Assembly (NCBI GenBank): GCA_000995965.1
Contig: LBYD01000001.1
Location: 207,265-271,264 of the forward strand
From: Candidatus Moranbacteria bacterium GW2011_GWC2_40_12
GTDB lineage: Bacteria; Patescibacteriota; Minisyncoccia; Moranbacterales; UBA11712
Reading direction: 5' to 3'
Length of the DNA: 64,000 nt
Shown: positions 1 to 64,000 of the stretch, in pieces
How the letters are laid out: the number at the start of each line of letters is the position of its first letter
Position numbering within the stretch: position 1 is the first letter of the stretch
Notes under the pieces: generated by a model
Databases searched by the model: none
What the model saw: the letters and a program-made list of their open reading frames with translations, nothing else
What the model was told of the DNA's origin: nothing
Translations under genes and position numbers: made by a program

Positions 1-19
1 TCTGCTATTGGGCTCGTTG

Positions 20-92
20 AGCCAGCGGAGGGAGTCGAACCCACGACCCACTGTTTACAAAACAGTCGCTCTGGCCACTGAGCTACGCTGGC
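20..92 (-). tRNA. tRNA-Thr (anticodon UGU)
   Basis: Cloverleaf read on minus strand: acceptor GCCAGCG/CGCTGGC, D-arm GCTC-AGTGGCCA-GAGC, anticodon stem ACTGT/ACAGT with loop TTTGTAA, T-loop TTCGACT. CCA is not encoded. Confidence 0.8.
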
Positions 93-104
93 ATATTTTT
101 TATT

Positions 105-815
105 TTAGCTTCCCAGCCTCATTTTCATTTCAATTTCCCGCAAGCTGCTTTTGGCCTTGAGATCCCGCGGGCGAAGCTTCAAAACCATTTTGAAAGAATC
201 TTTCGCGTCTTTTATATTTCCGATGGAAAGATAATAATCTCCGAGCTCTCGGTAGGCTTCGTTGTCTTTTGGATTTTCAGCTATGCGATGGATAAGTGCT
301 TCTTCTCTTGCTTTATCTTCGGTTGCCAGTTCCGGCATAATCCTTTGCGGTGCCGGCTCTTCCTTTTTTTTCACAATTATTTCTTTATTGAAAAAACCCG
401 CTTTTTTTAATATGCTGCGATTCTCTTGTGTTTTTTTCTCTATCATCACATCGAAATTATGACCAACATTTTCGCTTTCAAAATACAACTTCTCATCGCT
501 TCTTTTATTGGATGAGTCCGATGATTTTTTCCCCAGTCTTTTTTCTTTCATTCTATTGAGAACGTTTGACACAGATCCCTCTGATTTTTTTATTCCGATT
601 TTAGCCAGAAACATCACTCTCTCAAGGAATCTCAAAATTGAAGTCCAGATTTTTTTCCATGTTTCCCCCTTTTTTTCATTTTCAGGCAATTTTTCAGTGC
701 GGGAAACGAAAATTTCTCCTCTTTTTTTCAAAAAAGCTGTTTTTTTTCCAAGCAGGACAACCAAAAAAATCAAAGCGGAAACAAAAATTATCGGTGGCAC
801 ATAAATCCAAAGCAT
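105..815 (-). CDS. membrane-anchored TPR-repeat protein (hypothetical)
   Basis: 236-aa ORF with an N-terminal hydrophobic segment, a Lys/Glu-rich middle and a C-terminal TPR-like helix pair (AYRELGDYYLSIGNIKDAKDSF). Confidence 0.45.
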   Translation of the reverse strand: MLWIYVPPIIFVSALIFLVVLLGKKTAFLKKRGEIFVSRTEKLPENEKKGETWKKIWTSILRFLERVMFLAKIGIKKSEGSVSNVLNRMKEKRLGKKSSDSSNKRSDEKLYFESENVGHNFDVMIEKKTQENRSILKKAGFFNKEIIVKKKEEPAPQRIMPELATEDKAREEALIHRIAENPKDNEAYRELGDYYLSIGNIKDAKDSFKMVLKLRPRDLKAKSSLREIEMKMRLGS

Positions 816-816
816 A

Positions 817-1611
817 TTATTCTAGTTCATTTTTATCGACAAAAATTAATGATTTGTCTTCCAGCTCAATCTCTATTTTTCCACTCATTAGGTTCACTTC
901 CTTGACAATAGCTTGTTTTCCTTTATATTTCACTTTTTCTCCGAATTTAGGCAATTGCTCTGCCATCTTTCGGTATTGCTCCTCTTCAAAGGCCAGGCAG
1001 CACATCAGCCTTCCGCAAACACCTGATATTCTTTCTGAACCGCGATGGGCAATTTGCTGTACTTTCGCCATTTCCGAGGTTATGCTGGGCAGGTTGCTCT
1101 TAAATCTAACACAGCAAAGCTCGCGACCGCAAATTCCGAATCCCCCGCTCTGACGGCTTTCATCCCGAGCTCCAATCTGATGCAGTCTGATCGACCTCTG
1201 CATTTTTTTCGATAATTTTTTGACAAGATCACGGAAATCAACCCGTCCGTCAGATGTAAAAGCAAAAGTGATTCCACCCCCGTCAAAAGAATAATTCGCA
1301 TCTACGATTTTCATCGGGAGTCCCGATTTCTTCACTTCGCTCTGGCATATTTTGAGGGCTTCTTTTCCTTTTTTCCGAAAATCACGAATATTTTTTAAGT
1401 CAATCAACGTTGCCTTTCTAACATACTTGGCGGCTTCTTCGATCTTGTCCGATTTTTCACTTTCGGAATCCGGAGCCCTCCCCTCAACAATTGCCTGTGA
1501 TATTCCGCTTTCAACCTCGATCACTATTACATCTCCTCTTTCGAGAGACTGATCTGTTTGGACCACAAAAGGGTTGCTCCAGCGGTTCGTTTTAACGAAA
1601 AACTTTTTCAT
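817..1611 (-). CDS. PSP1 C-terminal domain protein (RicT/YaaT-like)
   Basis: Contains the conserved Cys-rich PSP1 core (GICGRELCC ... VCGRLMCCL). Start moved to the internal Met (MKKFFV), which removes the overlap with tsf. Confidence 0.7.
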   Translation of the reverse strand: MKKFFVKTNRWSNPFVVQTDQSLERGDVIVIEVESGISQAIVEGRAPDSESEKSDKIEEAAKYVRKATLIDLKNIRDFRKKGKEALKICQSEVKKSGLPMKIVDANYSFDGGGITFAFTSDGRVDFRDLVKKLSKKMQRSIRLHQIGARDESRQSGGFGICGRELCCVRFKSNLPSITSEMAKVQQIAHRGSERISGVCGRLMCCLAFEEEQYRKMAEQLPKFGEKVKYKGKQAIVKEVNLMSGKIEIELEDKSLIFVDKNELE

Positions 1612-1624
1612 TATACTAAACTGA

Positions 1625-2239
1625 TCAGATTTCAAACCGGACAATTCTTTCGATTTTAATATTTTCTCCTATTTTTGAAATCTTTTCTTTGATTAAATCT
1701 TCCACAACGATGTCGGGGTTTTTTATAAACTTCTGGGAAAGCAGGCACTGCTCCGAAAAATGTTTTGCTGTTTTTCCCGAAATGATTTTTTCAATGACAG
1801 CAGCCGGCTTTTTTTCACCTGCAAGCTCATTTTTCGCCAATATTTCATATTCCTTTTTTTCTTGCGGAGAAACATCGTCAAGTGAAACGTATTTCGGATC
1901 CATTGCCGCCACATGCATGGCCAGATCATGAGCAAGTTCCTGAATTTCAGAATTTTTTGCCGCAAAATCTGTTTCGCAGCGAATTTCGATCAATGAGCCG
2001 ATCTTTTTGTTGCTATGGATATAGGCGGAGACAAGGCCCTCCTTTGTTTCCCGCCCCGACTTTTTCTGGGCTTTTTCTTTACCTATTTTTCTGAGATATT
2101 CCCGTGCCATTTCTATGTCTCCTTTCGAATTTTCAAGCGCATTCCGGCACTCCATAACACTCGCGCCTGTCAGTTCTCTGAGATTTTTCACTTTATCCGC
2201 TGAAATTTTGGGTGTCCCGTTTGAAATTTCTTTTTTCAT
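1625..2239 (-). CDS. tsf: translation elongation factor Ts
   Basis: N-terminal UBA-like EF-Ts motif (LRELTGASVMECRNALENSKGDIEMA) and a dimerisation core. Adjacent to rpsB as in the classical rpsB-tsf operon. Confidence 0.85.
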   Translation of the reverse strand: MKKEISNGTPKISADKVKNLRELTGASVMECRNALENSKGDIEMAREYLRKIGKEKAQKKSGRETKEGLVSAYIHSNKKIGSLIEIRCETDFAAKNSEIQELAHDLAMHVAAMDPKYVSLDDVSPQEKKEYEILAKNELAGEKKPAAVIEKIISGKTAKHFSEQCLLSQKFIKNPDIVVEDLIKEKISKIGENIKIERIVRFEI

Positions 2240-2250
2240 ACAATTTTTTC

Positions 2251-3138
2251 TTATTTAGGGCTATTTTCCCCCATGCCTGCCATTTCATCCGATTTCTTCA
2301 GGGGGTCATTTTTTCGATTGTTCTTATTTTTCAAAACTGATTTTTCAGTTTTTGGAACGGTCTTGATTTCGTTTTTTGATTCCTTTATGGTCTTCGCGAT
2401 TAAGCCGACAACAAACCTGAGCGAAGAAAGAGCATCATCATTGGCTGGAATCAAATAGTCTATGGGATCGGGATCAGTATTGGTGTCTACGATGCCAATT
2501 ACCGGTATTCTCATTTTTTTCGCCTCTTTCACTGCCAAGTCATTTTCTTTCGAGTCAGCGACAAAAATTGCCTGGGGGAGAGAATCCATTTTCTTTATTC
2601 CTCCCATCTTTTCGTTCATCCGGTCTATCTCTTTTTTGAATCGGAGACGCTCATATTTTGTATATTTTTGGAGGTCCCCTTTTTCCATCTTATCTTCCTG
2701 ATCATTGAGATATTTGATTCTTTTTTTCACCTCCCGATAATTCGTAAAAGTTCCTCCAAGCCACCGGTTGTTCACGAAAGGCATTCCCGCATATTGGGCG
2801 CATTCCTCAATGACATGCCTCGCTTGCGGTTTTGTTCCCACAAAGATAATCTTTCCTCCATTGGTCGCGACATGCCGCACGAACTCAAGAGCTTTTTCAA
2901 AAAGAACCAGCGTTTTTTCGAGGTCGATTATGTAGATTTGGCCTTTTTCCGAAAAAATGTACGGTTTCATTTTCGGATTCCAGCGGGATTTTTTGTGTCC
3001 GAAATGGACACCGAATTTCAGCATCTGCTCGATAGAAAGCTTCAGCTCCTCATACTTAAAACCAGCCGCTATTGCCTGGCTGTTTTGAGGGGTAATCTCT
3101 TTTTGTGGCTCAGTTTGGGCCTGTTTGCTATTTTCCAT
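2251..3138 (-). CDS. rpsB: 30S ribosomal protein S2
   Basis: S2 signature KFGVHFGH and conserved core. Start set at the ATG preceded by AAAGGG, because the longer ORF begins with GTG. N- and C-terminal extensions are present. Confidence 0.85.
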   Translation of the reverse strand: MENSKQAQTEPQKEITPQNSQAIAAGFKYEELKLSIEQMLKFGVHFGHKKSRWNPKMKPYIFSEKGQIYIIDLEKTLVLFEKALEFVRHVATNGGKIIFVGTKPQARHVIEECAQYAGMPFVNNRWLGGTFTNYREVKKRIKYLNDQEDKMEKGDLQKYTKYERLRFKKEIDRMNEKMGGIKKMDSLPQAIFVADSKENDLAVKEAKKMRIPVIGIVDTNTDPDPIDYLIPANDDALSSLRFVVGLIAKTIKESKNEIKTVPKTEKSVLKNKNNRKNDPLKKSDEMAGMGENSPK

Positions 3139-3276
3139 TATTTCCCTTTTATTAGTTAGCACCTACTTCCTTCTTTGTGACTCTTTAACCTATATTATTG
3201 CCTTATATAGGACAAGGAAGAATCGCTCCGGAAGTATGAATTTTTACAGGTTTTAGTTTAGCATTTGACGAGAGAC

Positions 3277-3305
3277 TTGTCAATTTGAAAGAATAATGTT
3301 AGTAT
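3277..3305 (+). promoter_or_regulatory. sigma70-like promoter TTGTCA-17-TAGTAT upstream of rpmE
   Basis: Hexamers with 17-nt spacing read directly. The predicted leader (about 3312-3424) contains TTCGTAA repeat arrays. Confidence 0.35.
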
Positions 3306-3328
3306 TTCTAGGAGCTACGCAGCTTTTT

Positions 3329-3417
3329 CACGAATTACGAATCTCTTACGAATATACCTATGCTTTGAATTCGTAATTCGTATATTCGTTGAGCGAAGCG
3401 TATTCGTAATTCGTAAA
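3329..3417. promoter_or_regulatory. array of TTCGTAA / TTACGAA heptamers (inverted and direct copies)
   Basis: cgaattacgaat ... cttacgaatat ... gaattcgtaattcgtatattcg ... gtattcgtaattcgtaaaa, lying between the divergent rpsB and rpmE genes. Confidence 0.4.
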
Positions 3418-3424
3418 ACTAGTC

Positions 3425-3766
3425 ATGAAAAAAGATATTCATCCAAAATACTATCCAGAAGCCAAAATTATTTGCGCTTGCGGAAACGTTATTACCACCG
3501 GATCCACGAAGCCGGAAATGAAAGTTGAGGTATGCTCTGCCTGCCATCCCTTTTACACTGGCAAGAAACGCCTGGTTGACTCCGCCGGACGCCTAGACCG
3601 CTTCAAGAAACGCTTTGAAAAATCAGCGGAAATCAAGGCGGGCATCGCCAAAAAACTGGCCTCGAAGGAGAAAAAGAGAAAAACCAAGCTGGTGATAACA
3701 AAAAAAGTTTCCAAGAAAAAAACCGCTAAAAAAGTTGCCGAAACGAAAACTACCAAAAAGAAATAA
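3425..3766 (+). CDS. rpmE: 50S ribosomal protein L31 with Lys-rich C-terminal extension
   Basis: [10 protein letters not shown] ... CxCG ... [10 protein letters not shown] is a typical L31 Zn-ribbon. The tail is KKKTAKK-rich. Confidence 0.85.
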
Positions 3767-3786
3767 CCTTCAATTATATATTCGAC

Positions 3787-3809
3787 AAAACCCGCCCCAG
3801 GCGGGTTTT
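3787..3809. terminator. bidirectional intrinsic terminator hairpin
   Basis: aaaacccgcc-cca-ggcgggtttt: a perfect 10-bp stem flanked by A/T runs, between convergent rpmE and the SemiSWEET gene. Confidence 0.5.
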
Positions 3810-4062
3810 ACTTATAGACAAGTTTAGCCGTAACGAGCGATATGGCGAGAAGAAGTTCGAGGGTATTCATCACAATGACCGGCATTTGCCTGATGCCAAT
3901 TCCGTAAATAAGAAACAAAACTAGTCCGAAAGTATAAATCAGACTCCAAAGCAAAGAAACATCAGCTGTTGATTTTGTTTTCCAGGATTTCCGGACTTGC
4001 GGAATAAGCGCAATCGCCAGCAAAGACCCCGCCGCATAGCCTGTGAGTTGAATTGTGTCCAT
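3808..4062 (-). CDS. SemiSWEET / PQ-loop family small transporter
   Basis: 84 aa with three predicted TM helices and a PQ motif (LIPQVRKSW), typical of bacterial SemiSWEETs. Confidence 0.6.
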   Translation of the reverse strand: MDTIQLTGYAAGSLLAIALIPQVRKSWKTKSTADVSLLWSLIYTFGLVLFLIYGIGIRQMPVIVMNTLELLLAISLVTAKLVYK

Positions 4063-4146
4063 TTTTATTTGCTAAATATTGTAAAATATTCAAATATATG
4101 CTATTTTTAATCAGAAATTGGATTATTCAATGATAATATACATTTC

Positions 4147-5214
4147 ATGAAAAGCCAAATTGACGCCGTGAAAAAAGAATACGACGCGCTGAAAAGCGAG
4201 CTCGAAAAGCCCGGCGTTGTTTCTGATGGAAAAAAAATGAAAGAAATTGGCAAAAGAATGTCAGAGCTTGAGGAAATCAAGGCAAAAATCGACGAACTCG
4301 AGGGCATAGAAAAGAATATGCGCGAAAACGCCCAGATTGTAAACGCGGAAAAAGATCCGGAACTCAAAGATATGGCAATGGCGGAAAACGTGAGTCTTGC
4401 CAGGAATAAAGAAAAAACTGAAAAAGAACTGCAGTCTCTTTTTATCCCCAAAGATCCAAATGATGCTAAAAGTGTAATTATGGAAATCAGGGCTGGCGCC
4501 GGCGGGGACGAATCGGCTCTTTTCGCCGCCGAGCTTCTTCGGATGTATTCGCACTTTGCCGAAAAGAACGGATGGAAAATATCCATCCTTAGTTCAAATC
4601 GAACGCCGATTGGCGGATTCAAGGAGGTTATTTTCAGTATCGAGGGAAGTGGAGCTTTTGAAAAAATGAAATATGAATCCGGAGTTCACAGGGTGCAAAG
4701 GGTTCCTGAAACTGAAAAAACCGGCCGTATCCACACATCGACTGTAACCGTGGCTGTCCTTCCGGAAGCCGAAGAGGTTGATATTGAGATAAATCCCGCT
4801 GACCTCCGGATTGACACATATTGCTCCTCCGGACCCGGCGGACAAAGCGTCAACACAACATATAGCGCCGTCCGCATCACACATATACCAAGCGGCACCG
4901 TTGTCACCTGCCAAGATGAAAAATCCCAGCAAAAAAACAAGGAACGAGCCATGAAGGTCCTGCGATCCCGCATTCTCGCGTCCGAAGAGGAAAAAAGAGC
5001 CAAAGAACTCGGAGAAGCAAGGCGCGGCCAAATTGGAACCGGAGACCGCAGCGAGAAAATCAGAACTTATAATTTTCCCCAAGACCGCATAACTGACCAC
5101 AGAATCAAGGAAAATTGGAGCAACATTGGAAACATTTTGGGTGGAAATCTGGACGAAGTAATTGATAAATTGCGAGAAGAGGATTTGAGACGAAAAATTG
5201 CCTCAACAGCTTGA
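4147..5214 (+). CDS. prfA: peptide chain release factor 1
   Basis: Tripeptide anticodon PET (PxT, RF1-type) and GGQ motif ([11 protein letters not shown]). Followed by prmC. Confidence 0.85.
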
Positions 5215-5319
5215 AACTCAAATCCTATGCAAAAACACGTCGGAAAAGATACGAGTTATATAATTCAGCATTTTCGCTATATTTTTTCTCGAAGTTCCAT
5301 ATTTTGAGATCAAGTTATT

Positions 5320-6198
5320 GTGACTGTTCGACATATTTTGCGTGACAAAAAGATACTTAGCTGCATAGCTCCTCTAGACTTGGAGCTTATTTTGTCTTTG
5401 GCCACGAATAGACCCAGGGAATATCTCTTCGCTCATCCGGAGCAAAAATTGAGCCTCAAAGAGCTTGATAAATTCAACTCTTTTCTAATAAGGCGCAAAA
5501 AAGGCGAGCCAATTGCCTATATGACCGGCAAAAAGGAATTTTATGGCTTGGAATTCGAGGTGAACAGAAACGTTCTGATCCCCCGCCCCGAAACGGAATT
5601 GCTGGTAGAAAAAGCACTGGATCTCGTTCCCGAGGTTGAACCTTTGACTGTTATCGACGTTGGCACGGGCAGTGGAAATATTATTATTTCCGTTGTTGAA
5701 AACCTTCCGGCTAATATCCGAAAAAAAATTGATTTTTATGCCACTGATGTATCAAAAAAGGCCTTATTTAAAACAAAAAATAATGCTCAAAAACATAAAG
5801 TGGCCCAATATATAAAGTTTATCCGGTCTGATCTTTTGGAATATTTTCTCAAAAAAAAGACAAAGTTTGAAAATTTATTAATCGTTGCCAATCTTCCCTA
5901 TGTTTCTGCCAGTATATACAAGAAAAATATACGTAATCTCAGATATGAGCCAGAATTGGCATTAATAAGCGCCGAAAAGGGCCTGGGACATTATCGGCGG
6001 CTTTTGAGGCAAATTGCCGAGATTAAGTCGGATTACGCATTACGGATTATATGTTTCGCGGAAATAAGTCCCGAACAAAAAAATGGACTGGCTAAAATTA
6101 TGAAAGACGAACTGCCCGAAGCTAAAACAAATTTTGTTAAAGACTTGTCAGGAAGAAATAGAGTTGTGAAAATTAAAATAAATCGCGCTTCTAATTGA
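5320..6198 (+). CDS. prmC: release factor glutamine N5-methyltransferase
   Basis: SAM-binding motif VIDVGTGSGNI and an NPPY-like motif (NLPY). Position immediately downstream of prfA. Start codon is GTG. Confidence 0.75.
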   Translation: MTVRHILRDKKILSCIAPLDLELILSLATNRPREYLFAHPEQKLSLKELDKFNSFLIRRKKGEPIAYMTGKKEFYGLEFEVNRNVLIPRPETELLVEKALDLVPEVEPLTVIDVGTGSGNIIISVVENLPANIRKKIDFYATDVSKKALFKTKNNAQKHKVAQYIKFIRSDLLEYFLKKKTKFENLLIVANLPYVSASIYKKNIRNLRYEPELALISAEKGLGHYRRLLRQIAEIKSDYALRIICFAEISPEQKNGLAKIMKDELPEAKTNFVKDLSGRNRVVKIKINRASN

Positions 6199-6341
6199 CA
6201 AAAATATGCGAAAGCTGATATATTTCACTCAATAATAGATCATTAAAATTAACCATACTAGAAAGGCAGGTGTACAAAGTGGAAAAGAATCCCAAAAATT
6301 CCGAAGAAAATAAAGAAACTTCGGAAGAAGGAGGGGAGAAT

Positions 6342-6920
6342 ATGAAAATCTGGCTTCAGGAAAACATGAGAATGCTGGTGAGTATCGTAATCGTTGTCGC
6401 TATTGCTGGAGGTATTTATGCCTACTCGAAAAGAACCCAGCCGCAAATTGCGCAAGATGAAGCGATTGAATCGACCGAAGATGCTGAAGGCAAAATCAGC
6501 GTTATAGGCGATGATACGGACAGCGAAAAGCAGATTGCTGATGAAAAGGAGGAAGGTGAGACTGTGTCTCAGGCTCAGCCGGGTACGCAGCCGCAAGCGC
6601 CTCCAACCGAGGCAAGCCAGGAAACTGCGAACTCGTTCGTAGAAACTGCTCAGAAAGGTGACAGCACAACCAAGTTGGCCCGGAGAGCTCTGGCTAACTA
6701 CCTGGAAAAGACACCCGACACAAGCCTCACCGCCGAACACAAGATCTATATTGAGGATTATTTGCGTCGGCAAGTCGAAAACGGCAGGTTGAATGTCGGA
6801 GAATCCAGGGAATTCAGCAAAGATAACATTGCAAATGCTGTCGAAAAATCAAAGGCACTGACCGAGAACCAGCTCAAGAATCTGGAAAAATACTCAAGCA
6901 GAGTGCCTGAACTAATGTAA
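6342..6920 (+). CDS. hypothetical membrane-anchored acidic protein
   Basis: Start placed at the Met preceded by GGAGGGGAGAAT. One TM segment, then a Glu/Gln/Pro-rich region. Confidence 0.4.
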   Translation: MKIWLQENMRMLVSIVIVVAIAGGIYAYSKRTQPQIAQDEAIESTEDAEGKISVIGDDTDSEKQIADEKEEGETVSQAQPGTQPQAPPTEASQETANSFVETAQKGDSTTKLARRALANYLEKTPDTSLTAEHKIYIEDYLRRQVENGRLNVGESREFSKDNIANAVEKSKALTENQLKNLEKYSSRVPELM

Positions 6921-7042
6921 AAAATCTTTTCTAGGATAACTCAAATAAAAATTGTACATTTTCACCCCGCACTTTTCCTGAGACTGATTACAGAGCGCGA
7001 TGAAATATAACATGCAGTTATGGAATGGGGTTTATGGCAAAA

Positions 7043-7064
7043 AACCGGCAATGACCGGTTTTTT
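7043..7064. terminator. intrinsic terminator hairpin (aaccgg-caatga-ccggtt + T-run), bidirectional
   Basis: Hairpin flanked by A-run upstream and T-run downstream. Confidence 0.5.
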
Positions 7065-7065
7065 G

Positions 7066-7094
7066 TTTACAAAAAAGATATTTCGCGATAAGAT
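7066..7094 (+). promoter_or_regulatory. sigma70-like promoter TTTACA-17-TAAGAT, possibly leaderless transcript
   Basis: The -10 hexamer ends 6 nt before the ATG at 7101. Confidence 0.3.
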
Positions 7095-7100
7095 TCCCTT

Positions 7101-8555
7101 ATGAGAAAAACCTTTCGTCGAATTCTTTTTTGGCTGCTAGTCCTTCTTTTTTTGGTCACCGCGCCAGTTGCCATCCTTTTTTCCCAAGGCTATCGTTTTG
7201 ACCAGAACAAAATGATATTCGTTCACAGCGGGGCCATCACTTTGAAATCTTTGCCTGCCAGCGTAAACATTTTTCTGGACGGGAAGCTTCAATCGGGAAA
7301 AAATCTCGATATCATCAATAGTTCAATGACTGTTGGTGGCTTGAGACCCGGAAATTATCACGTCGAGGCAAGTTTGGATGGGTACAGCCGTTGGGCGAAA
7401 AATGTCGAGGTTCACAGCGGGCTCTCGACGGAATTCTGGAACGTCGTTCTCGCACCGCAAAAAATGGCCGTCAGCGAACTCGAAAGCCGCAACGTTAACC
7501 GATTTTTCCCTTCCCCGTTTGGCAAAAAAACAGCTTACCTTGAAAATATTGATGAAAATATTTCCCTTTGGATGACTAATTTCAAAGAGAACAATACTCG
7601 CCCGATCTTCACCGGAAACGACGCTTTTTTTTCAAAAGACAAACATGAAAATCTGGAATGGAACTTTAAAGAGGATCTGATCCTTGCCCCTGTAGTCCGC
7701 AACGGCCAGAGAGATTATCTCGTTGCCAGTTCTGAAGGAAATATCGAGCCTTCCTATCTTTCGGATTTAGCAAAAATGAAAGGCATGCTGAAAGCGCGGT
7801 GGAGCCCGAAAGAAAAAAATGTTGTTTATTTTATAGCCCAAGACAGCGAAAAGGTAAGCAATCTTTATTCTTTCAGCCTTGACGACAGCACTCTTGAACT
7901 TCTCATTCCGGAAATATCAGTGTATGATCTTTCTCGAAGTTCGATATTTTTTCTGCAAAAAAACAATATTCCCTTTAAAAGCGATTTGGATGGCGGCAAT
8001 TTGATCCAGATAAACGACCGTCCTTTCACGAATTCGGAAATTGGAGAAAATGGCCGGCTGATTGTCTATGACGAAGATCGGCAGGTACTTATTTCTGAGA
8101 ACGGCGAACTTTATGTCCGAAACAACGGAGGCGAGGATCTCCTCAAAAAAATCGGAGACGGCATTTTGGGCGCCCAATTTTCTGACGATGGAAAAAAACT
8201 CTTATTTTGGAGTGAAAACGAAATATCAGTGATTTTTCTTCGCAAGTGGGAAGTCCAGCCTTATCGCGCTGAGAATGAAATTCAGACCATCATGCGGCTA
8301 TCCACGCCTGTCGACAATGTTTTTTGGTTCCGTGACTATGAGCATATTTTCTTTTCCGTGAAAAATAAAATCAAGCTTGTTGAGCTTGATTCCCGCGACC
8401 ACCGGACCATCCTTGACATTTTTGAAAACAACCTTGCGGAATTTCCAGCCGTCTACGACAGCGGAAACGGATACTACTATTTTGTGAAAGATTCGAACGG
8501 AGAAAAGAAAATCTCCTACTTCGCTCTTCCGGAAAAGACAGGGTTTTTCGAATAG
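7101..8555 (+). CDS. PEGA-domain / beta-propeller membrane-anchored protein
   Basis: N-terminal TM, a PEGA-like segment (PGNYHVEASLDGYSRWAKNVEV), and a C-terminal region with WD40/TolB-like strands. Confidence 0.5.
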   Translation: MRKTFRRILFWLLVLLFLVTAPVAILFSQGYRFDQNKMIFVHSGAITLKSLPASVNIFLDGKLQSGKNLDIINSSMTVGGLRPGNYHVEASLDGYSRWAKNVEVHSGLSTEFWNVVLAPQKMAVSELESRNVNRFFPSPFGKKTAYLENIDENISLWMTNFKENNTRPIFTGNDAFFSKDKHENLEWNFKEDLILAPVVRNGQRDYLVASSEGNIEPSYLSDLAKMKGMLKARWSPKEKNVVYFIAQDSEKVSNLYSFSLDDSTLELLIPEISVYDLSRSSIFFLQKNNIPFKSDLDGGNLIQINDRPFTNSEIGENGRLIVYDEDRQVLISENGELYVRNNGGEDLLKKIGDGILGAQFSDDGKKLLFWSENEISVIFLRKWEVQPYRAENEIQTIMRLSTPVDNVFWFRDYEHIFFSVKNKIKLVELDSRDHRTILDIFENNLAEFPAVYDSGNGYYYFVKDSNGEKKISYFALPEKTGFFE

Positions 8556-8614
8556 ATATTTTTTCGGAAAAAGACGCCTCTGTGAAGTGTTTTTTTGCTA
8601 AAATTATCAGAAAA

Positions 8615-9097
8615 TTAGCGCTTCGAAAATTGCGGGGCGCGCCTTGCCTTTCTCAACCCGGCTTTTTTGCGCTCCACTTTTCGCGCGTCGCGGGTGAGAT
8701 ATCCGAGATCCCGCAACGTTTTTTTGTTAGCCTCGTTATAATTCACGAGCGCTTTAGAGATAGCGAGGCGCATCGCTTCGGCCTGGCCGCGAGGGCCACC
8801 ACCTTTCGCAACGGCGTTCACTTCAAAATCGCCTTCAAAGCCAACCGCTAAAAACGGCGAAGCAATGGATCTTTGAAGTTCGGGAAAGGGAAAATAGTTC
8901 AGAAACGTCCTGTTATTTATCTTGATGCTATCGGGAATTTTGAATTTTTCCTTGGAAACAATAATCTTCACGCTGGTTATGGCCGATTTCCGCCGTCCCA
9001 AACCGTGAAAATACCGCCGCTTGGCGGCCTTTTCAACTTTTTTCTCTTCCTGGACCTTCTTTTTTTTCACCGGTTCTTTTTTGGCCATAGAATTCAA
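8615..9097 (-). CDS. rpsI: 30S ribosomal protein S9 with Lys-rich N-terminal extension
   Basis: Conserved C-terminus GGGPRGQAEA ... RDARKVERKKAGLRKARRAPQFSKR. Confidence 0.85.
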   Translation of the reverse strand: MNSMAKKEPVKKKKVQEEKKVEKAAKRRYFHGLGRRKSAITSVKIIVSKEKFKIPDSIKINNRTFLNYFPFPELQRSIASPFLAVGFEGDFEVNAVAKGGGPRGQAEAMRLAISKALVNYNEANKKTLRDLGYLTRDARKVERKKAGLRKARRAPQFSKR

Positions 9098-9498
9098 TTT
9101 ACAAAATCAACAGTCAAATTGTGGTTAGCGTCCGAAAAAACCAGCAGTCTTTTCATTCTTTTTGCCCGCAGCTTGTTTTTGGGCAGCATGCCATAAATCG
9201 CTCCCTGGACTATTTTTTCGGGGCTGACTTTCAGGATGTCGGCCGCTGTCCTTGATCTTATGCCTCCGGGATAACCAGAAAATGTATGGTATATTTTATT
9301 TTCCATTTTTTTTCCAGATAGCCGAAGCTTGGCTGCATTCACGAATACCGCAAAATCTCCGTTGTCGATATGCGAAACAAAATCGGCCTTCTGTTTTCCT
9401 TGGAGCACATACGCGGCTCGGGTGGCAAGTCTCCCGAGATTTTCTTTCTCGCAATCAAACAGATGATATTCTCTTTTTGCTGAATTATCCATTTTCAT
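9094..9498 (-). CDS. rplM: 50S ribosomal protein L13
   Basis: L13 core (RLATRAAYVLQGK ... FSGYPGG). Overlaps rpsI by 4 nt. Confidence 0.85.
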   Translation of the reverse strand: MKMDNSAKREYHLFDCEKENLGRLATRAAYVLQGKQKADFVSHIDNGDFAVFVNAAKLRLSGKKMENKIYHTFSGYPGGIRSRTAADILKVSPEKIVQGAIYGMLPKNKLRAKRMKRLLVFSDANHNLTVDFVN

Positions 9499-9896
9499 TA
9501 TTTTTTGACCTCTTCTTTCTTGATTATTTCAATGAGGGCCATTTTCGCGCTGTCGGAACGGCGGTTTCCGGTTTTGATAACCCTCACGAACCCGCTCTTC
9601 CTCGGAGGTAAACTGCCAGTGAGCTCAAAAAGGAACTTCGACCCGATGTTCTTGGGAAAAACAGTTTTCATTTGCCTCAAAGCGGACAAAGCATCTGTCT
9701 TATTCTTTTTTCCGCCAGACAAGGAATCCTTCATTTTTCCGCAAGCTTTTTCAGCGAGAATTTTGAGTTCCTTGGCTTTCGCTTCAGTTGTCTTTATTTT
9801 ACCTCTCAAAAACAGCTCTCCCATCAATATCTTGAACAGGGCTTCCCTTTGCTTTTTCTCCCGCCCAAATTTTCGTCCTTTTTTGAGATGTTTCAT
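9498..9896 (-). CDS. rplQ: 50S ribosomal protein L17
   Basis: MKHLKKGRKFGREKKQREALFKILMGELFLRGKIKTTEAKAKELK is a typical L17. Confidence 0.85.
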   Translation of the reverse strand: MKHLKKGRKFGREKKQREALFKILMGELFLRGKIKTTEAKAKELKILAEKACGKMKDSLSGGKKNKTDALSALRQMKTVFPKNIGSKFLFELTGSLPPRKSGFVRVIKTGNRRSDSAKMALIEIIKKEEVKK

Positions 9897-9902
9897 AAAT
9901 TT

Positions 9903-10874
9903 CTATGCTCTCAGCGTCAGCCCCAGATTACCAATGGCTTTTCTTATTTCCTTGATCCCTTTTTCTCCCATCCCTTCGAGATTCATCAGTTCGTTTTCCT
10001 TCAGAGACACTAAATCGGCGATAGTTTTGATATTGCTTTTTTCCAAAACATTCTGGGTTCTGGTTGAAAAAGGAATCGATGCTACTTCGAGATCCATACT
10101 ATCCCCTTTCTTCACTTCGGAAATTTCTTGTTCTTTTTTTTCATCCAAGACAGCGTCCACATTCTCTGTTTCATCCGCCTTCTCTCCCGTATCCATCTCT
10201 TTTGTCGCCCCAAACTGATCAATGGCAATTTTCACTGCTTCCTGAAAGGCCTCTTCCGGCGTGATTGAGCCGTCCGTCTCGATTTCAAAAGTGATCTTAT
10301 CAAAATCCGTTCTTTTTCCGACGCGCATATTTTCAATGACATAATTCACCCTTTTTACGGGAGTGAAAATCGCATCAATTGCGATAAGTCCGATTTCTTT
10401 TTTTTCTCTTTCCTGCTGTTCAACTGGAACATAGCCCAGCCCCTTCTGGACTTCTATTTCCATTTCCATTTGCGCTTTTTTGTCAGTAATCTCGGCAATG
10501 GGCATATCCTTGTTCACAACCTCGACATCGGCTGGGCACTGAATTTGCGCAGCCGATATTTTTTTCGCCCCTTTTTCTTTAAGTGTAAGTTTCACGGGCT
10601 CATCTTTGTGGACCTTGAACCGCACTTTTTTCAAGTTGAGAATAATCTGGATTAAGTCTTCCTTGACGCCGGGCATTGTTGAAAATTCGTGGGAAATTCC
10701 TTTGATTTTTATGGAAGTGGCCGCTGCACCAGTAAGAGAAGACAAAAGTATTCTTCGAAGCGTGTTGCCGATTGTTGTTCCAAAACCAGGATGGCAAGCT
10801 TCGATTTCAATTTTTCCCAAATTTTCGCCCAATATAGAATACTTTGGTTTTTTTGGCAAACTTACTTTTAGCAT
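9903..10874 (-). CDS. rpoA: DNA-directed RNA polymerase alpha subunit
   Basis: N-terminal domain GFGTTIGNTLRRILLSS and a C-terminal domain. Confidence 0.85.
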   Translation of the reverse strand: MLKVSLPKKPKYSILGENLGKIEIEACHPGFGTTIGNTLRRILLSSLTGAAATSIKIKGISHEFSTMPGVKEDLIQIILNLKKVRFKVHKDEPVKLTLKEKGAKKISAAQIQCPADVEVVNKDMPIAEITDKKAQMEMEIEVQKGLGYVPVEQQEREKKEIGLIAIDAIFTPVKRVNYVIENMRVGKRTDFDKITFEIETDGSITPEEAFQEAVKIAIDQFGATKEMDTGEKADETENVDAVLDEKKEQEISEVKKGDSMDLEVASIPFSTRTQNVLEKSNIKTIADLVSLKENELMNLEGMGEKGIKEIRKAIGNLGLTLRA

Positions 10875-10933
10875 TTTTTTGTGCCTTCTTGCGCCATTGA
10901 ACCGGCGAATGAAGACTGATTAATATTAAAAAT

Positions 10934-11575
10934 CTATCTAGAATAAAATTCAACAATCACTTGCGCATCCACATGAAGATCAAGATCATTCCTGGTCGGT
11001 TTTGATTTTATTTTCACGACGATCTCATTGGGAACCGTCTCAAGCCATCCAGAAGGAGGAGTCCCCCCTTTTTTTTCTTTCAGTCTCGCCGCAAGTTGCT
11101 TGAAATATTCCCCTTTTGTTTTATTTGGCTTTGCAGAAATAACATCCCCAATTTTCACTTCGCGCGAAGGAATGTTTATTTTTTTACCGTTGATCAAGAA
11201 CTGCGAATGTCCCACAAGCTGCCTGGCTGACTGCCGGCTGGGAGCAAAACCAGCCCTGAAAATCACGTTATCGAGGCGCATCTCAAGCTTTTGCATCAGA
11301 AGGTCTCCGGTAACACCGGGCTTATCCTTTACATCATGGAAATACTTCTTGAATTGCCTTTCCATCACGCCATAAATTCTTTTTACCCGCTGTTTCATTG
11401 CCATTTGCTGGCCAAATTCTCCCTGCGGCCTTCTTCCTTTTTTTCCGTGAACACCCGGCACGTATGGTTTTCTGACCATTGCGCACTTCGGCGTCCCGCA
11501 GCGGTCGCCTTTCAAAAAGAGCTTTTCTGTCGCTCTTCGGCATAATTTGCATTTGTTTGATAAATCTCGTCCCAT
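10934..11575 (-). CDS. rpsD: 30S ribosomal protein S4
   Basis: Zn-finger N-terminus (CKLCRR ... CGTPKC) and S4 domain. Confidence 0.85.
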   Translation of the reverse strand: MGRDLSNKCKLCRRATEKLFLKGDRCGTPKCAMVRKPYVPGVHGKKGRRPQGEFGQQMAMKQRVKRIYGVMERQFKKYFHDVKDKPGVTGDLLMQKLEMRLDNVIFRAGFAPSRQSARQLVGHSQFLINGKKINIPSREVKIGDVISAKPNKTKGEYFKQLAARLKEKKGGTPPSGWLETVPNEIVVKIKSKPTRNDLDLHVDAQVIVEFYSR

Positions 11576-11579
11576 AAAT

Positions 11580-12116
11580 TTATACTCTTCGAGGTTTTCG
11601 CGGACGGCATCCGTTGTGAGGTATCGGCGTTATGTCTTTGATTAGGATTATCTCAAAATCGTTGTTAGCGAGAGCCCGGATCGAGGCTTCTCTCCCTGAT
11701 CCGACGCCTTTGACGTAAACTTCGATTTCCCTGAGACCGTATTTTGAAACTTTTTCAGTTGCGGCATTCACGATTTGCGTCGCCGCGTAAGGAGTCGCTT
11801 TTTTCGCTCCTTTGAAGCCGAGAGATCCGGCGCTCGACCAGGCCAGAATCTTTCCGCCCAAATCTGAAAAAGCAACCAGTGTATTGTTATAGGTGCATTG
11901 AACATGAGCCTGCCCCCGCAAAACCTGACGGCGAATCTTTTTCTTCTTTTTCTTGACAACCGGCTTTTCCTCGCTCTTTTCTGCTTTTTTATCGTCTTTT
12001 TTCACATCTGCTACCTTAGTTTCGAGTTTTTCCGCTTTTTTTTCATCAACAAAAACTTCTGATTTTTGATCAGGCTTTTCCTTCTTTTCTTCGGTTTTCT
12101 TCGTTTCCTCTGTCAT
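11580..12116 (-). CDS. rpsK: 30S ribosomal protein S11 with about 55-aa Lys/Glu-rich N-terminal extension
   Basis: Conserved S11 core (AHVQCTYNNTLVAFSD ... PHNGCRPRKPRRV). Confidence 0.85.
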   Translation of the reverse strand: MTEETKKTEEKKEKPDQKSEVFVDEKKAEKLETKVADVKKDDKKAEKSEEKPVVKKKKKKIRRQVLRGQAHVQCTYNNTLVAFSDLGGKILAWSSAGSLGFKGAKKATPYAATQIVNAATEKVSKYGLREIEVYVKGVGSGREASIRALANNDFEIILIKDITPIPHNGCRPRKPRRV

Positions 12117-12193
12117 TATGGAAAATTAATTCGTATATTTTTACCCGCCGTAGTTTTAGCAAAGGCGGGCGTGCTCCGATTAATTCGTAGAGA

Positions 12194-12583
12194 TTACGTT
12201 TTTTCCGCTGATGGTTTTCGGCCGCTACCCATTGTTTTTCGGACATTTCCTCGAACGGTACGAGTATTTGTCTTCGTCTTTTGGCCGCGAACCGGAAGTC
12301 CCTTGGCATGTCGGCTTCCTCTATAGCAGCCAATATCCTTAAGCCGCCTTATGTTCATCTGCCTTTGGTGTTTGAGTTCTCCTTCAATCGTGAAATTTTT
12401 CTCAATATAATCTTTCAATTTGCTTATCCCATTTTCACCAAGCGTTTTTGTCCTCGCGTCCGGATTCATTCCCAAATCCGCAAGTATCTTCTTGCTTCTT
12501 GGGTGCCCGATTCCATGGATATAAGTGAGAGCGATTTCTATTCTTTTTTCGTCGGGGATATTCACCCCAGCAATTCTTGCCAT
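12194..12583 (-). CDS. rpsM: 30S ribosomal protein S13
   Basis: [10 protein letters not shown] ... IHGIG ... RGxRH motifs. Confidence 0.85.
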   Translation of the reverse strand: MARIAGVNIPDEKRIEIALTYIHGIGHPRSKKILADLGMNPDARTKTLGENGISKLKDYIEKNFTIEGELKHQRQMNIRRLKDIGCYRGSRHAKGLPVRGQKTKTNTRTVRGNVRKTMGSGRKPSAEKT

Positions 12584-12696
12584 TAGCCTTGGCGCTGCTT
12601 ATGCTTCGGATTAGAACAAATAACAAAAACTTTCCCTTTTCGCCTCACAATTTTGCATTTTTGGCAGATTTTTTTGACTGATGCTCGAACTTTCAT
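12583..12696 (-). CDS. rpmJ: 50S ribosomal protein L36 (37 aa; not in ORF track)
   Basis: Manual translation of the minus strand gives [37 protein letters not shown]. Its TAA stop overlaps the rpsM ATG (TAATG). Confidence 0.8.
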
Positions 12697-12792
12697 AATA
12701 ACCACTCACTAATTATGAGCGAACAAATAGCGAATGAGAACGAAGAATTTTCGCTCTTATTCGTTTTAAATTCGCTCCCGATTCGCGAGTTC

Positions 12793-13011
12793 TTACATTC
12801 TCTGAACTATCCTTCCCTTTGTGAGATCATACGGGCTCATTTCAACCAGTACCCGGTCGCCCGGCAAAAGCCGGATATAGTGCACCCGCATTCTTCCCGA
12901 AATATGGGCCAATATTTCATGCCCGTTTTCAAGCTCGACTTTGAATGTCGTGCTGGGAAGCGTCTCCTTCACTACGCCATTTAACTTTATAATTTCTTTA
13001 TCTTTAGACAT
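12793..13011 (-). CDS. infA: translation initiation factor IF-1
   Basis: S1-like IF-1 sequence (GVVKETLP ... [20 protein letters not shown]). Start placed at the ATG rather than the upstream TTG. Confidence 0.8.
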
Positions 13012-13035
13012 TCCTTGCAAAATACCAAATAAATT

Positions 13036-13069
13036 ATTCGTATATTCGTAAAGATTCGTAATTCGTAAA
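13036..13069. promoter_or_regulatory. TTCGTAA heptamer array upstream of infA
   Basis: attcgtatattcgtaaagattcgtaattcgtaaag. Confidence 0.35.
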
Positions 13070-13240
13070 GATAAAAAAACAAGGGCAATGCCCCAGAGCC
13101 TTTCAGCCTTTATACAAGGGGCAATTCAATCCAAATGCTTGAATATCTGAAATGTATATTTATCTAAGTTCATTTTAGTTTATCGCAGTTTTTTTGTCAA
13201 GATCGCATATACCGCTAGTCAAGGACCGACCTCGACTGGA

Positions 13241-15172
13241 TTATTGCACTTCAATTTTCACCCTACTCTCGCTCATGGGCACGCGGCTGGCGAAAAAGGG
13301 CCAGAAGTTCACGTCGGCGCTTTTGACAGCAGGGTAGTTTTTGATGAAACTTTCAAGCTCAGCGCTGTTTTTCCCCAGCGCCCCTTTTTTGAAATTAGAA
13401 ATATCCAGGGCAGCCGCGGAACCAAAATCAGTTTTTGCTTCAAACTTCAAGATTCCTTTTTCAGTGTCCGCTTCGGAAAGAACATAGCTTATGCCTTTTC
13501 CAAAATCAATCCGGGCCAAATCGCCGCCGTTCGCATTTTCATTTCTTTTTATCAGCTCTTTGACATCCTCTTCCTGAAATGAAAGAATTCGCCCCTTGAT
13601 GCTGACGGTATAAATAAATTTTTGAGCTTGGGAACCTGCGCTTTCTGATGATGACGAGCTCGCGATATCAAAGAGCGCGGTATTTTCAAAAAAATACCGC
13701 CCCCCTCCAATTTTGCTTTTGAGATCTTGAAGTGCCTCTTTTTTGGCCTCAGCGACTAGTTTTTCTTTTGCCAGGGCCAAATCCTGGGAAGTGACAGTCA
13801 TGGCTTCCCCCTCTGATCCGCCTTCCATGGCCTTCGCGGATTCGGCATGAAATTTCTCGTATTTCGGACCGCCCTTGAATCCCGGAATTTTGAAGGTGGT
13901 CGGCCCGATGTTATATGACTCGCCTGGTTTGTCAGCTGCCACTTCGACTTCAACCGCTCCGGGTTTTGTTTCTCCGCCAACTTGAGCAAAACCGGGAACT
14001 ACGACGCCTTTTGTGATCCGGAAAATCTTGCCATCATCCGTTTCGAGCCGAGTGGTTGCCACTAAGGGCTGATTGTCAGAACTGAATTCGTTGTATATTG
14101 TAACCTTTCCAGCGGCCTTGCCCGCGCCGGAATGGCTCCCCGTCGCTTCGAACTCGCCGCTTCTCTCCTTTGTGATCTGCTCAAGCGCGGCGGGAATGCT
14201 TTTGTTTTCTTCATCCGCTCCATTCGTTTGGGTGCTCGCTTCAATGGCCAATGACACGCTTTTTTCCTCCGTTTTCAAGTTCAGGACGATTGCCGCCCGG
14301 GGAAGAAAAAAGTACGCACTGGCTGCTGCTCCGAAAATGAGGAAAACAACAAAAAAGATGACAAAATATTTCCCCGATCGCCCCTTCACTCGAGCTGTCT
14401 TAAGCGCTTTTTCCTTCTTGCGGGAGGATGAAAATGTGGGAGGAGAAAAATTTGATGCTCTAAAAAATTTCTCAGGCTCCAGTCCCTTCTGTCTTTCTGC
14501 TTCTCTTTTTTGAAAAAAATCACGCGGCGCCGGAGTCTCTTTTCTTTTCGTTGCATCTGATTCTTCAATTTTCGTCTTTCTCCCGCTGTCATTTATCGGA
14601 CCGGCGATGATGTCCGAGAGCTTCACCCTGTTTTCTTTTTTTTCCTTTCGGCTCTTCGGCTTTATTTCTTTCTTCGTTTTTTTGATGACTTCCGGGCCGG
14701 ATTTCGGACCATGCTTTTCCTCTTTTTTTCCATAAATAATATTCCCGATGTTTTCATTCTTCTGCATTTCCAAAGAAGAAACTGGCGCGGGAAGCGGCTC
14801 ATCGAAATAGTCGTTTGATCCCACGGCACTTTTCTCTTCCACAAAAATTTCAGTGGGAATTTCTGAATGAATTTTTCGGGAACTATCTTCAAAAATTTCA
14901 TCATCAGCTAAAGAATCATCCATTTTCCCTTGCACTTGGATTCCGGCTTTTTCAATAAGTTTTTTTCCGATTCGGTCCTGGGTCACAATCATCAGCCGTT
15001 TTCTGCGACGATTGGTTTCCTTTTTGAGCAGCTTTAAATTTACCAGGCTTTGGATTAGCAGGGCCCTTTTCGGTACGACAATAATCACTTCGTTAGCGGT
15101 TGCCTTGCGTACCCGGTCGACGATCGAAGTAATTTCTTCATCTATGTCTATGTATATTGTTTTGTGTGACAT
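13241..15172 (-). CDS. hypothetical single-pass membrane protein (643 aa)
   Basis: About 265-aa cytoplasmic N-terminal region with a Lys/Glu-rich linker, one TM (YFVIFFVVFLIFGAAASAYFFL), and a large extracytoplasmic domain. Overlaps the actin-like ATPase gene by 1 nt. Confidence 0.45.
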   Translation of the reverse strand: MSHKTIYIDIDEEITSIVDRVRKATANEVIIVVPKRALLIQSLVNLKLLKKETNRRRKRLMIVTQDRIGKKLIEKAGIQVQGKMDDSLADDEIFEDSSRKIHSEIPTEIFVEEKSAVGSNDYFDEPLPAPVSSLEMQKNENIGNIIYGKKEEKHGPKSGPEVIKKTKKEIKPKSRKEKKENRVKLSDIIAGPINDSGRKTKIEESDATKRKETPAPRDFFQKREAERQKGLEPEKFFRASNFSPPTFSSSRKKEKALKTARVKGRSGKYFVIFFVVFLIFGAAASAYFFLPRAAIVLNLKTEEKSVSLAIEASTQTNGADEENKSIPAALEQITKERSGEFEATGSHSGAGKAAGKVTIYNEFSSDNQPLVATTRLETDDGKIFRITKGVVVPGFAQVGGETKPGAVEVEVAADKPGESYNIGPTTFKIPGFKGGPKYEKFHAESAKAMEGGSEGEAMTVTSQDLALAKEKLVAEAKKEALQDLKSKIGGGRYFFENTALFDIASSSSSESAGSQAQKFIYTVSIKGRILSFQEEDVKELIKRNENANGGDLARIDFGKGISYVLSEADTEKGILKFEAKTDFGSAAALDISNFKKGALGKNSAELESFIKNYPAVKSADVNFWPFFASRVPMSESRVKIEVQ

Positions 15173-15173
15173 A

Positions 15174-16457
15174 TTAGTTTTGCATCATTTTGACAGCTCT
15201 TCGGAGCATACTCGAAAGAACTTTTTCTTCACCCACCAAGTCGAGGGCTAAATTAGCCAGCCCCATAGGCGTCACGTCCTGAGGATCGCGAAGGAGACCC
15301 GTCTTGTCAATGACATTCACGACATCTTTCGGCTGGAGGAAATTCACCGAAGGATTTTTCGAGAATGGCAAATTTTTATTCCAATTGGAACCGGAAAGAC
15401 TCTTCTTTATTCCAGGAAGGGCCGAACCGCCTCCGCAAAGAAGAATTTTTGTCGGCAGAAGATCGGCTTCGGAAAATTCTTGGAGCGACAGCTCAATACC
15501 GTCCAGCCAAACCTGACAGTCCTCGTCAAGCAATTTTTCAATTCTTTTTGCCGCGTCGTTGCCCAACTCTCCCCGGCCGTATCTGATTTTCAAATTTTCC
15601 GCCTCAACGAAATTTATGTTCATCTCCTGCGCTAATCTTTTGGTAAAAGCGCGCCCGCCCAAAGCAAACATTTTCGTTCCTTCCAAGCCGCCGTTGCGTA
15701 CTACGGCAATGTCGGTCGTTCCCCCGCCAATGTCGATAAAAATAGCGCTAAAATCAATTGTATTTTCAAGTCCCATAGATCGGGCAACGGCATACGGCTC
15801 CGCCGCTATGCTCAGAAGATCCAGATCAAGTTCCTCGGCGATTTTCTGCAAAGCACCCAAATGGACCATCGGTGCGTAAGCATTGAAGATTCCAATCGAA
15901 ACATCCCGTCCCTGAAAACCAAGGGGGTTGGTAACCCGATAGCCGTCAATCCGGACGTCGACAATTGCCGCGTTGATGAGTTTCACGTCAATTTCGCTGT
16001 GGCCCGTTTCCCATGCCAGCTGCTGGCGGATCTTGTCGAACGCTTTCCACTGCACTTTTTGGACAATATTTTTGAGCTCCGGAAGGTCAATTCTAAGTTC
16101 CGGCTTAAGCCGCTCGTAGTGAACCGTGGTCGTCGATCCTTTGACAAGCTCGCCTGCAATTCCGACAATGGACTGCTCAACCCGCCGCACATTGGCCATC
16201 TCCTCTGCCCGGCCAATCGCTTCCTCGCATGATCGGATCACTCCGGAAATATCACTCACTGCCCCGGATTGCATATCTCCCAGCCGCTGTCGGGCACGCC
16301 CCACTCCGGTTACGATTCCCTTTTCTGTTTCTTCGTCAATTTGAAAAACAAGGGCTTTCACGACTTCCGTCCCAATATCCAAAGCCAGCGCATATCCTGC
16401 TCCCCGGCGCCTCAATATTTTGGAAAATATTCCCATAAACCAATGTTTTTTCTTCAA
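15174..16457 (-). CDS. actin-like ATPase, FtsA/PilM family
   Basis: Phosphate-binding motifs ALDIGTEVVK and DIGGGTTDIAV. Adenosine motif LLCGGGSALPG. Confidence 0.65.
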   Translation of the reverse strand: MKKKHWFMGIFSKILRRRGAGYALALDIGTEVVKALVFQIDEETEKGIVTGVGRARQRLGDMQSGAVSDISGVIRSCEEAIGRAEEMANVRRVEQSIVGIAGELVKGSTTTVHYERLKPELRIDLPELKNIVQKVQWKAFDKIRQQLAWETGHSEIDVKLINAAIVDVRIDGYRVTNPLGFQGRDVSIGIFNAYAPMVHLGALQKIAEELDLDLLSIAAEPYAVARSMGLENTIDFSAIFIDIGGGTTDIAVVRNGGLEGTKMFALGGRAFTKRLAQEMNINFVEAENLKIRYGRGELGNDAAKRIEKLLDEDCQVWLDGIELSLQEFSEADLLPTKILLCGGGSALPGIKKSLSGSNWNKNLPFSKNPSVNFLQPKDVVNVIDKTGLLRDPQDVTPMGLANLALDLVGEEKVLSSMLRRAVKMMQN

Positions 16458-16534
16458 CCTTATTATACTAAAAAATACCGATTATTGCAAAGGCTTTTTT
16501 GACAGTCGGCCTGCGTATCAGCTAAGATTAGCAT

Positions 16535-17530
16535 ATGCAGCCGTCTTCTATTAAAAAAATATACAAATGGACCAGGATTGTCATCTTTGCGGTTCCTGTT
16601 TTCACCATATTGACAGGAATGTATCTTATTTTATTTCCTATCGAAAGTTTTGGCTACTCTTCCGGCCAGCCGGAAAATTCCAAATTCGAAATTTCAAAAA
16701 ATGATGCCAAACATGAAATTTCTTTCGGAGTTTTTCCAACTCTCAACCATCAGTATATTGATTTATCGGTTAATTTTGAAAAAATTGGGACCAGTTGCGC
16801 GGAAAAACCTTTCGAGATTACAATTGAAAAAACCTATCAGGCTTTCCTCTTTCCGGACGGAGAGCCGATAGGAGACAAACAATCGCTGCGAGAATATCTT
16901 TTCCGCGATAACAAATCCAAATATCCCAACGGCTCGCTTCTCCACCTCAAGCCGACGGATGAAGTATATCTTCTCTCTGGCGGCAAAAAAATTATTTTTC
17001 CCGGCCCGGAAATATTCCGCGCTTTCGGATATAATTTTGACAATCTGGCGGAGGTTGAAAAATCAGCGCTGGACCAGTTTCCCGACGCGGACAACCGCGT
17101 TTTTCTATGGACCCGCCCCCATCCCGACGGCACTTTGTTCCAAGCCTATCCTTCGCATAGGATCTTCATCGTCGCGGACGGAAAGAAGCACGAAGTCAAA
17201 GATACAGGCGACCTAAGCGAACTCTGGCATGAATATTTCACTGTACCCGTGAACGACGCAACGGAAGGCAACCAGCTCACTTGTTCTCCTGATTTTGAAG
17301 AGTTGGGAGATGGAAAAATTGCCTGCCGCTTTGACCGCCAGCTGATGCCATCAAGCTTGGGGGGATATTATCACTTTACTGTGAAATATCCGGATGAATG
17401 CCGCCAAACCGATGTCAATATTGAGAAGGCCGGAGTTCGGCTAGTTTCAGGAAAATCATTTGCAACAGTCAAAGATTCTTTCCGAAAGATTTTCGCATCA
17501 ATTGTAAACCGTTATTTCCTAAAACAATGA
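16535..17530 (+). CDS. hypothetical membrane-anchored protein
   Basis: 331-aa ORF with an N-terminal TM helix. No recognisable domain. Confidence 0.4.
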   Translation: MQPSSIKKIYKWTRIVIFAVPVFTILTGMYLILFPIESFGYSSGQPENSKFEISKNDAKHEISFGVFPTLNHQYIDLSVNFEKIGTSCAEKPFEITIEKTYQAFLFPDGEPIGDKQSLREYLFRDNKSKYPNGSLLHLKPTDEVYLLSGGKKIIFPGPEIFRAFGYNFDNLAEVEKSALDQFPDADNRVFLWTRPHPDGTLFQAYPSHRIFIVADGKKHEVKDTGDLSELWHEYFTVPVNDATEGNQLTCSPDFEELGDGKIACRFDRQLMPSSLGGYYHFTVKYPDECRQTDVNIEKAGVRLVSGKSFATVKDSFRKIFASIVNRYFLKQ

Positions 17531-17907
17531 TCTGGAACAGCTTTTTCCAAAAAATAACCAAAGATCTTCTCGTTTCGCTCCTCGTCACATATTTTTTTCT
17601 GCTTATTCCTGAAATTGTCCTGCCGGGTATTGTCAGTTCCCACTTCAGCCCGAAATATTTTCTGGTGCTTCTCCTGGCCGTTGCCTGGCTCCATGTCTGG
17701 CTGGGAAAGAAAAACCCGGCTCCTCCGGAAAATGTCCGCTTCCAGGCAATCTCGAGAAATCTTTTGAATGCCATTCTTTTTGTCATTGCGGCTATGCTTA
17801 TTTTGAGCCTTTACAAGATGGGAATTTGGGAAATAGCCGTAACCGCGGTTTTCTCTCTGGGACTGATGATCGCGACAGAAAATATGCTTATCAGGGAAGA
17901 AACATGA
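17527..17907 (+). CDS. hypothetical integral membrane protein
   Basis: 126 aa with three or four hydrophobic helices. 4-nt overlap with the upstream gene. Confidence 0.4.
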   Translation: MIWNSFFQKITKDLLVSLLVTYFFLLIPEIVLPGIVSSHFSPKYFLVLLLAVAWLHVWLGKKNPAPPENVRFQAISRNLLNAILFVIAAMLILSLYKMGIWEIAVTAVFSLGLMIATENMLIREET

Positions 17908-17951
17908 AATTCTTCGAAAGTAAAAAACCGGGGCGAAAGTCCCGGTCTTTC

Positions 17952-17978
17952 AAAAAAGGCAGGATGCGGTTCCCTGCC
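17952..17978 (-). terminator. intrinsic terminator for minus-strand gene 18099-18680
   Basis: ggcagg-atgcggttc-cctgcc hairpin. On the minus strand it is followed by a U6 run. Confidence 0.45.
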
Positions 17979-18098
17979 TTATGCAAAATGCGCTTTGGCG
18001 CTATGCGTCTTATTTGATAATTCCACCGGGAGTTGAGCTAATTTCTCCAGATAAATTTTTTCGTCGTGGCAGATATACAGTGCCTCATCTATTCCTCC

Positions 18099-18680
18099 CT
18101 ATGTTTGGTTTAGGCTAGAGATTGTTATGCCATTTTTTCTGCGTTCGAAAATTTCACGAAGCTCTTCTCCAAGACATGCTTCGACATCCTGGAGGCCGAT
18201 TTTGACGGGATTTCGATCGCTAGTCGCAAAAATTAGCAACCGAATGATGTCGACTTGCATTTTACCCAATTCGTGAAGATAATGGATAAAGCTCTTTTTT
18301 ACTTCGTATTTATCTCCATCTATACTGACAAGAGCGCTGCCAGGAGAAGGAAAATCCGCGCCAGTCTGGATCATCAGAAAGCAGGCTTTGGCCAGCACGC
18401 ATTTGATGATCCAGTTCAAAAGATTCATGCCATCATGGCCGAATTCAAGTGATATCACGTTTACCGCCAGATACCATTCGGTGTCCTGACGAGCATCGGC
18501 TGATATGTCTAGCTCTATATAATTATGAATGAACTGAGCCATAATATCGGCCATGTGGTGTTTCACATCTTCGATCTGGCTAAGGACTAGTTTTACGGCC
18601 TTGAATTGCAGCCACCAGTTGTTATTATATCCGAAAATAGAGCCGTAATCCTTCCCGTATGAATATTTCGTCGGGGACAT
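18099..18680 (-). CDS. hypothetical protein
   Basis: 193-aa ORF with no motif I can recognise. It has its own terminator. Confidence 0.35.
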   Translation of the reverse strand: MSPTKYSYGKDYGSIFGYNNNWWLQFKAVKLVLSQIEDVKHHMADIMAQFIHNYIELDISADARQDTEWYLAVNVISLEFGHDGMNLLNWIIKCVLAKACFLMIQTGADFPSPGSALVSIDGDKYEVKKSFIHYLHELGKMQVDIIRLLIFATSDRNPVKIGLQDVEACLGEELREIFERRKNGITISSLNQT

Positions 18681-18742
18681 TGCCCTTTCCTCCTTCTCGT
18701 TTGAATTTGCAACATCCTAACACTAAACAGCCTATTTTTCAA

Positions 18743-18771
18743 ATAAAAAAAATCCCGAGGTTCGCCCCGGG
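18743..18771 (-). terminator. intrinsic terminator for amidase gene
   Basis: Minus-strand hairpin CCCGGGG-CGAA-CCUCGGG (6 WC + 1 GU) followed by U8. The same hairpin has an A·C mismatch on the plus strand, which supports a minus orientation. Confidence 0.55.
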
Positions 18772-18794
18772 GTTTTTCGATTTATTTCAAAAAT

Positions 18795-20372
18795 TTATTC
18801 AACCTTTGCCCCTTTTCCGATTCCGGCCATTTCTTTCCTCTTAGCTTTCGTTATGTTTTCATATCCGATTGAAACGGCAAAGTTTTTGGATGAGAGCTGG
18901 CGGCGCAAACCGTTCTCTATGAAATAGTATTTCTTTCCATAATTCACGGCCGCCCCGTCCCGGAAGGAAAGATTCCCTTTCGTTTTGTATTTTTTGAGGA
19001 GCTTTATGGAAACATTCACGGCCATTTCCCTCGAAAATGTTGCCCGGAATACATTTTTTGTGATTTTTTTCTTTTTGCCTCCGGCTAACACATAAAAATA
19101 AGTTTTGAAGTTTTTCGTGATAATCGTCCCTTCCGGGAAAACACCCGCGCTGTCAATTGTCTCGCCTTCCGCATAGTGCGCACTTTCGCTTTCAGAAATT
19201 TCGTGCGCCGATCCAAGATCAACCGACTCCAGCTCCGCGCTCGAAAGATTCAATTTTCTTTTTTGATCGCCGGAAATAATATAATAGTTCCCGCCGGAAT
19301 CTTTCACAAAAGCGCCGCTCCGAAATCCAGCTTCTGCTCCCGCGGCATAGCTCGCCCACTTTTCCGCGCTGATTTCGACGATATTCGCCCCGTTATAATT
19401 TGCCGCCAAAACCGCCCCGATGGAAATTGGCCGGAGAATTCCGTTTTCTAAAATCCCTTTTTGATCGCTGCCAGACACCCCGAAGATCGTCCCCGAAGGA
19501 TAATTTCCAGAAAAACTGCCGGCTCGTGTCCCTCCTTCAAGGGCATACGCGGCCAACTGGGTGGCCGAAATTTCAATCACGGGCTGCTTAGCGCTGCCGG
19601 AGATTTTTTTTCCGTCCCTTATTTCATATGTTGCGCCGTCTCCCGAAATTTGATAAGCATAATTGCCATAGGTTGAGGCTAAACTGTCCGAAGAGTTCCG
19701 AATGTCAGCCATCAGTTTGTATATATTCTTGCCCGGACAGGCCGTGCTGGCAACGTTGCGGTGTCCAATGACAGCATTATCGAGCGATTTGCTGAAAAAT
19801 TTTAGGCTTGATTTCACGGATATATTATTGTTCGAAGACAGCCAGCCGATCAATTTCTGCAGCGAGTCTTTCGCCTCAGAAGACAGATGTTCATTTTCAT
19901 AATTTCCGAGAACCGCGATACCGATCGAACCTTTGTTATAATTTGTCCCTTTATAATACGAGTGTCCGCCAATGACTCCGTTCCCTCCGTATCGACCCTC
20001 AAAAATGGCGCCATCCTTTCCGATGATATAGTTATATCCGATATCACCCCATTTTCGGGTATAGGAATGGTACCTGTATATTTTTTTAATCTGCTTTGAG
20101 GTCGAGCTTTTATAATTCGTCGCCGTATGATGGATTATGATCACTTCCGGATCCTCGTATTCCGCCGGCCAGACTTTTTTCGTGCGTTTTTCATAAGTCG
20201 CGCTTGACCACGAGGAACGCGGGTAGATTGTCGGAACAGAAGATGCAACCTGCTTTTTTTCAACTCCCGTTTTCGCGAAAATCATCCCCGCGCCCGGAAA
20301 GGAAAAACAAAAAATCAGCAGCAAAAAAAGAGTAGATGTAAATTTTATTTTTTGTTGTTTCATATATTTCAC
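18795..20372 (-). CDS. secreted N-acetylmuramoyl-L-alanine amidase (PGRP/Amidase_2 domain)
   Basis: Signal peptide, IIIHHTAT ... WGDIGYNYIIGKDG ... GGHSYYKGTNYNKGSIGIAVLGNY amidase_2 motifs, and C-terminal repeats. Confidence 0.7.
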   Translation of the reverse strand: MKYMKQQKIKFTSTLFLLLIFCFSFPGAGMIFAKTGVEKKQVASSVPTIYPRSSWSSATYEKRTKKVWPAEYEDPEVIIIHHTATNYKSSTSKQIKKIYRYHSYTRKWGDIGYNYIIGKDGAIFEGRYGGNGVIGGHSYYKGTNYNKGSIGIAVLGNYENEHLSSEAKDSLQKLIGWLSSNNNISVKSSLKFFSKSLDNAVIGHRNVASTACPGKNIYKLMADIRNSSDSLASTYGNYAYQISGDGATYEIRDGKKISGSAKQPVIEISATQLAAYALEGGTRAGSFSGNYPSGTIFGVSGSDQKGILENGILRPISIGAVLAANYNGANIVEISAEKWASYAAGAEAGFRSGAFVKDSGGNYYIISGDQKRKLNLSSAELESVDLGSAHEISESESAHYAEGETIDSAGVFPEGTIITKNFKTYFYVLAGGKKKKITKNVFRATFSREMAVNVSIKLLKKYKTKGNLSFRDGAAVNYGKKYYFIENGLRRQLSSKNFAVSIGYENITKAKRKEMAGIGKGAKVE

Positions 20373-20401
20373 TTACTTGATCTTGCTGCAAAGAAAATAA
20401 T

Positions 20402-21373
20402 TCAATCCACTTTCCCCAATTTCGTGTGCTCGTCCACATATTGAAATGTGCAGGTTTCGTTGTTTTTTGCGTCAATTGCGTCGAAAGCCTCCGGTGAAAG
20501 CCCTCCGACGCGGTTGGTCCAGATGGCCGGACCGGCTTCCAAAATTGAAGCGACGACTTTTTTGCCATTTTTTTCATTGGTAACCAATACTTTTTTCTTC
20601 TTGAACCAGTTTTTCTTGTCGGAATCAAGATGCAGAGCGCGCGTTATTCTTTCCCAGTTTCCGCCTTTATACCTGTATTCTTGTTTCACGCTGTCGTTTT
20701 TTTCGTGCGATAATTTGGAGCTTTTGTAGCCTCTCTTCAGTCCTTTTAATTTATCTCCGCTTTTTGAAGAGTAGCGGATATACTCGTTTCCTATTTTTAC
20801 GTAGCCAGACTTAGCAAAATTATCGCCGGATTTCAACGTTATGGATTTCTCGTCTTTCGAAACATTTTCATTCAGTTCTGATTCCGGCTCGATCCAATCG
20901 GCATACCCCCAGCGCATGTTCACGTAATACACTTCCTCTTCCTTGTCGCTCTTGCCAAGCGGGCCAAAGGCGCCGTATCCGCCAGCCATTCCGTTTCGGC
21001 AGGAAGAAGGCGTGTCTGTCATTGAATAGTGGTTTGAAGCGGACTGGCTTTTTTTGAGCCAAAGATGCTGTTCCCGGGCGATTTTTCCGGATTCCGCGGG
21101 CAGAGGATATTTTCCTTCAATTATTTTCACGCCTTCGCCCGAAACGCCGCTATACGCATCGTTTTGCGCGCCTTGGTATTTTTTCACCGCTTTCCGGTAT
21201 TCGCTCCGGCTGACTTTGGGAAGATATTTCTGCCAATAACTTTCTGGAACGCTGTTTTTTTCAAGGAGTTTCTGCCATTTTGATTTTTTAGCCGCATGCG
21301 AAAAAGAAGCTATTCCAAAAATAGCAATCAAAACCAAAAATATTTTCCATTTATTTGGCATTTTTCGAAACAC
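20402..21373 (-). CDS. secreted protein with C-terminal RlpA-like (DPBB) region
   Basis: Signal peptide. C-terminal VLVTNEKNGKKVVASILEAGPAIWTNRVGGLSPEAFDAI resembles the RlpA double-psi beta-barrel. The match is weak. Confidence 0.4.
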   Translation of the reverse strand: MFRKMPNKWKIFLVLIAIFGIASFSHAAKKSKWQKLLEKNSVPESYWQKYLPKVSRSEYRKAVKKYQGAQNDAYSGVSGEGVKIIEGKYPLPAESGKIAREQHLWLKKSQSASNHYSMTDTPSSCRNGMAGGYGAFGPLGKSDKEEEVYYVNMRWGYADWIEPESELNENVSKDEKSITLKSGDNFAKSGYVKIGNEYIRYSSKSGDKLKGLKRGYKSSKLSHEKNDSVKQEYRYKGGNWERITRALHLDSDKKNWFKKKKVLVTNEKNGKKVVASILEAGPAIWTNRVGGLSPEAFDAIDAKNNETCTFQYVDEHTKLGKVD

Positions 21374-21459
21374 CTTTTTTTCTTATTATTTAAATCCCAG
21401 TGTTTCTGTTTGCATTATATCACAATGACCGAAAAGATGCACAATTCTTTCAAAATACG

Positions 21460-22692
21460 TTATTCATAACGAAGAGCTTCTATCGGATTCAAGTTTGCCG
21501 CTCTTCGCGCCGGGTAAAATCCAAAAACAATTCCGACAACCGCCGAAACGCCAAAAGCATAGAAGACTGAAGAAAGAGAAATTCTGGTGTTGAGGCTGAC
21601 AAAATTATTCACCAAAAGTGACGCCCCCCAGCCAAGCACAATGCCGATCGCCCCGCCTAAAAATGTCAGCACGACCGCCTCGGCCAGAAATTGAAGATTG
21701 ATATACTTTTTCCTTAGCCCCACCGCTTTGCGCAGTCCAATTTCACGCGTTCTTTCGGTGACATTAGTCAGCATCATATTCATGATCCCGATCCCTCCCA
21801 CAAGAAGTGATATTCCCGCAATGGACGAGAGAAGGATGGTAAACGTACTGGTTATGCTCGTTGCCGTGGCGATGATGTCATTTTGATTCATGATGCGAAA
21901 GTCGGCCTGCGTCGGATCGGATATTTTGTGGCGGTCCAGAAGAAGAGCTGAAATTTGTTCCTGAACTGAAGTCATGGATGCCTGATCCGCGGCGGCGACA
22001 CCAATGTCGGACAGATAATCGTTCCCGGACAAAAAGTGTTGGGCGGAGGACAGAGGAACAAAAATATTGCTGTCGGGGTTATTGAAACCGGATCCGCCCT
22101 TGGATTCTGTGACTCCGACCACCTGAAAATCAACGTTTCTTATTTTGACTGATTGGCCGACCGGATTGGCATTCACGCCGAACAAATCATTCCTCGTTGT
22201 TGGACCAAGAATGGCCACTTTGGCTGAGGTTTTTTGCTGCTGGTCGCTAAAAAAAGAGCCGATATTCATTTTCACGTTCCGGACAACAAGATAGTCCTTC
22301 ACTGTTCCAACTACTTCGGCGTTGGTATTTGTGCCTTTGGCGGTTATTTGGTAGCGCTTTGAGGCTTCGGGAGCAACCGCCTTCACATTTTGCACCTGGC
22401 TTTTTATCGCGTCGGCGTCTTCAATAACCAAAGTTTGAGAACTGCCGGCTCCCTGGCTGATTCCGCCTACTCGCTGTGCCCCCGGCATCACCACAATCAA
22501 GTTTGAACCGATTGATTCGATATCGCTTTCGATGGTGCTTTTCGCTCCCTGTCCGATAGCCACCATCGTGATCACTGAAGCTATCCCGATGACAATACCC
22601 AAAATCGTCAGGCCCGAACGGGCCTTATTTCCGGAAAGTGAACGTATTGTTTCTCGAAACAGGTCCTGGATCATGTGGCACAAAGATATCAA
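21460..22692 (-). CDS. ABC transporter permease, MacB/FtsX family
   Basis: MacB periplasmic core domain plus a C-terminal FtsX four-helix region. Confidence 0.75.
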   Translation of the reverse strand: MISLCHMIQDLFRETIRSLSGNKARSGLTILGIVIGIASVITMVAIGQGAKSTIESDIESIGSNLIVVMPGAQRVGGISQGAGSSQTLVIEDADAIKSQVQNVKAVAPEASKRYQITAKGTNTNAEVVGTVKDYLVVRNVKMNIGSFFSDQQQKTSAKVAILGPTTRNDLFGVNANPVGQSVKIRNVDFQVVGVTESKGGSGFNNPDSNIFVPLSSAQHFLSGNDYLSDIGVAAADQASMTSVQEQISALLLDRHKISDPTQADFRIMNQNDIIATATSITSTFTILLSSIAGISLLVGGIGIMNMMLTNVTERTREIGLRKAVGLRKKYINLQFLAEAVVLTFLGGAIGIVLGWGASLLVNNFVSLNTRISLSSVFYAFGVSAVVGIVFGFYPARRAANLNPIEALRYE

Positions 22693-23366
22693 TTTTTTTC
22701 GTCTTTCTCGATCAATCCGTCGCGAACGGAAATGACACGCCGCGCGAACTGGGCGATTTCCATTTCGTGAGTGATTATTATAATAGTATGTCCTTTGCTG
22801 TTGAGCTCCTGAAAAGTTTTCATCACCACACGGCTTGTTCTTGTGTCGAGATTTCCAGTCGGCTCATCCGCAAGAATGATAGAAGGGTCGTTGATGAGAG
22901 CCCGGGCCACAGCCACGCGCTGCATCTGTCCGCCGGACAGCTGGTTGGATAAATTGAAAAATTTGCTTTCCTCAAGGCCGACATACTTCAGGGTTTCACG
23001 AGCCTTAGCTTTTCTTTTCTTCATCGGCATATCCGAAAAAACAAGCGGGAGCATGACATTCTGAAGAACGGTTGTCCGGGGAAGAAGATTGAAAGACTGA
23101 AAAACAAAGCCTATTTTCCCCCGCCGGAGATCCGAAAGTTCGTTGTCAGTCAGACGCGAAACTTCTTTTCCTTCTAAAAAATATTGGCCGCCGGTCGGAG
23201 TATCAAGCGCCCCAAGAATATGCATAAGCGTTGATTTTCCAGATCCCGAAGGCCCGACAATGGCAACAAACTCCCCCTTTTCGATCCTAAAAGAAATGCC
23301 GCAGACCGCCTGGGTTTCAACATCGCCGTTTATATACGTTTTGCATAAATTATTGCAAACAATCAT
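22689..23366 (-). CDS. ABC transporter ATP-binding protein (MacB/LolD-type)
   Basis: Walker [10 protein letters not shown], signature [15 protein letters not shown], Walker [12 protein letters not shown]. Confidence 0.85.
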
Positions 23367-23509
23367 ATCAAATTAAAAAATCAAATATCAAAGTGAAAAA
23401 TGACAATGTAAAATGAAAAATGTTTTTATTTCAAAGACTTTTTGACCTTTGATCATTTTTGAATTTTGAACTGTAATTTTGATTTTTGATTTTTACATTT
23501 TTAACTTTC
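23367..23509. repeat. AT-rich imperfect-palindromic repeat, copy A
   Basis: Shares aatgacaat ... tcattttgaattttga ... ttttacat blocks with 51055-51198. Internal inverted symmetry. Confidence 0.4.
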
Positions 23510-24688
23510 TTAGTCCTGTCTTCCGCCGCCGCCCAAGCCCGGAAGTCGGATTCCGCTGCTGCCGGTTCTATTTGAACTTGAAGCGCTGGCACTTGCGGCC
23601 GCGGTGGAGTTTATTGTTTGTATCACAACTTTGTCTCCCGCCTTGATGCCGCTAATAATCTCTGTTTCCGTGCTGTTTGAAATTCCGGCCTGCACGCTTT
23701 TCTTTTCGGGAGCATTTCTTGCCAACACTTCAACATAATCGCCATCCCCGTCATTTTTGACCGCGCTTGAAGGAACAATCAAGACATTTTGTTTCACATC
23801 GGTGATGATTGACGCCGAAACACTCATCTCGGGCTTCACGCGGCTGTCAAGAGAATCAAAACAAATGGTAACGTCATAGGTAACCACTCCTTGATCCTGC
23901 GTTCCCAGCGAATCAATTTTTTCGACTATTCCTGAAGTTTTCAGTCCTTCAACTGCGTCAAATTTGATCATCGCCTTTTGGCCGATCGAAACATTGGCAA
24001 TATCCACTTCGTTCACTTGCACCTGATTTTTCATCGTCCCGAGATCTCCGATGATAATCGGAACTTGCCGCGTGCTTCCCGAAGAAACCTTGCTTAGGTC
24101 ATCCCCGTTTTTTATGTTCACCGCGTTGACCGTTCCATCAATCGGAGAAACGACCCGCCTCTCGGCTGCGTTTGATTTTTGATTGGCAAGATCGGCCCCT
24201 GAAGAAACAAGCGCTTGCTCGGCAGATGCGACTGAAGCTTCGGCTGCTTCAAATTTTTGCTTGAGAGCCGCTTTGTTTTTTGAAGTTGTCGCGTCAAGAT
24301 CGGCTCTGGCCTGTTTTTTTGAGGCTTTCGCTGATTCGAGCGAACTCAAAGCTTGCGCATAGGAAGTTTGAGATTTAGAAACGCTGACAGAAAGATCATC
24401 ATTGTCAATGCTGAAAAGAAACTGCCCTCTTGTCACTTTGTCTCCAATATTCACTGCGAGATTCGCGACTGTTCCGGTGATTGTTGGATCAATATTCGAG
24501 CTTTGGTCGACAATCACGTTTCCGCTCGCCGAAATCGAGGAAGTCAGTGTCCCCGTTTGGGCTGTCGCCGTGACATATTTGACCTGGCTTGCGGTTGATT
24601 TGGAATTGCTATACCACCAATAGCTTCCCCCGGCTATCACGATGATTGCAATCCCGATATACGCTTTCCTGGACTTTAGGTAGTTCAT
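23510..24688 (-). CDS. efflux periplasmic adaptor (HlyD/MacA family)
   Basis: N-terminal TM, coiled-coil hairpin, beta-barrel and MP domains. Gene order adaptor-ATPase-permease. Confidence 0.7.
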   Translation of the reverse strand: MNYLKSRKAYIGIAIIVIAGGSYWWYSNSKSTASQVKYVTATAQTGTLTSSISASGNVIVDQSSNIDPTITGTVANLAVNIGDKVTRGQFLFSIDNDDLSVSVSKSQTSYAQALSSLESAKASKKQARADLDATTSKNKAALKQKFEAAEASVASAEQALVSSGADLANQKSNAAERRVVSPIDGTVNAVNIKNGDDLSKVSSGSTRQVPIIIGDLGTMKNQVQVNEVDIANVSIGQKAMIKFDAVEGLKTSGIVEKIDSLGTQDQGVVTYDVTICFDSLDSRVKPEMSVSASIITDVKQNVLIVPSSAVKNDGDGDYVEVLARNAPEKKSVQAGISNSTETEIISGIKAGDKVVIQTINSTAAASASASSSNRTGSSGIRLPGLGGGGRQD

Positions 24689-24728
24689 ATTATGAATATT
24701 CGGTCATAAGAAACATTGGTCTTTATTT

Positions 24729-25220
24729 TCAATTATTGCTCGCAAACACTCGAATAAGGTCGGCGCTCACAGTCCCGTCGTCTCCCGGTTTTCCCATCAC
24801 AACAATCCGGTCGTCATTTTTGAGTTCATTCACGCTGATAGTGTCTCGGCCCCGCTTGATGAGAGTTTTGTCATCCACTGCGATTGAGTTCTCCTGCCCG
24901 TCGCGGTCTTTCAAAACGATTTTATTGTCGGTAATAGATATAATCTCCCCCGCGATTCCGTGGGCGTTCCGGAACCCGCGGCCTTCGAAATCGCGCATCA
25001 TTTCGCCCGGATCTCTTCCCGGCCCCCTCATCCCCGCCGGTCCGCGAAACGGCCCGCCGAAATTGCGTTCATAATTTTCCCCGAATTTATAGGAGAATCG
25101 CGCCTTTTTGAGTCCAACCGCCACCCCTCCGGCAAAACTCACCAGAGCAACGAAAATAACGCCGACAAAAAGCACGGCAATCTGGAAACCTTTTGATTTT
25201 ATTTTTTCCTGGATGTTCAT
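24729..25220 (-). CDS. hypothetical membrane-anchored protein
   Basis: 163 aa, N-terminal TM, Gly/Arg-rich linker, and a C-terminal beta-rich domain. Confidence 0.4.
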   Translation of the reverse strand: MNIQEKIKSKGFQIAVLFVGVIFVALVSFAGGVAVGLKKARFSYKFGENYERNFGGPFRGPAGMRGPGRDPGEMMRDFEGRGFRNAHGIAGEIISITDNKIVLKDRDGQENSIAVDDKTLIKRGRDTISVNELKNDDRIVVMGKPGDDGTVSADLIRVFASNN

Positions 25221-25298
25221 TGAATATTAATTCTTCGCTAATTACGAATATTTTTCATTCGTATATTCGCAAGAGATTTGTAATTCGTAAAGAATGAG

Positions 25299-25742
25299 CT
25301 AACTTATATGTTTATAATATTTAATCTCGTTTGATCTAAAATATATTTTCATCGCCACCAACAGCAAAAACACCGGCGCGAGAATGGCAGCCAAGTGCGC
25401 CGCCGGAAAAGTTTCAAGAAGCGAAAAAGCAAAATCCTTCCAGAAGGAAGCGACGGCTGATGTATCAGAGAATATTAGCTTCAATAAGCTCCAGAATTCC
25501 GATTCGGCAATCCCATTCCAGAAATTCACGATAACGAAAACAAAAGCCCCCAGCGATCCCAGTGTCAGCGTATCCGCGAAAATCAGCCCTTTCTTCGCCT
25601 GCCAGCTTTTTTCCAAAGCTATCGACTTTAATATATTCCCTTCGAGCTCCCGCGAAGGTTCGATATTTTCGAGTTTTTTGAACAGTTTTTCGATATTTTG
25701 GGTCATGGCTTTAATACGACTTAGATAATATATCGGGCGCAA
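25299..25742 (-). CDS. putative anti-sigma factor (small membrane protein downstream of ECF sigma)
   Basis: Cytoplasmic N-terminus followed by TM helices. Position immediately downstream of the sigma gene. The true start may be the internal MTQNIEK. Confidence 0.35.
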   Translation of the reverse strand: MRPIYYLSRIKAMTQNIEKLFKKLENIEPSRELEGNILKSIALEKSWQAKKGLIFADTLTLGSLGAFVFVIVNFWNGIAESEFWSLLKLIFSDTSAVASFWKDFAFSLLETFPAAHLAAILAPVFLLLVAMKIYFRSNEIKYYKHIS

Positions 25743-25891
25743 AACACCAATAGAATCTTATTATTATTTCTTGTATAAGCATCTATTTGAATTGTGTCGC
25801 AAAACATGCCATTCTCCTGGATGCCAAGAAATCGGGCATAATCAATAAGTGCCCTTCCAAAGAATACCCAAGAAGCTCTCATAGCTATCAG

Positions 25892-26548
25892 CTATTTGAG
25901 GGTTTCTTTTAGCTTCCCCAACCCCCTTTGATGCCGGCTCTTAACTGTGTTGTAGGGTTCGCCCAGAATTTCGGCGATTTCGTGGAGGGAAAAGTCTTCT
26001 TTATAGTGCAAAAGTAAAATCGCGCGGTAACGCGGCGGAATTTTTGATAATATTTTTTCCAGATCTTCTGTGATATTTTTTCGCTCCAGAATTTCGTCCG
26101 GCAGGATTTCATCGCCGGATATATTTTCAAGAGCATTATTTCCTTCATCATCCTCGAATTTTGAAAACAAAATCTCTTTTTTCTTTTTGAGCCAGTCAAA
26201 AGTCGTATTTTTGGCGATGGTGAAAAGCCACGTTCTGAATTTTTTATCCGGATCATATTTCTTAAAATTTTTCCATACTTTCACAAAAGTCTCTTGAGTC
26301 AAGTCTTCGGCCGTGTCGCGATTATTGACCAGTCTGAAAATAAAATTATAGGCCGGCTTCAGATGTTTTTTCACCAGCTCCGAAAAAGCGGCTTCATTGC
26401 CGCTTAAGTATTCTTCAATTATTTTTTCATCGCTTTTTTCCATGTTCTGCCGAAAATTCTCAAGGTAGTCAAATTTATCCACGTGGAGGAAAATGACCAC
26501 TTTTTCTCTTCCCAACATCCGATGTTGGGAAATTAGCTTTTTAGCCAA
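25892..26548 (-). CDS. RNA polymerase sigma factor, ECF (sigma-70 regions 2 and 4)
   Basis: Region 2 DLTQETFVKVW ... WLFTIAKN and region 4 HTH LHEIAEILGEPYNTVKSRHQRGL. The start is probably an internal Met near 26443. Confidence 0.75.
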   Translation of the reverse strand: MAKKLISQHRMLGREKVVIFLHVDKFDYLENFRQNMEKSDEKIIEEYLSGNEAAFSELVKKHLKPAYNFIFRLVNNRDTAEDLTQETFVKVWKNFKKYDPDKKFRTWLFTIAKNTTFDWLKKKKEILFSKFEDDEGNNALENISGDEILPDEILERKNITEDLEKILSKIPPRYRAILLLHYKEDFSLHEIAEILGEPYNTVKSRHQRGLGKLKETLK

Positions 26549-27642
26549 TCGAGCGTTTCACGGGCGCATTTATCCCAGGAAAAGTCTTTCACTCGTTCAA
26601 GTCCCCTTTCTTTCAGCTGGTTTTTGAGTGTAGCGTTTTCCAGAACTTCCCGCAATGATTTTGCCAGCTCAATCGGATTATTTGGCTTATATAGAAGGCC
26701 GCTTTCCCGCAAGATTTCGCCCAAACTTGAATTATTCGCCGCAATGACTGGTACTCCGCAGGCCATGGCTTCAACAGCGGGAAGGCCGAATCCTTCGTAG
26801 AGCGAAGGCAAAACAAACGCTTCCGCGCCCCGGAGGAGGGCCGGAAGATCTTTCGTCCTGAACTTACCCAGATATATTACGCCTTCGGTGGATTTTATTT
26901 TCTCGAGAATTGGCCCGTATTGCCAGCCAAGATCGCCCGCGATTGCCAGTTTCAAATCCGAAAAATTTTTTTTTATAATTTCATAGGCTTCAATCAGCGT
27001 TTCAATATTTTTCCGCGGCTGGATGGCGCCGACATAGATTATGAATTTTGAATTTTGAATTTTGAATTTTGAAAGCGTATTTCTTATTCGCTCTGTGGAT
27101 ATATTTTCGTTAAACAATTCCTTGTCGTAGCCATGGTAGATCACTTTTATTTTTTCTTCGCGGAGATGCGGATAAAATTCCAGCAAGTCTTTTTTGGTCG
27201 AACGCGAAATCGCGATCAGTTTGTCAGCGTGGCGCGCGGCATAATCAGTGAACCAGTTCAGCCGCCGCAAATCTTTTTTTGGAAAAAATTGCGGAAAAAA
27301 CTTGAAAGCCAGATCATGGATCGTCACAACGGTTTTTGTTTTTTTTGAGCGAAGATACGGAAGCGAATGCATCGGCATCCAGAGAACATCCGGTTTCTCT
27401 CGAAATATTTCCCAGCCGAACCGCGTCTGCGTCCACCATAAAGGAAAAGATAATTTTTTGATTTTATAATTCCTAAACACGGGGAAGGCCAATTCGGGAT
27501 TGAATTCCGATTTGTGATAAATCAAAAATTGATCCCGATCGTCAGCATCGGGACCAAAATTTTTGAGCATATTCTGGATATATATCCGCGTACCGTCGAT
27601 CCGGGAATGATCAAGGTCGGACGCGTTGACAGCGATCCGCAT
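26533..27642 (-). CDS. glycosyltransferase family 4 (GT-B)
   Basis: EGFGLPAVEAMACGVPVIA motif. An in-frame (gaatttt)x4 DNA repeat sits at 27038-27068. Confidence 0.75.
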   Translation of the reverse strand: MRIAVNASDLDHSRIDGTRIYIQNMLKNFGPDADDRDQFLIYHKSEFNPELAFPVFRNYKIKKLSFPLWWTQTRFGWEIFREKPDVLWMPMHSLPYLRSKKTKTVVTIHDLAFKFFPQFFPKKDLRRLNWFTDYAARHADKLIAISRSTKKDLLEFYPHLREEKIKVIYHGYDKELFNENISTERIRNTLSKFKIQNSKFIIYVGAIQPRKNIETLIEAYEIIKKNFSDLKLAIAGDLGWQYGPILEKIKSTEGVIYLGKFRTKDLPALLRGAEAFVLPSLYEGFGLPAVEAMACGVPVIAANNSSLGEILRESGLLYKPNNPIELAKSLREVLENATLKNQLKERGLERVKDFSWDKCARETLDWLKS

Positions 27643-27801
27643 ATCTTTGCGAATTACGAAAAAAGAAACTTGCTGATGGAGGTTGGAAAGTAGTAATAGT
27701 GAACAGAAACTGGAAATTTGTCTGCGCTATTTTCAATTTTAAAATTTCAATTGCTAATTTCCATTTTCAAAAAACTATTCTCAAATTTCGCATTTGGTAA
27801 T

Positions 27802-29292
27802 TCAATAGTTTCTATATTTTCCTTTCTTGATATCCCTTATAAACTCCCTGAACCCCTCCTGCGCCTCTTGCTCGAACATCGCCCTCACCGCGAGCGGAGT
27901 GGTAGCCGGAGACTTCCAATTGTAGATCGGCTTCAAGTTTTTTCGCATAATATAAGCGGTTTTCACCAAAAAATTGGTGTCGCCCTGCACCGGACAGGCA
28001 TAAAGGTAATCCTCCGGATCTCCGCTTTGGTTGAAGCCGCCCTTCACCTCGAAAGAAATTGGCAGTCCGTGTTTTTTTATCGCCCGATAGGCTTCGACTG
28101 GATTAGGATAATGATTAAAATTCTTGTTGAGATGTTTTATATCCGCGTTTTTTATGTTTTTCAGATGATTCGTTTCAACCATAACAAGGCGCTTGAGCTT
28201 CCGGTCAAAAAAGCAGGCACCGCCTTTTTGGGGTTTCAAGGAATTTTGGGCAACAATTTCCATCACCATATTGTATCTTTTTTTTCCAAGATTGAGCGCG
28301 AGAGCAAGACTCGGAAGATCCACGGCGCACGTGAGATATCCCAAATCCTCGACGTTATAGGACAGCAAATCGTCATGTTCGGACAATATTTTTTCAAATT
28401 CTTCGCTTCGAAGATATGTTTTTTGGCCGATATTTTTCGGGTCAATTCGAAAAATAACGTTGTCGTGAGCTTTCTGCATGACCATTTGTCCGTGATTGTG
28501 AAGACGCTTATTTTTTTCCGTCGTCTGATCATAAAAAAGGCAACCTTGCTTGATATACATTCCATGAAAACTGCGCTGAACCATGAAAAATACTTTTCTG
28601 GGATTGAGCCCAAAAAAATTGAAATTCCGGAATTCGTCAAGGATCTCTTCGGCTGTCTGCTCATTGAGAATGATAAGCGCGCTTTGTTTTGCAAGAACTG
28701 CTTTGGGATTTTTTTTGTTTTCCTTGGCGATGCGGCAAACATCATACGCCATCTGGAGCATATGGCGGTTCCCGAGAGAAATAGTCAAGAGTTTTTTTGG
28801 ATCATCGCCGGATATATCAAGTATTTTCTTTCTGGTTATTTCTTTCTTTATTTTCTTTTTTTCTTTCGCCAGTTCTTTGCCTTTTACGCCATTTTTTTCA
28901 AGCTCTTGAAAGGCTTCTTCGCGAATATGAACAGCGATTTCCTCGAGAGAATATTTTCCAAGCTCCAGCAGATATTTCGTGCCCAGCCCCAGCCGAGTCG
29001 CTTCACCGGCCGCAGCGTGTTCCCAAAAAAACTTTCCCTCCAGAATGGATTTTTCAGCTTTTGATGTTCCGATTTTGTCGTCATCAAGGACAACAATCTG
29101 TTTCTCCCTGGCAGGATCAAGATAAGCGAAGTTTTCGTATGCATTCAACTCGAGCTGCGCTTTTTTTATATCCCGCATCGCGATTTTTTTCGCGTCCCTA
29201 AAATGGCGATGCAGCATCCACTCGATTCGCCTCAGGACGGAAATCCGGTATTCCTCAAAACAATCGATGTGAATTTTTGGTTTCGTGCCCAT
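27802..29292 (-). CDS. UDPGP-family nucleotide-sugar pyrophosphorylase-like protein
   Basis: GEATRLG motif resembling the GG(Q)GTRLG signature of UTP-sugar pyrophosphorylases. Located in the sugar-nucleotide cluster. Moderate confidence. Confidence 0.4.
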   Translation of the reverse strand: MGTKPKIHIDCFEEYRISVLRRIEWMLHRHFRDAKKIAMRDIKKAQLELNAYENFAYLDPAREKQIVVLDDDKIGTSKAEKSILEGKFFWEHAAAGEATRLGLGTKYLLELGKYSLEEIAVHIREEAFQELEKNGVKGKELAKEKKKIKKEITRKKILDISGDDPKKLLTISLGNRHMLQMAYDVCRIAKENKKNPKAVLAKQSALIILNEQTAEEILDEFRNFNFFGLNPRKVFFMVQRSFHGMYIKQGCLFYDQTTEKNKRLHNHGQMVMQKAHDNVIFRIDPKNIGQKTYLRSEEFEKILSEHDDLLSYNVEDLGYLTCAVDLPSLALALNLGKKRYNMVMEIVAQNSLKPQKGGACFFDRKLKRLVMVETNHLKNIKNADIKHLNKNFNHYPNPVEAYRAIKKHGLPISFEVKGGFNQSGDPEDYLYACPVQGDTNFLVKTAYIMRKNLKPIYNWKSPATTPLAVRAMFEQEAQEGFREFIRDIKKGKYRNY

Positions 29293-29332
29293 ATTTTCAT
29301 AATACCCTAGAGCTGAGCTCTAGGGTGAAATA

Positions 29333-30145
29333 TTATTGGAGCTGTTTCTTTGCCAGTGCTTTTTGCTCTTCATTGAATTCCAAAATCGCTTCCTGAACCT
29401 GCGGATCGAAATTTTTGGAAATATTTTTTTCTTTCACGATTTGACTGGCTTCGAGAAGTGTATCAAACGTTCCCGCATCAAGCCAATCGCCTTTCACCTG
29501 GCTCACTTGAAGCTCGCCTTTTTCCAGATAAAAATTCATCAGATCAGTGATTTCAATTTCCCCGCGATCAGAGGGTCTTGACTCCTTAGCGGCAGAAATG
29601 ACTCGATTGTCAAAAACGTAAAGGCCGGGAATGGCAAAATCACTGATCCAATCCTTCGGCTTTTCAACAATTTGGACAGCTTTTCCCGATTCGTCAAATT
29701 TCACTACCCCGTATCTTTCCGGATCGGGAACTTTTTTGGCAAAAACATATCCTCCAGACTTGAAATTTTTTATGACATCTGAGAAATCGTCTTCAAAAAT
29801 ATTGTCCCCGAGAATCATCGTCACGTTGTCACTGTCAATGAAGTTTTCCCCCAAAATGAATGCTTCGGCAAGCCCTCTTGGCGCGCTTTGCACTTTGAAT
29901 TCAAGACGGACTTCGTGGCGGTCAAAAATAGGCCCCAAAAGATTCAAAAACTGGCCGGCATCCCGAGGCGCGATGATAATGAGAATTTCCTTGATACCGG
30001 CTTTAACAAGCGTATTCAGCGGATAAAAAATCATCTGCTTGTCATATACCGGAAGCAGCTGCTTTGAAGTGGTGTGCGTCAATGGAAACAGCCTTGTGGC
30101 CGTCCCTCCGGCGAGGATAATTCCTTTCATCTTCGCTTTTCGCAT
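29333..30145 (-). CDS. rfbA: glucose-1-phosphate thymidylyltransferase
   Basis: MKGIILAGGTATRLFPLT motif and conserved core. Confidence 0.85.
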   Translation of the reverse strand: MRKAKMKGIILAGGTATRLFPLTHTTSKQLLPVYDKQMIFYPLNTLVKAGIKEILIIIAPRDAGQFLNLLGPIFDRHEVRLEFKVQSAPRGLAEAFILGENFIDSDNVTMILGDNIFEDDFSDVIKNFKSGGYVFAKKVPDPERYGVVKFDESGKAVQIVEKPKDWISDFAIPGLYVFDNRVISAAKESRPSDRGEIEITDLMNFYLEKGELQVSQVKGDWLDAGTFDTLLEASQIVKEKNISKNFDPQVQEAILEFNEEQKALAKKQLQ

Positions 30146-30149
30146 ATAT

Positions 30150-31019
30150 TTAGAAATTATAATTATTATCCAGATACTCCTTGAGAGCTTTGGTATAATG
30201 CCGGAGCGGCTTCAGCTTCGTGTTTACTAGCACGGATGATTTCGGCCTCTTTGCGGGTCGGGGAAATTCGGAAGAAGCCACTGGAAAAACTTCCACATCC
30301 ATTTTAGCGATTTTGAAAAGTTCCACGGCCGCTTCAAACCAAGTACACGGGCCCTCGTTCACGACATGATATATTCCGAAAGGAATTTTTTCTTCGATAA
30401 TTTTCTTCGTTTCGAGAGCAAGGTCGGGAGTGTATGTGAAACAGCTTTTTTCCTCGTCCACCACTTTGAGAATTTGGTTGTCTTTCGCGAGAAGGATCAT
30501 AGTGTCAAAAAAACTTTTTTTGGACATGGCGGATTTTCCCGGCTGTCCGAAAAGTTTTGATGTCCGGATAAGCCAGAACTTTTCCGCGTGCTTTTGGATT
30601 TCTTCTTCGCCAAGAAATTTCGAACGGCCGTAATTCGAGATCGGGGCAGGTTTTGTGTTTTCGTCGTATTCTTCTTTTTCGCCGTCAAAGACATAATCAG
30701 TTGAATAGTGGACAATGGGAATTCCTTTTTCTTTTCCGATTTTGGCGAGGATTCCAGGCCCATATCCGTTGATTTTTTTTGCCAGTTCGTATTCGATTTC
30801 ATCCGACTCGCACTTGTCAACCGCGTTGTACCCGGTCGCGTTCACCACCGCTTGCGGATCAACTTCTTCGATCTTTTTTCGCAAACTTTCTTCAGAGCCG
30901 ATATCAATCTGATCCCGGTCAAAGGCAAAAACGTGCCAATCCTGGTCGGCTTCAAAAACCTTGACCAGATCCTGGCCGAGCATTCCGTGAGATCCAATGA
31001 TGAGGATGCGTTTAGCCAT
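30150..31019 (-). CDS. rfbD: dTDP-4-dehydrorhamnose reductase
   Basis: Rossmann motif ILIIGSHGMLG with conserved YxxxK. Overlaps rfbB by 8 nt. Confidence 0.85.
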   Translation of the reverse strand: MAKRILIIGSHGMLGQDLVKVFEADQDWHVFAFDRDQIDIGSEESLRKKIEEVDPQAVVNATGYNAVDKCESDEIEYELAKKINGYGPGILAKIGKEKGIPIVHYSTDYVFDGEKEEYDENTKPAPISNYGRSKFLGEEEIQKHAEKFWLIRTSKLFGQPGKSAMSKKSFFDTMILLAKDNQILKVVDEEKSCFTYTPDLALETKKIIEEKIPFGIYHVVNEGPCTWFEAAVELFKIAKMDVEVFPVASSEFPRPAKRPKSSVLVNTKLKPLRHYTKALKEYLDNNYNF

Positions 31020-32043
31020 ATTGTTTTTCGTAATATTTCAAATATTCGCCGCTCTTTATCTCCTTCCACCAGTTCTGGTTATTTTGGTACCACTCAACCG
31101 TTTTTTTCATCCCTTCGTCGAAATTTGTTTTCGGTTCCCAGCCGAGTTCCGATTTTATTTTCGAAAAATCGATGGCGTATCTTCGGTCATGGCCGGGCCG
31201 GTCCTTCACGTATTCTATCATCTCTTCGCCTTTTCCGAGAAGTTCCAGAATTTTTTTGGTGATTTCGATGTTCGGTTTTTCGGTGTTTCCCCCGACGCAA
31301 TAAGTCTGCCCGATTTTTCCCTTGTGAATTATGGCGTCAATCGCCTCGCAGTGGTCTTCGACAAAAAGCCAATCCCGCACTTGCATCCCGTCTCCATAGA
31401 CAGGGACTTTTTTTTCTTCGATCAGATTCGTGATGAACAGCCCGTGCAGTTTTTCGGGAAACTGGAACGGACCGTAGTTGTTGGAGCAGTTGGAAATGGT
31501 CACCGGAAGATCGTGGGTATGAAAATAGGCCATCACCAGATGGTCGGCTGCCGCTTTCGAAGCGGAATACGGGCTTCTCGGCGCGAATGGAGTCTTTTCG
31601 TTGAACGCCGGATCTTGCGGGCCCAAATGGCCGAAAACTTCATCGGTCGAGACGTGGTGGAATCTTTTCCCGCCTTTATTTTTTGCCGCTTCGAGAAGAT
31701 TATGCGTTCCGACGATATTGGTGTGGATGAACGCCGCGCTGTCGAGAATGGAACGGTCCACATGTGATTCGGCCGCAAAGTTGACAATAATATCTGTATC
31801 TTTAACAAGATCACTCACTAAATCTTTGTCGGCGATATCCCCTTTCACGAAGCGGTAGTTCGGATTTTCTTGAACGTCTTTCAGATTTTCCAGATTTCCG
31901 GCGTAAGTCAAAAGGTCAAGGTTTACGACTTGATAGTCGGGCATGTCCGCTGAAGCCTTGGCGGAGGAGGAATATTTTTTGAGGATATAGCGGATGAAAT
32001 TGCTTCCAATGAACCCCGCTCCTCCAGTGACTAATAGTTTCAT
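31012..32043 (-). CDS. rfbB: dTDP-glucose 4,6-dehydratase
   Basis: MKLLVTGGAGFIGSNF and YSASKAA catalytic motif. Confidence 0.9.
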   Translation of the reverse strand: MKLLVTGGAGFIGSNFIRYILKKYSSSAKASADMPDYQVVNLDLLTYAGNLENLKDVQENPNYRFVKGDIADKDLVSDLVKDTDIIVNFAAESHVDRSILDSAAFIHTNIVGTHNLLEAAKNKGGKRFHHVSTDEVFGHLGPQDPAFNEKTPFAPRSPYSASKAAADHLVMAYFHTHDLPVTISNCSNNYGPFQFPEKLHGLFITNLIEEKKVPVYGDGMQVRDWLFVEDHCEAIDAIIHKGKIGQTYCVGGNTEKPNIEITKKILELLGKGEEMIEYVKDRPGHDRRYAIDFSKIKSELGWEPKTNFDEGMKKTVEWYQNNQNWWKEIKSGEYLKYYEKQYG

Positions 32044-32053
32044 AGAAAATATT

Positions 32054-32071
32054 ACTACAACTAGTTGTAGT
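32054..32071. promoter_or_regulatory. 18-bp perfect palindrome actacaactagttgtagt between rfbC and rfbB
   Basis: Read directly. Lies in the 31-nt spacer inside the rfb operon. Confidence 0.3.
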
Positions 32072-32074
32072 GGA

Positions 32075-32620
32075 CTAAAAAGGAGAATTAAAATCCTTGA
32101 AATATTGGAGCTTGCTGTCTTTTTCGGAGAGTGTCGGTTCTTTAATTGGCCAATTGATATTCAATGTTGGGTCGTTCCAGATGATCCCGGAATCGGATTC
32201 GGGCGCGTAGAATCCATCCACTTTATACATAAATTCCGTGTTGTCTTCCAGCGTGCAATAAGCGTGGGCAAATCCGCGAGGGATGAAAAGCATCTGGAAA
32301 TTTTCCCCGGAGAGCTCAAAACCTTCCCATTTTCCAAAAGTCGGCGAATGTTTGCGAAGATCCACAATCACATCATATACTTTCCCCCGCGTGACCCGCA
32401 CCAGCTTTGCCTGCGCGTTCGGAGGCTTTTGAAAATGAAGCCCGCGCAGGACTCCCTTTTTCACTGAAAGCGAATGGTTGTCCTGCACAAATTTCGCGTC
32501 AATCCCGTTTTCAGCGAAAACTTTTTCATTCCAGGATTCGACAAAAAAACCTCTCTCGTCCCGAAAAACTTTGGGCTTGATAAGATATGCGCCTGGAAGT
32601 GTTGTTTCTATAAATTCCAT
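32075..32620 (-). CDS. rfbC: dTDP-4-dehydrorhamnose 3,5-epimerase
   Basis: RGFFVESW ... LRGLHFQ ... conserved cupin core. Confidence 0.9.
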   Translation of the reverse strand: MEFIETTLPGAYLIKPKVFRDERGFFVESWNEKVFAENGIDAKFVQDNHSLSVKKGVLRGLHFQKPPNAQAKLVRVTRGKVYDVIVDLRKHSPTFGKWEGFELSGENFQMLFIPRGFAHAYCTLEDNTEFMYKVDGFYAPESDSGIIWNDPTLNINWPIKEPTLSEKDSKLQYFKDFNSPF

Positions 32621-32725
32621 GATAATATCTTACTCCAAACCGCCAAAAAAATCAAAATCAGGCGAAGAAAAAAGGGCCCGGCCATCCCGCGCCCTTTGAC
32701 CATTCGAGATGAGACCTCGAATGAG

Positions 32726-32968
32726 TTATTCCAAGTCCTGGCCTACTTTCGCCATTCCCTGATAGCAGGAAATCACGTGATTGACGCTGCTGGCGGCGCT
32801 TTCCAGATTCGAAGAGCACTGCTCAAGCGCAAAGCGCAATTTGGGATTCTTGTAGGCGTGCTCTTCCATATAGGCCCTGACCGCCTTCAGGTCGGCAAGA
32901 ATCTCCGCCAGCGACTTTCTCACCGGCGCCCACTTGAAATTTTCCTCTTTCGGAATTTGAAAAAGCAT
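32726..32968 (-). CDS. small hypothetical protein (80 aa)
   Basis: ORF with balanced composition, sitting between rfbC and the Wzz-like gene. No recognisable domain. Confidence 0.3.
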   Translation of the reverse strand: MLFQIPKEENFKWAPVRKSLAEILADLKAVRAYMEEHAYKNPKLRFALEQCSSNLESAASSVNHVISCYQGMAKVGQDLE

Positions 32969-33032
32969 AATCGCCCATCCTCCTTTTTTTTGAAAAAATA
33001 TTTTGAAAATCGCAAAACGACACGAAAACTTT

Positions 33033-33881
33033 CTATAACTCCCCTCTCATCAACTTGTTCAGCCGGTCTTTCACTTCCTCGTCGCTCGGCTCCCCTGTTT
33101 CATCGGCAGGTGATTTGTCCTTCTCCCAGGTGTCCTCCGCTATTGGCAAGTTCGACGGAGCGATGTTTTGCATGTCGCGCGGCGTGATGATTGCAGTCGG
33201 CTCTTCCTTTCTTTCGGGCGCAGAAAAAATTTCCTTGGCCGGAATCTTTTCTGTTTTCCGTTCCATATCCATATTCGGAGAAACCATCGGCCGCAAATCC
33301 GGCATGATAAACTTTTCTTCCTGAAATATTTCTTCCGTTTCCATCGGTTTCTTCCGGGTTGAATCGAAAAAATTCCAAAAAAGAAGATATATGATGATCC
33401 CGGCAAGAAAACCCCAAAGGGAGTTTTTCGTCAGGTCGGGCCGGACGTTTTTCGCCGATACTTCCGGATCGCTAAGCAGTTCATATTTGAAAGGCGTTCC
33501 GCCATACAGATCCCGCGAATATTCCGAAATTTCATTCGGGATCAGAACAGCTATATCCTCAATGGCCGTCACGTCATCTTTGGCCGCCAAGAAATCGACT
33601 GCAATAGTTGAGGAGTTTTCGATTTGCCTTATATCCAAAAGATTATTTCTGAAATTTTGCAAATTTTCTTCCTGAAAGCGGGCGCTGCGAAGTATTTCCG
33701 CCGTGTTTCCCACTTCTTGAGCAAGGTTTTTCTGAACAGTCGGAAGCCCCGCCGGAAAAACCACAATCCTGGCAGAAACCAGCCATTGCGGAGTCATAAG
33801 AAAAGACAACGCGAAAAATAATGCCGCCCCCAAAGCGCCTGTGAAAAAAATATTGTTGATGAATTTCTTTACTGGATGCAT
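33033..33881 (-). CDS. Wzz/polysaccharide co-polymerase-like protein
   Basis: N-terminal TM, a periplasmic region, and a second TM (LWGFLAGIIIYLLFW) followed by a cytoplasmic tail. Topology typical of chain-length determinants. Confidence 0.45.
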   Translation of the reverse strand: MHPVKKFINNIFFTGALGAALFFALSFLMTPQWLVSARIVVFPAGLPTVQKNLAQEVGNTAEILRSARFQEENLQNFRNNLLDIRQIENSSTIAVDFLAAKDDVTAIEDIAVLIPNEISEYSRDLYGGTPFKYELLSDPEVSAKNVRPDLTKNSLWGFLAGIIIYLLFWNFFDSTRKKPMETEEIFQEEKFIMPDLRPMVSPNMDMERKTEKIPAKEIFSAPERKEEPTAIITPRDMQNIAPSNLPIAEDTWEKDKSPADETGEPSDEEVKDRLNKLMRGEL

Positions 33882-34034
33882 TTATTTCTCTTATCGGTTA
33901 ATGATGCCTGCCTGATTACTCGGCAATGCTTTCCAATCTTGTTATGGACAAAAAAGCAATCATTGCATAATAGGCGGCCAATCTTTTTTTGTCAAGCAAT
34001 GCGCTGCAAATAATTGTTTTTCAGGATCGGATGA

Positions 34035-35603
34035 TTATTTTTCAATATTCTCCACCCTTACGTCTTTTACCGCCAAGTAGCTGTTGTTTTCCTTCTCGTC
34101 CCAGGTTTTGAAGCCGATACCCCCGTGATTCAACTCCTGGTCTATCTTTCCAGTGAGGACCGCTTTTCCTTCAATCAAGCAGGCGGCTTCGTCGCCGGAC
34201 ACGCTGATTCCGATGTCAACTTCTCTTCCATTGGCTAAACTTTCGTTCGTATCGGACTTTCTGATTTCGCTTTCCTGTCCGTTCAATTTCTGAACAAGAA
34301 TCGCTTCATCTTCCAAAAAATCGCAGGAGACATATTTATTTCCATCCTGGTATCGGGCAACAATGGCAAAGTGTCGGCCTCGAAGTACGCTGACTTTCGC
34401 CTTAAATTCATAATCCTGCCATTGAAATGTTCCGTCCAAAAAAACCAAACTGCCATTTTCCGAAGGGGAGGAAAGCGTGACTAAGCGCCCGTCCTTGAGC
34501 AAAAGATCCCCCCAGGCTTTTTTCCAACCCTGATTTTTGAAAAAATTATCATAATAGGGAATTGATTTTCCCATCGTGCCGGATAAGAGTGAAACCAGCT
34601 GACTGGGCGAAACAGCGGAATTGATGTCGGCCCTTTTCAGCAAGGTGAAATCCCTTCCCGGAAAATTGCCGATGAATTCGCTCTCACCGGCCTGGCGGAA
34701 GGAAAAAGCAAAATTTTTTCGCGCAATATCAGCGAGTATTTTCCGGCTCTCGGGAAAATTTTTCGAATTGTGGCCATAGTCGCCGAACGGATAGGCAAAA
34801 CCCGACACCTCTATATCCAGCTCTTTTTCCAAATCATTTCTTGATTCCTCCAGGTCCTTGCTGACCCTCGCTTTGTATTCTTCCGCGTTCTCCAGCCTAT
34901 TTTCAGAGTCAAGCCAAATCCTATCGCTCAAGAAATGCCCCTTGGCTCCTTCGGCGGAAATTTTTTGCAAGTCATGCCCGTATTTCGTGTGCGATCCTAT
35001 TTCCCAGCGGCCGGTCGCCATCATCTTTTCAAGCTCCTTTTTTGTCAGATGAAAATTTTCCGTTCCTTCATCGGCTTCAAGCGATCTCCCCGCTATGACA
35101 AACATCACCGCGTTATAATCCAAAACATTCAAAATGGGATCGACCGGATAATAGCTGTCTTTGCGCGCGTCGTCAAAAGTGAGCAGGAATGATTTCTTCG
35201 GCAATTTTTTTTCACCGCGCATAAACGCGGAAAGATCGTCCAGCGTAACTGTTTGAAATCCCGCTTTTTTGACTGCGAACATCTGATCCCGGAAATCCGT
35301 CATTTTCACGTTTACCTCATCCGGCTTCCATTCCGAATCATCAATCACGCCGTGGTATAGCAAAATTGGAACAGATACGGCGCTTTCCCTGGATATTCTG
35401 GTCATTGTCTGGCCTTCATTGGAAATTTTTTCGGAAGAAAGCGCCAAATTGCCCTGCAAATTATAAATTTGCATCAAAAGATAATTCTGGCGGAAATAAT
35501 AATTGTTTTTCAGCACAAAAATTCCGATTACCATCAAGAAAACGACAAGTCCAACGACTGACAAAAATAGAATTTTAATTTTTCTCAAGCGAAAATTCAG
35601 CAT
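34035..35603 (-). CDS. polysaccharide deacetylase (NodB domain) with C-terminal beta-sandwich domain
   Basis: N-terminal TM, then PILLYHGV ... LLTFDDA NodB motifs. Confidence 0.7.
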   Translation of the reverse strand: MLNFRLRKIKILFLSVVGLVVFLMVIGIFVLKNNYYFRQNYLLMQIYNLQGNLALSSEKISNEGQTMTRISRESAVSVPILLYHGVIDDSEWKPDEVNVKMTDFRDQMFAVKKAGFQTVTLDDLSAFMRGEKKLPKKSFLLTFDDARKDSYYPVDPILNVLDYNAVMFVIAGRSLEADEGTENFHLTKKELEKMMATGRWEIGSHTKYGHDLQKISAEGAKGHFLSDRIWLDSENRLENAEEYKARVSKDLEESRNDLEKELDIEVSGFAYPFGDYGHNSKNFPESRKILADIARKNFAFSFRQAGESEFIGNFPGRDFTLLKRADINSAVSPSQLVSLLSGTMGKSIPYYDNFFKNQGWKKAWGDLLLKDGRLVTLSSPSENGSLVFLDGTFQWQDYEFKAKVSVLRGRHFAIVARYQDGNKYVSCDFLEDEAILVQKLNGQESEIRKSDTNESLANGREVDIGISVSGDEAACLIEGKAVLTGKIDQELNHGGIGFKTWDEKENNSYLAVKDVRVENIEK

Positions 35604-35618
35604 ATCGGTGGTTCAATG

Positions 35619-36989
35619 CTACCGGGTTCCCCAGCCGCGGTCTTGAATTCTTATCGCCGCGTAAATAAGAAGGGGCGCCAGCACAAAAAAATTGAGCAGC
35701 GACCAAAGAAAAAGATATGGCCAATAAGTTTTCCTTTTTTCCAAAATAAGGCAATATAGGGCGAAGAGGGAGGTCACCAGCAGAACGCCCAGAATATAAA
35801 AATATGGCATTTCTGACTGAAAAACAGGCAGATAGATGAGGGCCCGCAAAGCCATAAAGGGGGTGACGAGAGATATAATTATCAAAGGGAGAAAATAAAA
35901 GAGGGCCACAAAAGGCTGTTTTTTGAATATAAACCGGCTTGTGATGATCGCGTTCACTATCCAGGATTTTTTCCAGCGCAGCTGCTGTTTCATCAGTTGC
36001 TTCACCTTCTCCGGAACAATCGTGTAGGCCTGAACCTCATCCGTATAGATGGTTTTCGAACCGCTTTTCAGGATCCAGCTTGTCAGCGACCGGTCATCGC
36101 CCCAAGTGGCCGGCAAACCCAGAAATTTTTCGTTGGTCCATCTGTCAAGGATGGGAAGCACCAAATCCTTCCGATATGCCGAGGAACAGCCGCTGCAGCA
36201 AAAAACGGAGAGAAAGGTGGACTCGGCCGCTTTCAGAATCCGAAAAGACATGAAGTAGTAGGCCGCCTGCATTTTCGTAAGAATATTTTTTTCGGAGTTC
36301 TGCGGATCGGCGTGAGCGCAAACCGCTCCTATCTCCGGCTCCGCGAAAGGAACCAGAAGGTGATAAAATGACCCGGGATCGATGAAACTGTCGCTGTCGA
36401 GCTGAACGACAATTTCTCCTTTCGCCTGACGGAAACCCTCAGCCATTGCGTGCCGCTTTCCGCGATTGATTTTCCAGTCAATTATTTTCATGCTCGGAAT
36501 GCTTGCCTCAAGGCCCCGCAGCACGTCTATGGTCTTGTCTGTGCTGCCGTCGTTTATGACAATGATTTCCGTTTTTTCGCGGGGATAATCAGCCTCGAAG
36601 CATTTTCGAACGGTATTGGCGATATCCTTTTCCTCATTCTTGCAAGGAATGACAAAGGTGACAAAGGGCTGATAAATGCCTTTCAGGACGGCGTCGATAT
36701 TTTCCCGGCTTGCAACGCGGGAAAACGAAGCTTCATAAAATATCGCTCCGACGAGCCGCGACAGGGCGAAAGAACTGACAAAAATTGTATAGATGAAGAG
36801 CGTTGGCTCGATACGAAAATCTGGAGAGGTTTTGGATTTTACCAGTGTCAGGAGAAAGAGAAAAACAATTCCAGCGGCAACAATGAGTATCTGGCCAAAT
36901 TTTTCCCTGAATTTCAGAATGCCAAAAGCAAACCATTGGGAGGTCTTTCCGAAGTTGTTCAGAGCCGTGCCTCTAAGAATTCTGTTCAT
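35619..36989 (-). CDS. processive family-2 glycosyltransferase (PgaC/IcaA/cellulose-synthase-like)
   Basis: Multi-TM, D,D,D motifs (IVINDGSTD ... DSD) and QxxRW (QQLRWKKSW). Confidence 0.75.
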   Translation of the reverse strand: MNRILRGTALNNFGKTSQWFAFGILKFREKFGQILIVAAGIVFLFLLTLVKSKTSPDFRIEPTLFIYTIFVSSFALSRLVGAIFYEASFSRVASRENIDAVLKGIYQPFVTFVIPCKNEEKDIANTVRKCFEADYPREKTEIIVINDGSTDKTIDVLRGLEASIPSMKIIDWKINRGKRHAMAEGFRQAKGEIVVQLDSDSFIDPGSFYHLLVPFAEPEIGAVCAHADPQNSEKNILTKMQAAYYFMSFRILKAAESTFLSVFCCSGCSSAYRKDLVLPILDRWTNEKFLGLPATWGDDRSLTSWILKSGSKTIYTDEVQAYTIVPEKVKQLMKQQLRWKKSWIVNAIITSRFIFKKQPFVALFYFLPLIIISLVTPFMALRALIYLPVFQSEMPYFYILGVLLVTSLFALYCLILEKRKTYWPYLFLWSLLNFFVLAPLLIYAAIRIQDRGWGTR

Positions 36990-37027
36990 TGCGATTGTTT
37001 AATTTTTGGATTTAGCTCAAGCAGAAA

Positions 37028-37870
37028 TTATCTCGCGCTGTTCATGGCCGACACCCCTTCACCTACCGTAACAACCTCGAGATCCCCTTTCCGCACATAT
37101 TCGTCCACGTACTCCAAAATTTCATTGAGTTGCGCCGAGTTGAACTGCCCTTTCTTCGGCTTGCCGTTCACGACCCGGTGCGTGAGGAACACCAGCCATT
37201 TGTTTTCTTCCGCCGCGCGATCAATGTGGCTCTTGACATCCTCCAGCTTGATCGGCCTTTTGAGGTTTATTGCTTCAATGCCAAAAGTATCGAAATCTTC
37301 CCTGCTGTTCAGATGATCTTTTTTCGGCCAGGCCCATCTGACGGATGTGAAGCCGAATTCTTTCACGACAGCCAATAATTTTTTGTTCATTTTCCCGTAG
37401 GGAGGCGCGAAAGACTTGATCTTTTCCGTGTTTATTCCATTTTTGGCAAAAGCCGCCATCGAACGCCTGAAATCCTTTCGAATCTTCTTCTTGCTGAATT
37501 TCTTCAGGGTCAGATAGTCATGATTCGCCGTGTGATTTCCAATTTCCCACCCTTCGCGTTCAAGTGTCCGCAACTCCGACCAAGTCAGATGATTTCTGAT
37601 GTTCATCCAGTCGGTCGTGATATAGAGCGTCGCCCGATATCGAAAGCGGTCTATAATCGGATAAACAATGTCATATGTTGTGTCCTCTCCGTCGTCAATG
37701 GTGAAGCTGACCATTCCTTTCTGGGAGGCGACAGCCCTTTCCGGGTTTCCGAAAAAAACCGATCCCAAAATCAGCATGATTCCTACAAATAATACGTTTC
37801 TTGTCGCGTTCATTATTCTTAAATTAATTTTTAGAATATATACGAAACTTATAATTTGACTTCTTCCCAA
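37028..37870 (-). CDS. secreted polysaccharide deacetylase (NodB domain)
   Basis: Signal peptide (probable start at MNATRNVLF), then FTIDDG ... HTANH NodB motifs. Confidence 0.7.
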   Translation of the reverse strand: MGRSQIISFVYILKINLRIMNATRNVLFVGIMLILGSVFFGNPERAVASQKGMVSFTIDDGEDTTYDIVYPIIDRFRYRATLYITTDWMNIRNHLTWSELRTLEREGWEIGNHTANHDYLTLKKFSKKKIRKDFRRSMAAFAKNGINTEKIKSFAPPYGKMNKKLLAVVKEFGFTSVRWAWPKKDHLNSREDFDTFGIEAINLKRPIKLEDVKSHIDRAAEENKWLVFLTHRVVNGKPKKGQFNSAQLNEILEYVDEYVRKGDLEVVTVGEGVSAMNSAR

Positions 37871-38169
37871 ACTTCATCCGCTTTTTCAGCTTACTGATGA
37901 AATAAACGAACATAACAGCATAGCAAAACTTGAGTTTTTTGTCAAGACAAATGCTTTTTTTGCATAATCAGGCCCTTTTTTGTTTTATTGCTTTATATAA
38001 AGCAAATATATTCAAAGCCACGATTCCTCATTTTGCGGGACTATTTTTCTGATATTTCGTATTTCGAAAAAGTTTGGCAAAAAAAAGAGACCCCTGAGTC
38101 TCTTATCTATCCCCTTCCTCCTTTTTGGATAGAATTTATTTAGACTGGGGTCTCAAGGGCCGCAGGTGG

Positions 38170-38913
38170 CTAGTACCTGTCTCTGCCTTTTCCGCCGGGG
38201 GAGCATCCTCCGCCGCCGCCATGGCCACCATGGTCTTTGTGCCCTTTTTCGGGCCCTTTGTTGAATGTGACCCCGAAGTCCTTAACCACGGGGTTTGCCG
38301 AATTGTTGATTTCGGCATTGGATCTGGAATCACCTCCATACCCAGTTCCAGTTCCGGTGGCACTAACTGGGCCGCTGCCGGCGCCAGAAGCTGTGACCTG
38401 CGTAGTTTCGTTGAAGACATCAGGCCTCAACGCTCCGAAGGCCTTGAACCAGGAGAAGCCGTAGATAGCCGCTGACCCCCAATCCCGAACCAGTCGGATC
38501 ACCTCGGCCATAATCTTCGGCCCAGGCGCCGAAGTCTTGTGATCGAACTTGTGAAAAATTTCTACTACGTACTCGAACCTCACCTTGCCCGGAGCCCAAA
38601 TCAGGAACTGCTCCCAGCCCTGCTTTACTTGCTCAACTTGCTCGGGCAGGGGACATTTTCCTGTCTGATTATACCACTCGAGCTTGATGATTTTTTCCAC
38701 CTGTTCGGTGGAGGGCTTCAGCTGGATCAACGCCTGGAAGCCCTGGACAGCCCCATCATGCCAAGTAGGGCTATAGATGTGAATAGCCGACTTAACATAC
38801 ACTCCGGGAGCCAGGTCGATGGTCTCAATGGAAATGCCTTTTTCCTCCCCATAGGAAAACAAGGGGGTAAATAGGATCATAATCGCGCAAAGCAGAGAAA
38901 TCAAACTTTTCAT
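38170..38913 (-). CDS. secreted hypothetical protein, Gly-rich C-terminus
   Basis: Signal peptide. Noticeably higher GC than the surrounding genes. Gly/His-rich tail. Confidence 0.4.
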   Translation of the reverse strand: MKSLISLLCAIMILFTPLFSYGEEKGISIETIDLAPGVYVKSAIHIYSPTWHDGAVQGFQALIQLKPSTEQVEKIIKLEWYNQTGKCPLPEQVEQVKQGWEQFLIWAPGKVRFEYVVEIFHKFDHKTSAPGPKIMAEVIRLVRDWGSAAIYGFSWFKAFGALRPDVFNETTQVTASGAGSGPVSATGTGTGYGGDSRSNAEINNSANPVVKDFGVTFNKGPEKGHKDHGGHGGGGGCSPGGKGRDRY

Positions 38914-39995
38914 GATACACCTCTCTTTTCCACCTTAGTGGGGATAAATTCTTTCATGCCCTCGGGACAGGATCCCAAAGAGCCAAACACAGGGTGAACG
39001 AACATCCGCCCTGATTTGCTCCGGCCAAAAAACAAGATCTCTTGAACAGGTTTCTCCGCATACTCGATATTACCAGTGTGCGGGTCAACCCTGGTTAATT
39101 GCGTCCCCGTATCGACCCATTGGCCGCACGGAGATTTCTGCGGATATTGGTAGTATCCTCTTTCCACCTGATAGGCGGATTTAAACTCTCTGTCTGAGGC
39201 GTTTGCCGCCGGAGGCGCTGGAGTTGTCAAAGCTCTTGGCATAGCCCTAGGTTCAGGAAGCTTAGGCAGTTGTGGTAACGCCCGAGGCTCTGGCGGCATG
39301 GGTGGAGCCGGCGGGAAAGGAATGACCCTTGCCATATCTGGAGCCGGTGGCTTCGATGCCGCCGGCGGGATTTTGGGGAAAGTCGGGGTCTGCATAGACT
39401 TGTCAAACAGCTCATAATCATTTTGGAGTGAGACGCGTTTTTTGAAGCGTTTTTTGACTCGTTTTTTTAACTTTGTCGGTTTGGCCGGCTGGGTCGCTTG
39501 CGCGGGTGCCGGAGGCGGCGAAATTGCCGCGAGATTGGGTATGACCACGGGTTTGGTGTAATTCCACTCACCCGTAAAGATCCACCTGGCGCCTTGACCT
39601 AGTCTCGTCCAAAAAGATGGAGACTGAACCGGCTTGAAGGCCGTACCCGTCATGGGCGCTTTGGCCGCAGCTGAAATAATAATTTTGGTGGCTTTTTTGC
39701 TTTTGCTTGGCTGCTTTTTTGAAAGCTTTTTTTCCTTCGCCGAAGCGCTCGCTTTCGGCAAACGGACTTTTTTTGCCACAACGGCCTTTTTTGCCGGGGT
39801 GGCCCAGGTCAGGGAAACACCTTCTCCCTTTTTAACCCAACCGACGGAGTCAATTACCTGTCCGTCAGTACCGGTAGTCAGATAGGGTATACCCCCTATC
39901 ATGTGCTTCCGGACCTTGGCATCCGCGCTGTTCGCAAAAATGGAAATTATCGCGACAACTGCCAAAGCCAGCAAGAAAAATGACTTTCTGGCCAT
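38910..39995 (-). CDS. secreted Pro/Ala-rich hypothetical protein
   Basis: Signal peptide and Pro-rich repeats (PPAPPMPPEPRALPQLPKLPEPRAMP). High GC. Confidence 0.4.
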   Translation of the reverse strand: MARKSFFLLALAVVAIISIFANSADAKVRKHMIGGIPYLTTGTDGQVIDSVGWVKKGEGVSLTWATPAKKAVVAKKVRLPKASASAKEKKLSKKQPSKSKKATKIIISAAAKAPMTGTAFKPVQSPSFWTRLGQGARWIFTGEWNYTKPVVIPNLAAISPPPAPAQATQPAKPTKLKKRVKKRFKKRVSLQNDYELFDKSMQTPTFPKIPPAASKPPAPDMARVIPFPPAPPMPPEPRALPQLPKLPEPRAMPRALTTPAPPAANASDREFKSAYQVERGYYQYPQKSPCGQWVDTGTQLTRVDPHTGNIEYAEKPVQEILFFGRSKSGRMFVHPVFGSLGSCPEGMKEFIPTKVEKRGVS

Positions 39996-40423
39996 TTTTT
40001 TCCTCCGTATTTTTTATCTTTCCTTAGCAAAGCGAAGCATTTTTTTTCCAGTTCTGCCGGGGATAGACTTCATCAACACTGGCGCCTCTGCCGATGCTTT
40101 TGCTTTGCTCTATAGATTATTTGAGGCGAACACCTTGCGGCGCGCCATGTTTTCTCTTGACTCAATTGTCAAGGAGCTTTCCCCTGTTTCCAAGGGTTGG
40201 TTTTTCCAAAGCAGTTTTGAAAAAATCAACTTTCGGCAACAAATTCGATAGGGGAAATCAATATTTCAGGTTGTTTCCCGTGAGATATCGTCAAGATTAT
40301 TTGCTTTATAAATGCAATAATTTTGGCTATCTTCTTCTATATTTTTGAATTAAAATATTAACAGGTTAGTATACACCTATAATAATACTTTGTCAAGTGC
40401 AGTTGAGGTAGGGCCTTTCGAGG

Positions 40424-41794
40424 CTAAAAAATCATATCGCTTGTCAATTTTCCGCCTGTTTCGCCGCTCGTTCCATCTGCTCTGCGGACTTTGGCAGAAA
40501 AATCAACTTCGCCCGATCCGGATTGCTTCTGGACAAGCAGTTTGTAGTCTTCACGTGAGATATCTTCAGGAAGATTATATTTCAAAGTAATCGTTTTCGT
40601 CCCGCCCACCGGAACGAACACCTTCATTCCGAAAACCTTTTTCCCGAATTCCTGGGAAAAAACAACATCACCCTCCGGCCCGGATGATTCCTCAAGAAAA
40701 GAATTTTTGGGGACATAGACGCGGAGCCAGTCGCGATAGTCAGCCGTCATCCAATCTTTGGACCGGCATGTATGTTCATAGGTTATATTGAGTACCGCCT
40801 GGGGATTTTCACCTCCCATATCAGCGCTATAATCAATTTTTCGCCGCATGCAAATATCGCTTTTGAGCGCATTCATGTTCGCGTCAACGACCATAAGATA
40901 ATCTCCGTCAAATTCCTTCACTCTTCCGCCCCAGTTCATTTCATCAATTTCTTTCTGCAGCTGTTCGTCTTTGAAAAAAAACTGGATATCTTTTCTTTTG
41001 AGATGGCTTTCCATTCTTTTTCCAAGTTCCAGATTCTCGGAAATCGAAAATTTGTGGACTTTTTCAATGAGAACATCAGCCAGCTCGCCAAGTATGTTTT
41101 TTCGCTCTCCTTTGGCAATTCCCTGTTCCAAGAATCCCTTTTCCACCTGATATTCAAGCTGAAGAATAGCCGTCTGGTCGCTATATTGCCCCGGATAATC
41201 GTTGATTTTCACCGGCCCGGTGATCGCCAGAATGGAATTCAAAATATCAGTATTCACCGCGATAACGCCGTCAAAATTTTCCCCTCCCTCGCCGAACTTA
41301 TAGAAATACTCCGCTTTTTCGGCGTTCACTTTGAAATCCGGCGACCAGTTCGAATCGCGCATTTTCCAGGCTTTGATGCCGAGTATATCAGAAAAAGGAA
41401 CCGGCGGAGTTTCTGTCAACGGAATGCGCTGGTCAAAAATTCCTGTATCGTGAACGTCAAGGCCGGAAATTTTGCCATTTTTTGTTTTCACGATTCCGAA
41501 AGAGCCTATGAAACCGCCTCCCGGGCGAAGTTCCATGTCATTTTGAAAAAGGACGAGAAAAGTTTTCTCGCCGGAAAATCCTCCCATTTTATCGTATATA
41601 TTCGCCAAAACCGCAAGTTCATTTTTCCGTTCGGGTCCAACAGGCAAAATATTCGTGAGGGGTTTCAGGTTTTCGATGTTCCGGTTTTGGATTTGGAGAA
41701 AAATATACCAGCCAAAAAGCGCCAGCGCGGCCACGAGCCAGAAAATAATCCAGAATTTCCAGGTATATTTTCGACGAATTTTCGGATGATTCAT
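40424..41794 (-). CDS. DUF4012-like membrane-anchored protein
   Basis: N-terminal TM and ELRPGGGFIGSFG motif, as recalled for DUF4012. Adjacent to the polysaccharide cluster. Confidence 0.5.
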   Translation of the reverse strand: MNHPKIRRKYTWKFWIIFWLVAALALFGWYIFLQIQNRNIENLKPLTNILPVGPERKNELAVLANIYDKMGGFSGEKTFLVLFQNDMELRPGGGFIGSFGIVKTKNGKISGLDVHDTGIFDQRIPLTETPPVPFSDILGIKAWKMRDSNWSPDFKVNAEKAEYFYKFGEGGENFDGVIAVNTDILNSILAITGPVKINDYPGQYSDQTAILQLEYQVEKGFLEQGIAKGERKNILGELADVLIEKVHKFSISENLELGKRMESHLKRKDIQFFFKDEQLQKEIDEMNWGGRVKEFDGDYLMVVDANMNALKSDICMRRKIDYSADMGGENPQAVLNITYEHTCRSKDWMTADYRDWLRVYVPKNSFLEESSGPEGDVVFSQEFGKKVFGMKVFVPVGGTKTITLKYNLPEDISREDYKLLVQKQSGSGEVDFSAKVRRADGTSGETGGKLTSDMIF

Positions 41795-41853
41795 AACAGC
41801 TTAATTTAGCAGATTCAAGGCGCTTGTCAACTTTTTGGGGATAGATTATAATT

Positions 41854-42279
41854 ATGTCACGCTCAAATAATTTTAAGCTTATGGACACTCAAAAGCTTCT
41901 AGAAGCAATAAAAAAAGAAAATAGAAAAACGAAAGATGAAACAGTGAAAGAGCTGAAAGGATATGTCGGAGAAGAAATCGATAAACTGGCCACAATGACC
42001 CAAAAAGGATTTCTGGAAGTGGGTGGAAGAATGGATAAACTCGATGGCAGAATGGATGGGTTGGATGGCAGAATGGATGGGCTGGAGGGTGGCATGGGAG
42101 AATTGAAAGTCGGAATGAAAAACCTGCACAAACGAATGAATGTTTTGGAGGATAATCAGGAAGAAATCAAAACAAAGCTTGACGGCCTCGCTTATCGCTT
42201 TGAATTGGAAGAATTGAGAGTCCAGCACTCGAGGCGCTTGCGGGCTTTGGAGCTTAAAGTTGGCATCAAGCCGGCATAA
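41854..42279 (+). CDS. coiled-coil protein with tandem GRMDxL peptide repeats
   Basis: GRMDKLDGRMDGLDGRMDGLEGGMGEL is encoded by a 21-bp DNA tandem repeat (about 42026-42100). The true start is possibly the internal Met at 41881. Confidence 0.35.
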   Translation: MSRSNNFKLMDTQKLLEAIKKENRKTKDETVKELKGYVGEEIDKLATMTQKGFLEVGGRMDKLDGRMDGLDGRMDGLEGGMGELKVGMKNLHKRMNVLEDNQEEIKTKLDGLAYRFELEELRVQHSRRLRALELKVGIKPA

Positions 42280-42355
42280 AAGATAAACACAATACTCAAT
42301 ACTAAATATACTGTACTAAAAATGGCTTTCTTAAGCCTTTTTTGTTTATTTCGAC

Positions 42356-42384
42356 TTGACAAAGACGTACCAGCCTGCTATGCT
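42356..42384 (+). promoter_or_regulatory. near-consensus sigma70 promoter TTGACA-17-TATGCT
   Basis: Hexamers read directly, with an AT-rich UP-like segment upstream. Fires into the GC-rich island. Confidence 0.45.
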
Positions 42385-42439
42385 AGACACACAAAATCGC
42401 AATGTGCGATAGGAAAAGTATTATTACCAACCAAAAGAG

Positions 42440-43030
42440 AAGGAGATTCGCCATGCCCGACGTTTTTTTGAGTACCTGCGGCCAGTGCCACTTTTTCGAA
42501 TGCAACGCCAATATCGGCGCCCAGGGCCCCATCACCTGACCCAGGTGAGCCCCCGGCGCGGGCTGGCGGCCTTTCCGCCGGCCCTGCCATCGTGAAAGGA
42601 GAGTTTATTAACCCCGGCCATTGCGGCCGCCTGACCGGCCCGCCGCTAAAGCGGTGGTTTCGGAGGTGCCCCATGACCATCACCCGGTGCCACAGGACAG
42701 AGGTTCCTGGCTAGGCGCAGACAATCTTCGGCAGCGGCCCGCGTGAGGCGGCTGACGAGATTGCGTGTAGTGCCCCGCGGGGTGACTAAAAGACCGGCGG
42801 CTCAATCCCACTCTGGGAATAGGCCTGGCGGCAGCTGGTGTCGGTGCCGATCCACGGAGATCTGGCGCCCGCGGCCCAAAGAACGCCAGCAGAGCCCTCC
42901 CACATTCCGGCCCATCAGCCTGACCTTTCCGCGGAAGGCCGGGCCAACGTCCTCGCGGGTTGTGTAGCAAAAGCGGTGCGGCTGCTGGGAGACACTCCAA
43001 CCCCTCCCGGCGCCGCGCCGCCCTTTTTTA
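42440..43030 (+). other. about 600-bp GC-rich (about 65 % GC) non-coding island; candidate structured RNA or foreign-DNA remnant
   Basis: Strong compositional contrast with flanking DNA at about 35-40 % GC. Dense GC hairpins (cacctgacccaggtg, ggcggcctttccgcc, ccccgcgggg). All six frames translate to Arg/Pro/Ala-rich junk. Confidence 0.4.
42453..42539 (+). CDS. 28-codon Cys-rich sORF (MPDVFLSTCGQCHFFECNANIGAQGPIT)
   Basis: ATG preceded by AGAAGGAGA at -7. About 60 nt downstream of the predicted TSS. Not in the ORF track because it is under 60 aa. Confidence 0.3.
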   Translation: MPDVFLSTCGQCHFFECNANIGAQGPIT

Positions 43031-44198
43031 CGAAAAGTGATTTTGTTCTTTTTTTATCGCCTCTCCGGATAACGAGGCAAATTATCAATCATTTAGGAGC
43101 TTCCAGTATCACCCCAGCAGAACCGGATTTCTGCTGGTTTTTTTTGAAAATTAATCTTTTAAAATTTTTCTTGCTTCATTTTTCCACCTTCTTTGTTGAC
43201 AAGAGCCAAAAAACTGCTAAAATCAGAACTACCAGAGAACTCCCTTTCTTTGGTGGTGCTTGCGGAGCGCGGATATTGGAGCTGGAAGTCAACCTCCCCG
43301 TTAAGCGACAACTAGAATCTCTCTTGTCCGCGACTCCGCCTTATTTCAAAAGTTTCAGTTCTTTATTAGAACCGAGAAAATTCTCGGCAAAAAATTCTCA
43401 ATCGGATAATATTATCCAGGGCTGGCGTTCGTTCAGTTTCAATTTCTAGAATCAAATCTAGCAATTATAAAACGGCCGCCAGCCTCCCCTTCCTTACAAT
43501 CTGTAAGGTTTTTTATTTCTCGAAAATTTTCTTTTGCGGTTTTTTTGTTGCCGTGGTAGATTATGAACATCAGTGTTTGAGGGAGGTGATGATGAGGAAC
43601 GCTTTGGTAAGGAAAGGCTTCGTCTAACGACGAGCAACACGAAACTTCACCCAGCCGCCGCTGGAAGAATCGTGGATATCATTCAAGAATTCAACGACTT
43701 ACTCCGGCGGCGCAAACTTTTTCAGTTCTTGAGAAATATACGGGCTTTGCCGGGGAAAACAAGGTTGATACCCATACTCCTTTCAAGTTTTCGGTGCTTC
43801 TTCCTTTTTTCCGGCAGCCCGCCAGCTCTTCGTGAGGAGCCTCCAGGCGATCCGCGGCATACCCCTTCCGCGGAAAAACCCGGGCCTGATCCACACCCGC
43901 CAACGCTTCAAAGCTGGTTCCCCCCGGCAAAGGCGGTGAGAGGCTCTTCACGAACCCTTTCAAAAAGTTTGCAGATCCCTGGCGTTTTTTGCTCCCGGGG
44001 GAGAAAAATCGGTCGAGCGAAAAACGCCAAAACCACTAAAGGGCCCCGCAACTCGGGGAAGAGGTGACCAATGGACTTCCCGGCAATTTTTGCGGAAGAA
44101 CTAAGGAGGACGCCTATGAGGAAAAGCACAACTGAGATAACTGGCGCGTTAATCTTCAAAAAATATAACTGAAACAAAAGCACCCCGGGGCTCATGCC

Positions 44199-44226
44199 AC
44201 GGGGTAATTTTTATCCTAAGATCCGA
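44199..44226. repeat. 27-bp direct repeat with REP-like palindrome (left copy) ttttatcctaagatccgatcttgggat
   Basis: Identical to the copy at 44925-44951. Contains the palindrome cctaagatc-c-gatcttgg. Confidence 0.7.
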
Positions 44227-44242
44227 TCTTGGGATAGAGATC

Positions 44243-44917
44243 TTAGGATAGATTTTCAAGAATTAGCTTTTCGTCTTCCTTTTTTAACTTCGCCGCCTCA
44301 ACATTCTCTTTTGCAAAATTTTCATATTCTTTATTGTTTTTAAATTGGCTCCAAATCACTTCTCCGTTACATATATCGCTTTTACTCTTTCTTAAGAAGT
44401 TCGACAGACTGCTCCAGGGGTATTTTTTCGCGTCCGAAATATTGTGCACTTCGGCGTTGCAATTTACGTAGGCAGAAAGATAAAGAAGATGATGAGTCGA
44501 TTTGATGAGGCTAGACTTGCACTTCCCCTGAAACAAGACTCCACTGCGATTATATTTTTTGTTGAAATACATTGTGAATCCTATCCCTACTCTTTGCATA
44601 AATCTTTCAATACCATTTTTTGCAAGTTGTTCCAGGACAAAGTGATAATGATTCGGAAGCAGAGAAAAACAAACAATTTTAACCAGCGGATTTCTTTTCC
44701 TAAGATCCGATCTTAGGAAGGTTTCTACTGTCGCTTTTGGATAGGTTTTTTTGTGATCGCGCCAGCGTATCATGAGACCGTCTTGCTCGTCGTTCATAAG
44801 GCGCATTGAAAGCAAAAAGCGACGATAATCAAAATCATCTAGAAATATTTTTCTTTTATCGATTCCTCTATTGAAAATGTGGTAGTATTGATCTTTAATA
44901 AATTGCACTTTTCGCAT
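44243..44917 (-). mobile_element. REP-associated tyrosine transposase / IS200-like Y1 HUH transposase
   Basis: HUH motif LLPNHYHFVLE, downstream catalytic-Tyr region LLYLSAYVNCNAEVHN, and C-terminal YPWSS, characteristic of the TnpA_REP/IS200 family. Flanked by identical repeats. Confidence 0.75.
44698..44718. repeat. third copy of the palindrome (tcctaagatccgatcttagga) inside the transposase CDS
   Basis: Read directly. In-frame, encoding FLRSDLRK. Confidence 0.6.
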
Positions 44918-44924
44918 AGATTTA

Positions 44925-44951
44925 TTTTATCCTAAGATCCGATCTTGGGAT
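44925..44951. repeat. 27-bp direct repeat with REP-like palindrome (right copy)
   Basis: Identical 27-mer. Abuts the stop codon of the ABC permease gene. Confidence 0.7.
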
Positions 44952-44956
44952 GGCAA

Positions 44957-46342
44957 TTATTTACGCAGGGCTTCGATAGGCGAGAGTTTTGACGCTTTCC
45001 AGGCCGGATAAATTCCAAAAATGATGCCCGTGACAGCTGAAAAGCTGACCGCCACCAAAATTGTGCTCACTGGAACAGAGAACTGGAGAAAAAAACCAAG
45101 CCGGACCAAAAAACTGTTGAGAAGATACGTCGCCGCGATGCCTAAAATGATTCCCACGGCCCCCCCCAAAAGCGTGACAATGACGGCCTCAAAGAGAAAC
45201 TGGCGCAAAATCCCCGAACTTGAAGCGCCCACTGCCTTGCGAAGGCCGATTTCGCGCGTTCGTTCAGTGACCGCCACATACATGACGTTCATTATTCCCA
45301 CTCCGCCAACAATCAAGGAAATCGATGTGAGCGCGAGAAGAAGATAGTTTATCGTCCCGAAAACTTTGTCGATCATCGCTTTTCCCTCTGCCGCCGACAT
45401 GACGACAAAATCTTCCTTGTCCGGATCGGTGATATCATGCTCCTCGCGCATCACGTCGCGGATATCCACGGCCGTTTCTTCGATGCGCGAAGTGTCTTTC
45501 ACTTTGAAAGTGATAAACTGGACATAGTCAATGCCCATCAATTTCTTGTTGAGTGTTTTGAGAGGAATATAAATCGCGTCGTCAAAATTGAAAAATCCGG
45601 CCGCTCCCCGCTCGCGAACAACTCCGATGACGCGATAGCTTTGGCTTTTGATTTTGATATTTTTTCCGACCGCGTCCCCTTCCCCAAAAAAACTTTTTTT
45701 GACGCCCGCGCCGATAACCGCCACTTGAGCCGCGCCAGATTCGTCGCCCTCCGAAAAAAAAGCCCCATCCTCGAGCTGGATCTGGCGGTCAATTTCAGTG
45801 TAGCTGGGATTCACTCCGAAAAGAATCACCCGTTTATTCACGTTGGAATAGCTCACCAGCTCCTGGTCAATATTTCCAGCGCTCCAAAGCTTTATATTCG
45901 GGATTCTGGCCACTGCTTCCGCGTCTTTCTCTTTGAGCGTTGTGATTGCGAGGCCCGTCCCCCGCCCGGCAATATTTTCTGATGATGTTTCCGAGACTCC
46001 CGGCACTTTCACCTCAACTTGGACATAATCCGTTCCGAAAACCTCGATTTGCCCCAGGACATAGTTTTTGAGCCCCGCCCCGCCTGCCATCACAATGATG
46101 ACGGAAGTGATCCCGATCACGATTCCCAGCACCGTGAGCGCCGTGCGAAGCATGTTGGCGCGCAAGTTGCGAAACGCCAAACGAAACACCACTGTCCACT
46201 CGTGGGGAGAACGGATAGTGAGATGGAGAAGGGAGTGGAAAATATTTTTTATGCGAGATAAACTTTTCGCCATAAATATGTTCTCGTAATTTGCAATTGG
46301 CAATTTCGCTCGCTCTGCCTGCCGGCAGGCAAGTCGCTGCAA
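44957..46342 (-). CDS. ABC transporter permease, MacB/FtsX family
   Basis: FtsX C-terminal helices plus a periplasmic MacB-like domain. Confidence 0.75.
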   Translation of the reverse strand: MQRLACRQAERAKLPIANYENIFMAKSLSRIKNIFHSLLHLTIRSPHEWTVVFRLAFRNLRANMLRTALTVLGIVIGITSVIIVMAGGAGLKNYVLGQIEVFGTDYVQVEVKVPGVSETSSENIAGRGTGLAITTLKEKDAEAVARIPNIKLWSAGNIDQELVSYSNVNKRVILFGVNPSYTEIDRQIQLEDGAFFSEGDESGAAQVAVIGAGVKKSFFGEGDAVGKNIKIKSQSYRVIGVVRERGAAGFFNFDDAIYIPLKTLNKKLMGIDYVQFITFKVKDTSRIEETAVDIRDVMREEHDITDPDKEDFVVMSAAEGKAMIDKVFGTINYLLLALTSISLIVGGVGIMNVMYVAVTERTREIGLRKAVGASSSGILRQFLFEAVIVTLLGGAVGIILGIAATYLLNSFLVRLGFFLQFSVPVSTILVAVSFSAVTGIIFGIYPAWKASKLSPIEALRK

Positions 46343-46393
46343 TTCGGATAGGATTGCAGAAAATCCAAATTATGAATTACTGATTCCAAATCA

Positions 46394-47635
46394 CTATTCA
46401 TAACGCAGCGCTTCCGTGATATTCAGTTTTGCGGCTTTGCGGGCCGGGTATATCCCGAAAAAAATCCCAATACCCGCCGAAATGAAGACAGCCAAAAAAA
46501 TCGACGAAAAAGTGACGATAAACGGCCAATGATAGCCAAGTTTTTGGATAATCAGCGCCGCAAGAGCTGAAATCGCCACGCCCCCCAAAATTCCAACCGC
46601 CCCGCCAATCAGTGTGACCACCACAGATTCGATGAGAAACTGGAACAATATGGCTGAATTTTTCGCTCCTATGGCTTTGCGAAGCCCCACCTCGCGGATC
46701 CGCTGGTTGACCGAAATGAGCATCGTATTCATAATCCCCACTCCGCCGACCATGAGAGAAATCGCCGCGATGGCTACCAAAAAATATTTTATCGCTCCAG
46801 TCACATTCTCGATGGCATCAAGTCCCGCTTTTTGATCCCTGACGGAAAAGTCATCATCAGCCTCTTTTTTGATGCCATGCTGATCGCGGAGAGTGATGGT
46901 GACATCCGCTTTTGCCCGGTCAATATTGTCTTCACTGTCAACTTTGAGGCGAATGAAGTTGAGATAATCCACTCCGAGCATTATTTTCTGGGCCGTGAAA
47001 AGCGGCATAAAGACAGTCGTATCCTGATTGGAAAAAGCGGTTGAGCCTCTTTTTTTGAAAATTCCGATCACTTCAAAGCTCTGGTCGCTGATTTTTATTT
47101 TTTTTCCGACAGCATCGCCTTCTCCAAAAAGATCCGCGGCCACTTCAGATCCCAGAACCGCGAGGCGCGCGAGGCTGGTTTCCTCTTCCTTGGTGAAAAA
47201 ACGGCCGCTTTCTATTTCAGCGTTTTCGACATTTATATAACTGGCTGTTGTTCCTTGAAAAGTATAATTTTTATCTATTCCTTCGTATTGAACCGTATCG
47301 TTTCCGCTAATATACGCAGTTCCATCCACAACATTGGGTACATTGTTTTTTTGAAGAAGCGCTTTCATATCGTCGTATTTGAGGGTCGTGATGACTACTC
47401 CAAGAGCGCTTGCCGGCGGGCCTGATTCTTCCGAGGCTCCCGGCAAAACACCGATGAGGTTTGAGCCGACTCCGCGCACCTGGTCCAAAATAAGCTCCTG
47501 GGCGCTCGTTCCGATAGCCATTATGATTATCACAGAAGCAATCCCGATCACGATTCCGAGAATCGTCAAAAAAGAGCGGAATTTGGCAGCCATTAAATTC
47601 TTATATGCTATTTTTATCGGATCCGATAATCTCAC
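46394..47635 (-). CDS. ABC transporter permease, MacB/FtsX family (second paralog)
   Basis: Same architecture. Tandem with the previous permease. Confidence 0.75.
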   Translation of the reverse strand: MRLSDPIKIAYKNLMAAKFRSFLTILGIVIGIASVIIIMAIGTSAQELILDQVRGVGSNLIGVLPGASEESGPPASALGVVITTLKYDDMKALLQKNNVPNVVDGTAYISGNDTVQYEGIDKNYTFQGTTASYINVENAEIESGRFFTKEEETSLARLAVLGSEVAADLFGEGDAVGKKIKISDQSFEVIGIFKKRGSTAFSNQDTTVFMPLFTAQKIMLGVDYLNFIRLKVDSEDNIDRAKADVTITLRDQHGIKKEADDDFSVRDQKAGLDAIENVTGAIKYFLVAIAAISLMVGGVGIMNTMLISVNQRIREVGLRKAIGAKNSAILFQFLIESVVVTLIGGAVGILGGVAISALAALIIQKLGYHWPFIVTFSSIFLAVFISAGIGIFFGIYPARKAAKLNITEALRYE

Positions 47636-47753
47636 AACGATTCAATAAATATCAAAAAAGAATTGTGAATTTAGAACAAGAATACGGAATATAGAATTCT
47701 AGATTCGATATTCCGGATTCCCATTCACAATTCTAAATTCCCAATTCTCAATT

Positions 47754-48479
47754 CTATTTCAATAATTCTTCCTCCCCGTCGGCGATTCTTCTTTTTTTCA
47801 CCAGATAATCATTTTCCACCTTTCCGTCAAGCATCTGTATGATTCTTTTGGCGTGTTCGGAGGTATAGGTTTCATGGGTAACCATGACGATCGTATGGCC
47901 GTCGTTGTTGAGGCGCTGGAGAATCCGCATTATCTGGAGGCCGTTTTTTGAATCCAAATTTCCCGTCGGTTCGTCCGCGAGAATCAGCGCGGGGTCATTG
48001 ACCAGAGCCCGGGCAATCGCCACGCGCTGCTGCTCTCCGCCCGACAGCTGATTGGAAAAATTGCTGATCCTGTTTTCAAGATTCACCGACCGAAGCGCAT
48101 CGTGAACTTTTCTGTTCAGAAGGCCGCGGGATTCCTTCCTCTCGTCATAAAGAAGCGGCAATTCCACGTTCTCAAAAACTGTTGTCCGGGGAAGAAGATT
48201 GAAAGACTGGAAAACAAAGCCGATTTTCTGGTTTCGGAGAAAGGCCAAATCGTCGTCCGAAAAATTTTTTGTATCTTTTCCCTGAAAAAAATACTCACCG
48301 TCCGTCGGCCGGTCCAAAAATCCGAGAAGCTGCATCAGAGTCGATTTTCCGCTGCCGCTCGGACCCATGATTGATACGAATTCCCCGTCGGCTATGTCAA
48401 AAGTAACCCCGCAAAGGGCGCGGGTGACAATGCCTTCATTGTCGTATTCTTTGCAAAGATTTTTGACTGAAATTAACAA
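47754..48479 (-). CDS. ABC transporter ATP-binding protein (MacB/LolD-type)
   Basis: Walker [10 protein letters not shown], signature [15 protein letters not shown], Walker [12 protein letters not shown]. Confidence 0.85.
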
Positions 48480-48573
48480 AAGTAATTGGTAATTTGTAAC
48501 TAGTAATTGGGAAAAAATCGGAAAGCAAATATCCGAATTACGAATTGCTAATTACGAATTACATGCACAAACA

Positions 48574-49887
48574 TTATTTTGTCGAAGTAATCACCTGCTC
48601 TCCTTCCCTAAGCCCGCTCACTACTTCTATCATCCCCCCGTCCCCTTTCATTCCGGTTTTCACTTCCCGCTCGGACGCCTTTTTGTTTTCAAGAATCTGG
48701 ACGAACTTTTTTCCTTCAACGTCTTTCAACGCCCGCTCCGGAATTTGGAGGACACTCTTTTTTTCCGCCAATAAAATGTCTATATCAGCGCTCATCCCGT
48801 CCTTGAATCTTGAATCATCGCTGTCCATTGCGAATTTCACGATATAATCAACAACATCCTGGACCACGGTCGCCGAAGGATCAATGGAGACAACGGCCGC
48901 TTGGAATGTTTCATCCGCAGAAAATGCATCGAAAGAGACGCTCCCTTTTTGGCCGACTTTCACTTTTGCGATATCGGATTCGGGGACTTTCGCTTCCAGG
49001 ATGAAATCATAGGAAATCATTTTGGCGAACGAGTCAGTCGAAGTGGCGCCGATCACTTCACCGGTTTTGAAGTTCACTTCCTTTATCATTCCATTGGCTG
49101 GAGCGCGAAGAGCCGCTTTTCCAAGATTATTTACGGCGGTTTCATAGGCCGCTGCAAAACTTGCCACATTGGCGTCTTTTCCGGCTCTGACATAGTCGGA
49201 CTGATTGGCATCCAAGGCGGCTTCGGCCGTGTCCAATTTGTTTTCGGCCGAAGTTTCAGCCAAGTCGGCTGTCTGGTCGGCAACATCCAGCGCGTCCTTG
49301 GCCTGCTCGTAGTTTGCTTCGGCAGTGTCAAGGGTAAGCTTGGCCGATTTTGTAACCGAGCTGTCCGACCCGTTTTCATCTTTTACTTTGTTATAAAAAG
49401 TCTGGGCGTCATCGTAATAATTTTTCGTGTCGGAGACTTTTTGCTCGGCGGAAGCGATATTTTTCTTGTTGAGGCTTTTCGTGTCATCCAGGAACTTTTC
49501 GGCGTTCTCGACTTCAACTTTGGCGCTGTGGATGCTGTCAAAGTTCATTCCGGCATCGGCCCGGGCTTTTTCAAGATTAGCCCTGGCCTGGTCAACTGCC
49601 AGCTGCAGGCCCGTGTTGTCAATGGACCCGATGATGTCCCCTTTCCCAACTTTTTGCCCGACTCTGACGTCAACCGAGCTTACTCGCCCCGTTGTCTCAA
49701 AATTGAGCGCGATTGTGTCGTTGGCTTTGAGCGTCCCGGAAACTGAAACGGTTTCTTTGAGATCGCCAAATACTGCTTCAGAAGCGGCATACTCCACCGT
49801 CGGCTGGCGAAGGACGGAGAAATAAACAGCCCCGCCGAGAAAAGCAACTGCGAGCAAGGTCCAAATTATAGTTTTGCGCTGAAACAT
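48574..49887 (-). CDS. efflux periplasmic adaptor (HlyD/MacA family) with long coiled coil
   Basis: N-terminal TM, an extended alpha-helical hairpin, and a C-terminal beta-barrel. Confidence 0.65.
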   Translation of the reverse strand: MFQRKTIIWTLLAVAFLGGAVYFSVLRQPTVEYAASEAVFGDLKETVSVSGTLKANDTIALNFETTGRVSSVDVRVGQKVGKGDIIGSIDNTGLQLAVDQARANLEKARADAGMNFDSIHSAKVEVENAEKFLDDTKSLNKKNIASAEQKVSDTKNYYDDAQTFYNKVKDENGSDSSVTKSAKLTLDTAEANYEQAKDALDVADQTADLAETSAENKLDTAEAALDANQSDYVRAGKDANVASFAAAYETAVNNLGKAALRAPANGMIKEVNFKTGEVIGATSTDSFAKMISYDFILEAKVPESDIAKVKVGQKGSVSFDAFSADETFQAAVVSIDPSATVVQDVVDYIVKFAMDSDDSRFKDGMSADIDILLAEKKSVLQIPERALKDVEGKKFVQILENKKASEREVKTGMKGDGGMIEVVSGLREGEQVITSTK

Positions 49888-49908
49888 AATTTATAATAAT
49901 TCCAATTT

Positions 49909-50682
49909 TTATTTTATGCTGAATTTCACTCTGCTTAGTCTTTCTAAATCGCTGAATATCATGTTTTCGATGGTATCCAGGTTTTCCATTCCGAAGATGT
50001 ATTTTTTTTCGGCTGCAAAATATTGGCCCTCTTTTGCCGCAAAATCCTCATGCGCCGCATCCAGATCAGACATGTTTTCCGTTTTCATTGCCGCAACGTC
50101 TTCTATTTTTATGAGAAAAGAATTCATGGATTCTTTAAGGGCTTGGGCTTCCAGCTGGAGGCTCTGCGGCAAGACATCAACGTTCACTTTGCTACCCGTT
50201 TCTCTGGCTTGTGCGATAATATTTTTCATTTCGTCAAGCGAAACATTCTCCTCTACCTCCCCAAAAACCGCCGAAACTTCAAAAATTTGATTCTTATAAT
50301 CGATAATTCCTTTGAGATCAGTTGCTTCCCATGCCAGTTTTGAATAGTAATTTTCCGCCAGCTCCTTCGTGTCCTCTGCCATTCTTGGGGCGTTGAGACT
50401 CGCGACTTCTTTCTTTGCCGCTTCGGCTTCATTGATTATGGCCTCGAGTTCAGCAGAAAATTGTTTTGATTCATCGCGGATCTGGGATATCTCTTTTTTG
50501 CTGTTGTTCCGGAAGCTCGCTTCGATTTTTTCAATTTGCAAAGCGAGGTTGTGCTTTGCCTGGATCTGGGAGACTTGCCCGGCAAAACTCCGGATTTTTT
50601 CCCCGTTTAAAAAGCCGTAGGAAAAAGTCGCCACAGCGGCAAAAAGAAACACCAAAAGAAAATAAAGAATGAATTTTCTCAT
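49909..50682 (-). CDS. hypothetical membrane-anchored coiled-coil protein
   Basis: N-terminal TM followed by a helical domain. First gene of the efflux operon. Confidence 0.4.
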   Translation of the reverse strand: MRKFILYFLLVFLFAAVATFSYGFLNGEKIRSFAGQVSQIQAKHNLALQIEKIEASFRNNSKKEISQIRDESKQFSAELEAIINEAEAAKKEVASLNAPRMAEDTKELAENYYSKLAWEATDLKGIIDYKNQIFEVSAVFGEVEENVSLDEMKNIIAQARETGSKVNVDVLPQSLQLEAQALKESMNSFLIKIEDVAAMKTENMSDLDAAHEDFAAKEGQYFAAEKKYIFGMENLDTIENMIFSDLERLSRVKFSIK

Positions 50683-50741
50683 TGATATAATTATGCTTCA
50701 GGAAAAAAGAAAAAGCAAGAAGGGCTTGATGATGAAAATTG

Positions 50742-50813
50742 CACGGGCGCCAGGATTCGAACCTGAAATAACAGTTTTGGAGACTGTTGTGATAGCCATT
50801 TCACTACGCCCGC
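50742..50813 (-). tRNA. tRNA-Trp (anticodon CCA)
   Basis: Acceptor GCGGGCG/CGCCCGU, D-arm GUGA-AAUGGCUA-UCAC, anticodon stem ACAGU/ACUGU with loop CUCCAAA, T-arm UCAGG-UUCGAAU-CCUGG. Confidence 0.8.
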
Positions 50814-50895
50814 GTTTTATGAATATGGGTTATGAACGCCAAAAACAATTTGGAACAAATTTATTCCTAATTTATAAATCCTAAATCTAAAAAAC

Positions 50896-51054
50896 CTACA
50901 CCTTCCCCTCTTTGTGCGGGGTGTGCTTCCGGCATTTTTTGCAAAACTTTTTGAGACCAAGCTTTTCTTTGATTTTTTTCTTGTTGCGAAAAGTGTGATA
51001 GTTCACTTTCTTGCAAACTTCGCACCTGAGTGTCACGAGATTGTCTTGAGACAT
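50896..51054 (-). CDS. rpmG: 50S ribosomal protein L33 (52 aa; not in ORF track)
   Basis: Manual translation: MSQDNLVTLRCEVCKKVNYHTFRNKKKIKEKLGLKKFCKKCRKHTPHKEGKV (CxxC ... CxxC Zn ribbon). The classical rpmG-tRNA-Trp linkage is present. Confidence 0.8.
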   Translation of the reverse strand: MSQDNLVTLRCEVCKKVNYHTFRNKKKIKEKLGLKKFCKKCRKHTPHKEGKV

Positions 51055-51198
51055 AAAAAATTCAAAATTAAAAAATCAAAATGGAGAATGACAATTGAAA
51101 ATCCAAAATGGGAAAATGATAAAGTGATTTTGATATTCGAGAATTTAACACTTTACATTGTCATTTTGAATTTTGATATTTGCATTTTACATAAACTG
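51055..51198. repeat. AT-rich imperfect-palindromic repeat, copy B
   Basis: aatgacaat ... attgtcatt inverted pair, and tcattttgaattttga ... ttttacat shared with 23367-23509. Confidence 0.4.
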
Positions 51199-52083
51199 TC
51201 AGTCTATTCTTTCCCACGTATTTAGCTCCGGATCATATTCGAATGAAGCTATGAAATCATCCACGTTTTCGTATTTGTCTGTCCCTGTTTTGAGTTCAAA
51301 ATCGTCTTCTCCCATTTCCCAGTATGCCAATGACTTGATGTCATATCCGCCTCCGGATTTCGCGGCAGTTTCGAGCAGAACTTTTTTGGCAGTATCTTCT
51401 TCTATCTCAGAATTCTCGTCATCTTCGATAGAATCATAGTATTCCACATAAACATTGCGCTCGTCAACAAAATCCACTGTGAGGACAACCCACTTTTCAT
51501 ATTTCGCTTTTTGGGGCACGACGGAATTGATATTGGTCGCCAGCCAGTTCATAAGCGTTTTTCTGCTCTCAATAAGGTCTTTATCCGTTTCCGCTCCCGC
51601 GCATTTCACCTGAGATACGGCAATTTCATTTTTGGCCGCGTTTTTGAGGCCCTGCACCTCCACCTCGCGATCCTCGAAATAATCTAGCTTGAAAAGGTCG
51701 CTTCCGGTCAGTCCGGAACTTTCTGTCCCTTCGATATAATACCGGTAGCTTTTGAATTGGGAAGGCGTGTCGTCCGGATAAACTTTCCGAAGTTTTCCGG
51801 AAACATTTGACGTATCGCCCGACTGATCCGCAATTTTGAGCCATTCTCCTTTTTCGCAAATGGCGTTGTAGTCAGTTTCGTCCTCTTCGCTGAAGATTTC
51901 ATCGTCTGCCCCATCGCCCGAAAGAATGCTTTCGAGGCTGTCAGCGGCATTTTCTCCGTCTTTAGCTTGAGGTCCATTCGGGAGATTTTTCCCCCGGTTG
52001 CCGAAGCTTTGGTACCAAAGAAATCCGGCAAAGATGAGAGCGACTGCGACAATCCCTCCCCAGATGAGTTTTGATTTGTTCAT
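51199..52083 (-). CDS. secreted acidic hypothetical protein
   Basis: N-terminal signal anchor. No recognisable domain. Confidence 0.4.
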   Translation of the reverse strand: MNKSKLIWGGIVAVALIFAGFLWYQSFGNRGKNLPNGPQAKDGENAADSLESILSGDGADDEIFSEEDETDYNAICEKGEWLKIADQSGDTSNVSGKLRKVYPDDTPSQFKSYRYYIEGTESSGLTGSDLFKLDYFEDREVEVQGLKNAAKNEIAVSQVKCAGAETDKDLIESRKTLMNWLATNINSVVPQKAKYEKWVVLTVDFVDERNVYVEYYDSIEDDENSEIEEDTAKKVLLETAAKSGGGYDIKSLAYWEMGEDDFELKTGTDKYENVDDFIASFEYDPELNTWERID

Positions 52084-52155
52084 GTGTTTTAGTTTTACAT
52101 ATTATATATGAAGTATAAAGCATATTTGTTTTTTTTCAAATGCCTCCAGCATTTG

Positions 52156-52338
52156 AGCCCACGAGCAGATTCGAACTGCTTACCTGCTCCCTGCCATGCC
52201 TGCCCGCAAAGCCTGAGCCGATGACCGGATTTGAACCGGTGACCTACTCCTTACCATGGAGTTGCTCTACCAGCTGAGCTACATCGGCATTATGCGAAGG
52301 CAGGCGGGGAGCTGCTCTGCCAAGTGAGCAGCACGGGC
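52156..52338 (-). other. interrupted tRNA-like gene: 5' half 52338-52308, 3' half 52190-52156, 117-nt insert containing tRNA-Thr
   Basis: 5' half GCCCGUG-CU-GCUC-ACUUGGCA-GAGC-A-GCUCC. 3' half GGAGC-AGGUA-AGCAG-UUCGAAU-CUGCU-CGUGGGC-U. Acceptor and anticodon stems are complementary. A flanking GCCUGCC/GGCAGGC helix is present. Confidence 0.45.
52216..52288 (-). tRNA. tRNA-Thr (anticodon GGU)
   Basis: GCCGAUG-UA-GCUC-AGCUGGUA-GAGC-A-ACUCC-AUGGUAA-GGAGU-AGGUC-ACCGG-UUCAAAU-CCGGU-CAUCGGC-U. Confidence 0.85.
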
Positions 52339-52486
52339 ATGCTGTTTTTTTAGCCAAGTGCCGTGCCTAGCCGCAGTTTCAGTGGAGACGGGAACCGCAC
52401 AGGCGCTTCAACGCAAAAATATATTAGCACGGGAAAAAAAATTCAACAATATGGCGCGTTAGGCAATTTATTGCTATAATTTTGTC

Positions 52487-52966
52487 ATGGTCATCAAATT
52501 TGTGTATACAATTTTTCTCGCTCTGCTCATCGCTCTTTTTGTGGGGCTTGGGATCAGCGCTTTTTATTCCGGTCCGAAGGAACCCTTGTATCCTGTGGAA
52601 CTCGAAGGCGAAAAGCCGGGCTGTGAAGAAACTGTGGAGCTCAGAAGCATGCGGGAAGAATTCAACCGTTCCCAGCGCGATTTCACGGAAAAATTCAAAT
52701 TATACAGCCGGAATGTATCGATAATTTCCATCAGCGCCGCCATTTTGATTCTTATCGTCAGCCTCACACTTCTTTCCAAGATAAGGATGATCGCCGATGG
52801 GATCCTGCTCGGCGGAGTTTTCACGACCGTTTATAGCATCATCCGCGGAGTCATGAGCGAAGACACGAAATTTCGCTTTTTGATCGTGACAATCGGGCTT
52901 CTCATCGCTCTCGTTTTAGGTTATATAAAATTCATCAAGCCGAAAGAAGAAGCCGAAAAAAAATAA
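52487..52966 (+). CDS. hypothetical integral membrane protein
   Basis: 159 aa with four predicted TM helices. Confidence 0.4.
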   Translation: MVIKFVYTIFLALLIALFVGLGISAFYSGPKEPLYPVELEGEKPGCEETVELRSMREEFNRSQRDFTEKFKLYSRNVSIISISAAILILIVSLTLLSKIRMIADGILLGGVFTTVYSIIRGVMSEDTKFRFLIVTIGLLIALVLGYIKFIKPKEEAEKK

Positions 52967-53058
52967 TCTTTTTTTGTATTTAAACAACCCCGATGTTTCT
53001 TCGAGGCTGTTTTTTTATGCATATCTTCATTTCTGGCAAAAGGTCAGCCAATGCCAAG

Positions 53059-54012
53059 CTAGAGAATTGCGACATCGCAACTTTCATTGCATGCGCACAT
53101 AAATGCCCCATTATCCCCGTTATAAGTTGTATCGGCATTGCATCTGAATTCCGAACCCGGTGTCCGGAATTTGCAGGAATTTTCCTTGGTGCAGGTTGAA
53201 CCTGAGCTTTGCTGCGCGGCCACTACGCTAAACCCGCTGTTCACCGTCATCGTTCCCCTTTCCCACATATTTCGATATCTCACTTTATTTCTGTTGGTCA
53301 CGCTGTATTTCAGCCGATTCTTGTAGGTCAGGCTGATATTGTAGCTGCCAGCCGCCAATTTTCCATATTTGAATTTGGCCCTTATGATCGTATCTTCCCC
53401 GGATCTGGCAACCCGGGTGATCACGGCCTTTTTATTCCCCACTTTGAGCTTCAGCCATTTTTTGTTTTTGAAGGATTTTCCCAAGACAGTCAGGCTGAAA
53501 GTGGTTTTCGAGCTGCTTCGAGTTGATTGAAAAACTTCCACAATTCCGTCATTATCGCCGTCTGCGTCGTTCACCTGGAACGAAGGATGGATTGTTATCG
53601 CATCTTTGAGAGTATAATGCGCGTTCGGCGTGACGCCGCTGTCGAAAACAGTCAGATCCTGGCTGTCCTGGGCGTGCGTTCCGGCGGGAATGGTCGCCAG
53701 GATCGTCGAATCATCGGGAACCGAGATATTGCTTAGCAAGACAGAATCGTCAGTTGTGTCTTTTGAATCGTCCTCCCACGAACCGAGCTTCACGCCAATT
53801 GTTGTAATATTTGAAAAACCGGATCCGGTGATCGTCAGCCCGGTTGCCACATCATTATTCATTTCTGTCGGAGTGACGGAAGAAACCGTGAAAGATGAAT
53901 TGTTTTCGTTGTTCGCGTTGTTTGAGCTCTTCTTTTTATTGTTTTTCGCGCCTGCGAATGAGGGCAGCGCTATTGCCAGCGCGAGAACAAAGACCAGAAT
54001 TTTTTTCTTCAT
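53059..54012 (-). CDS. secreted hypothetical protein with Cys-rich C-terminus
   Basis: Signal peptide MKKKILVFVLALAIALPSFAGA, Asn/Ser-rich region, and six C-terminal Cys. Confidence 0.4.
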   Translation of the reverse strand: MKKKILVFVLALAIALPSFAGAKNNKKKSSNNANNENNSSFTVSSVTPTEMNNDVATGLTITGSGFSNITTIGVKLGSWEDDSKDTTDDSVLLSNISVPDDSTILATIPAGTHAQDSQDLTVFDSGVTPNAHYTLKDAITIHPSFQVNDADGDNDGIVEVFQSTRSSSKTTFSLTVLGKSFKNKKWLKLKVGNKKAVITRVARSGEDTIIRAKFKYGKLAAGSYNISLTYKNRLKYSVTNRNKVRYRNMWERGTMTVNSGFSVVAAQQSSGSTCTKENSCKFRTPGSEFRCNADTTYNGDNGAFMCACNESCDVAIL

Positions 54013-54287
54013 TTTTTTGTTGAATTATTATTTAGCGTCATTTATATCATTATACACCCGACAAAAAAACGAAACAACCTTTCGAAAAGCGGTTTTTTTC
54101 GCAAGCCAGTTTGGGAGCGGACCGGCTAGACCAATTTCGAAAAAAAATACACCGCCGCCGCCACTGAATAGGCCACCTGAGCGGCAATCACCGCGATGCT
54201 CCCCAGAATCACGCCCAATCCCGCCTTGAGAGCCGCGCTACCTTTTTTCCCGCATCAATGCGATCATTCCTGCTTCAAATCTGCCGG

Positions 54288-55016
54288 TCAAATTCCCGGC
54301 GTCGGATTCCCGGCGAAAAAATCAACGGAACAATCATTTGTATCCTCATCCTTTGGAATTCTTAGCAGGGAGTTTCCAGGACCAGAGGGATTTGTATGCG
54401 AAATAACTCCGCTGTAGCTTCCACTCCCATATGTGACGACGTCAATAGTTTTGTTTTCTTTATCCAAGAGCAAGACTTCGTCACCTGAATTTGCAAGATC
54501 CATATATCCCCCCGCCCATGAAGTATATTTTTTCATATTCGGAACGGCTGTGTCAGATTCCACCCACTCGAAATCAGGCGAAATTTCGAAAGCATCCTTG
54601 AATGCGGCCGCTTTTCTCGCGATTATCAAATAATTGGTTGCCTTTATTATCGCGCCTGAGGGAAACTCATACATTCCCTCGCCATCTCCTTCTTTCTCCT
54701 CATCTCCCAGCTTATATGCTTCCTTGAATAAATCGATATCATCTGAAGTTGGATTATACAGCTTAATAAATTCGAAATTGTCTCCGTCGCTAGGATTATA
54801 ATAAACTTCACTGATCATAAGATAGAATTTATCGTCTGCCTCTTCCTCCCCCCACTCCCCCGCCTGAAATTCATTACCCTCGCTTTTTTCCGAGTCTGAG
54901 GAAATCGCCACCGTGCCGCTGACTTCCCCGAAGCGGAAAGCGAAAGACAGCGTCAAAATCGCGAAGCTCAAAAGATATAGCGGTCGGACAAATTTTTTTC
55001 GGATGCGTCCCGGCAT
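54288..55016 (-). CDS. secreted lamin-tail-domain (LTD) protein
   Basis: ISEVYYNPSDGDNFEFIKLYNPTSDDIDL ... WAGGYMDLANSGDEVLLLDKENKTIDVVTYG matches the LTD consensus (EV..NP ... E(L/F)IEL.N ... GW.L ... GD.V.L.D). Confidence 0.5.
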   Translation of the reverse strand: MPGRIRKKFVRPLYLLSFAILTLSFAFRFGEVSGTVAISSDSEKSEGNEFQAGEWGEEEADDKFYLMISEVYYNPSDGDNFEFIKLYNPTSDDIDLFKEAYKLGDEEKEGDGEGMYEFPSGAIIKATNYLIIARKAAAFKDAFEISPDFEWVESDTAVPNMKKYTSWAGGYMDLANSGDEVLLLDKENKTIDVVTYGSGSYSGVISHTNPSGPGNSLLRIPKDEDTNDCSVDFFAGNPTPGI

Positions 55017-55111
55017 TTTGATTTTTCTTAAACTATTTTTTTACCCTGTTAAATAATTTCACGAAGTATGATTGCTGCTTTGCAGTTTAAAAGGGGCGAA
55101 TTTCTTTATCC

Positions 55112-55813
55112 CTAAATTATTTTTCTGCGTTTTATTTGATTTTGGTCATCTCTCCCCGGACTTCTCCTGACAAATTGTTCTGAAGGCGCTTGAGGATGAT
55201 CTTTTGTCCCGGGAGCTTCCGCGTGCAATCCAGCGCCCAGAGATTCCTCTTCGATAATGCGGATCCGGTCCTCGACATTTTCCGGCGCGGCTTGTTTTTC
55301 TTTCTTTTCCCGCCGGCTCCGCCACTTTTTCGTTATTTCCTCTTTTATCTTATACAGCTCTTCATAGATGATGATGGTCGCCGGAATGATCACGAGCAGA
55401 ATGAATCCGGTTTTCGTGCGAGCGTATCCAATCGGGTAGCCGACATAGGGCAAATTGAAAATAGTTTTTCCGACCACATTTTGCCCGCTGGTTTCCTCCG
55501 GATCCGCTTCCTCGTTCGCATCTCCCTTTGTGCGATAGGTTGCTTCCCCGCCGCTGCCTTTTTTTTCCACCACCCGGTGAGTCACGGTATTTCTCCCGGC
55601 TTTTATCGTGATCACATCCCCCACGCCGTATTCCGGAGCGGATTTCACGAAAATCAAACTTCCCATTGGCACTTTCGGCTCCATCGAACCCGATTGCACG
55701 GTGAAAATCTTATAATTCCCAGGAATCGGCAAAAAAGTCCCCGCGACCACCAGGAGAAACAGGAACAAAACCGCCAGTATCAGATTGTAGCCTATTTTGA
55801 AAACTTTTTTCAT
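55112..55813 (-). CDS. SipW-type (ER/archaeal-type, S26B) signal peptidase I
   Basis: N-terminal TM, catalytic Ser box SGSMEP, His box VTHRVV, and GDAN box. Has a His rather than the Lys of LepB-type enzymes, plus a C-terminal TM and a basic tail. Confidence 0.65.
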   Translation of the reverse strand: MKKVFKIGYNLILAVLFLFLLVVAGTFLPIPGNYKIFTVQSGSMEPKVPMGSLIFVKSAPEYGVGDVITIKAGRNTVTHRVVEKKGSGGEATYRTKGDANEEADPEETSGQNVVGKTIFNLPYVGYPIGYARTKTGFILLVIIPATIIIYEELYKIKEEITKKWRSRREKKEKQAAPENVEDRIRIIEEESLGAGLHAEAPGTKDHPQAPSEQFVRRSPGRDDQNQIKRRKII

Positions 55814-55880
55814 TTTTAAGGCCGAACCTTAAAAAAAATTATAACCAATTTTTAAAACCTTTTAAAACATCCTTGCCTAT

Positions 55881-57935
55881 CTAATCAATATCAAAACTAA
55901 TCTCGTTTCCCATAACCGCAGTCCATGTTCCGGGACCCTGATGGAATGATTCTTCGTTCAAAATCATTCCCAAGTTATAAGTTCCCGAAGCAAGTATCAT
56001 GCCGCCGCAAGAGCCTCTTTCGATTTGGCCATTAACATTTCCAGCAGCACAAAGATTCAATGCTGGATGAAGCGGATCAAGAAACGCCAACAGGTTGTTA
56101 TTGCTCTGGCCGCACGTACCGCCACTGCACCACAGCACGTGATAACTGGAATCAGTTGTCACTGACTTTGTAGCATTGCCGCTGGCATCGGCCGTAATAT
56201 AGCCCCAGACCAGATAACCGCTGATGCAATGGGTTCCGCCTTTGTAAATTGAATTGCTGGCATAACCCGCATCATTAGTATTAGCGTTTGTTGTATTATC
56301 CCACCATCGTCCTTTATTGCCGATGTATTCATTGGCCAGATCATCTCCGCTGGCTCCATATTTGCAAGTTGGTTTGCCATCGAATTTCAACTGATAAGTC
56401 GCATATGGTTTCAGTCCTGTTGCCGTGACTGTGCCGGACAATTTGTCATTCGCGGGTGTGTCATAAGCAAAGCTCACATTTGCGGTGCTGTAATTATGGA
56501 TATAGCCATATTGAGAAGCCGCGCCTAAGTCATTTAGAGTGATAGTTTCGGTACTGACCACATCCGTGTCATCGTAAAAGATGACCGAGGTCTCCCAGAG
56601 ATATGGTGAAGGATTCCATGTATTTAAAATGTGGTTCGTAGCATCATAATCAGCCGAAAGAACCATAATAATTTTTGCACCAATTTCGGTACCCCCATTT
56701 CCCGGATAATTCTTATCGTCAGAATTGGGCAAGTCAGTGTCTAGGTCAGGACTTCCCGATAATGTTAGATCACCGCTTCCGTTGGTAGATCCACTTCCAA
56801 TTAATTTACCGGTGAGGTGATTCATGCCGTTTCCGGCCCAAGGATCAGCATAATAAATCAAACTGTATGCTGTGCCTGATATTAGTCCGTGACCGCTAAA
56901 ACTATAATCAAAAGTCGGACCAGATTCATTAAAAGTTAAATCACCATATGTTCCGTCATCTATAACATGCCAATCGTCGGTAACAAATTTGTTTTCCAGC
57001 CTCACTGTTTCATGTCCATTGCCCGCCGCTTGGCAGGCGGTGTCCGCATTGCAATCACTATCTCCGCAATCAGCAAAACCGTCACAATCATTATCTATCG
57101 CATCACCACAAATCTCCGCAACCGGCGTGCAAGCCGGTTCTTCATTACCACCGTTTATTTCTGAACATTTGAAATTTTCGTTATGCCTTGACTGCTCGAC
57201 ATAAAATTTCACATCGGCGGATATGGAATCAGTTTGAGTGTCATTATGCTCGCCCAATTTGTCGCAGGAAATTGTGTGGCTTGTTTCATCAACTACCATT
57301 GTTCCGAAGCACCATTTGAGGCCGATATTTTTCGTCTGTCCACCCATGATCGGATTGCCACCAGTGGTCGAATCAGCCAAAGCGTAGGTTTTCCCATTGA
57401 GGATATCGCTCGCCGGACCGAATTTATTTGAGAATAACAATGGCTCGCCACTTTCCCAAACTTTGTCTCCGTTATCGGCCCAGGCGGTAAAAAACAAATT
57501 TTGCGCCAGCTCTCCCTGATCCGCAGCTGTTCCGCAAGTTTCGTCATTTGCTTTTTCTTCTGGATCATTGCAATCATTCTCATCATTTTTCAAATTGTCG
57601 ATCGTGAGACATGCCCACGCATCATTGTCGTCAATATGCAAACTTATGGTATTTTCGCCAAAATCACCCGGCTTAATGTCCGAAAAATTGAAAAACTTGT
57701 CCGAAGTCGGGATCAAATCCTTCAACTCCCACTCTCCGCATTGGCTTGAGGATTGGCCGTTGTAGGAGCAATGACTGTCTATTTTCAAATCAATCTCTCC
57801 CGCTCTAAATATGTTTCCCGCCGCGGTTTCCGTATCCGAAAAAAACGAATACGTTGAGTATCCCGCAATAGCGGCAACTCCGATCACCACCGCGAAACTT
57901 TTGATTATTTTTCTCATACATTTGTATTTCTGCAA
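55881..57935 (-). CDS. TasA/camelysin-like secreted protein with SipW-cognate-type signal peptide (684 aa)
   Basis: N-terminus IAGYSTYSFFSDTETAAGNIFRAGEIDL matches the SipW-cognate signal class. Also has a Cys-rich CGDAIDNDCDGFADCGDSDC module. Confidence 0.5.
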   Translation of the reverse strand: MQKYKCMRKIIKSFAVVIGVAAIAGYSTYSFFSDTETAAGNIFRAGEIDLKIDSHCSYNGQSSSQCGEWELKDLIPTSDKFFNFSDIKPGDFGENTISLHIDDNDAWACLTIDNLKNDENDCNDPEEKANDETCGTAADQGELAQNLFFTAWADNGDKVWESGEPLLFSNKFGPASDILNGKTYALADSTTGGNPIMGGQTKNIGLKWCFGTMVVDETSHTISCDKLGEHNDTQTDSISADVKFYVEQSRHNENFKCSEINGGNEEPACTPVAEICGDAIDNDCDGFADCGDSDCNADTACQAAGNGHETVRLENKFVTDDWHVIDDGTYGDLTFNESGPTFDYSFSGHGLISGTAYSLIYYADPWAGNGMNHLTGKLIGSGSTNGSGDLTLSGSPDLDTDLPNSDDKNYPGNGGTEIGAKIIMVLSADYDATNHILNTWNPSPYLWETSVIFYDDTDVVSTETITLNDLGAASQYGYIHNYSTANVSFAYDTPANDKLSGTVTATGLKPYATYQLKFDGKPTCKYGASGDDLANEYIGNKGRWWDNTTNANTNDAGYASNSIYKGGTHCISGYLVWGYITADASGNATKSVTTDSSYHVLWCSGGTCGQSNNNLLAFLDPLHPALNLCAAGNVNGQIERGSCGGMILASGTYNLGMILNEESFHQGPGTWTAVMGNEISFDID

Positions 57936-58046
57936 ATTTCTCTTCCCGCCTCAAACGAAATCAACAGATCAGATATTAATTCACACTTAAAACCTCAATC
58001 CTCCCGCCCAAAGCCTATTGAGCGAGAGAGAAAGGCTTCATCCTGT

Positions 58047-59237
58047 TTAGTTATCCGTGTCGTTGTAGTGGATGTAAACATTACCTTCGAACAGCCAATT
58101 GTCATCTGGTGCCCAGGGACTAACGCTGGTGCCGGTATAGTTGGCACTTGGTATCAGCCAGATTTTGGCGCCGGTTCCGAAATTAGCGTCCGCAGGAGCT
58201 GGCAAATCCATTCCGAGATCTATTACTTGAGCTCCCGAATTAATCCCCCCGCTTCCATCGGTAGTATATGTCCCGATAAGCTTTCCGGGATTATTTCCTG
58301 GAAAAGGATCGGCATAATATATCAAGCTATAGGGAGTATTGATTGGGAGACTTTGTGCAGTTAGGGTGTAATTGAATGTCGGACCATCTCCCTGCCAAGT
58401 CAATGTTGCGGATTTCGCATCATTGGTGATGGGTGTCCAAGGACCTGTCGCATTTTGCGTTTCGTTTTCCAGAGTGAGTGTCTGTGTTCCTTGCAGGGGT
58501 GCGAAATGTGTTGCGCATGAGAAGTCAGAATTATTCCTTTCTTGCTCGACATAGAAAACCAAATCGCCACCCAGTTTGTCTGTTTGCACTTCATTGCCTG
58601 TGGTTGTAGGAACAGACCACGCAATCCCGAGACATTGCTCCCCAACAGGGAGGGCATGGTTTTTCCCAAGCATTGATTGATCTGTTGTATCCGCGACTGG
58701 AAGCACGAACGATGTTTGATTGCCCACTTGCGTCATAAATGTGCTTAACGGAACATTATTTGCGAGCACTTGCTCGGTTCCGCTTTGGTCATTATCGCAA
58801 CTTTCTCCAGCTCCAGCTCCGTCATCTATCCAGATTGTAAGATTTAAGTGTTGGTCCAACTCACCATTTCCGTTTTGTGTGCAAACTGATTCGGCAGCCA
58901 ATTCAGGATCGTTGCACTCATTATCACTGTCGACAACGTTATTCACTTGCACGCATGCCCAAGCAGGATTGCTGGTGAGATTAAACTTCAAAGTGCTTTC
59001 ACCACTGTCCCCGGGCTTAACATCGGTACAATTGAAGATCGGACCACCGACTGTATTACTAAATTGGCAAGCTCCATTTGTCGCTTTATCGGTATGAGTG
59101 ACAGTCAAATCAATCGCTCCCGCGGTGAATGTGTTCCCCGTCGAAGTCTCCGTGTCAGAGAAGAACGAATACGTCGCGTATCCGGCGATGGCCGCCACCA
59201 CGAGAACCAGCGCCGAACTTCGAAATATTTTTTTCAT
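58047..59237 (-). CDS. TasA/camelysin-like secreted protein, paralog 2 (396 aa)
   Basis: IAGYATYSFFSDTETSTGNTFTAGAIDL N-terminus. Core is paralogous to the upstream gene. Confidence 0.5.
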   Translation of the reverse strand: MKKIFRSSALVLVVAAIAGYATYSFFSDTETSTGNTFTAGAIDLTVTHTDKATNGACQFSNTVGGPIFNCTDVKPGDSGESTLKFNLTSNPAWACVQVNNVVDSDNECNDPELAAESVCTQNGNGELDQHLNLTIWIDDGAGAGESCDNDQSGTEQVLANNVPLSTFMTQVGNQTSFVLPVADTTDQSMLGKNHALPVGEQCLGIAWSVPTTTGNEVQTDKLGGDLVFYVEQERNNSDFSCATHFAPLQGTQTLTLENETQNATGPWTPITNDAKSATLTWQGDGPTFNYTLTAQSLPINTPYSLIYYADPFPGNNPGKLIGTYTTDGSGGINSGAQVIDLGMDLPAPADANFGTGAKIWLIPSANYTGTSVSPWAPDDNWLFEGNVYIHYNDTDN

Positions 59238-59420
59238 TTTATTTTCTCTTATAATTTAATTTTGCGATAATTCTTTGTCTCCCTAAAGTATAAATTGAGA
59301 GTTTTCACCCTCCCCCTATGAGGGAGAGTCTTGAATCATCACGATTTTTTTGGCATTTTCGCAGTACCCGCGTCGACTTTTTTTCTATTATTTAAATTTT
59401 GTTATTTTTGAAATTGGCAA

Positions 59421-60317
59421 TCAATCCCTACACCGATCTTCACAATGATGACAGGTATTCTGGCACGGTTGGCAGGATTCGCTGCCTTTGGCGGTGAAGC
59501 GGAGATCAAATTTCAGGCTGTCAGTCTGGGCTTCGTTGCCGACTGTTTCCGGCAATCTCCAGGCAAAACCGATATAGTATGTCACTCCCTCGATGAGCCG
59601 CCCGTCGCGCGCCACTCCGTGGCAGACATTTTTTTTGCATTTTTTTCCATCGCCGTCGCCATCCGCGTTTTGGCAATCGTTCCAATATTTTTGCCGGTTG
59701 GTTCGCAGAAATTTGCGCAGTTCAAAAGTTTTGGGACATTTCCGAAGACTTGTCCAGTCCATCATCAGCGCATCTTTTTCGTTGTATATATTATCTCCTT
59801 CTCCCGGATCAGTTTTTCCCTGAAAACCAAGGATTCTTCCCTGATCAAGCCAAATCTGAAATTCAATGGATTCGCGCATTTCTCCGTTTTTTTCTTTGCT
59901 CCCAGGGTTTTTCCCCCGGCAGTCGCGGTCAATTCTCGTTTTTGTCTCCGGTTCCACGCACTTGTTGCCTCGATCAAGAATGTCTTTGATGGTCATTTCC
60001 CCGCAGGCATCGCCGCCCGTCACCGTGAGATCAATCGTGACTTCGCCATAGTCTCCGGGCTTCAAGTCCGGAAAATTGAAGAATTTGTGCCGGCAGTTGA
60101 GATCCGCCTCCTCCCAATTGCCAAAGCCTTGGCAAAGCGCGCCGTTGAACTGGCAGACGCTCGAAACCTTGAGATCCAATTTGCGGTGTTGCGGCTCAGG
60201 TTTGGACTTCGGAAGAAAAAAATTCCCCGGCTTGGCGAAGGAATAGTAGGCAGCTCCGCAAGTCAAAGCGGCTGAGACGAAAACGAGAGTTGCTTTTGAG
60301 AAAAAATATTTCAGCAT
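59421..60317 (-). CDS. TasA/camelysin-like secreted protein, divergent paralog 3 (298 aa)
   Basis: Shares the KFFNF(S/P)D(I/L)KPGD(F/Y)GE block with the two upstream paralogs. Different signal peptide. Confidence 0.4.
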   Translation of the reverse strand: MLKYFFSKATLVFVSAALTCGAAYYSFAKPGNFFLPKSKPEPQHRKLDLKVSSVCQFNGALCQGFGNWEEADLNCRHKFFNFPDLKPGDYGEVTIDLTVTGGDACGEMTIKDILDRGNKCVEPETKTRIDRDCRGKNPGSKEKNGEMRESIEFQIWLDQGRILGFQGKTDPGEGDNIYNEKDALMMDWTSLRKCPKTFELRKFLRTNRQKYWNDCQNADGDGDGKKCKKNVCHGVARDGRLIEGVTYYIGFAWRLPETVGNEAQTDSLKFDLRFTAKGSESCQPCQNTCHHCEDRCRD

Positions 60318-60359
60318 TTTTGGATGAAAGTTTATTTTCCCTAATTCGTAAATAAAAAA

Positions 60360-60404
60360 GCCAGCACAAAGCCGCTATCCCCACGATAACGAACTAGTGC
60401 TGGC
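60360..60404 (-). terminator. intrinsic terminator after the 946-aa gene
   Basis: gccagcac ... gtgctggc 8-bp stem. Followed on the minus strand by UUUUUUAUUU. Confidence 0.5.
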
Positions 60405-60933
60405 TTTTGGTTTGTTTTGGCTATTTCTTGGCACTGTTTGGAAAACAAAAAAACACCGACCTAAAAACGCCAGACCATGACGATTTCGGATCGGTTTTTT
60501 TCCATATGATCACCCTTCATATGTTTTTCCTTTTCTCACAAAAAAAAAGAAGCGTTGTTTTTTTGACTTCTTTAGTTTTGTTTTTTATTTTTTATTGTTA
60601 ATTTATTTTACATTCTTTCGCGAAAGCTAGCAAAGGCAAAAAGTGGATAACTCAGCAAGAATTCTTTTTTTGTGTCGTAATTAATAATTTTACTATTTCG
60701 CATTTCACGAAACATGCTCTTTTGGAATCGGAAATCCTATATTTTTTCTTTTTCGGTTCGGAAATAGAAATAATAATGGATCAGGAGTATCCCGCCGACA
60801 AGCGCCAGCCACCACCAGACCTGCTGGCACTCGTATTGCTGCCACCAAAGAAAAGCCAAAGCACTGGCTCCGAGGGGAATGACATAAGTCCGCAAAAATT
60901 TTTCCAGCCGGGTTTTCATAAGTTGATGCCTTT

Positions 60934-63774
60934 CTATCGCCTTATTATTTCTTTCTGGCGCAGAAGAGCCCAGTGAACCGCCGCGAAATAGAGGAATGCC
61001 GCCGCCGCCCAGCCCCACCAGGGAAGAGTGCGGCAAATGCCGTTGGTCCACGCGCCCAGAACCTTTCCGTCCCCAGCAAGCGCTTCAGCAGCCTCCGCGG
61101 TTTCGACAAAGGCTGTTTCTCCGGCGCCGACGAGGCTGACCGGAGGATTGTCGGCAGATGTATAATAATAGTAATAATAGTTTTCCTCCTGATTTTTTCT
61201 GCCGTTCACGTCAACCAATATTTTCGCCTCATTGCCCCAAACTTCGCTTCCTGTTTCGTCAAATCCGCTCGCGACAGCGGTATTCCTGTAGTCTCCGGTC
61301 GGCGCCCCTAAATTCACCATCAATTTATAGGTCACAATGGCTTTTTTCCCGGCTTCCAGCTTTTCCACCTTCCAGGAATAATCTCCGGCGCCGCCATTTT
61401 TATTCATGATTTTGTCGCTGACAACAATATCGCTTATGGTTGAGTTTCCCGTGTTCGTCACAATGATCGTGTGCTTGGCAATCTGGCCCACTTCCATTTT
61501 TTTCTTCGAAGAACTGCGGGTTATAAAAAGGGCCGAATTTATCCGGGACGTTTCGCTTTCGCCAAATTCGGAACCGGTTTGTCCGCTTTCTCCGTTTTGG
61601 CTGTTTTCCTGGTTCGCGCCGCTTTTCGCCAGGCTCCAGACTTCGGTCTGATCCGCCGCGACATTGTTCGCGAGCTCGACTTCTTTGGTCCCGGTCGCGA
61701 CCGCCGCCTCGCTTTCAAGAAATGCTGTACTTTCAGGCAAATCATCGCTCACAACCACATTCACGAAAAAAGATCCTTCTTCCCCGGCTTTGAGTCCCTC
61801 AAGAGTCCAGGAAAGATCATTTCCTTCGCGCCACGGACCGGTGCCGCTCGAATCAGACTGGAAATCCACCCCGTCCGGAAGATGCAAACCCGCGTTCAAA
61901 TTTTCGCAATCAGCCCGCCCGTCGTTTTTGTAGGTAATCTTATAAGCATAGGAATCGCCTTTTTTCACTTTAGAGACATTGTCGGCCAGTGATACGGAAA
62001 GGTCCGGATAGGCAAATTCGACATCGCCTTGCCAGCTGCCGAAAATATTCACGACCGCAAACATCCAGTTCGAGCCGATGAAATTGTTGTTGACAAGATT
62101 GTATATTTTTGAAAAAGCATAGGCGTTTCCGGTGGTGATATTCGCGCCGCCGCCTTCGCTTTCGATTTCATTTCCGCCGGTGTTCGCGGTCGTCGTCACG
62201 TTGTTTTCAACATCCGCTTCGTTGCGGATGAATATTTTTGTCAGCCAGCTGGCGAGTCCGCCGTCCTCTGAATTTTCATCTTCTTCGAAATCAAAACTGA
62301 AAACCGTTTCATAGCCGTTTTTTTCACTGTTCCAGTTGAGAACATTTCCCACCCAGTTACCCATATTGTTGATAGCAAGAAAAAACCAGTTGCTCCCGAC
62401 AACCGTTGATCCGACTTGGTTTATGACGCCGTTCTCGGAATAGGCGCTTCCGGTGTCGATTGCAGAGCTCCCGCCCTCAGTTTCGATTTCATTTAGGCCG
62501 GTTGTTGCGGAAGTTTGGACGTTGTTCTCAATGTCCGTATCGTTTTCGACATCGACGATGAAATTGTCGGGCTGGCCACTCGCCGGGACCGAAAGCAGTC
62601 CTTCGCCCGGCACAATGAGATCCCCGATCCAGTTTCCGAAAATATTGATTACGGCAAAAAGAAAATTATTCCCAACAATGTTATTGTTGACGATATTCGC
62701 GACATTTGCGACCGCGATCGCGTCGCCGGTTGTGATGAGAGAATCGCCATTCTCTGTTTCGTTCGAAATTTCATTTTGGCCGGAACTGGCTTCGGTGACC
62801 ACGTCGTTATCGATATCCGCTTCGTTTTCGATCGAAATTTCTACCGCGTCGAAAGCGGAAAGATTGCTGTTATTCGTGTTTTCGGCATTTTCCAGAAGCG
62901 AATTGAATGTTTCGAGAAGATTTATGTCTCCCTCGACGTTGCCATAAATATTCTCGACAGTTTCAATTCCGTTGTCACCGACAACGTTTGTATTCACTTC
63001 ATTGACGACATTCGTCGCGGCCACCGCGTCACCAGTGGAGATTTCGGCCAAAGCATCCTCCGACAGCGCTTCTTCTTCAATATTTTCATCCTTTTCCCGC
63101 CTGCTTGAATTGTCTTCTCGATCATCTCTGTCATTTTCCGGTGTCGCAGCCTCATCGGGAGTCAATTGCTCCTCCGGAGCGGCTTCCGGCAGGACAGTTG
63201 AAGCGGCGTCCGAACCTGCTTCTTCCTGAACAAGAGAAAGATCGCTTGCATCAAACAATGGCACATCACGAACCGGCCCCGGTTCTTTGAGATCTGTTTC
63301 ATTTTGGCCGGTATTCGCGGCTGTTTCAATATCGTTATTAATATCAGCGTCATTCTCGATTTCAATTTTCTCGGTAAGACAAATTTCAATTTCCCCGCAG
63401 GTCGTCATTTTTTTGCATTCTCCGCATTCACTTTCGTCCTGAAAATCATCAAAAAGGTCGTCCAGCTGGCACGTTTTCCAAAATTCTTCCGGACTTTCCT
63501 CCGCCTCGGCCGCAGTTTCTTCTTCAGCGGCGCCTTTTTTTTCATCCGGAACGCTTGTATCGGCCAATTTCTCGGTTTCAATGGCTTCTTCTTCGATGGA
63601 CTCCTCCACGGCAGGCTCTTCCTCTTGCTCCGGCGAGGCTTGTTCCACCTGTTCATTCGGGACGGTTTCAGCTTTTGCAACCAAGACTGGCAAGCCGCAC
63701 TGAAAAAAAGCCAGTTGGGCTGCCAGCGCGAAATGGAATATTATTTTGAAAAATTTTTTCTGCCTGATTTTCAT
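60934..63774 (-). CDS. giant secreted acidic repeat protein with DUF11-like domains and C-terminal hydrophobic anchor (946 aa)
   Basis: Signal peptide. Four copies of an about 45-aa motif (TGDA ... N(I/V)VNNN(I/F)(I/V)G(S/N)N(W/F)(F/M)FA(V/I)(I/V)N(I/N)(F/M)G(N/S)W(I/Q)G). Two DUF11-like beta domains. C-terminal WWGWAAAAFLYFAAVHWALLRQKEIIRR. Confidence 0.5.
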   Translation of the reverse strand: MKIRQKKFFKIIFHFALAAQLAFFQCGLPVLVAKAETVPNEQVEQASPEQEEEPAVEESIEEEAIETEKLADTSVPDEKKGAAEEETAAEAEESPEEFWKTCQLDDLFDDFQDESECGECKKMTTCGEIEICLTEKIEIENDADINNDIETAANTGQNETDLKEPGPVRDVPLFDASDLSLVQEEAGSDAASTVLPEAAPEEQLTPDEAATPENDRDDREDNSSRREKDENIEEEALSEDALAEISTGDAVAATNVVNEVNTNVVGDNGIETVENIYGNVEGDINLLETFNSLLENAENTNNSNLSAFDAVEISIENEADIDNDVVTEASSGQNEISNETENGDSLITTGDAIAVANVANIVNNNIVGNNFLFAVINIFGNWIGDLIVPGEGLLSVPASGQPDNFIVDVENDTDIENNVQTSATTGLNEIETEGGSSAIDTGSAYSENGVINQVGSTVVGSNWFFLAINNMGNWVGNVLNWNSEKNGYETVFSFDFEEDENSEDGGLASWLTKIFIRNEADVENNVTTTANTGGNEIESEGGGANITTGNAYAFSKIYNLVNNNFIGSNWMFAVVNIFGSWQGDVEFAYPDLSVSLADNVSKVKKGDSYAYKITYKNDGRADCENLNAGLHLPDGVDFQSDSSGTGPWREGNDLSWTLEGLKAGEEGSFFVNVVVSDDLPESTAFLESEAAVATGTKEVELANNVAADQTEVWSLAKSGANQENSQNGESGQTGSEFGESETSRINSALFITRSSSKKKMEVGQIAKHTIIVTNTGNSTISDIVVSDKIMNKNGGAGDYSWKVEKLEAGKKAIVTYKLMVNLGAPTGDYRNTAVASGFDETGSEVWGNEAKILVDVNGRKNQEENYYYYYYTSADNPPVSLVGAGETAFVETAEAAEALAGDGKVLGAWTNGICRTLPWWGWAAAAFLYFAAVHWALLRQKEIIRR

Positions 63775-63818
63775 TTGCTTCCCACTCGCCCTCCTCCGCG
63801 TTGCTTATTTTGGATTTT

Positions 63819-64000
63819 TTAGCTGAAAAGTGAAACTACTCTCTCGAAAATGCTCCGGGCGGTTTCTGAAATGCTTTCGGCTGTCCGGGCAAATATATTT
63901 TTCTCATCAGCCACTGGCTCGCCCATCTCGGGGCTGTTCACTTCTTCTTGGTCTTCTTTCTCGGCGATGGCCGGATCGCTTTCGACCGGCGTGACGTCGA
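63819..64000 (-). CDS. C-terminal fragment of an acidic protein (gene continues beyond window)
   Basis: Open frame from the window edge to TAA at 63819-63821 (...DVTPVESDPAIAEKEDQEEVNSPEMGEPVADEK...). Confidence 0.3.
   Translation of the reverse strand, partial: DVTPVESDPAIAEKEDQEEVNSPEMGEPVADEKNIFARTAESISETARSIFERVVSLFS

Follow-up and report, generated by a model that had tools for sequence, protein, structure and literature searches.

Background

In archaea, tRNA genes can carry bulge-helix-bulge introns or be split and tri-split, as in Nanoarchaeum equitans and Caldivirga maquilingensis; we know of no splicing endonuclease in the bacterial host considered here. tRNA genes, notably their anticodon loops, are also classic integration sites. 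In Allomyces mitochondria, GC-rich double-hairpin elements are associated with mobile GIY-YIG ORFs, and in synthetic 'home-and-rescue' or 'cleave-and-rescue' drives an essential target is destroyed while a functional replacement is carried along.

In phage T4, the GIY-YIG homing endonuclease SegB recognises the sequence of tRNA genes and spreads the tRNA genes beside it (PMC2330249). Within Patescibacteria, tRNA genes contain group I introns, including a divergent intron at position 36/37 of tRNA-Thr(GGU) (Nakagawa et al. 2026, PMC13011429). Our literature search yielded no description of nested tRNA genes, or of GIY-YIG proteins with tRNA genes in Patescibacteria.

Here we analyse a nested locus of Candidatus Moranbacteria (Patescibacteria), in which an older tRNA-Thr(GGU) gene was probably killed by a promoterless 110-bp cassette bringing a replacement tRNA, as part of a recurrent process of invasion and replacement.

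Results and discussion

Organization of the nested locus

Coordinates are positions in the window, i.e. the whole stretch of 64,000 nt that was analysed, and the locus was read on the minus strand. Its parts, followed by a solitary palindrome found elsewhere in the window, are:

52418..52446, minus strand: sigma-70-like promoter TTGAAT-17-TATATT (promoter scan)
52339..52406, minus strand: oldest relic, i.e. decayed tRNA-Thr 5' fragment GCGCCTGTGCGGT, hairpin insertion TCCCGTCTCCACTGAAACTGCGGCTAGGCACGG, D-loop remnant CACTTGGC and A-rich linker
52308..52338, minus strand: 5' half of the putative outer tRNA-Thr pseudogene, positions 1-31 (acceptor, D arm, anticodon-stem 5' strand)
52289..52307, minus strand: cassette left arm CCGCCTGCCTTCGCATAAT
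52216..52288, minus strand: inner intact tRNA-Thr(GGU), allele A (ARAGORN, Rfam RF00005)
52198..52215, minus strand: cassette right arm CAGGCUUUGCGGGCAGGC (also written CAGGCTTTGCGGGCAGGC)
52156..52197, minus strand: 3' part of the putative outer pseudogene, loop AUGGCAG (anticodon GGC, G38) and anticodon-stem 3' strand onward
52137..52155, minus strand: hairpin CAAAUGC-UGGAG-GCAUUUG, beyond the outer 3' end
46317..46330, no strand assigned: solo palindrome GCCTGCCGGCAGGC, between two ABC-permease genes

The outer tRNA-Thr-like gene thus consists of two halves (52338-52308 and 52197-52156) surrounding a second tRNA gene, and our reading of the minus strand agreed with the preliminary description of this DNA: the 5' half is GCCCGUG CU GCUC ACUUGGCA GAGC A GCUCC, and 52190-52156 reads GGAGC AGGUA AGCAG UUCGAAU CUGCU CGUGGGC U, which covers the variable loop, T arm, acceptor strand and discriminator U. 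The acceptor strands form five Watson-Crick and two G-U pairs, the anticodon-stem strands are complementary throughout, the rechecked spacer between them measures 117 nt and the residual outer anticodon loop is AUGGCAG (52197-52191), all as first reported. Folding, which had been proposed as a check, gave two nested cloverleaves as the minimum-free-energy structure of the 183 nt (-79.9 kcal/mol, z=-2.7). We share the initial opinion that the locus departs from ordinary bacterial tRNA loci.

The promoter presumably drives the whole nested unit. The promoter block CGTGCTAATATATTTTTGCG..GAAGC is conserved, and in the plain loci L011, L059 and L063 base 1 of the tRNA comes directly after it; the oldest relic begins at exactly this start point. 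This relic can be aligned with its counterpart CAGGCACTTGGCTTAAAAAATAGCAC in L024, and the relics of L021 and L060 have the same build. At the other end, the hairpin at 52137..52155 overlaps the -35 box of a promoter-like site (52139-52112) belonging to the downstream 294-aa gene, and it was not called a terminator because no U-tract follows it. At gathering thresholds, Rfam retrieved three tRNAs only from the whole window.

The inner gene at 52216-52288, called tRNA-Thr(GGU) in the preliminary description, was recovered as such by ARAGORN and matched Rfam RF00005 with 71.4 bits vs a gathering score of 29. Its minimum-free-energy fold is a cloverleaf and it is presumably functional. The same allele A is the plain resident gene of L063, with flanks unrelated to the cassette arms.

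Probable origin and decay of the outer gene

Once joined, the outer halves are identical to allele E at 65 of 73 positions, compared with only 49-58/73 for the other alleles. Allele E is intact and continuous at the orthologous locus of L013, L042, L057 and L067, where the preliminary description had advised looking for an uninterrupted outer gene. In a search with a tRNA-Thr(GGU) allele profile (nhmmer), the 3' half matched profile positions 31-74 with E=2.7e-7 and the 5' half matched with E=0.04. We consider the two halves to be one gene because both break at 31/32 and share a 27:43 G-C pair, which is A-U in intact E alleles. When one genome per species was scanned for the exact 22-mer covering the outer D arm and anticodon stem, no match was returned.

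ARAGORN calls the joined halves a tRNA, which scores 56 bits on the tRNA-Thr profile vs 75 for the inner gene. Relative to allele E, U8 has become C, A9 has become U, the anticodon has changed from GGU to GGC and A38 to G. The joined molecule therefore lacks functional invariants, which would be U8, an anticodon matching the identity elements, and a pyrimidine at 32 and a suitable base at 38 in the anticodon loop; it has C8, U9, G38 and an anticodon GGC combined with C3-G70 on a Thr-type body. In contrast to the inner gene, its most stable predicted structure (minimum free energy) is not a cloverleaf. Because U8 is lost, the anticodon is GGC, and features of bulge-helix-bulge or group I introns are lacking, we read the outer gene as a pseudogene, apparently a decayed copy of a tRNA-Thr(GGU) allele, rather than as an intron-bearing or split tRNA. 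All changes in its stems preserve pairing (G-U or compensatory), so a structural role of the outer fold in processing may persist.

The locus in related lineages

Among the relatives, L059 is the closest (flanking protein 74 % identical); between the same flanking genes it has a single plain tRNA, straight after the promoter. The nest is specific to the window's lineage.

The insert follows outer position 31 in L001, L029 and L051; in L029 and L051 it brings allele A with the shared left arm, and the outer alleles there are different ones. In a neighbour-joining tree of the flanking protein, the only protein on which this host tree was built, the three hosts belong to non-sister lineages. Between these loci, we counted 8-14 differences over the 31 positions of the outer halves, vs 2-5 over the 93 positions of the arm plus inner tRNA (Fisher p = 2e-4 to 1e-6). 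In L029, the outer half has the acceptor GCCCAGG, which is that of the resident allele in its sister lineage L060. One insertion site combined with a patchy distribution is a pattern expected of free-standing homing endonuclease cassettes. The present cassette seems to move actively, through homing or site-specific insertion, instead of spreading passively. Old polymorphism sorted among lineages, together with recombination, could mimic such independent insertions.

About ten relatives have tRNA-Thr relics in layers, with GC hairpins inserted in loops of the cloverleaf. Hairpin-bearing 5' fragments or nested halves are present in L009, L021, L022, L024, L031/62, L033 (three layers), L042, L053 and L060. 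Most relatives keep only 5' relics; 3' relics lie downstream in L042 and L012, and in L042 a 17-nt direct repeat of the tRNA 3' end occurs 73 nt downstream. A tRNA-Thr 5' half was searched for in L038 and L016, and none was found. At the orthologous tRNA-Thr locus, L008, L018, L019, L020 and L050 carry the divergent intron published for position 36/37 (PMC13011429), of ~190 nt.

Properties of the cassette

The insert is a promoterless cassette of 110 bp, made of left arm, tRNA and right arm, with only 37 nt of non-tRNA sequence. The left arm is identical in L029 and differs at 3/19 positions in L051; the right arm persists in L029 as AGGCATTTGCGGGCAGG, but L051 has lost it. In L051, a homologous arm, CTGCCTGCTTGCGAATAT, is also found in front of an inserted tRNA-Trp.

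The right arm is an imperfect inverted repeat of the left one (GCCUGCC/GGCAGGC plus CGCA/UGCG), and the cassette ends pair with each other rather than forming separate hairpins. The complementarity of GCCUGCC (52305-52299) and GGCAGGC (52204-52198) had been pointed out in the preliminary description as resembling a GC clamp that would dock the outer halves. The pairing stands, but the arms are better explained as two halves of the palindrome GCCTGCCGGCAGGC, which also occurs alone. This solo palindrome equals the cassette arms joined directly, with one exact match vs 0.00 expected, and the same 14-mer is present in L031/L062 and L037/L038/L068. Since the arms also occur in this form, the tRNA could have entered a pre-existing palindrome, in which case the arms would not be element ends. 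The palindromic copies so far cluster in tRNA relics and not genome-wide. The right-end motif was observed twice vs 0.8 expected. CCGCC..GGCGG hairpins (six in the window vs 1.75 expected) lie at unrelated places and were rejected as a genome-wide repeat.

Imperfect inverted repeats as in MITE/DDE elements are present (GCCTGCC..CGCA / TGCG..GGCAGGC), but neither a target-site duplication nor a direct repeat flanks the insert, and no defined end chemistry is readable from it. IS200/IS605-type (HUH) elements and REP/RAYT systems insert 3' of a fixed target of 4-5 nt without duplicating it, and have subterminal hairpins and a Y1 transposase. The present insertions follow CTCC or TTCC (window, L029, L051 and the L051 tRNA-Trp), again without duplication. 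Target-site duplication (AGCT at D-loop hairpins, TCTC at tRNA-Trp palindromes) was considered and rejected as a general feature, since taking out the insert leaves an uninterrupted tRNA sequence.

No nuclease, transposase or recombinase is encoded in the window's insert, and none of these genes was found beside tRNA-Thr among about 30 distinct loci. A weak Y1_Tnp-like ORF (44243-44917; E=0.003, below the family cut-off) is located 7 kb away, and L013 has a homolog of it immediately upstream of tRNA-Thr. Viral contigs were scanned with the cassette junction and with the relic hairpin, neither of which returned a match, and blastn against phage genomes gave generic tRNA-Thr matches only.

A parallel at the tRNA-Trp locus

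The same architecture occurs at the neighbouring tRNA-Trp locus, where a relic 5' half, a palindrome, a GIY-YIG ORF (PF01541, Pfam E=2.6e-15) and an intact tRNA-Trp lie together. This arrangement is found in nine distinct loci (L008, L009, L010, L013, L032, L069, L070/L071, L072), three of which lie in different genomic neighbourhoods. Unlike these, the window's insert and the examined tRNA-Thr loci contain no nuclease ORF, and the tRNA-Thr events would have been driven by a nuclease acting in trans or by an enzyme now lost. In L069, the relic tRNA-Trp half matches the intact copy without a difference over 36 nt. One 19-mer hairpin element is shared unchanged by a tRNA-Trp relic (L010) and a tRNA-Thr relic (L021), in hosts whose proteins are only 42 % identical. 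A 233-aa ORF upstream of tRNA-Trp in L033 and L057 matched only a helix-turn-helix domain and is at best a candidate nuclease.

Alternative explanations

Three readings had been left unranked in the preliminary description: the destruction of a tRNA paralog by a mobile tRNA-Thr that inserted or duplicated, a large intron that itself carries a tRNA, and a permuted or split tRNA. Comparative data back the first, because the outer gene is a copy that has diverged from a resident allele and because the same left arm at the same position recurs in other lineages. The other two make the outer gene a functional tRNA, with RNase P and RNase Z freeing the inner tRNA and the GC helix holding the outer halves, which would be ligated or work as two pieces. 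They would fit the nested cloverleaves, the recognition of the joined halves as a tRNA and the maintenance of stem pairing, and Patescibacteria do carry tRNA introns, even in tRNA-Thr(GGU) (PMC13011429). At this locus, however, the 5-bp and 7-bp helices flank an asymmetric 2x7 internal loop, and a bulge-helix-bulge, i.e. two 3-nt bulges on opposite strands with a 4-bp helix between them at the splice sites, is not present. Neither are the group I hallmarks (a P3-P9 core, a 5' exon ending in U paired to G in P1, a terminal G and usually >=190 nt): the junctions, marked by slashes, read ...CUCC/CCGCC...GGCAGGC/AUGG, with just the 37 nt of non-tRNA sequence in between. From 52050 to 52500, no credible match to any Rfam family, group I or other, was obtained at E<=10. 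ARAGORN in intron mode (0-200 nt, relaxed threshold), a check that the preliminary description had advised, reported only the inner gene and not the outer gene in place. Ala identity requires G3-U70 and Thr identity requires U36, so the spliced product, with anticodon GGC and C3-G70, fits neither, besides having lost U8. Lastly, the cassette is kept in L029, where the outer 3' half is unrecognisable, and in L051, where it is absent, and most relatives retain 5' relics alone. We regard a functional outer tRNA, intron-bearing or split, as very unlikely. The Rfam result carries a caveat, as Rfam likewise found nothing in the ~190-nt insert of L008: RF00028 misses the genuine tRNA-Thr intron of relatives, in agreement with the label 'divergent' given to that intron (PMC13011429).

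The nesting would be only apparent if the locus were a tandem triplicate of tRNA-Thr whose first copy lost its 3' part and whose third copy lost its 5' part. Many relatives do have 5' relics upstream of the intact copy that look like decayed duplicates, and 3' relics lie downstream in L042 and L012, but the outer pieces make up one gene with neither gap nor overlap (1-31 and 32-73), both derive from allele E and they share the private G27:C43 pair. The inner gene is a different allele, with an identity of 54/73, and therefore not a recent duplicate, and the left junction (position 31, then the 19-nt arm) recurs in L029 and L051, which leaves a tandem array unlikely. Just as unlikely, in our view, is a scar left by an integrase-type phage or integrative element that carried tRNA-Thr, integrated into the anticodon region and has since lost nearly all of its DNA. 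The preference of such elements for anticodon loops and the 17-nt repeat of L042 speak for it. Against it, the window's insert has no flanking core direct repeat and no integrase, both flanking genes are syntenic with those of plain loci, the viral-contig scans were empty, and the same 110 bp is found in L029, which would be unexpected had a large element decayed independently. As several tRNA-Thr alleles circulate among related populations, assembly or binning could in principle have merged the alleles of two strains. The 387-bp region is, however, base-for-base identical, with all its junctions, in seven contigs of 23-124 kb with the same neighbours. As these contigs (JGI, ENA, NCBI, Logan) represent independent samples and independent assemblers, we consider an artefact extremely improbable.

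Proposed scenario and implications

Under the reading that we favour, in which a cassette invaded and replaced an older gene, the outer 'tRNA' would be the dead remnant of the lineage's former tRNA-Thr(GGU), allele E, cut between positions 31 and 32 by insertion of the 110-bp cassette. The inner gene would now do the work, with the old promoter (52446-52418) driving its transcription; RNase P would remove a long leader made up of the older relics and the outer 5' half, and the outer 3' half would be a discarded trailer. The event would be one round of a recurrent process in Candidatus Moranbacteria, in which cassettes enter the loop region of a resident tRNA gene, destroy it and supply a replacement copy, while the displaced fragments later decay and gain GC-rich hairpin insertions. 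The layered wrecks in relatives suggest that selfish DNA repeatedly invades the tRNA genes of these tiny bacteria, bringing its own spare copy.

A broader and more tentative proposal, which we find possible rather than probable, is that Candidatus Moranbacteria host a natural 'invade-and-rescue' family. Its members would be bounded by palindromes, some with a GIY-YIG gene and some of ~110 bp, would insert site-specifically into tRNA loops with a replacement of the same identity, and would build nested loci by repeated rounds. As the replacement tRNA is complete, the host would lose nothing and could not easily purge the cassettes. In some relatives (L038/L068, L064-66), however, the locus lacks an intact tRNA-Thr(GGU); the gene may be non-essential, which weakens the logic of rescue.

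If this scenario is correct, the tRNA genes of these very small genomes are not quiet housekeeping loci, and are contested by group I introns, nuclease cassettes and palindromic mini-insertions. Destroying the target and bringing a spare would be a third route by which invaders become harmless, beside splicing out (introns, inteins) and rebuilding the end of the target (integrative elements), and may represent what engineered gene drives of the rescue type look like in nature. In Patescibacteria, tRNA annotation and counts of 'missing tRNAs' will be confused by nested or fragmented genes. The layers of relics would in turn provide a readable record of horizontal exchange among uncultivated lineages, and the GIY-YIG proteins beside tRNA-Trp are candidate nucleases specific for tRNA gene sequences.

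Comparison with known systems

As at the T4 SegB locus, where a nuclease gene beside tRNA genes brings about non-reciprocal replacement of a rival tRNA region (PMC2330249), a GIY-YIG ORF lies in relatives directly upstream of an intact tRNA-Trp, behind a wrecked copy. The window's tRNA-Thr cassette differs in having no ORF and in that the invader sits inside its target tRNA, both halves of which are left; moreover, the host is a bacterial chromosome and not a phage, and the GIY-YIG proteins of these bacteria are putative nucleases. The group I introns of Patescibacteria concern the same clade, gene and anticodon-arm region (PMC13011429), whereas the window's insert lies at 31/32 and not 36/37, comprises 110 nt of which 73 are tRNA, and lacks a group I core as well as a terminal G and a U ahead of the 5' junction, in a gene that looks dead.

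Archaeal split tRNAs resemble this locus in their two halves meeting at a GC-rich helix that extends the anticodon stem, and in non-canonical insertions in several loops. The window, by contrast, has no 3-4-3 bulge-helix-bulge and belongs to a bacterial host, the outer product would have a non-cognate anticodon and no U8, and the 3' half is lost in relatives. With the tRNA fragments (attL/attR) of integrative elements, the locus shares partial tRNA copies beside an intact one and conservation of the target's function. Those elements, however, have a 3' direct repeat and an integrase, whereas in the window a whole tRNA lies between 5' and 3' halves, with neither repeat nor integrase and an insert of just 110 bp.

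REP/REPIN-like palindromes, MITEs and the Allomyces elements are likewise short, multi-copy, GC-rich palindromes with inverted-repeat ends, which border insertions of mobile ORFs where a portion of a host gene has been replaced; the present copies differ by the lack of target-site duplication, by clustering in tRNA relics and by one of them carrying a tRNA as cargo. Compared with synthetic rescue drives, finally, this is a natural case with a tRNA as target and a tRNA-Thr cassette without linked nuclease, and the analogy would lie in carriers that lose nothing and in an element that is hard to remove.

Nested tRNA genes in the window

The preliminary description had reported two halves of an outer tRNA gene separated by a 117-nt spacer that contains a complete tRNA-Thr(GGU), and all its sequence details proved right on a minus-strand read. 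The inner gene was called by ARAGORN and scored 71.4 bits with Rfam.

52338-52308, minus strand: 5' half of the outer tRNA (acceptor GCCCGUG, D arm GCUC-ACUUGGCA-GAGC, anticodon-stem strand GCUCC)
52190-52156, minus strand: matching 3' half of the outer tRNA
52216-52288: complete tRNA-Thr(GGU), the inner gene
51199-52083, minus strand: gene of the flanking 294-aa protein

When the outer halves were joined, with the 7 bases preceding the 3' half taken as loop, ARAGORN returned a tRNA with anticodon GGC. Using a profile of tRNA-Thr(GGU) alleles, the joined sequence scored 56 bits versus 75 for the inner gene, and both outer halves were matched in place (3' half, E=2.7e-7; 5' half, E=0.04). Two checks proposed in the preliminary description were carried out: folding of the 183 nt gave two nested cloverleaves (-79.9 kcal/mol, z=-2.7), and the intron mode of ARAGORN did not call the outer gene. 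An Rfam scan of the nested region gave no further match even at E<=10.

The flanking 294-aa protein was recovered with identical sequence on JGI, ENA, NCBI (GCA_001784895.1, GCA_001785005.1) and Logan contigs. The 387 bases around the tRNAs were identical across all fetched loci (7/7), and the nest is therefore not an assembly artefact.

Orthologous loci and origin of the outer gene

About 60 loci of relatives (L numbers, each with its own coordinates; L001 is that of the window) were retrieved via homologs of the 294-aa protein. The order tRNA-Thr(GGU), 294-aa gene, rpmG, then tRNA-Trp is kept among them, and the tRNA-Thr site holds at least six alleles (designated by letters), whose spread across loci disagrees with the host tree. 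At the orthologous locus of the closest relative, L059 (flanking protein 74% identical), one plain tRNA lies between the same two flanking genes; the nest therefore represents a derived state, peculiar to the window's lineage.

The outer gene is read as a pseudogene, the former resident allele E. It is a diverged copy of this allele, which is intact in L013, L042, L057 and L067: identity is 65/73 with E, against no more than 49-58/73 with any other allele. Relative to E there are eight changes, namely U8>C, A9>U, U36>C (giving anticodon GGC), A38>G, two substitutions that convert acceptor pairs to G-U, and a compensatory change of A27:U43 to G27:C43 common to both halves. The inner gene is allele A. 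In L063 this allele immediately follows the conserved promoter as a plain resident gene, and its flanks show no relation to the insert of the window.

Recurrence of the cassette

The inner gene is carried by a 110-bp cassette, whose arms are imperfect inverted repeats; it encodes nothing but the tRNA, and no target-site duplication was found at the insert.

Insert between outer positions 31 and 32: left arm CCGCCTGCCTTCGCATAAT, tRNA, right arm CAGGCTTTGCGGGCAGGC

Allele A with the window's left arm also occurs in L029/L030 (19/19 identical) and L051 (16/19), again directly after position 31 and inside different outer alleles. In a neighbour-joining tree of one protein, the flanking one, L001, L029 and L051 are not sisters, and each groups with a lineage of another arrangement. 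Divergence among the three amounts to 8-14 of 31 positions in the outer 5' halves versus 2-5 of 93 in arm plus inner tRNA (Fisher p 2e-4 to 1e-6), and the outer-half acceptor of L029, GCCCAGG, is that of the resident allele in its sister L060. The right arm is retained in L029, where the outer 3' half is unrecognisable, and both are lost in L051; a locus that has the cassette can therefore do without the outer gene.

Directly joined, the arm cores GCCTGCC and GGCAGGC form a palindromic 14-mer, GCCTGCCGGCAGGC. A solo copy is found in the window at 46317-46330 (0.00 expected), where MacB-like permease genes flank it on both sides; the 14-mer is also present near tRNA-Trp in L031/L062 and in L037/L038/L068.

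Relics and hairpin insertions at tRNA-Thr

Four-piece tRNA relics separate the conserved promoter from the intact gene in L009 (twice), L021, L022, L024, L031/62, L033, L053 and L060. They consist, in this order, of tRNA positions 1-13, a GC hairpin with CA(A/G)G at its end, the D-loop remainder and a short linker. The window has its own, aligning with that of L024.

52339-52406: four-piece relic, upstream of the outer gene

A second nest, also fully preserved, is that of L033, whose outer tRNA, with its 3' part still present, is interrupted three times: by hairpins at 13/14 and 30/31 and, near position 23, by a tRNA of allele F flanked by stems. A 3' relic downstream of an intact tRNA (L042:2354-2450) carries a hairpin in the T loop of the dead copy: a 62-nt hairpin insert containing CCGCTTCGTGG lies between GAGGTCCGCGG, where the T stem begins, and AATCTGCTCATGGGCTC, the final 17 nt of the tRNA. 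In the loci examined, insertions therefore map to the three cloverleaf loops or their margins, and only dead tRNA copies were seen to carry hairpins or cassettes.

The L022 contig (DATGZC010000015.1), which bears the label 'Candidatus Bathyarchaeia archaeon' in its deposit, is probably mis-binned, since it shows the complete gene order of Moranbacteria together with tRNA-Thr and tRNA-Trp loci of bacterial type. Elsewhere (L038:2086-2400, L068:1-300, L064:150-400, L065, L066), the tRNA-Thr(GGU) site has decayed tRNA pieces only, together with a hairpin-rich element of ~300 nt in which GCGCTGCTTCCGC and GCGGAAGCAGGCGC form long-range arms. No intact tRNA-Thr(GGU) was found within 2.5 kb in these five loci, where the gene may have moved or be dispensable. 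A LOOT RNA (Rfam RF03000, 73.8 bits) lies at L038:59-194, ~2 kb upstream of the tRNA-Thr site.

The tRNA-Trp locus

At tRNA-Trp(CCA), the pattern seen at tRNA-Thr recurs, here with a nuclease gene. The order is relic 5' half, palindrome centred on TCGCGA, ~82-aa ORF and intact tRNA-Trp (L008, L009, L010, L013, L032); some loci also have the relic 3' part downstream, and L008 shows two rounds of the structure. The ORF encodes a GIY-YIG nuclease (PF01541, E=2.6e-15), homologs of which led to three further loci with the same structure in unrelated neighbourhoods (L069, L070/71, L072). In L069, the relic half and the intact copy are identical over 36 nt.

tRNA-Trp(CCA) relic/ORF structures:
L010:3600-4075
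L008:3526-4330
L009:3764-4270
L013:3767-4250
L069:1535-1932
L070:1425-1829
L072:1391-1824

This arrangement looks like a candidate homing cassette with the anticodon loop as its target, the gene being restored by the cassette's own copy. In L051, CTGCCTGCTTGCGAATAT stands between an intact tRNA-Trp and, upstream, a tRNA-Trp 5' part whose last bases are CTCC; this arm shows homology to the left arm in the window. The 19-mer TCCGCCAGAGGCGGACAGG of the L010 tRNA-Trp relic is present in the L021 tRNA-Thr relic and, with one mismatch, in L060, the host proteins of these loci being just 40-42% identical.

Another ORF of ~233 aa lies between rpmG and tRNA-Trp (L033:3714-4412, L057:3440-4138; also L024, L042 and L046) and overruns into the first bases of tRNA-Trp. 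It has an N-terminal helix-turn-helix domain, the remainder showing no family match, and could be a putative second kind of nuclease at this site.

Interpretation and rival explanations

Of the readings offered in the preliminary description, a tRNA paralog destroyed by insertion is favoured, since the outer halves are a split allele E and the junction is repeated in L029 and L051. Resident allele E would have been cut at 31/32 by a promoterless cassette bringing allele A, and the inner gene is presumably expressed from the old promoter (52446-52418), with the relics as leader and trailer. A functional intron-bearing or split tRNA is unlikely: neither a bulge-helix-bulge nor a ribozyme core is present, U8 is lost, the outer anticodon is at odds with the tRNA body, and relatives have lost the outer 3' half. 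Decayed tandem copies are an alternative, which leaves unexplained both the repeated junction and how two pieces of a single allele, exactly complementary to each other, come to enclose another allele. As for an integrase scar, the other alternative, the locus has neither repeats nor an integrase, and the viral contigs scanned gave no match.

Concerning what moves the cassette, none of the loci examined has a nuclease gene adjoining tRNA-Thr. Three mechanisms may be considered: a trans-acting nuclease, or one since lost; a break at a palindrome centre with subsequent capture of a tRNA segment; and an HUH-type enzyme. For the last of these, the window has a weak Y1-transposase-like ORF at 44243-44917, a homolog of which (L013:1981-2320) ends ~30 nt upstream of an intact tRNA-Thr(GGU), allele E. 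Directly adjoining the window ORF, a GC-rich region of ~800 bp (43400-44240) has several 14-15-nt inverted repeats, no convincing ORF (a 164-aa frame is Pro/Arg-rich junk) and no match in Rfam; this region may be where an element ends, or may encode a structured RNA that lacks annotation.

Comparison with known systems

In five relatives, tRNA-Thr(GGU) at the orthologous locus is split at 36/37 by ~190 nt.

tRNA-Thr(GGU) with the 36/37 intron:
L008:1957-2219
L018:2187-2447
L019:2176-2447
L020:2183-2448
L050:2168-2432

This insert, patchy over the host tree, has group-I-like core motifs (e.g. AGAUACAGUCU) and a terminal G, and was missed by ARAGORN and by the Rfam scan. It matches the divergent group I intron reported in Patescibacteria tRNA-Thr(GGU), which is missed by RF00028 and ARAGORN (PMC13011429). 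The window's insert differs from that intron in position, size and content.

The literature searched includes the intron paper, but neither nested tRNA genes nor GIY-YIG cassettes at tRNA genes were found described there for Patescibacteria. A precedent for the candidate tRNA-Trp homing cassette is T4 SegB, a GIY-YIG homing endonuclease that recognises a tRNA gene sequence and spreads neighbouring tRNA genes (PMC2330249). Each component is of a known kind, be it homing endonucleases at tRNA genes, the gene remnants that invaders leave behind, or palindromic repeats; what appears new is their combination, with a whole replacement tRNA nested in its target, invasion in successive rounds and dead copies that have hairpins in their loops.
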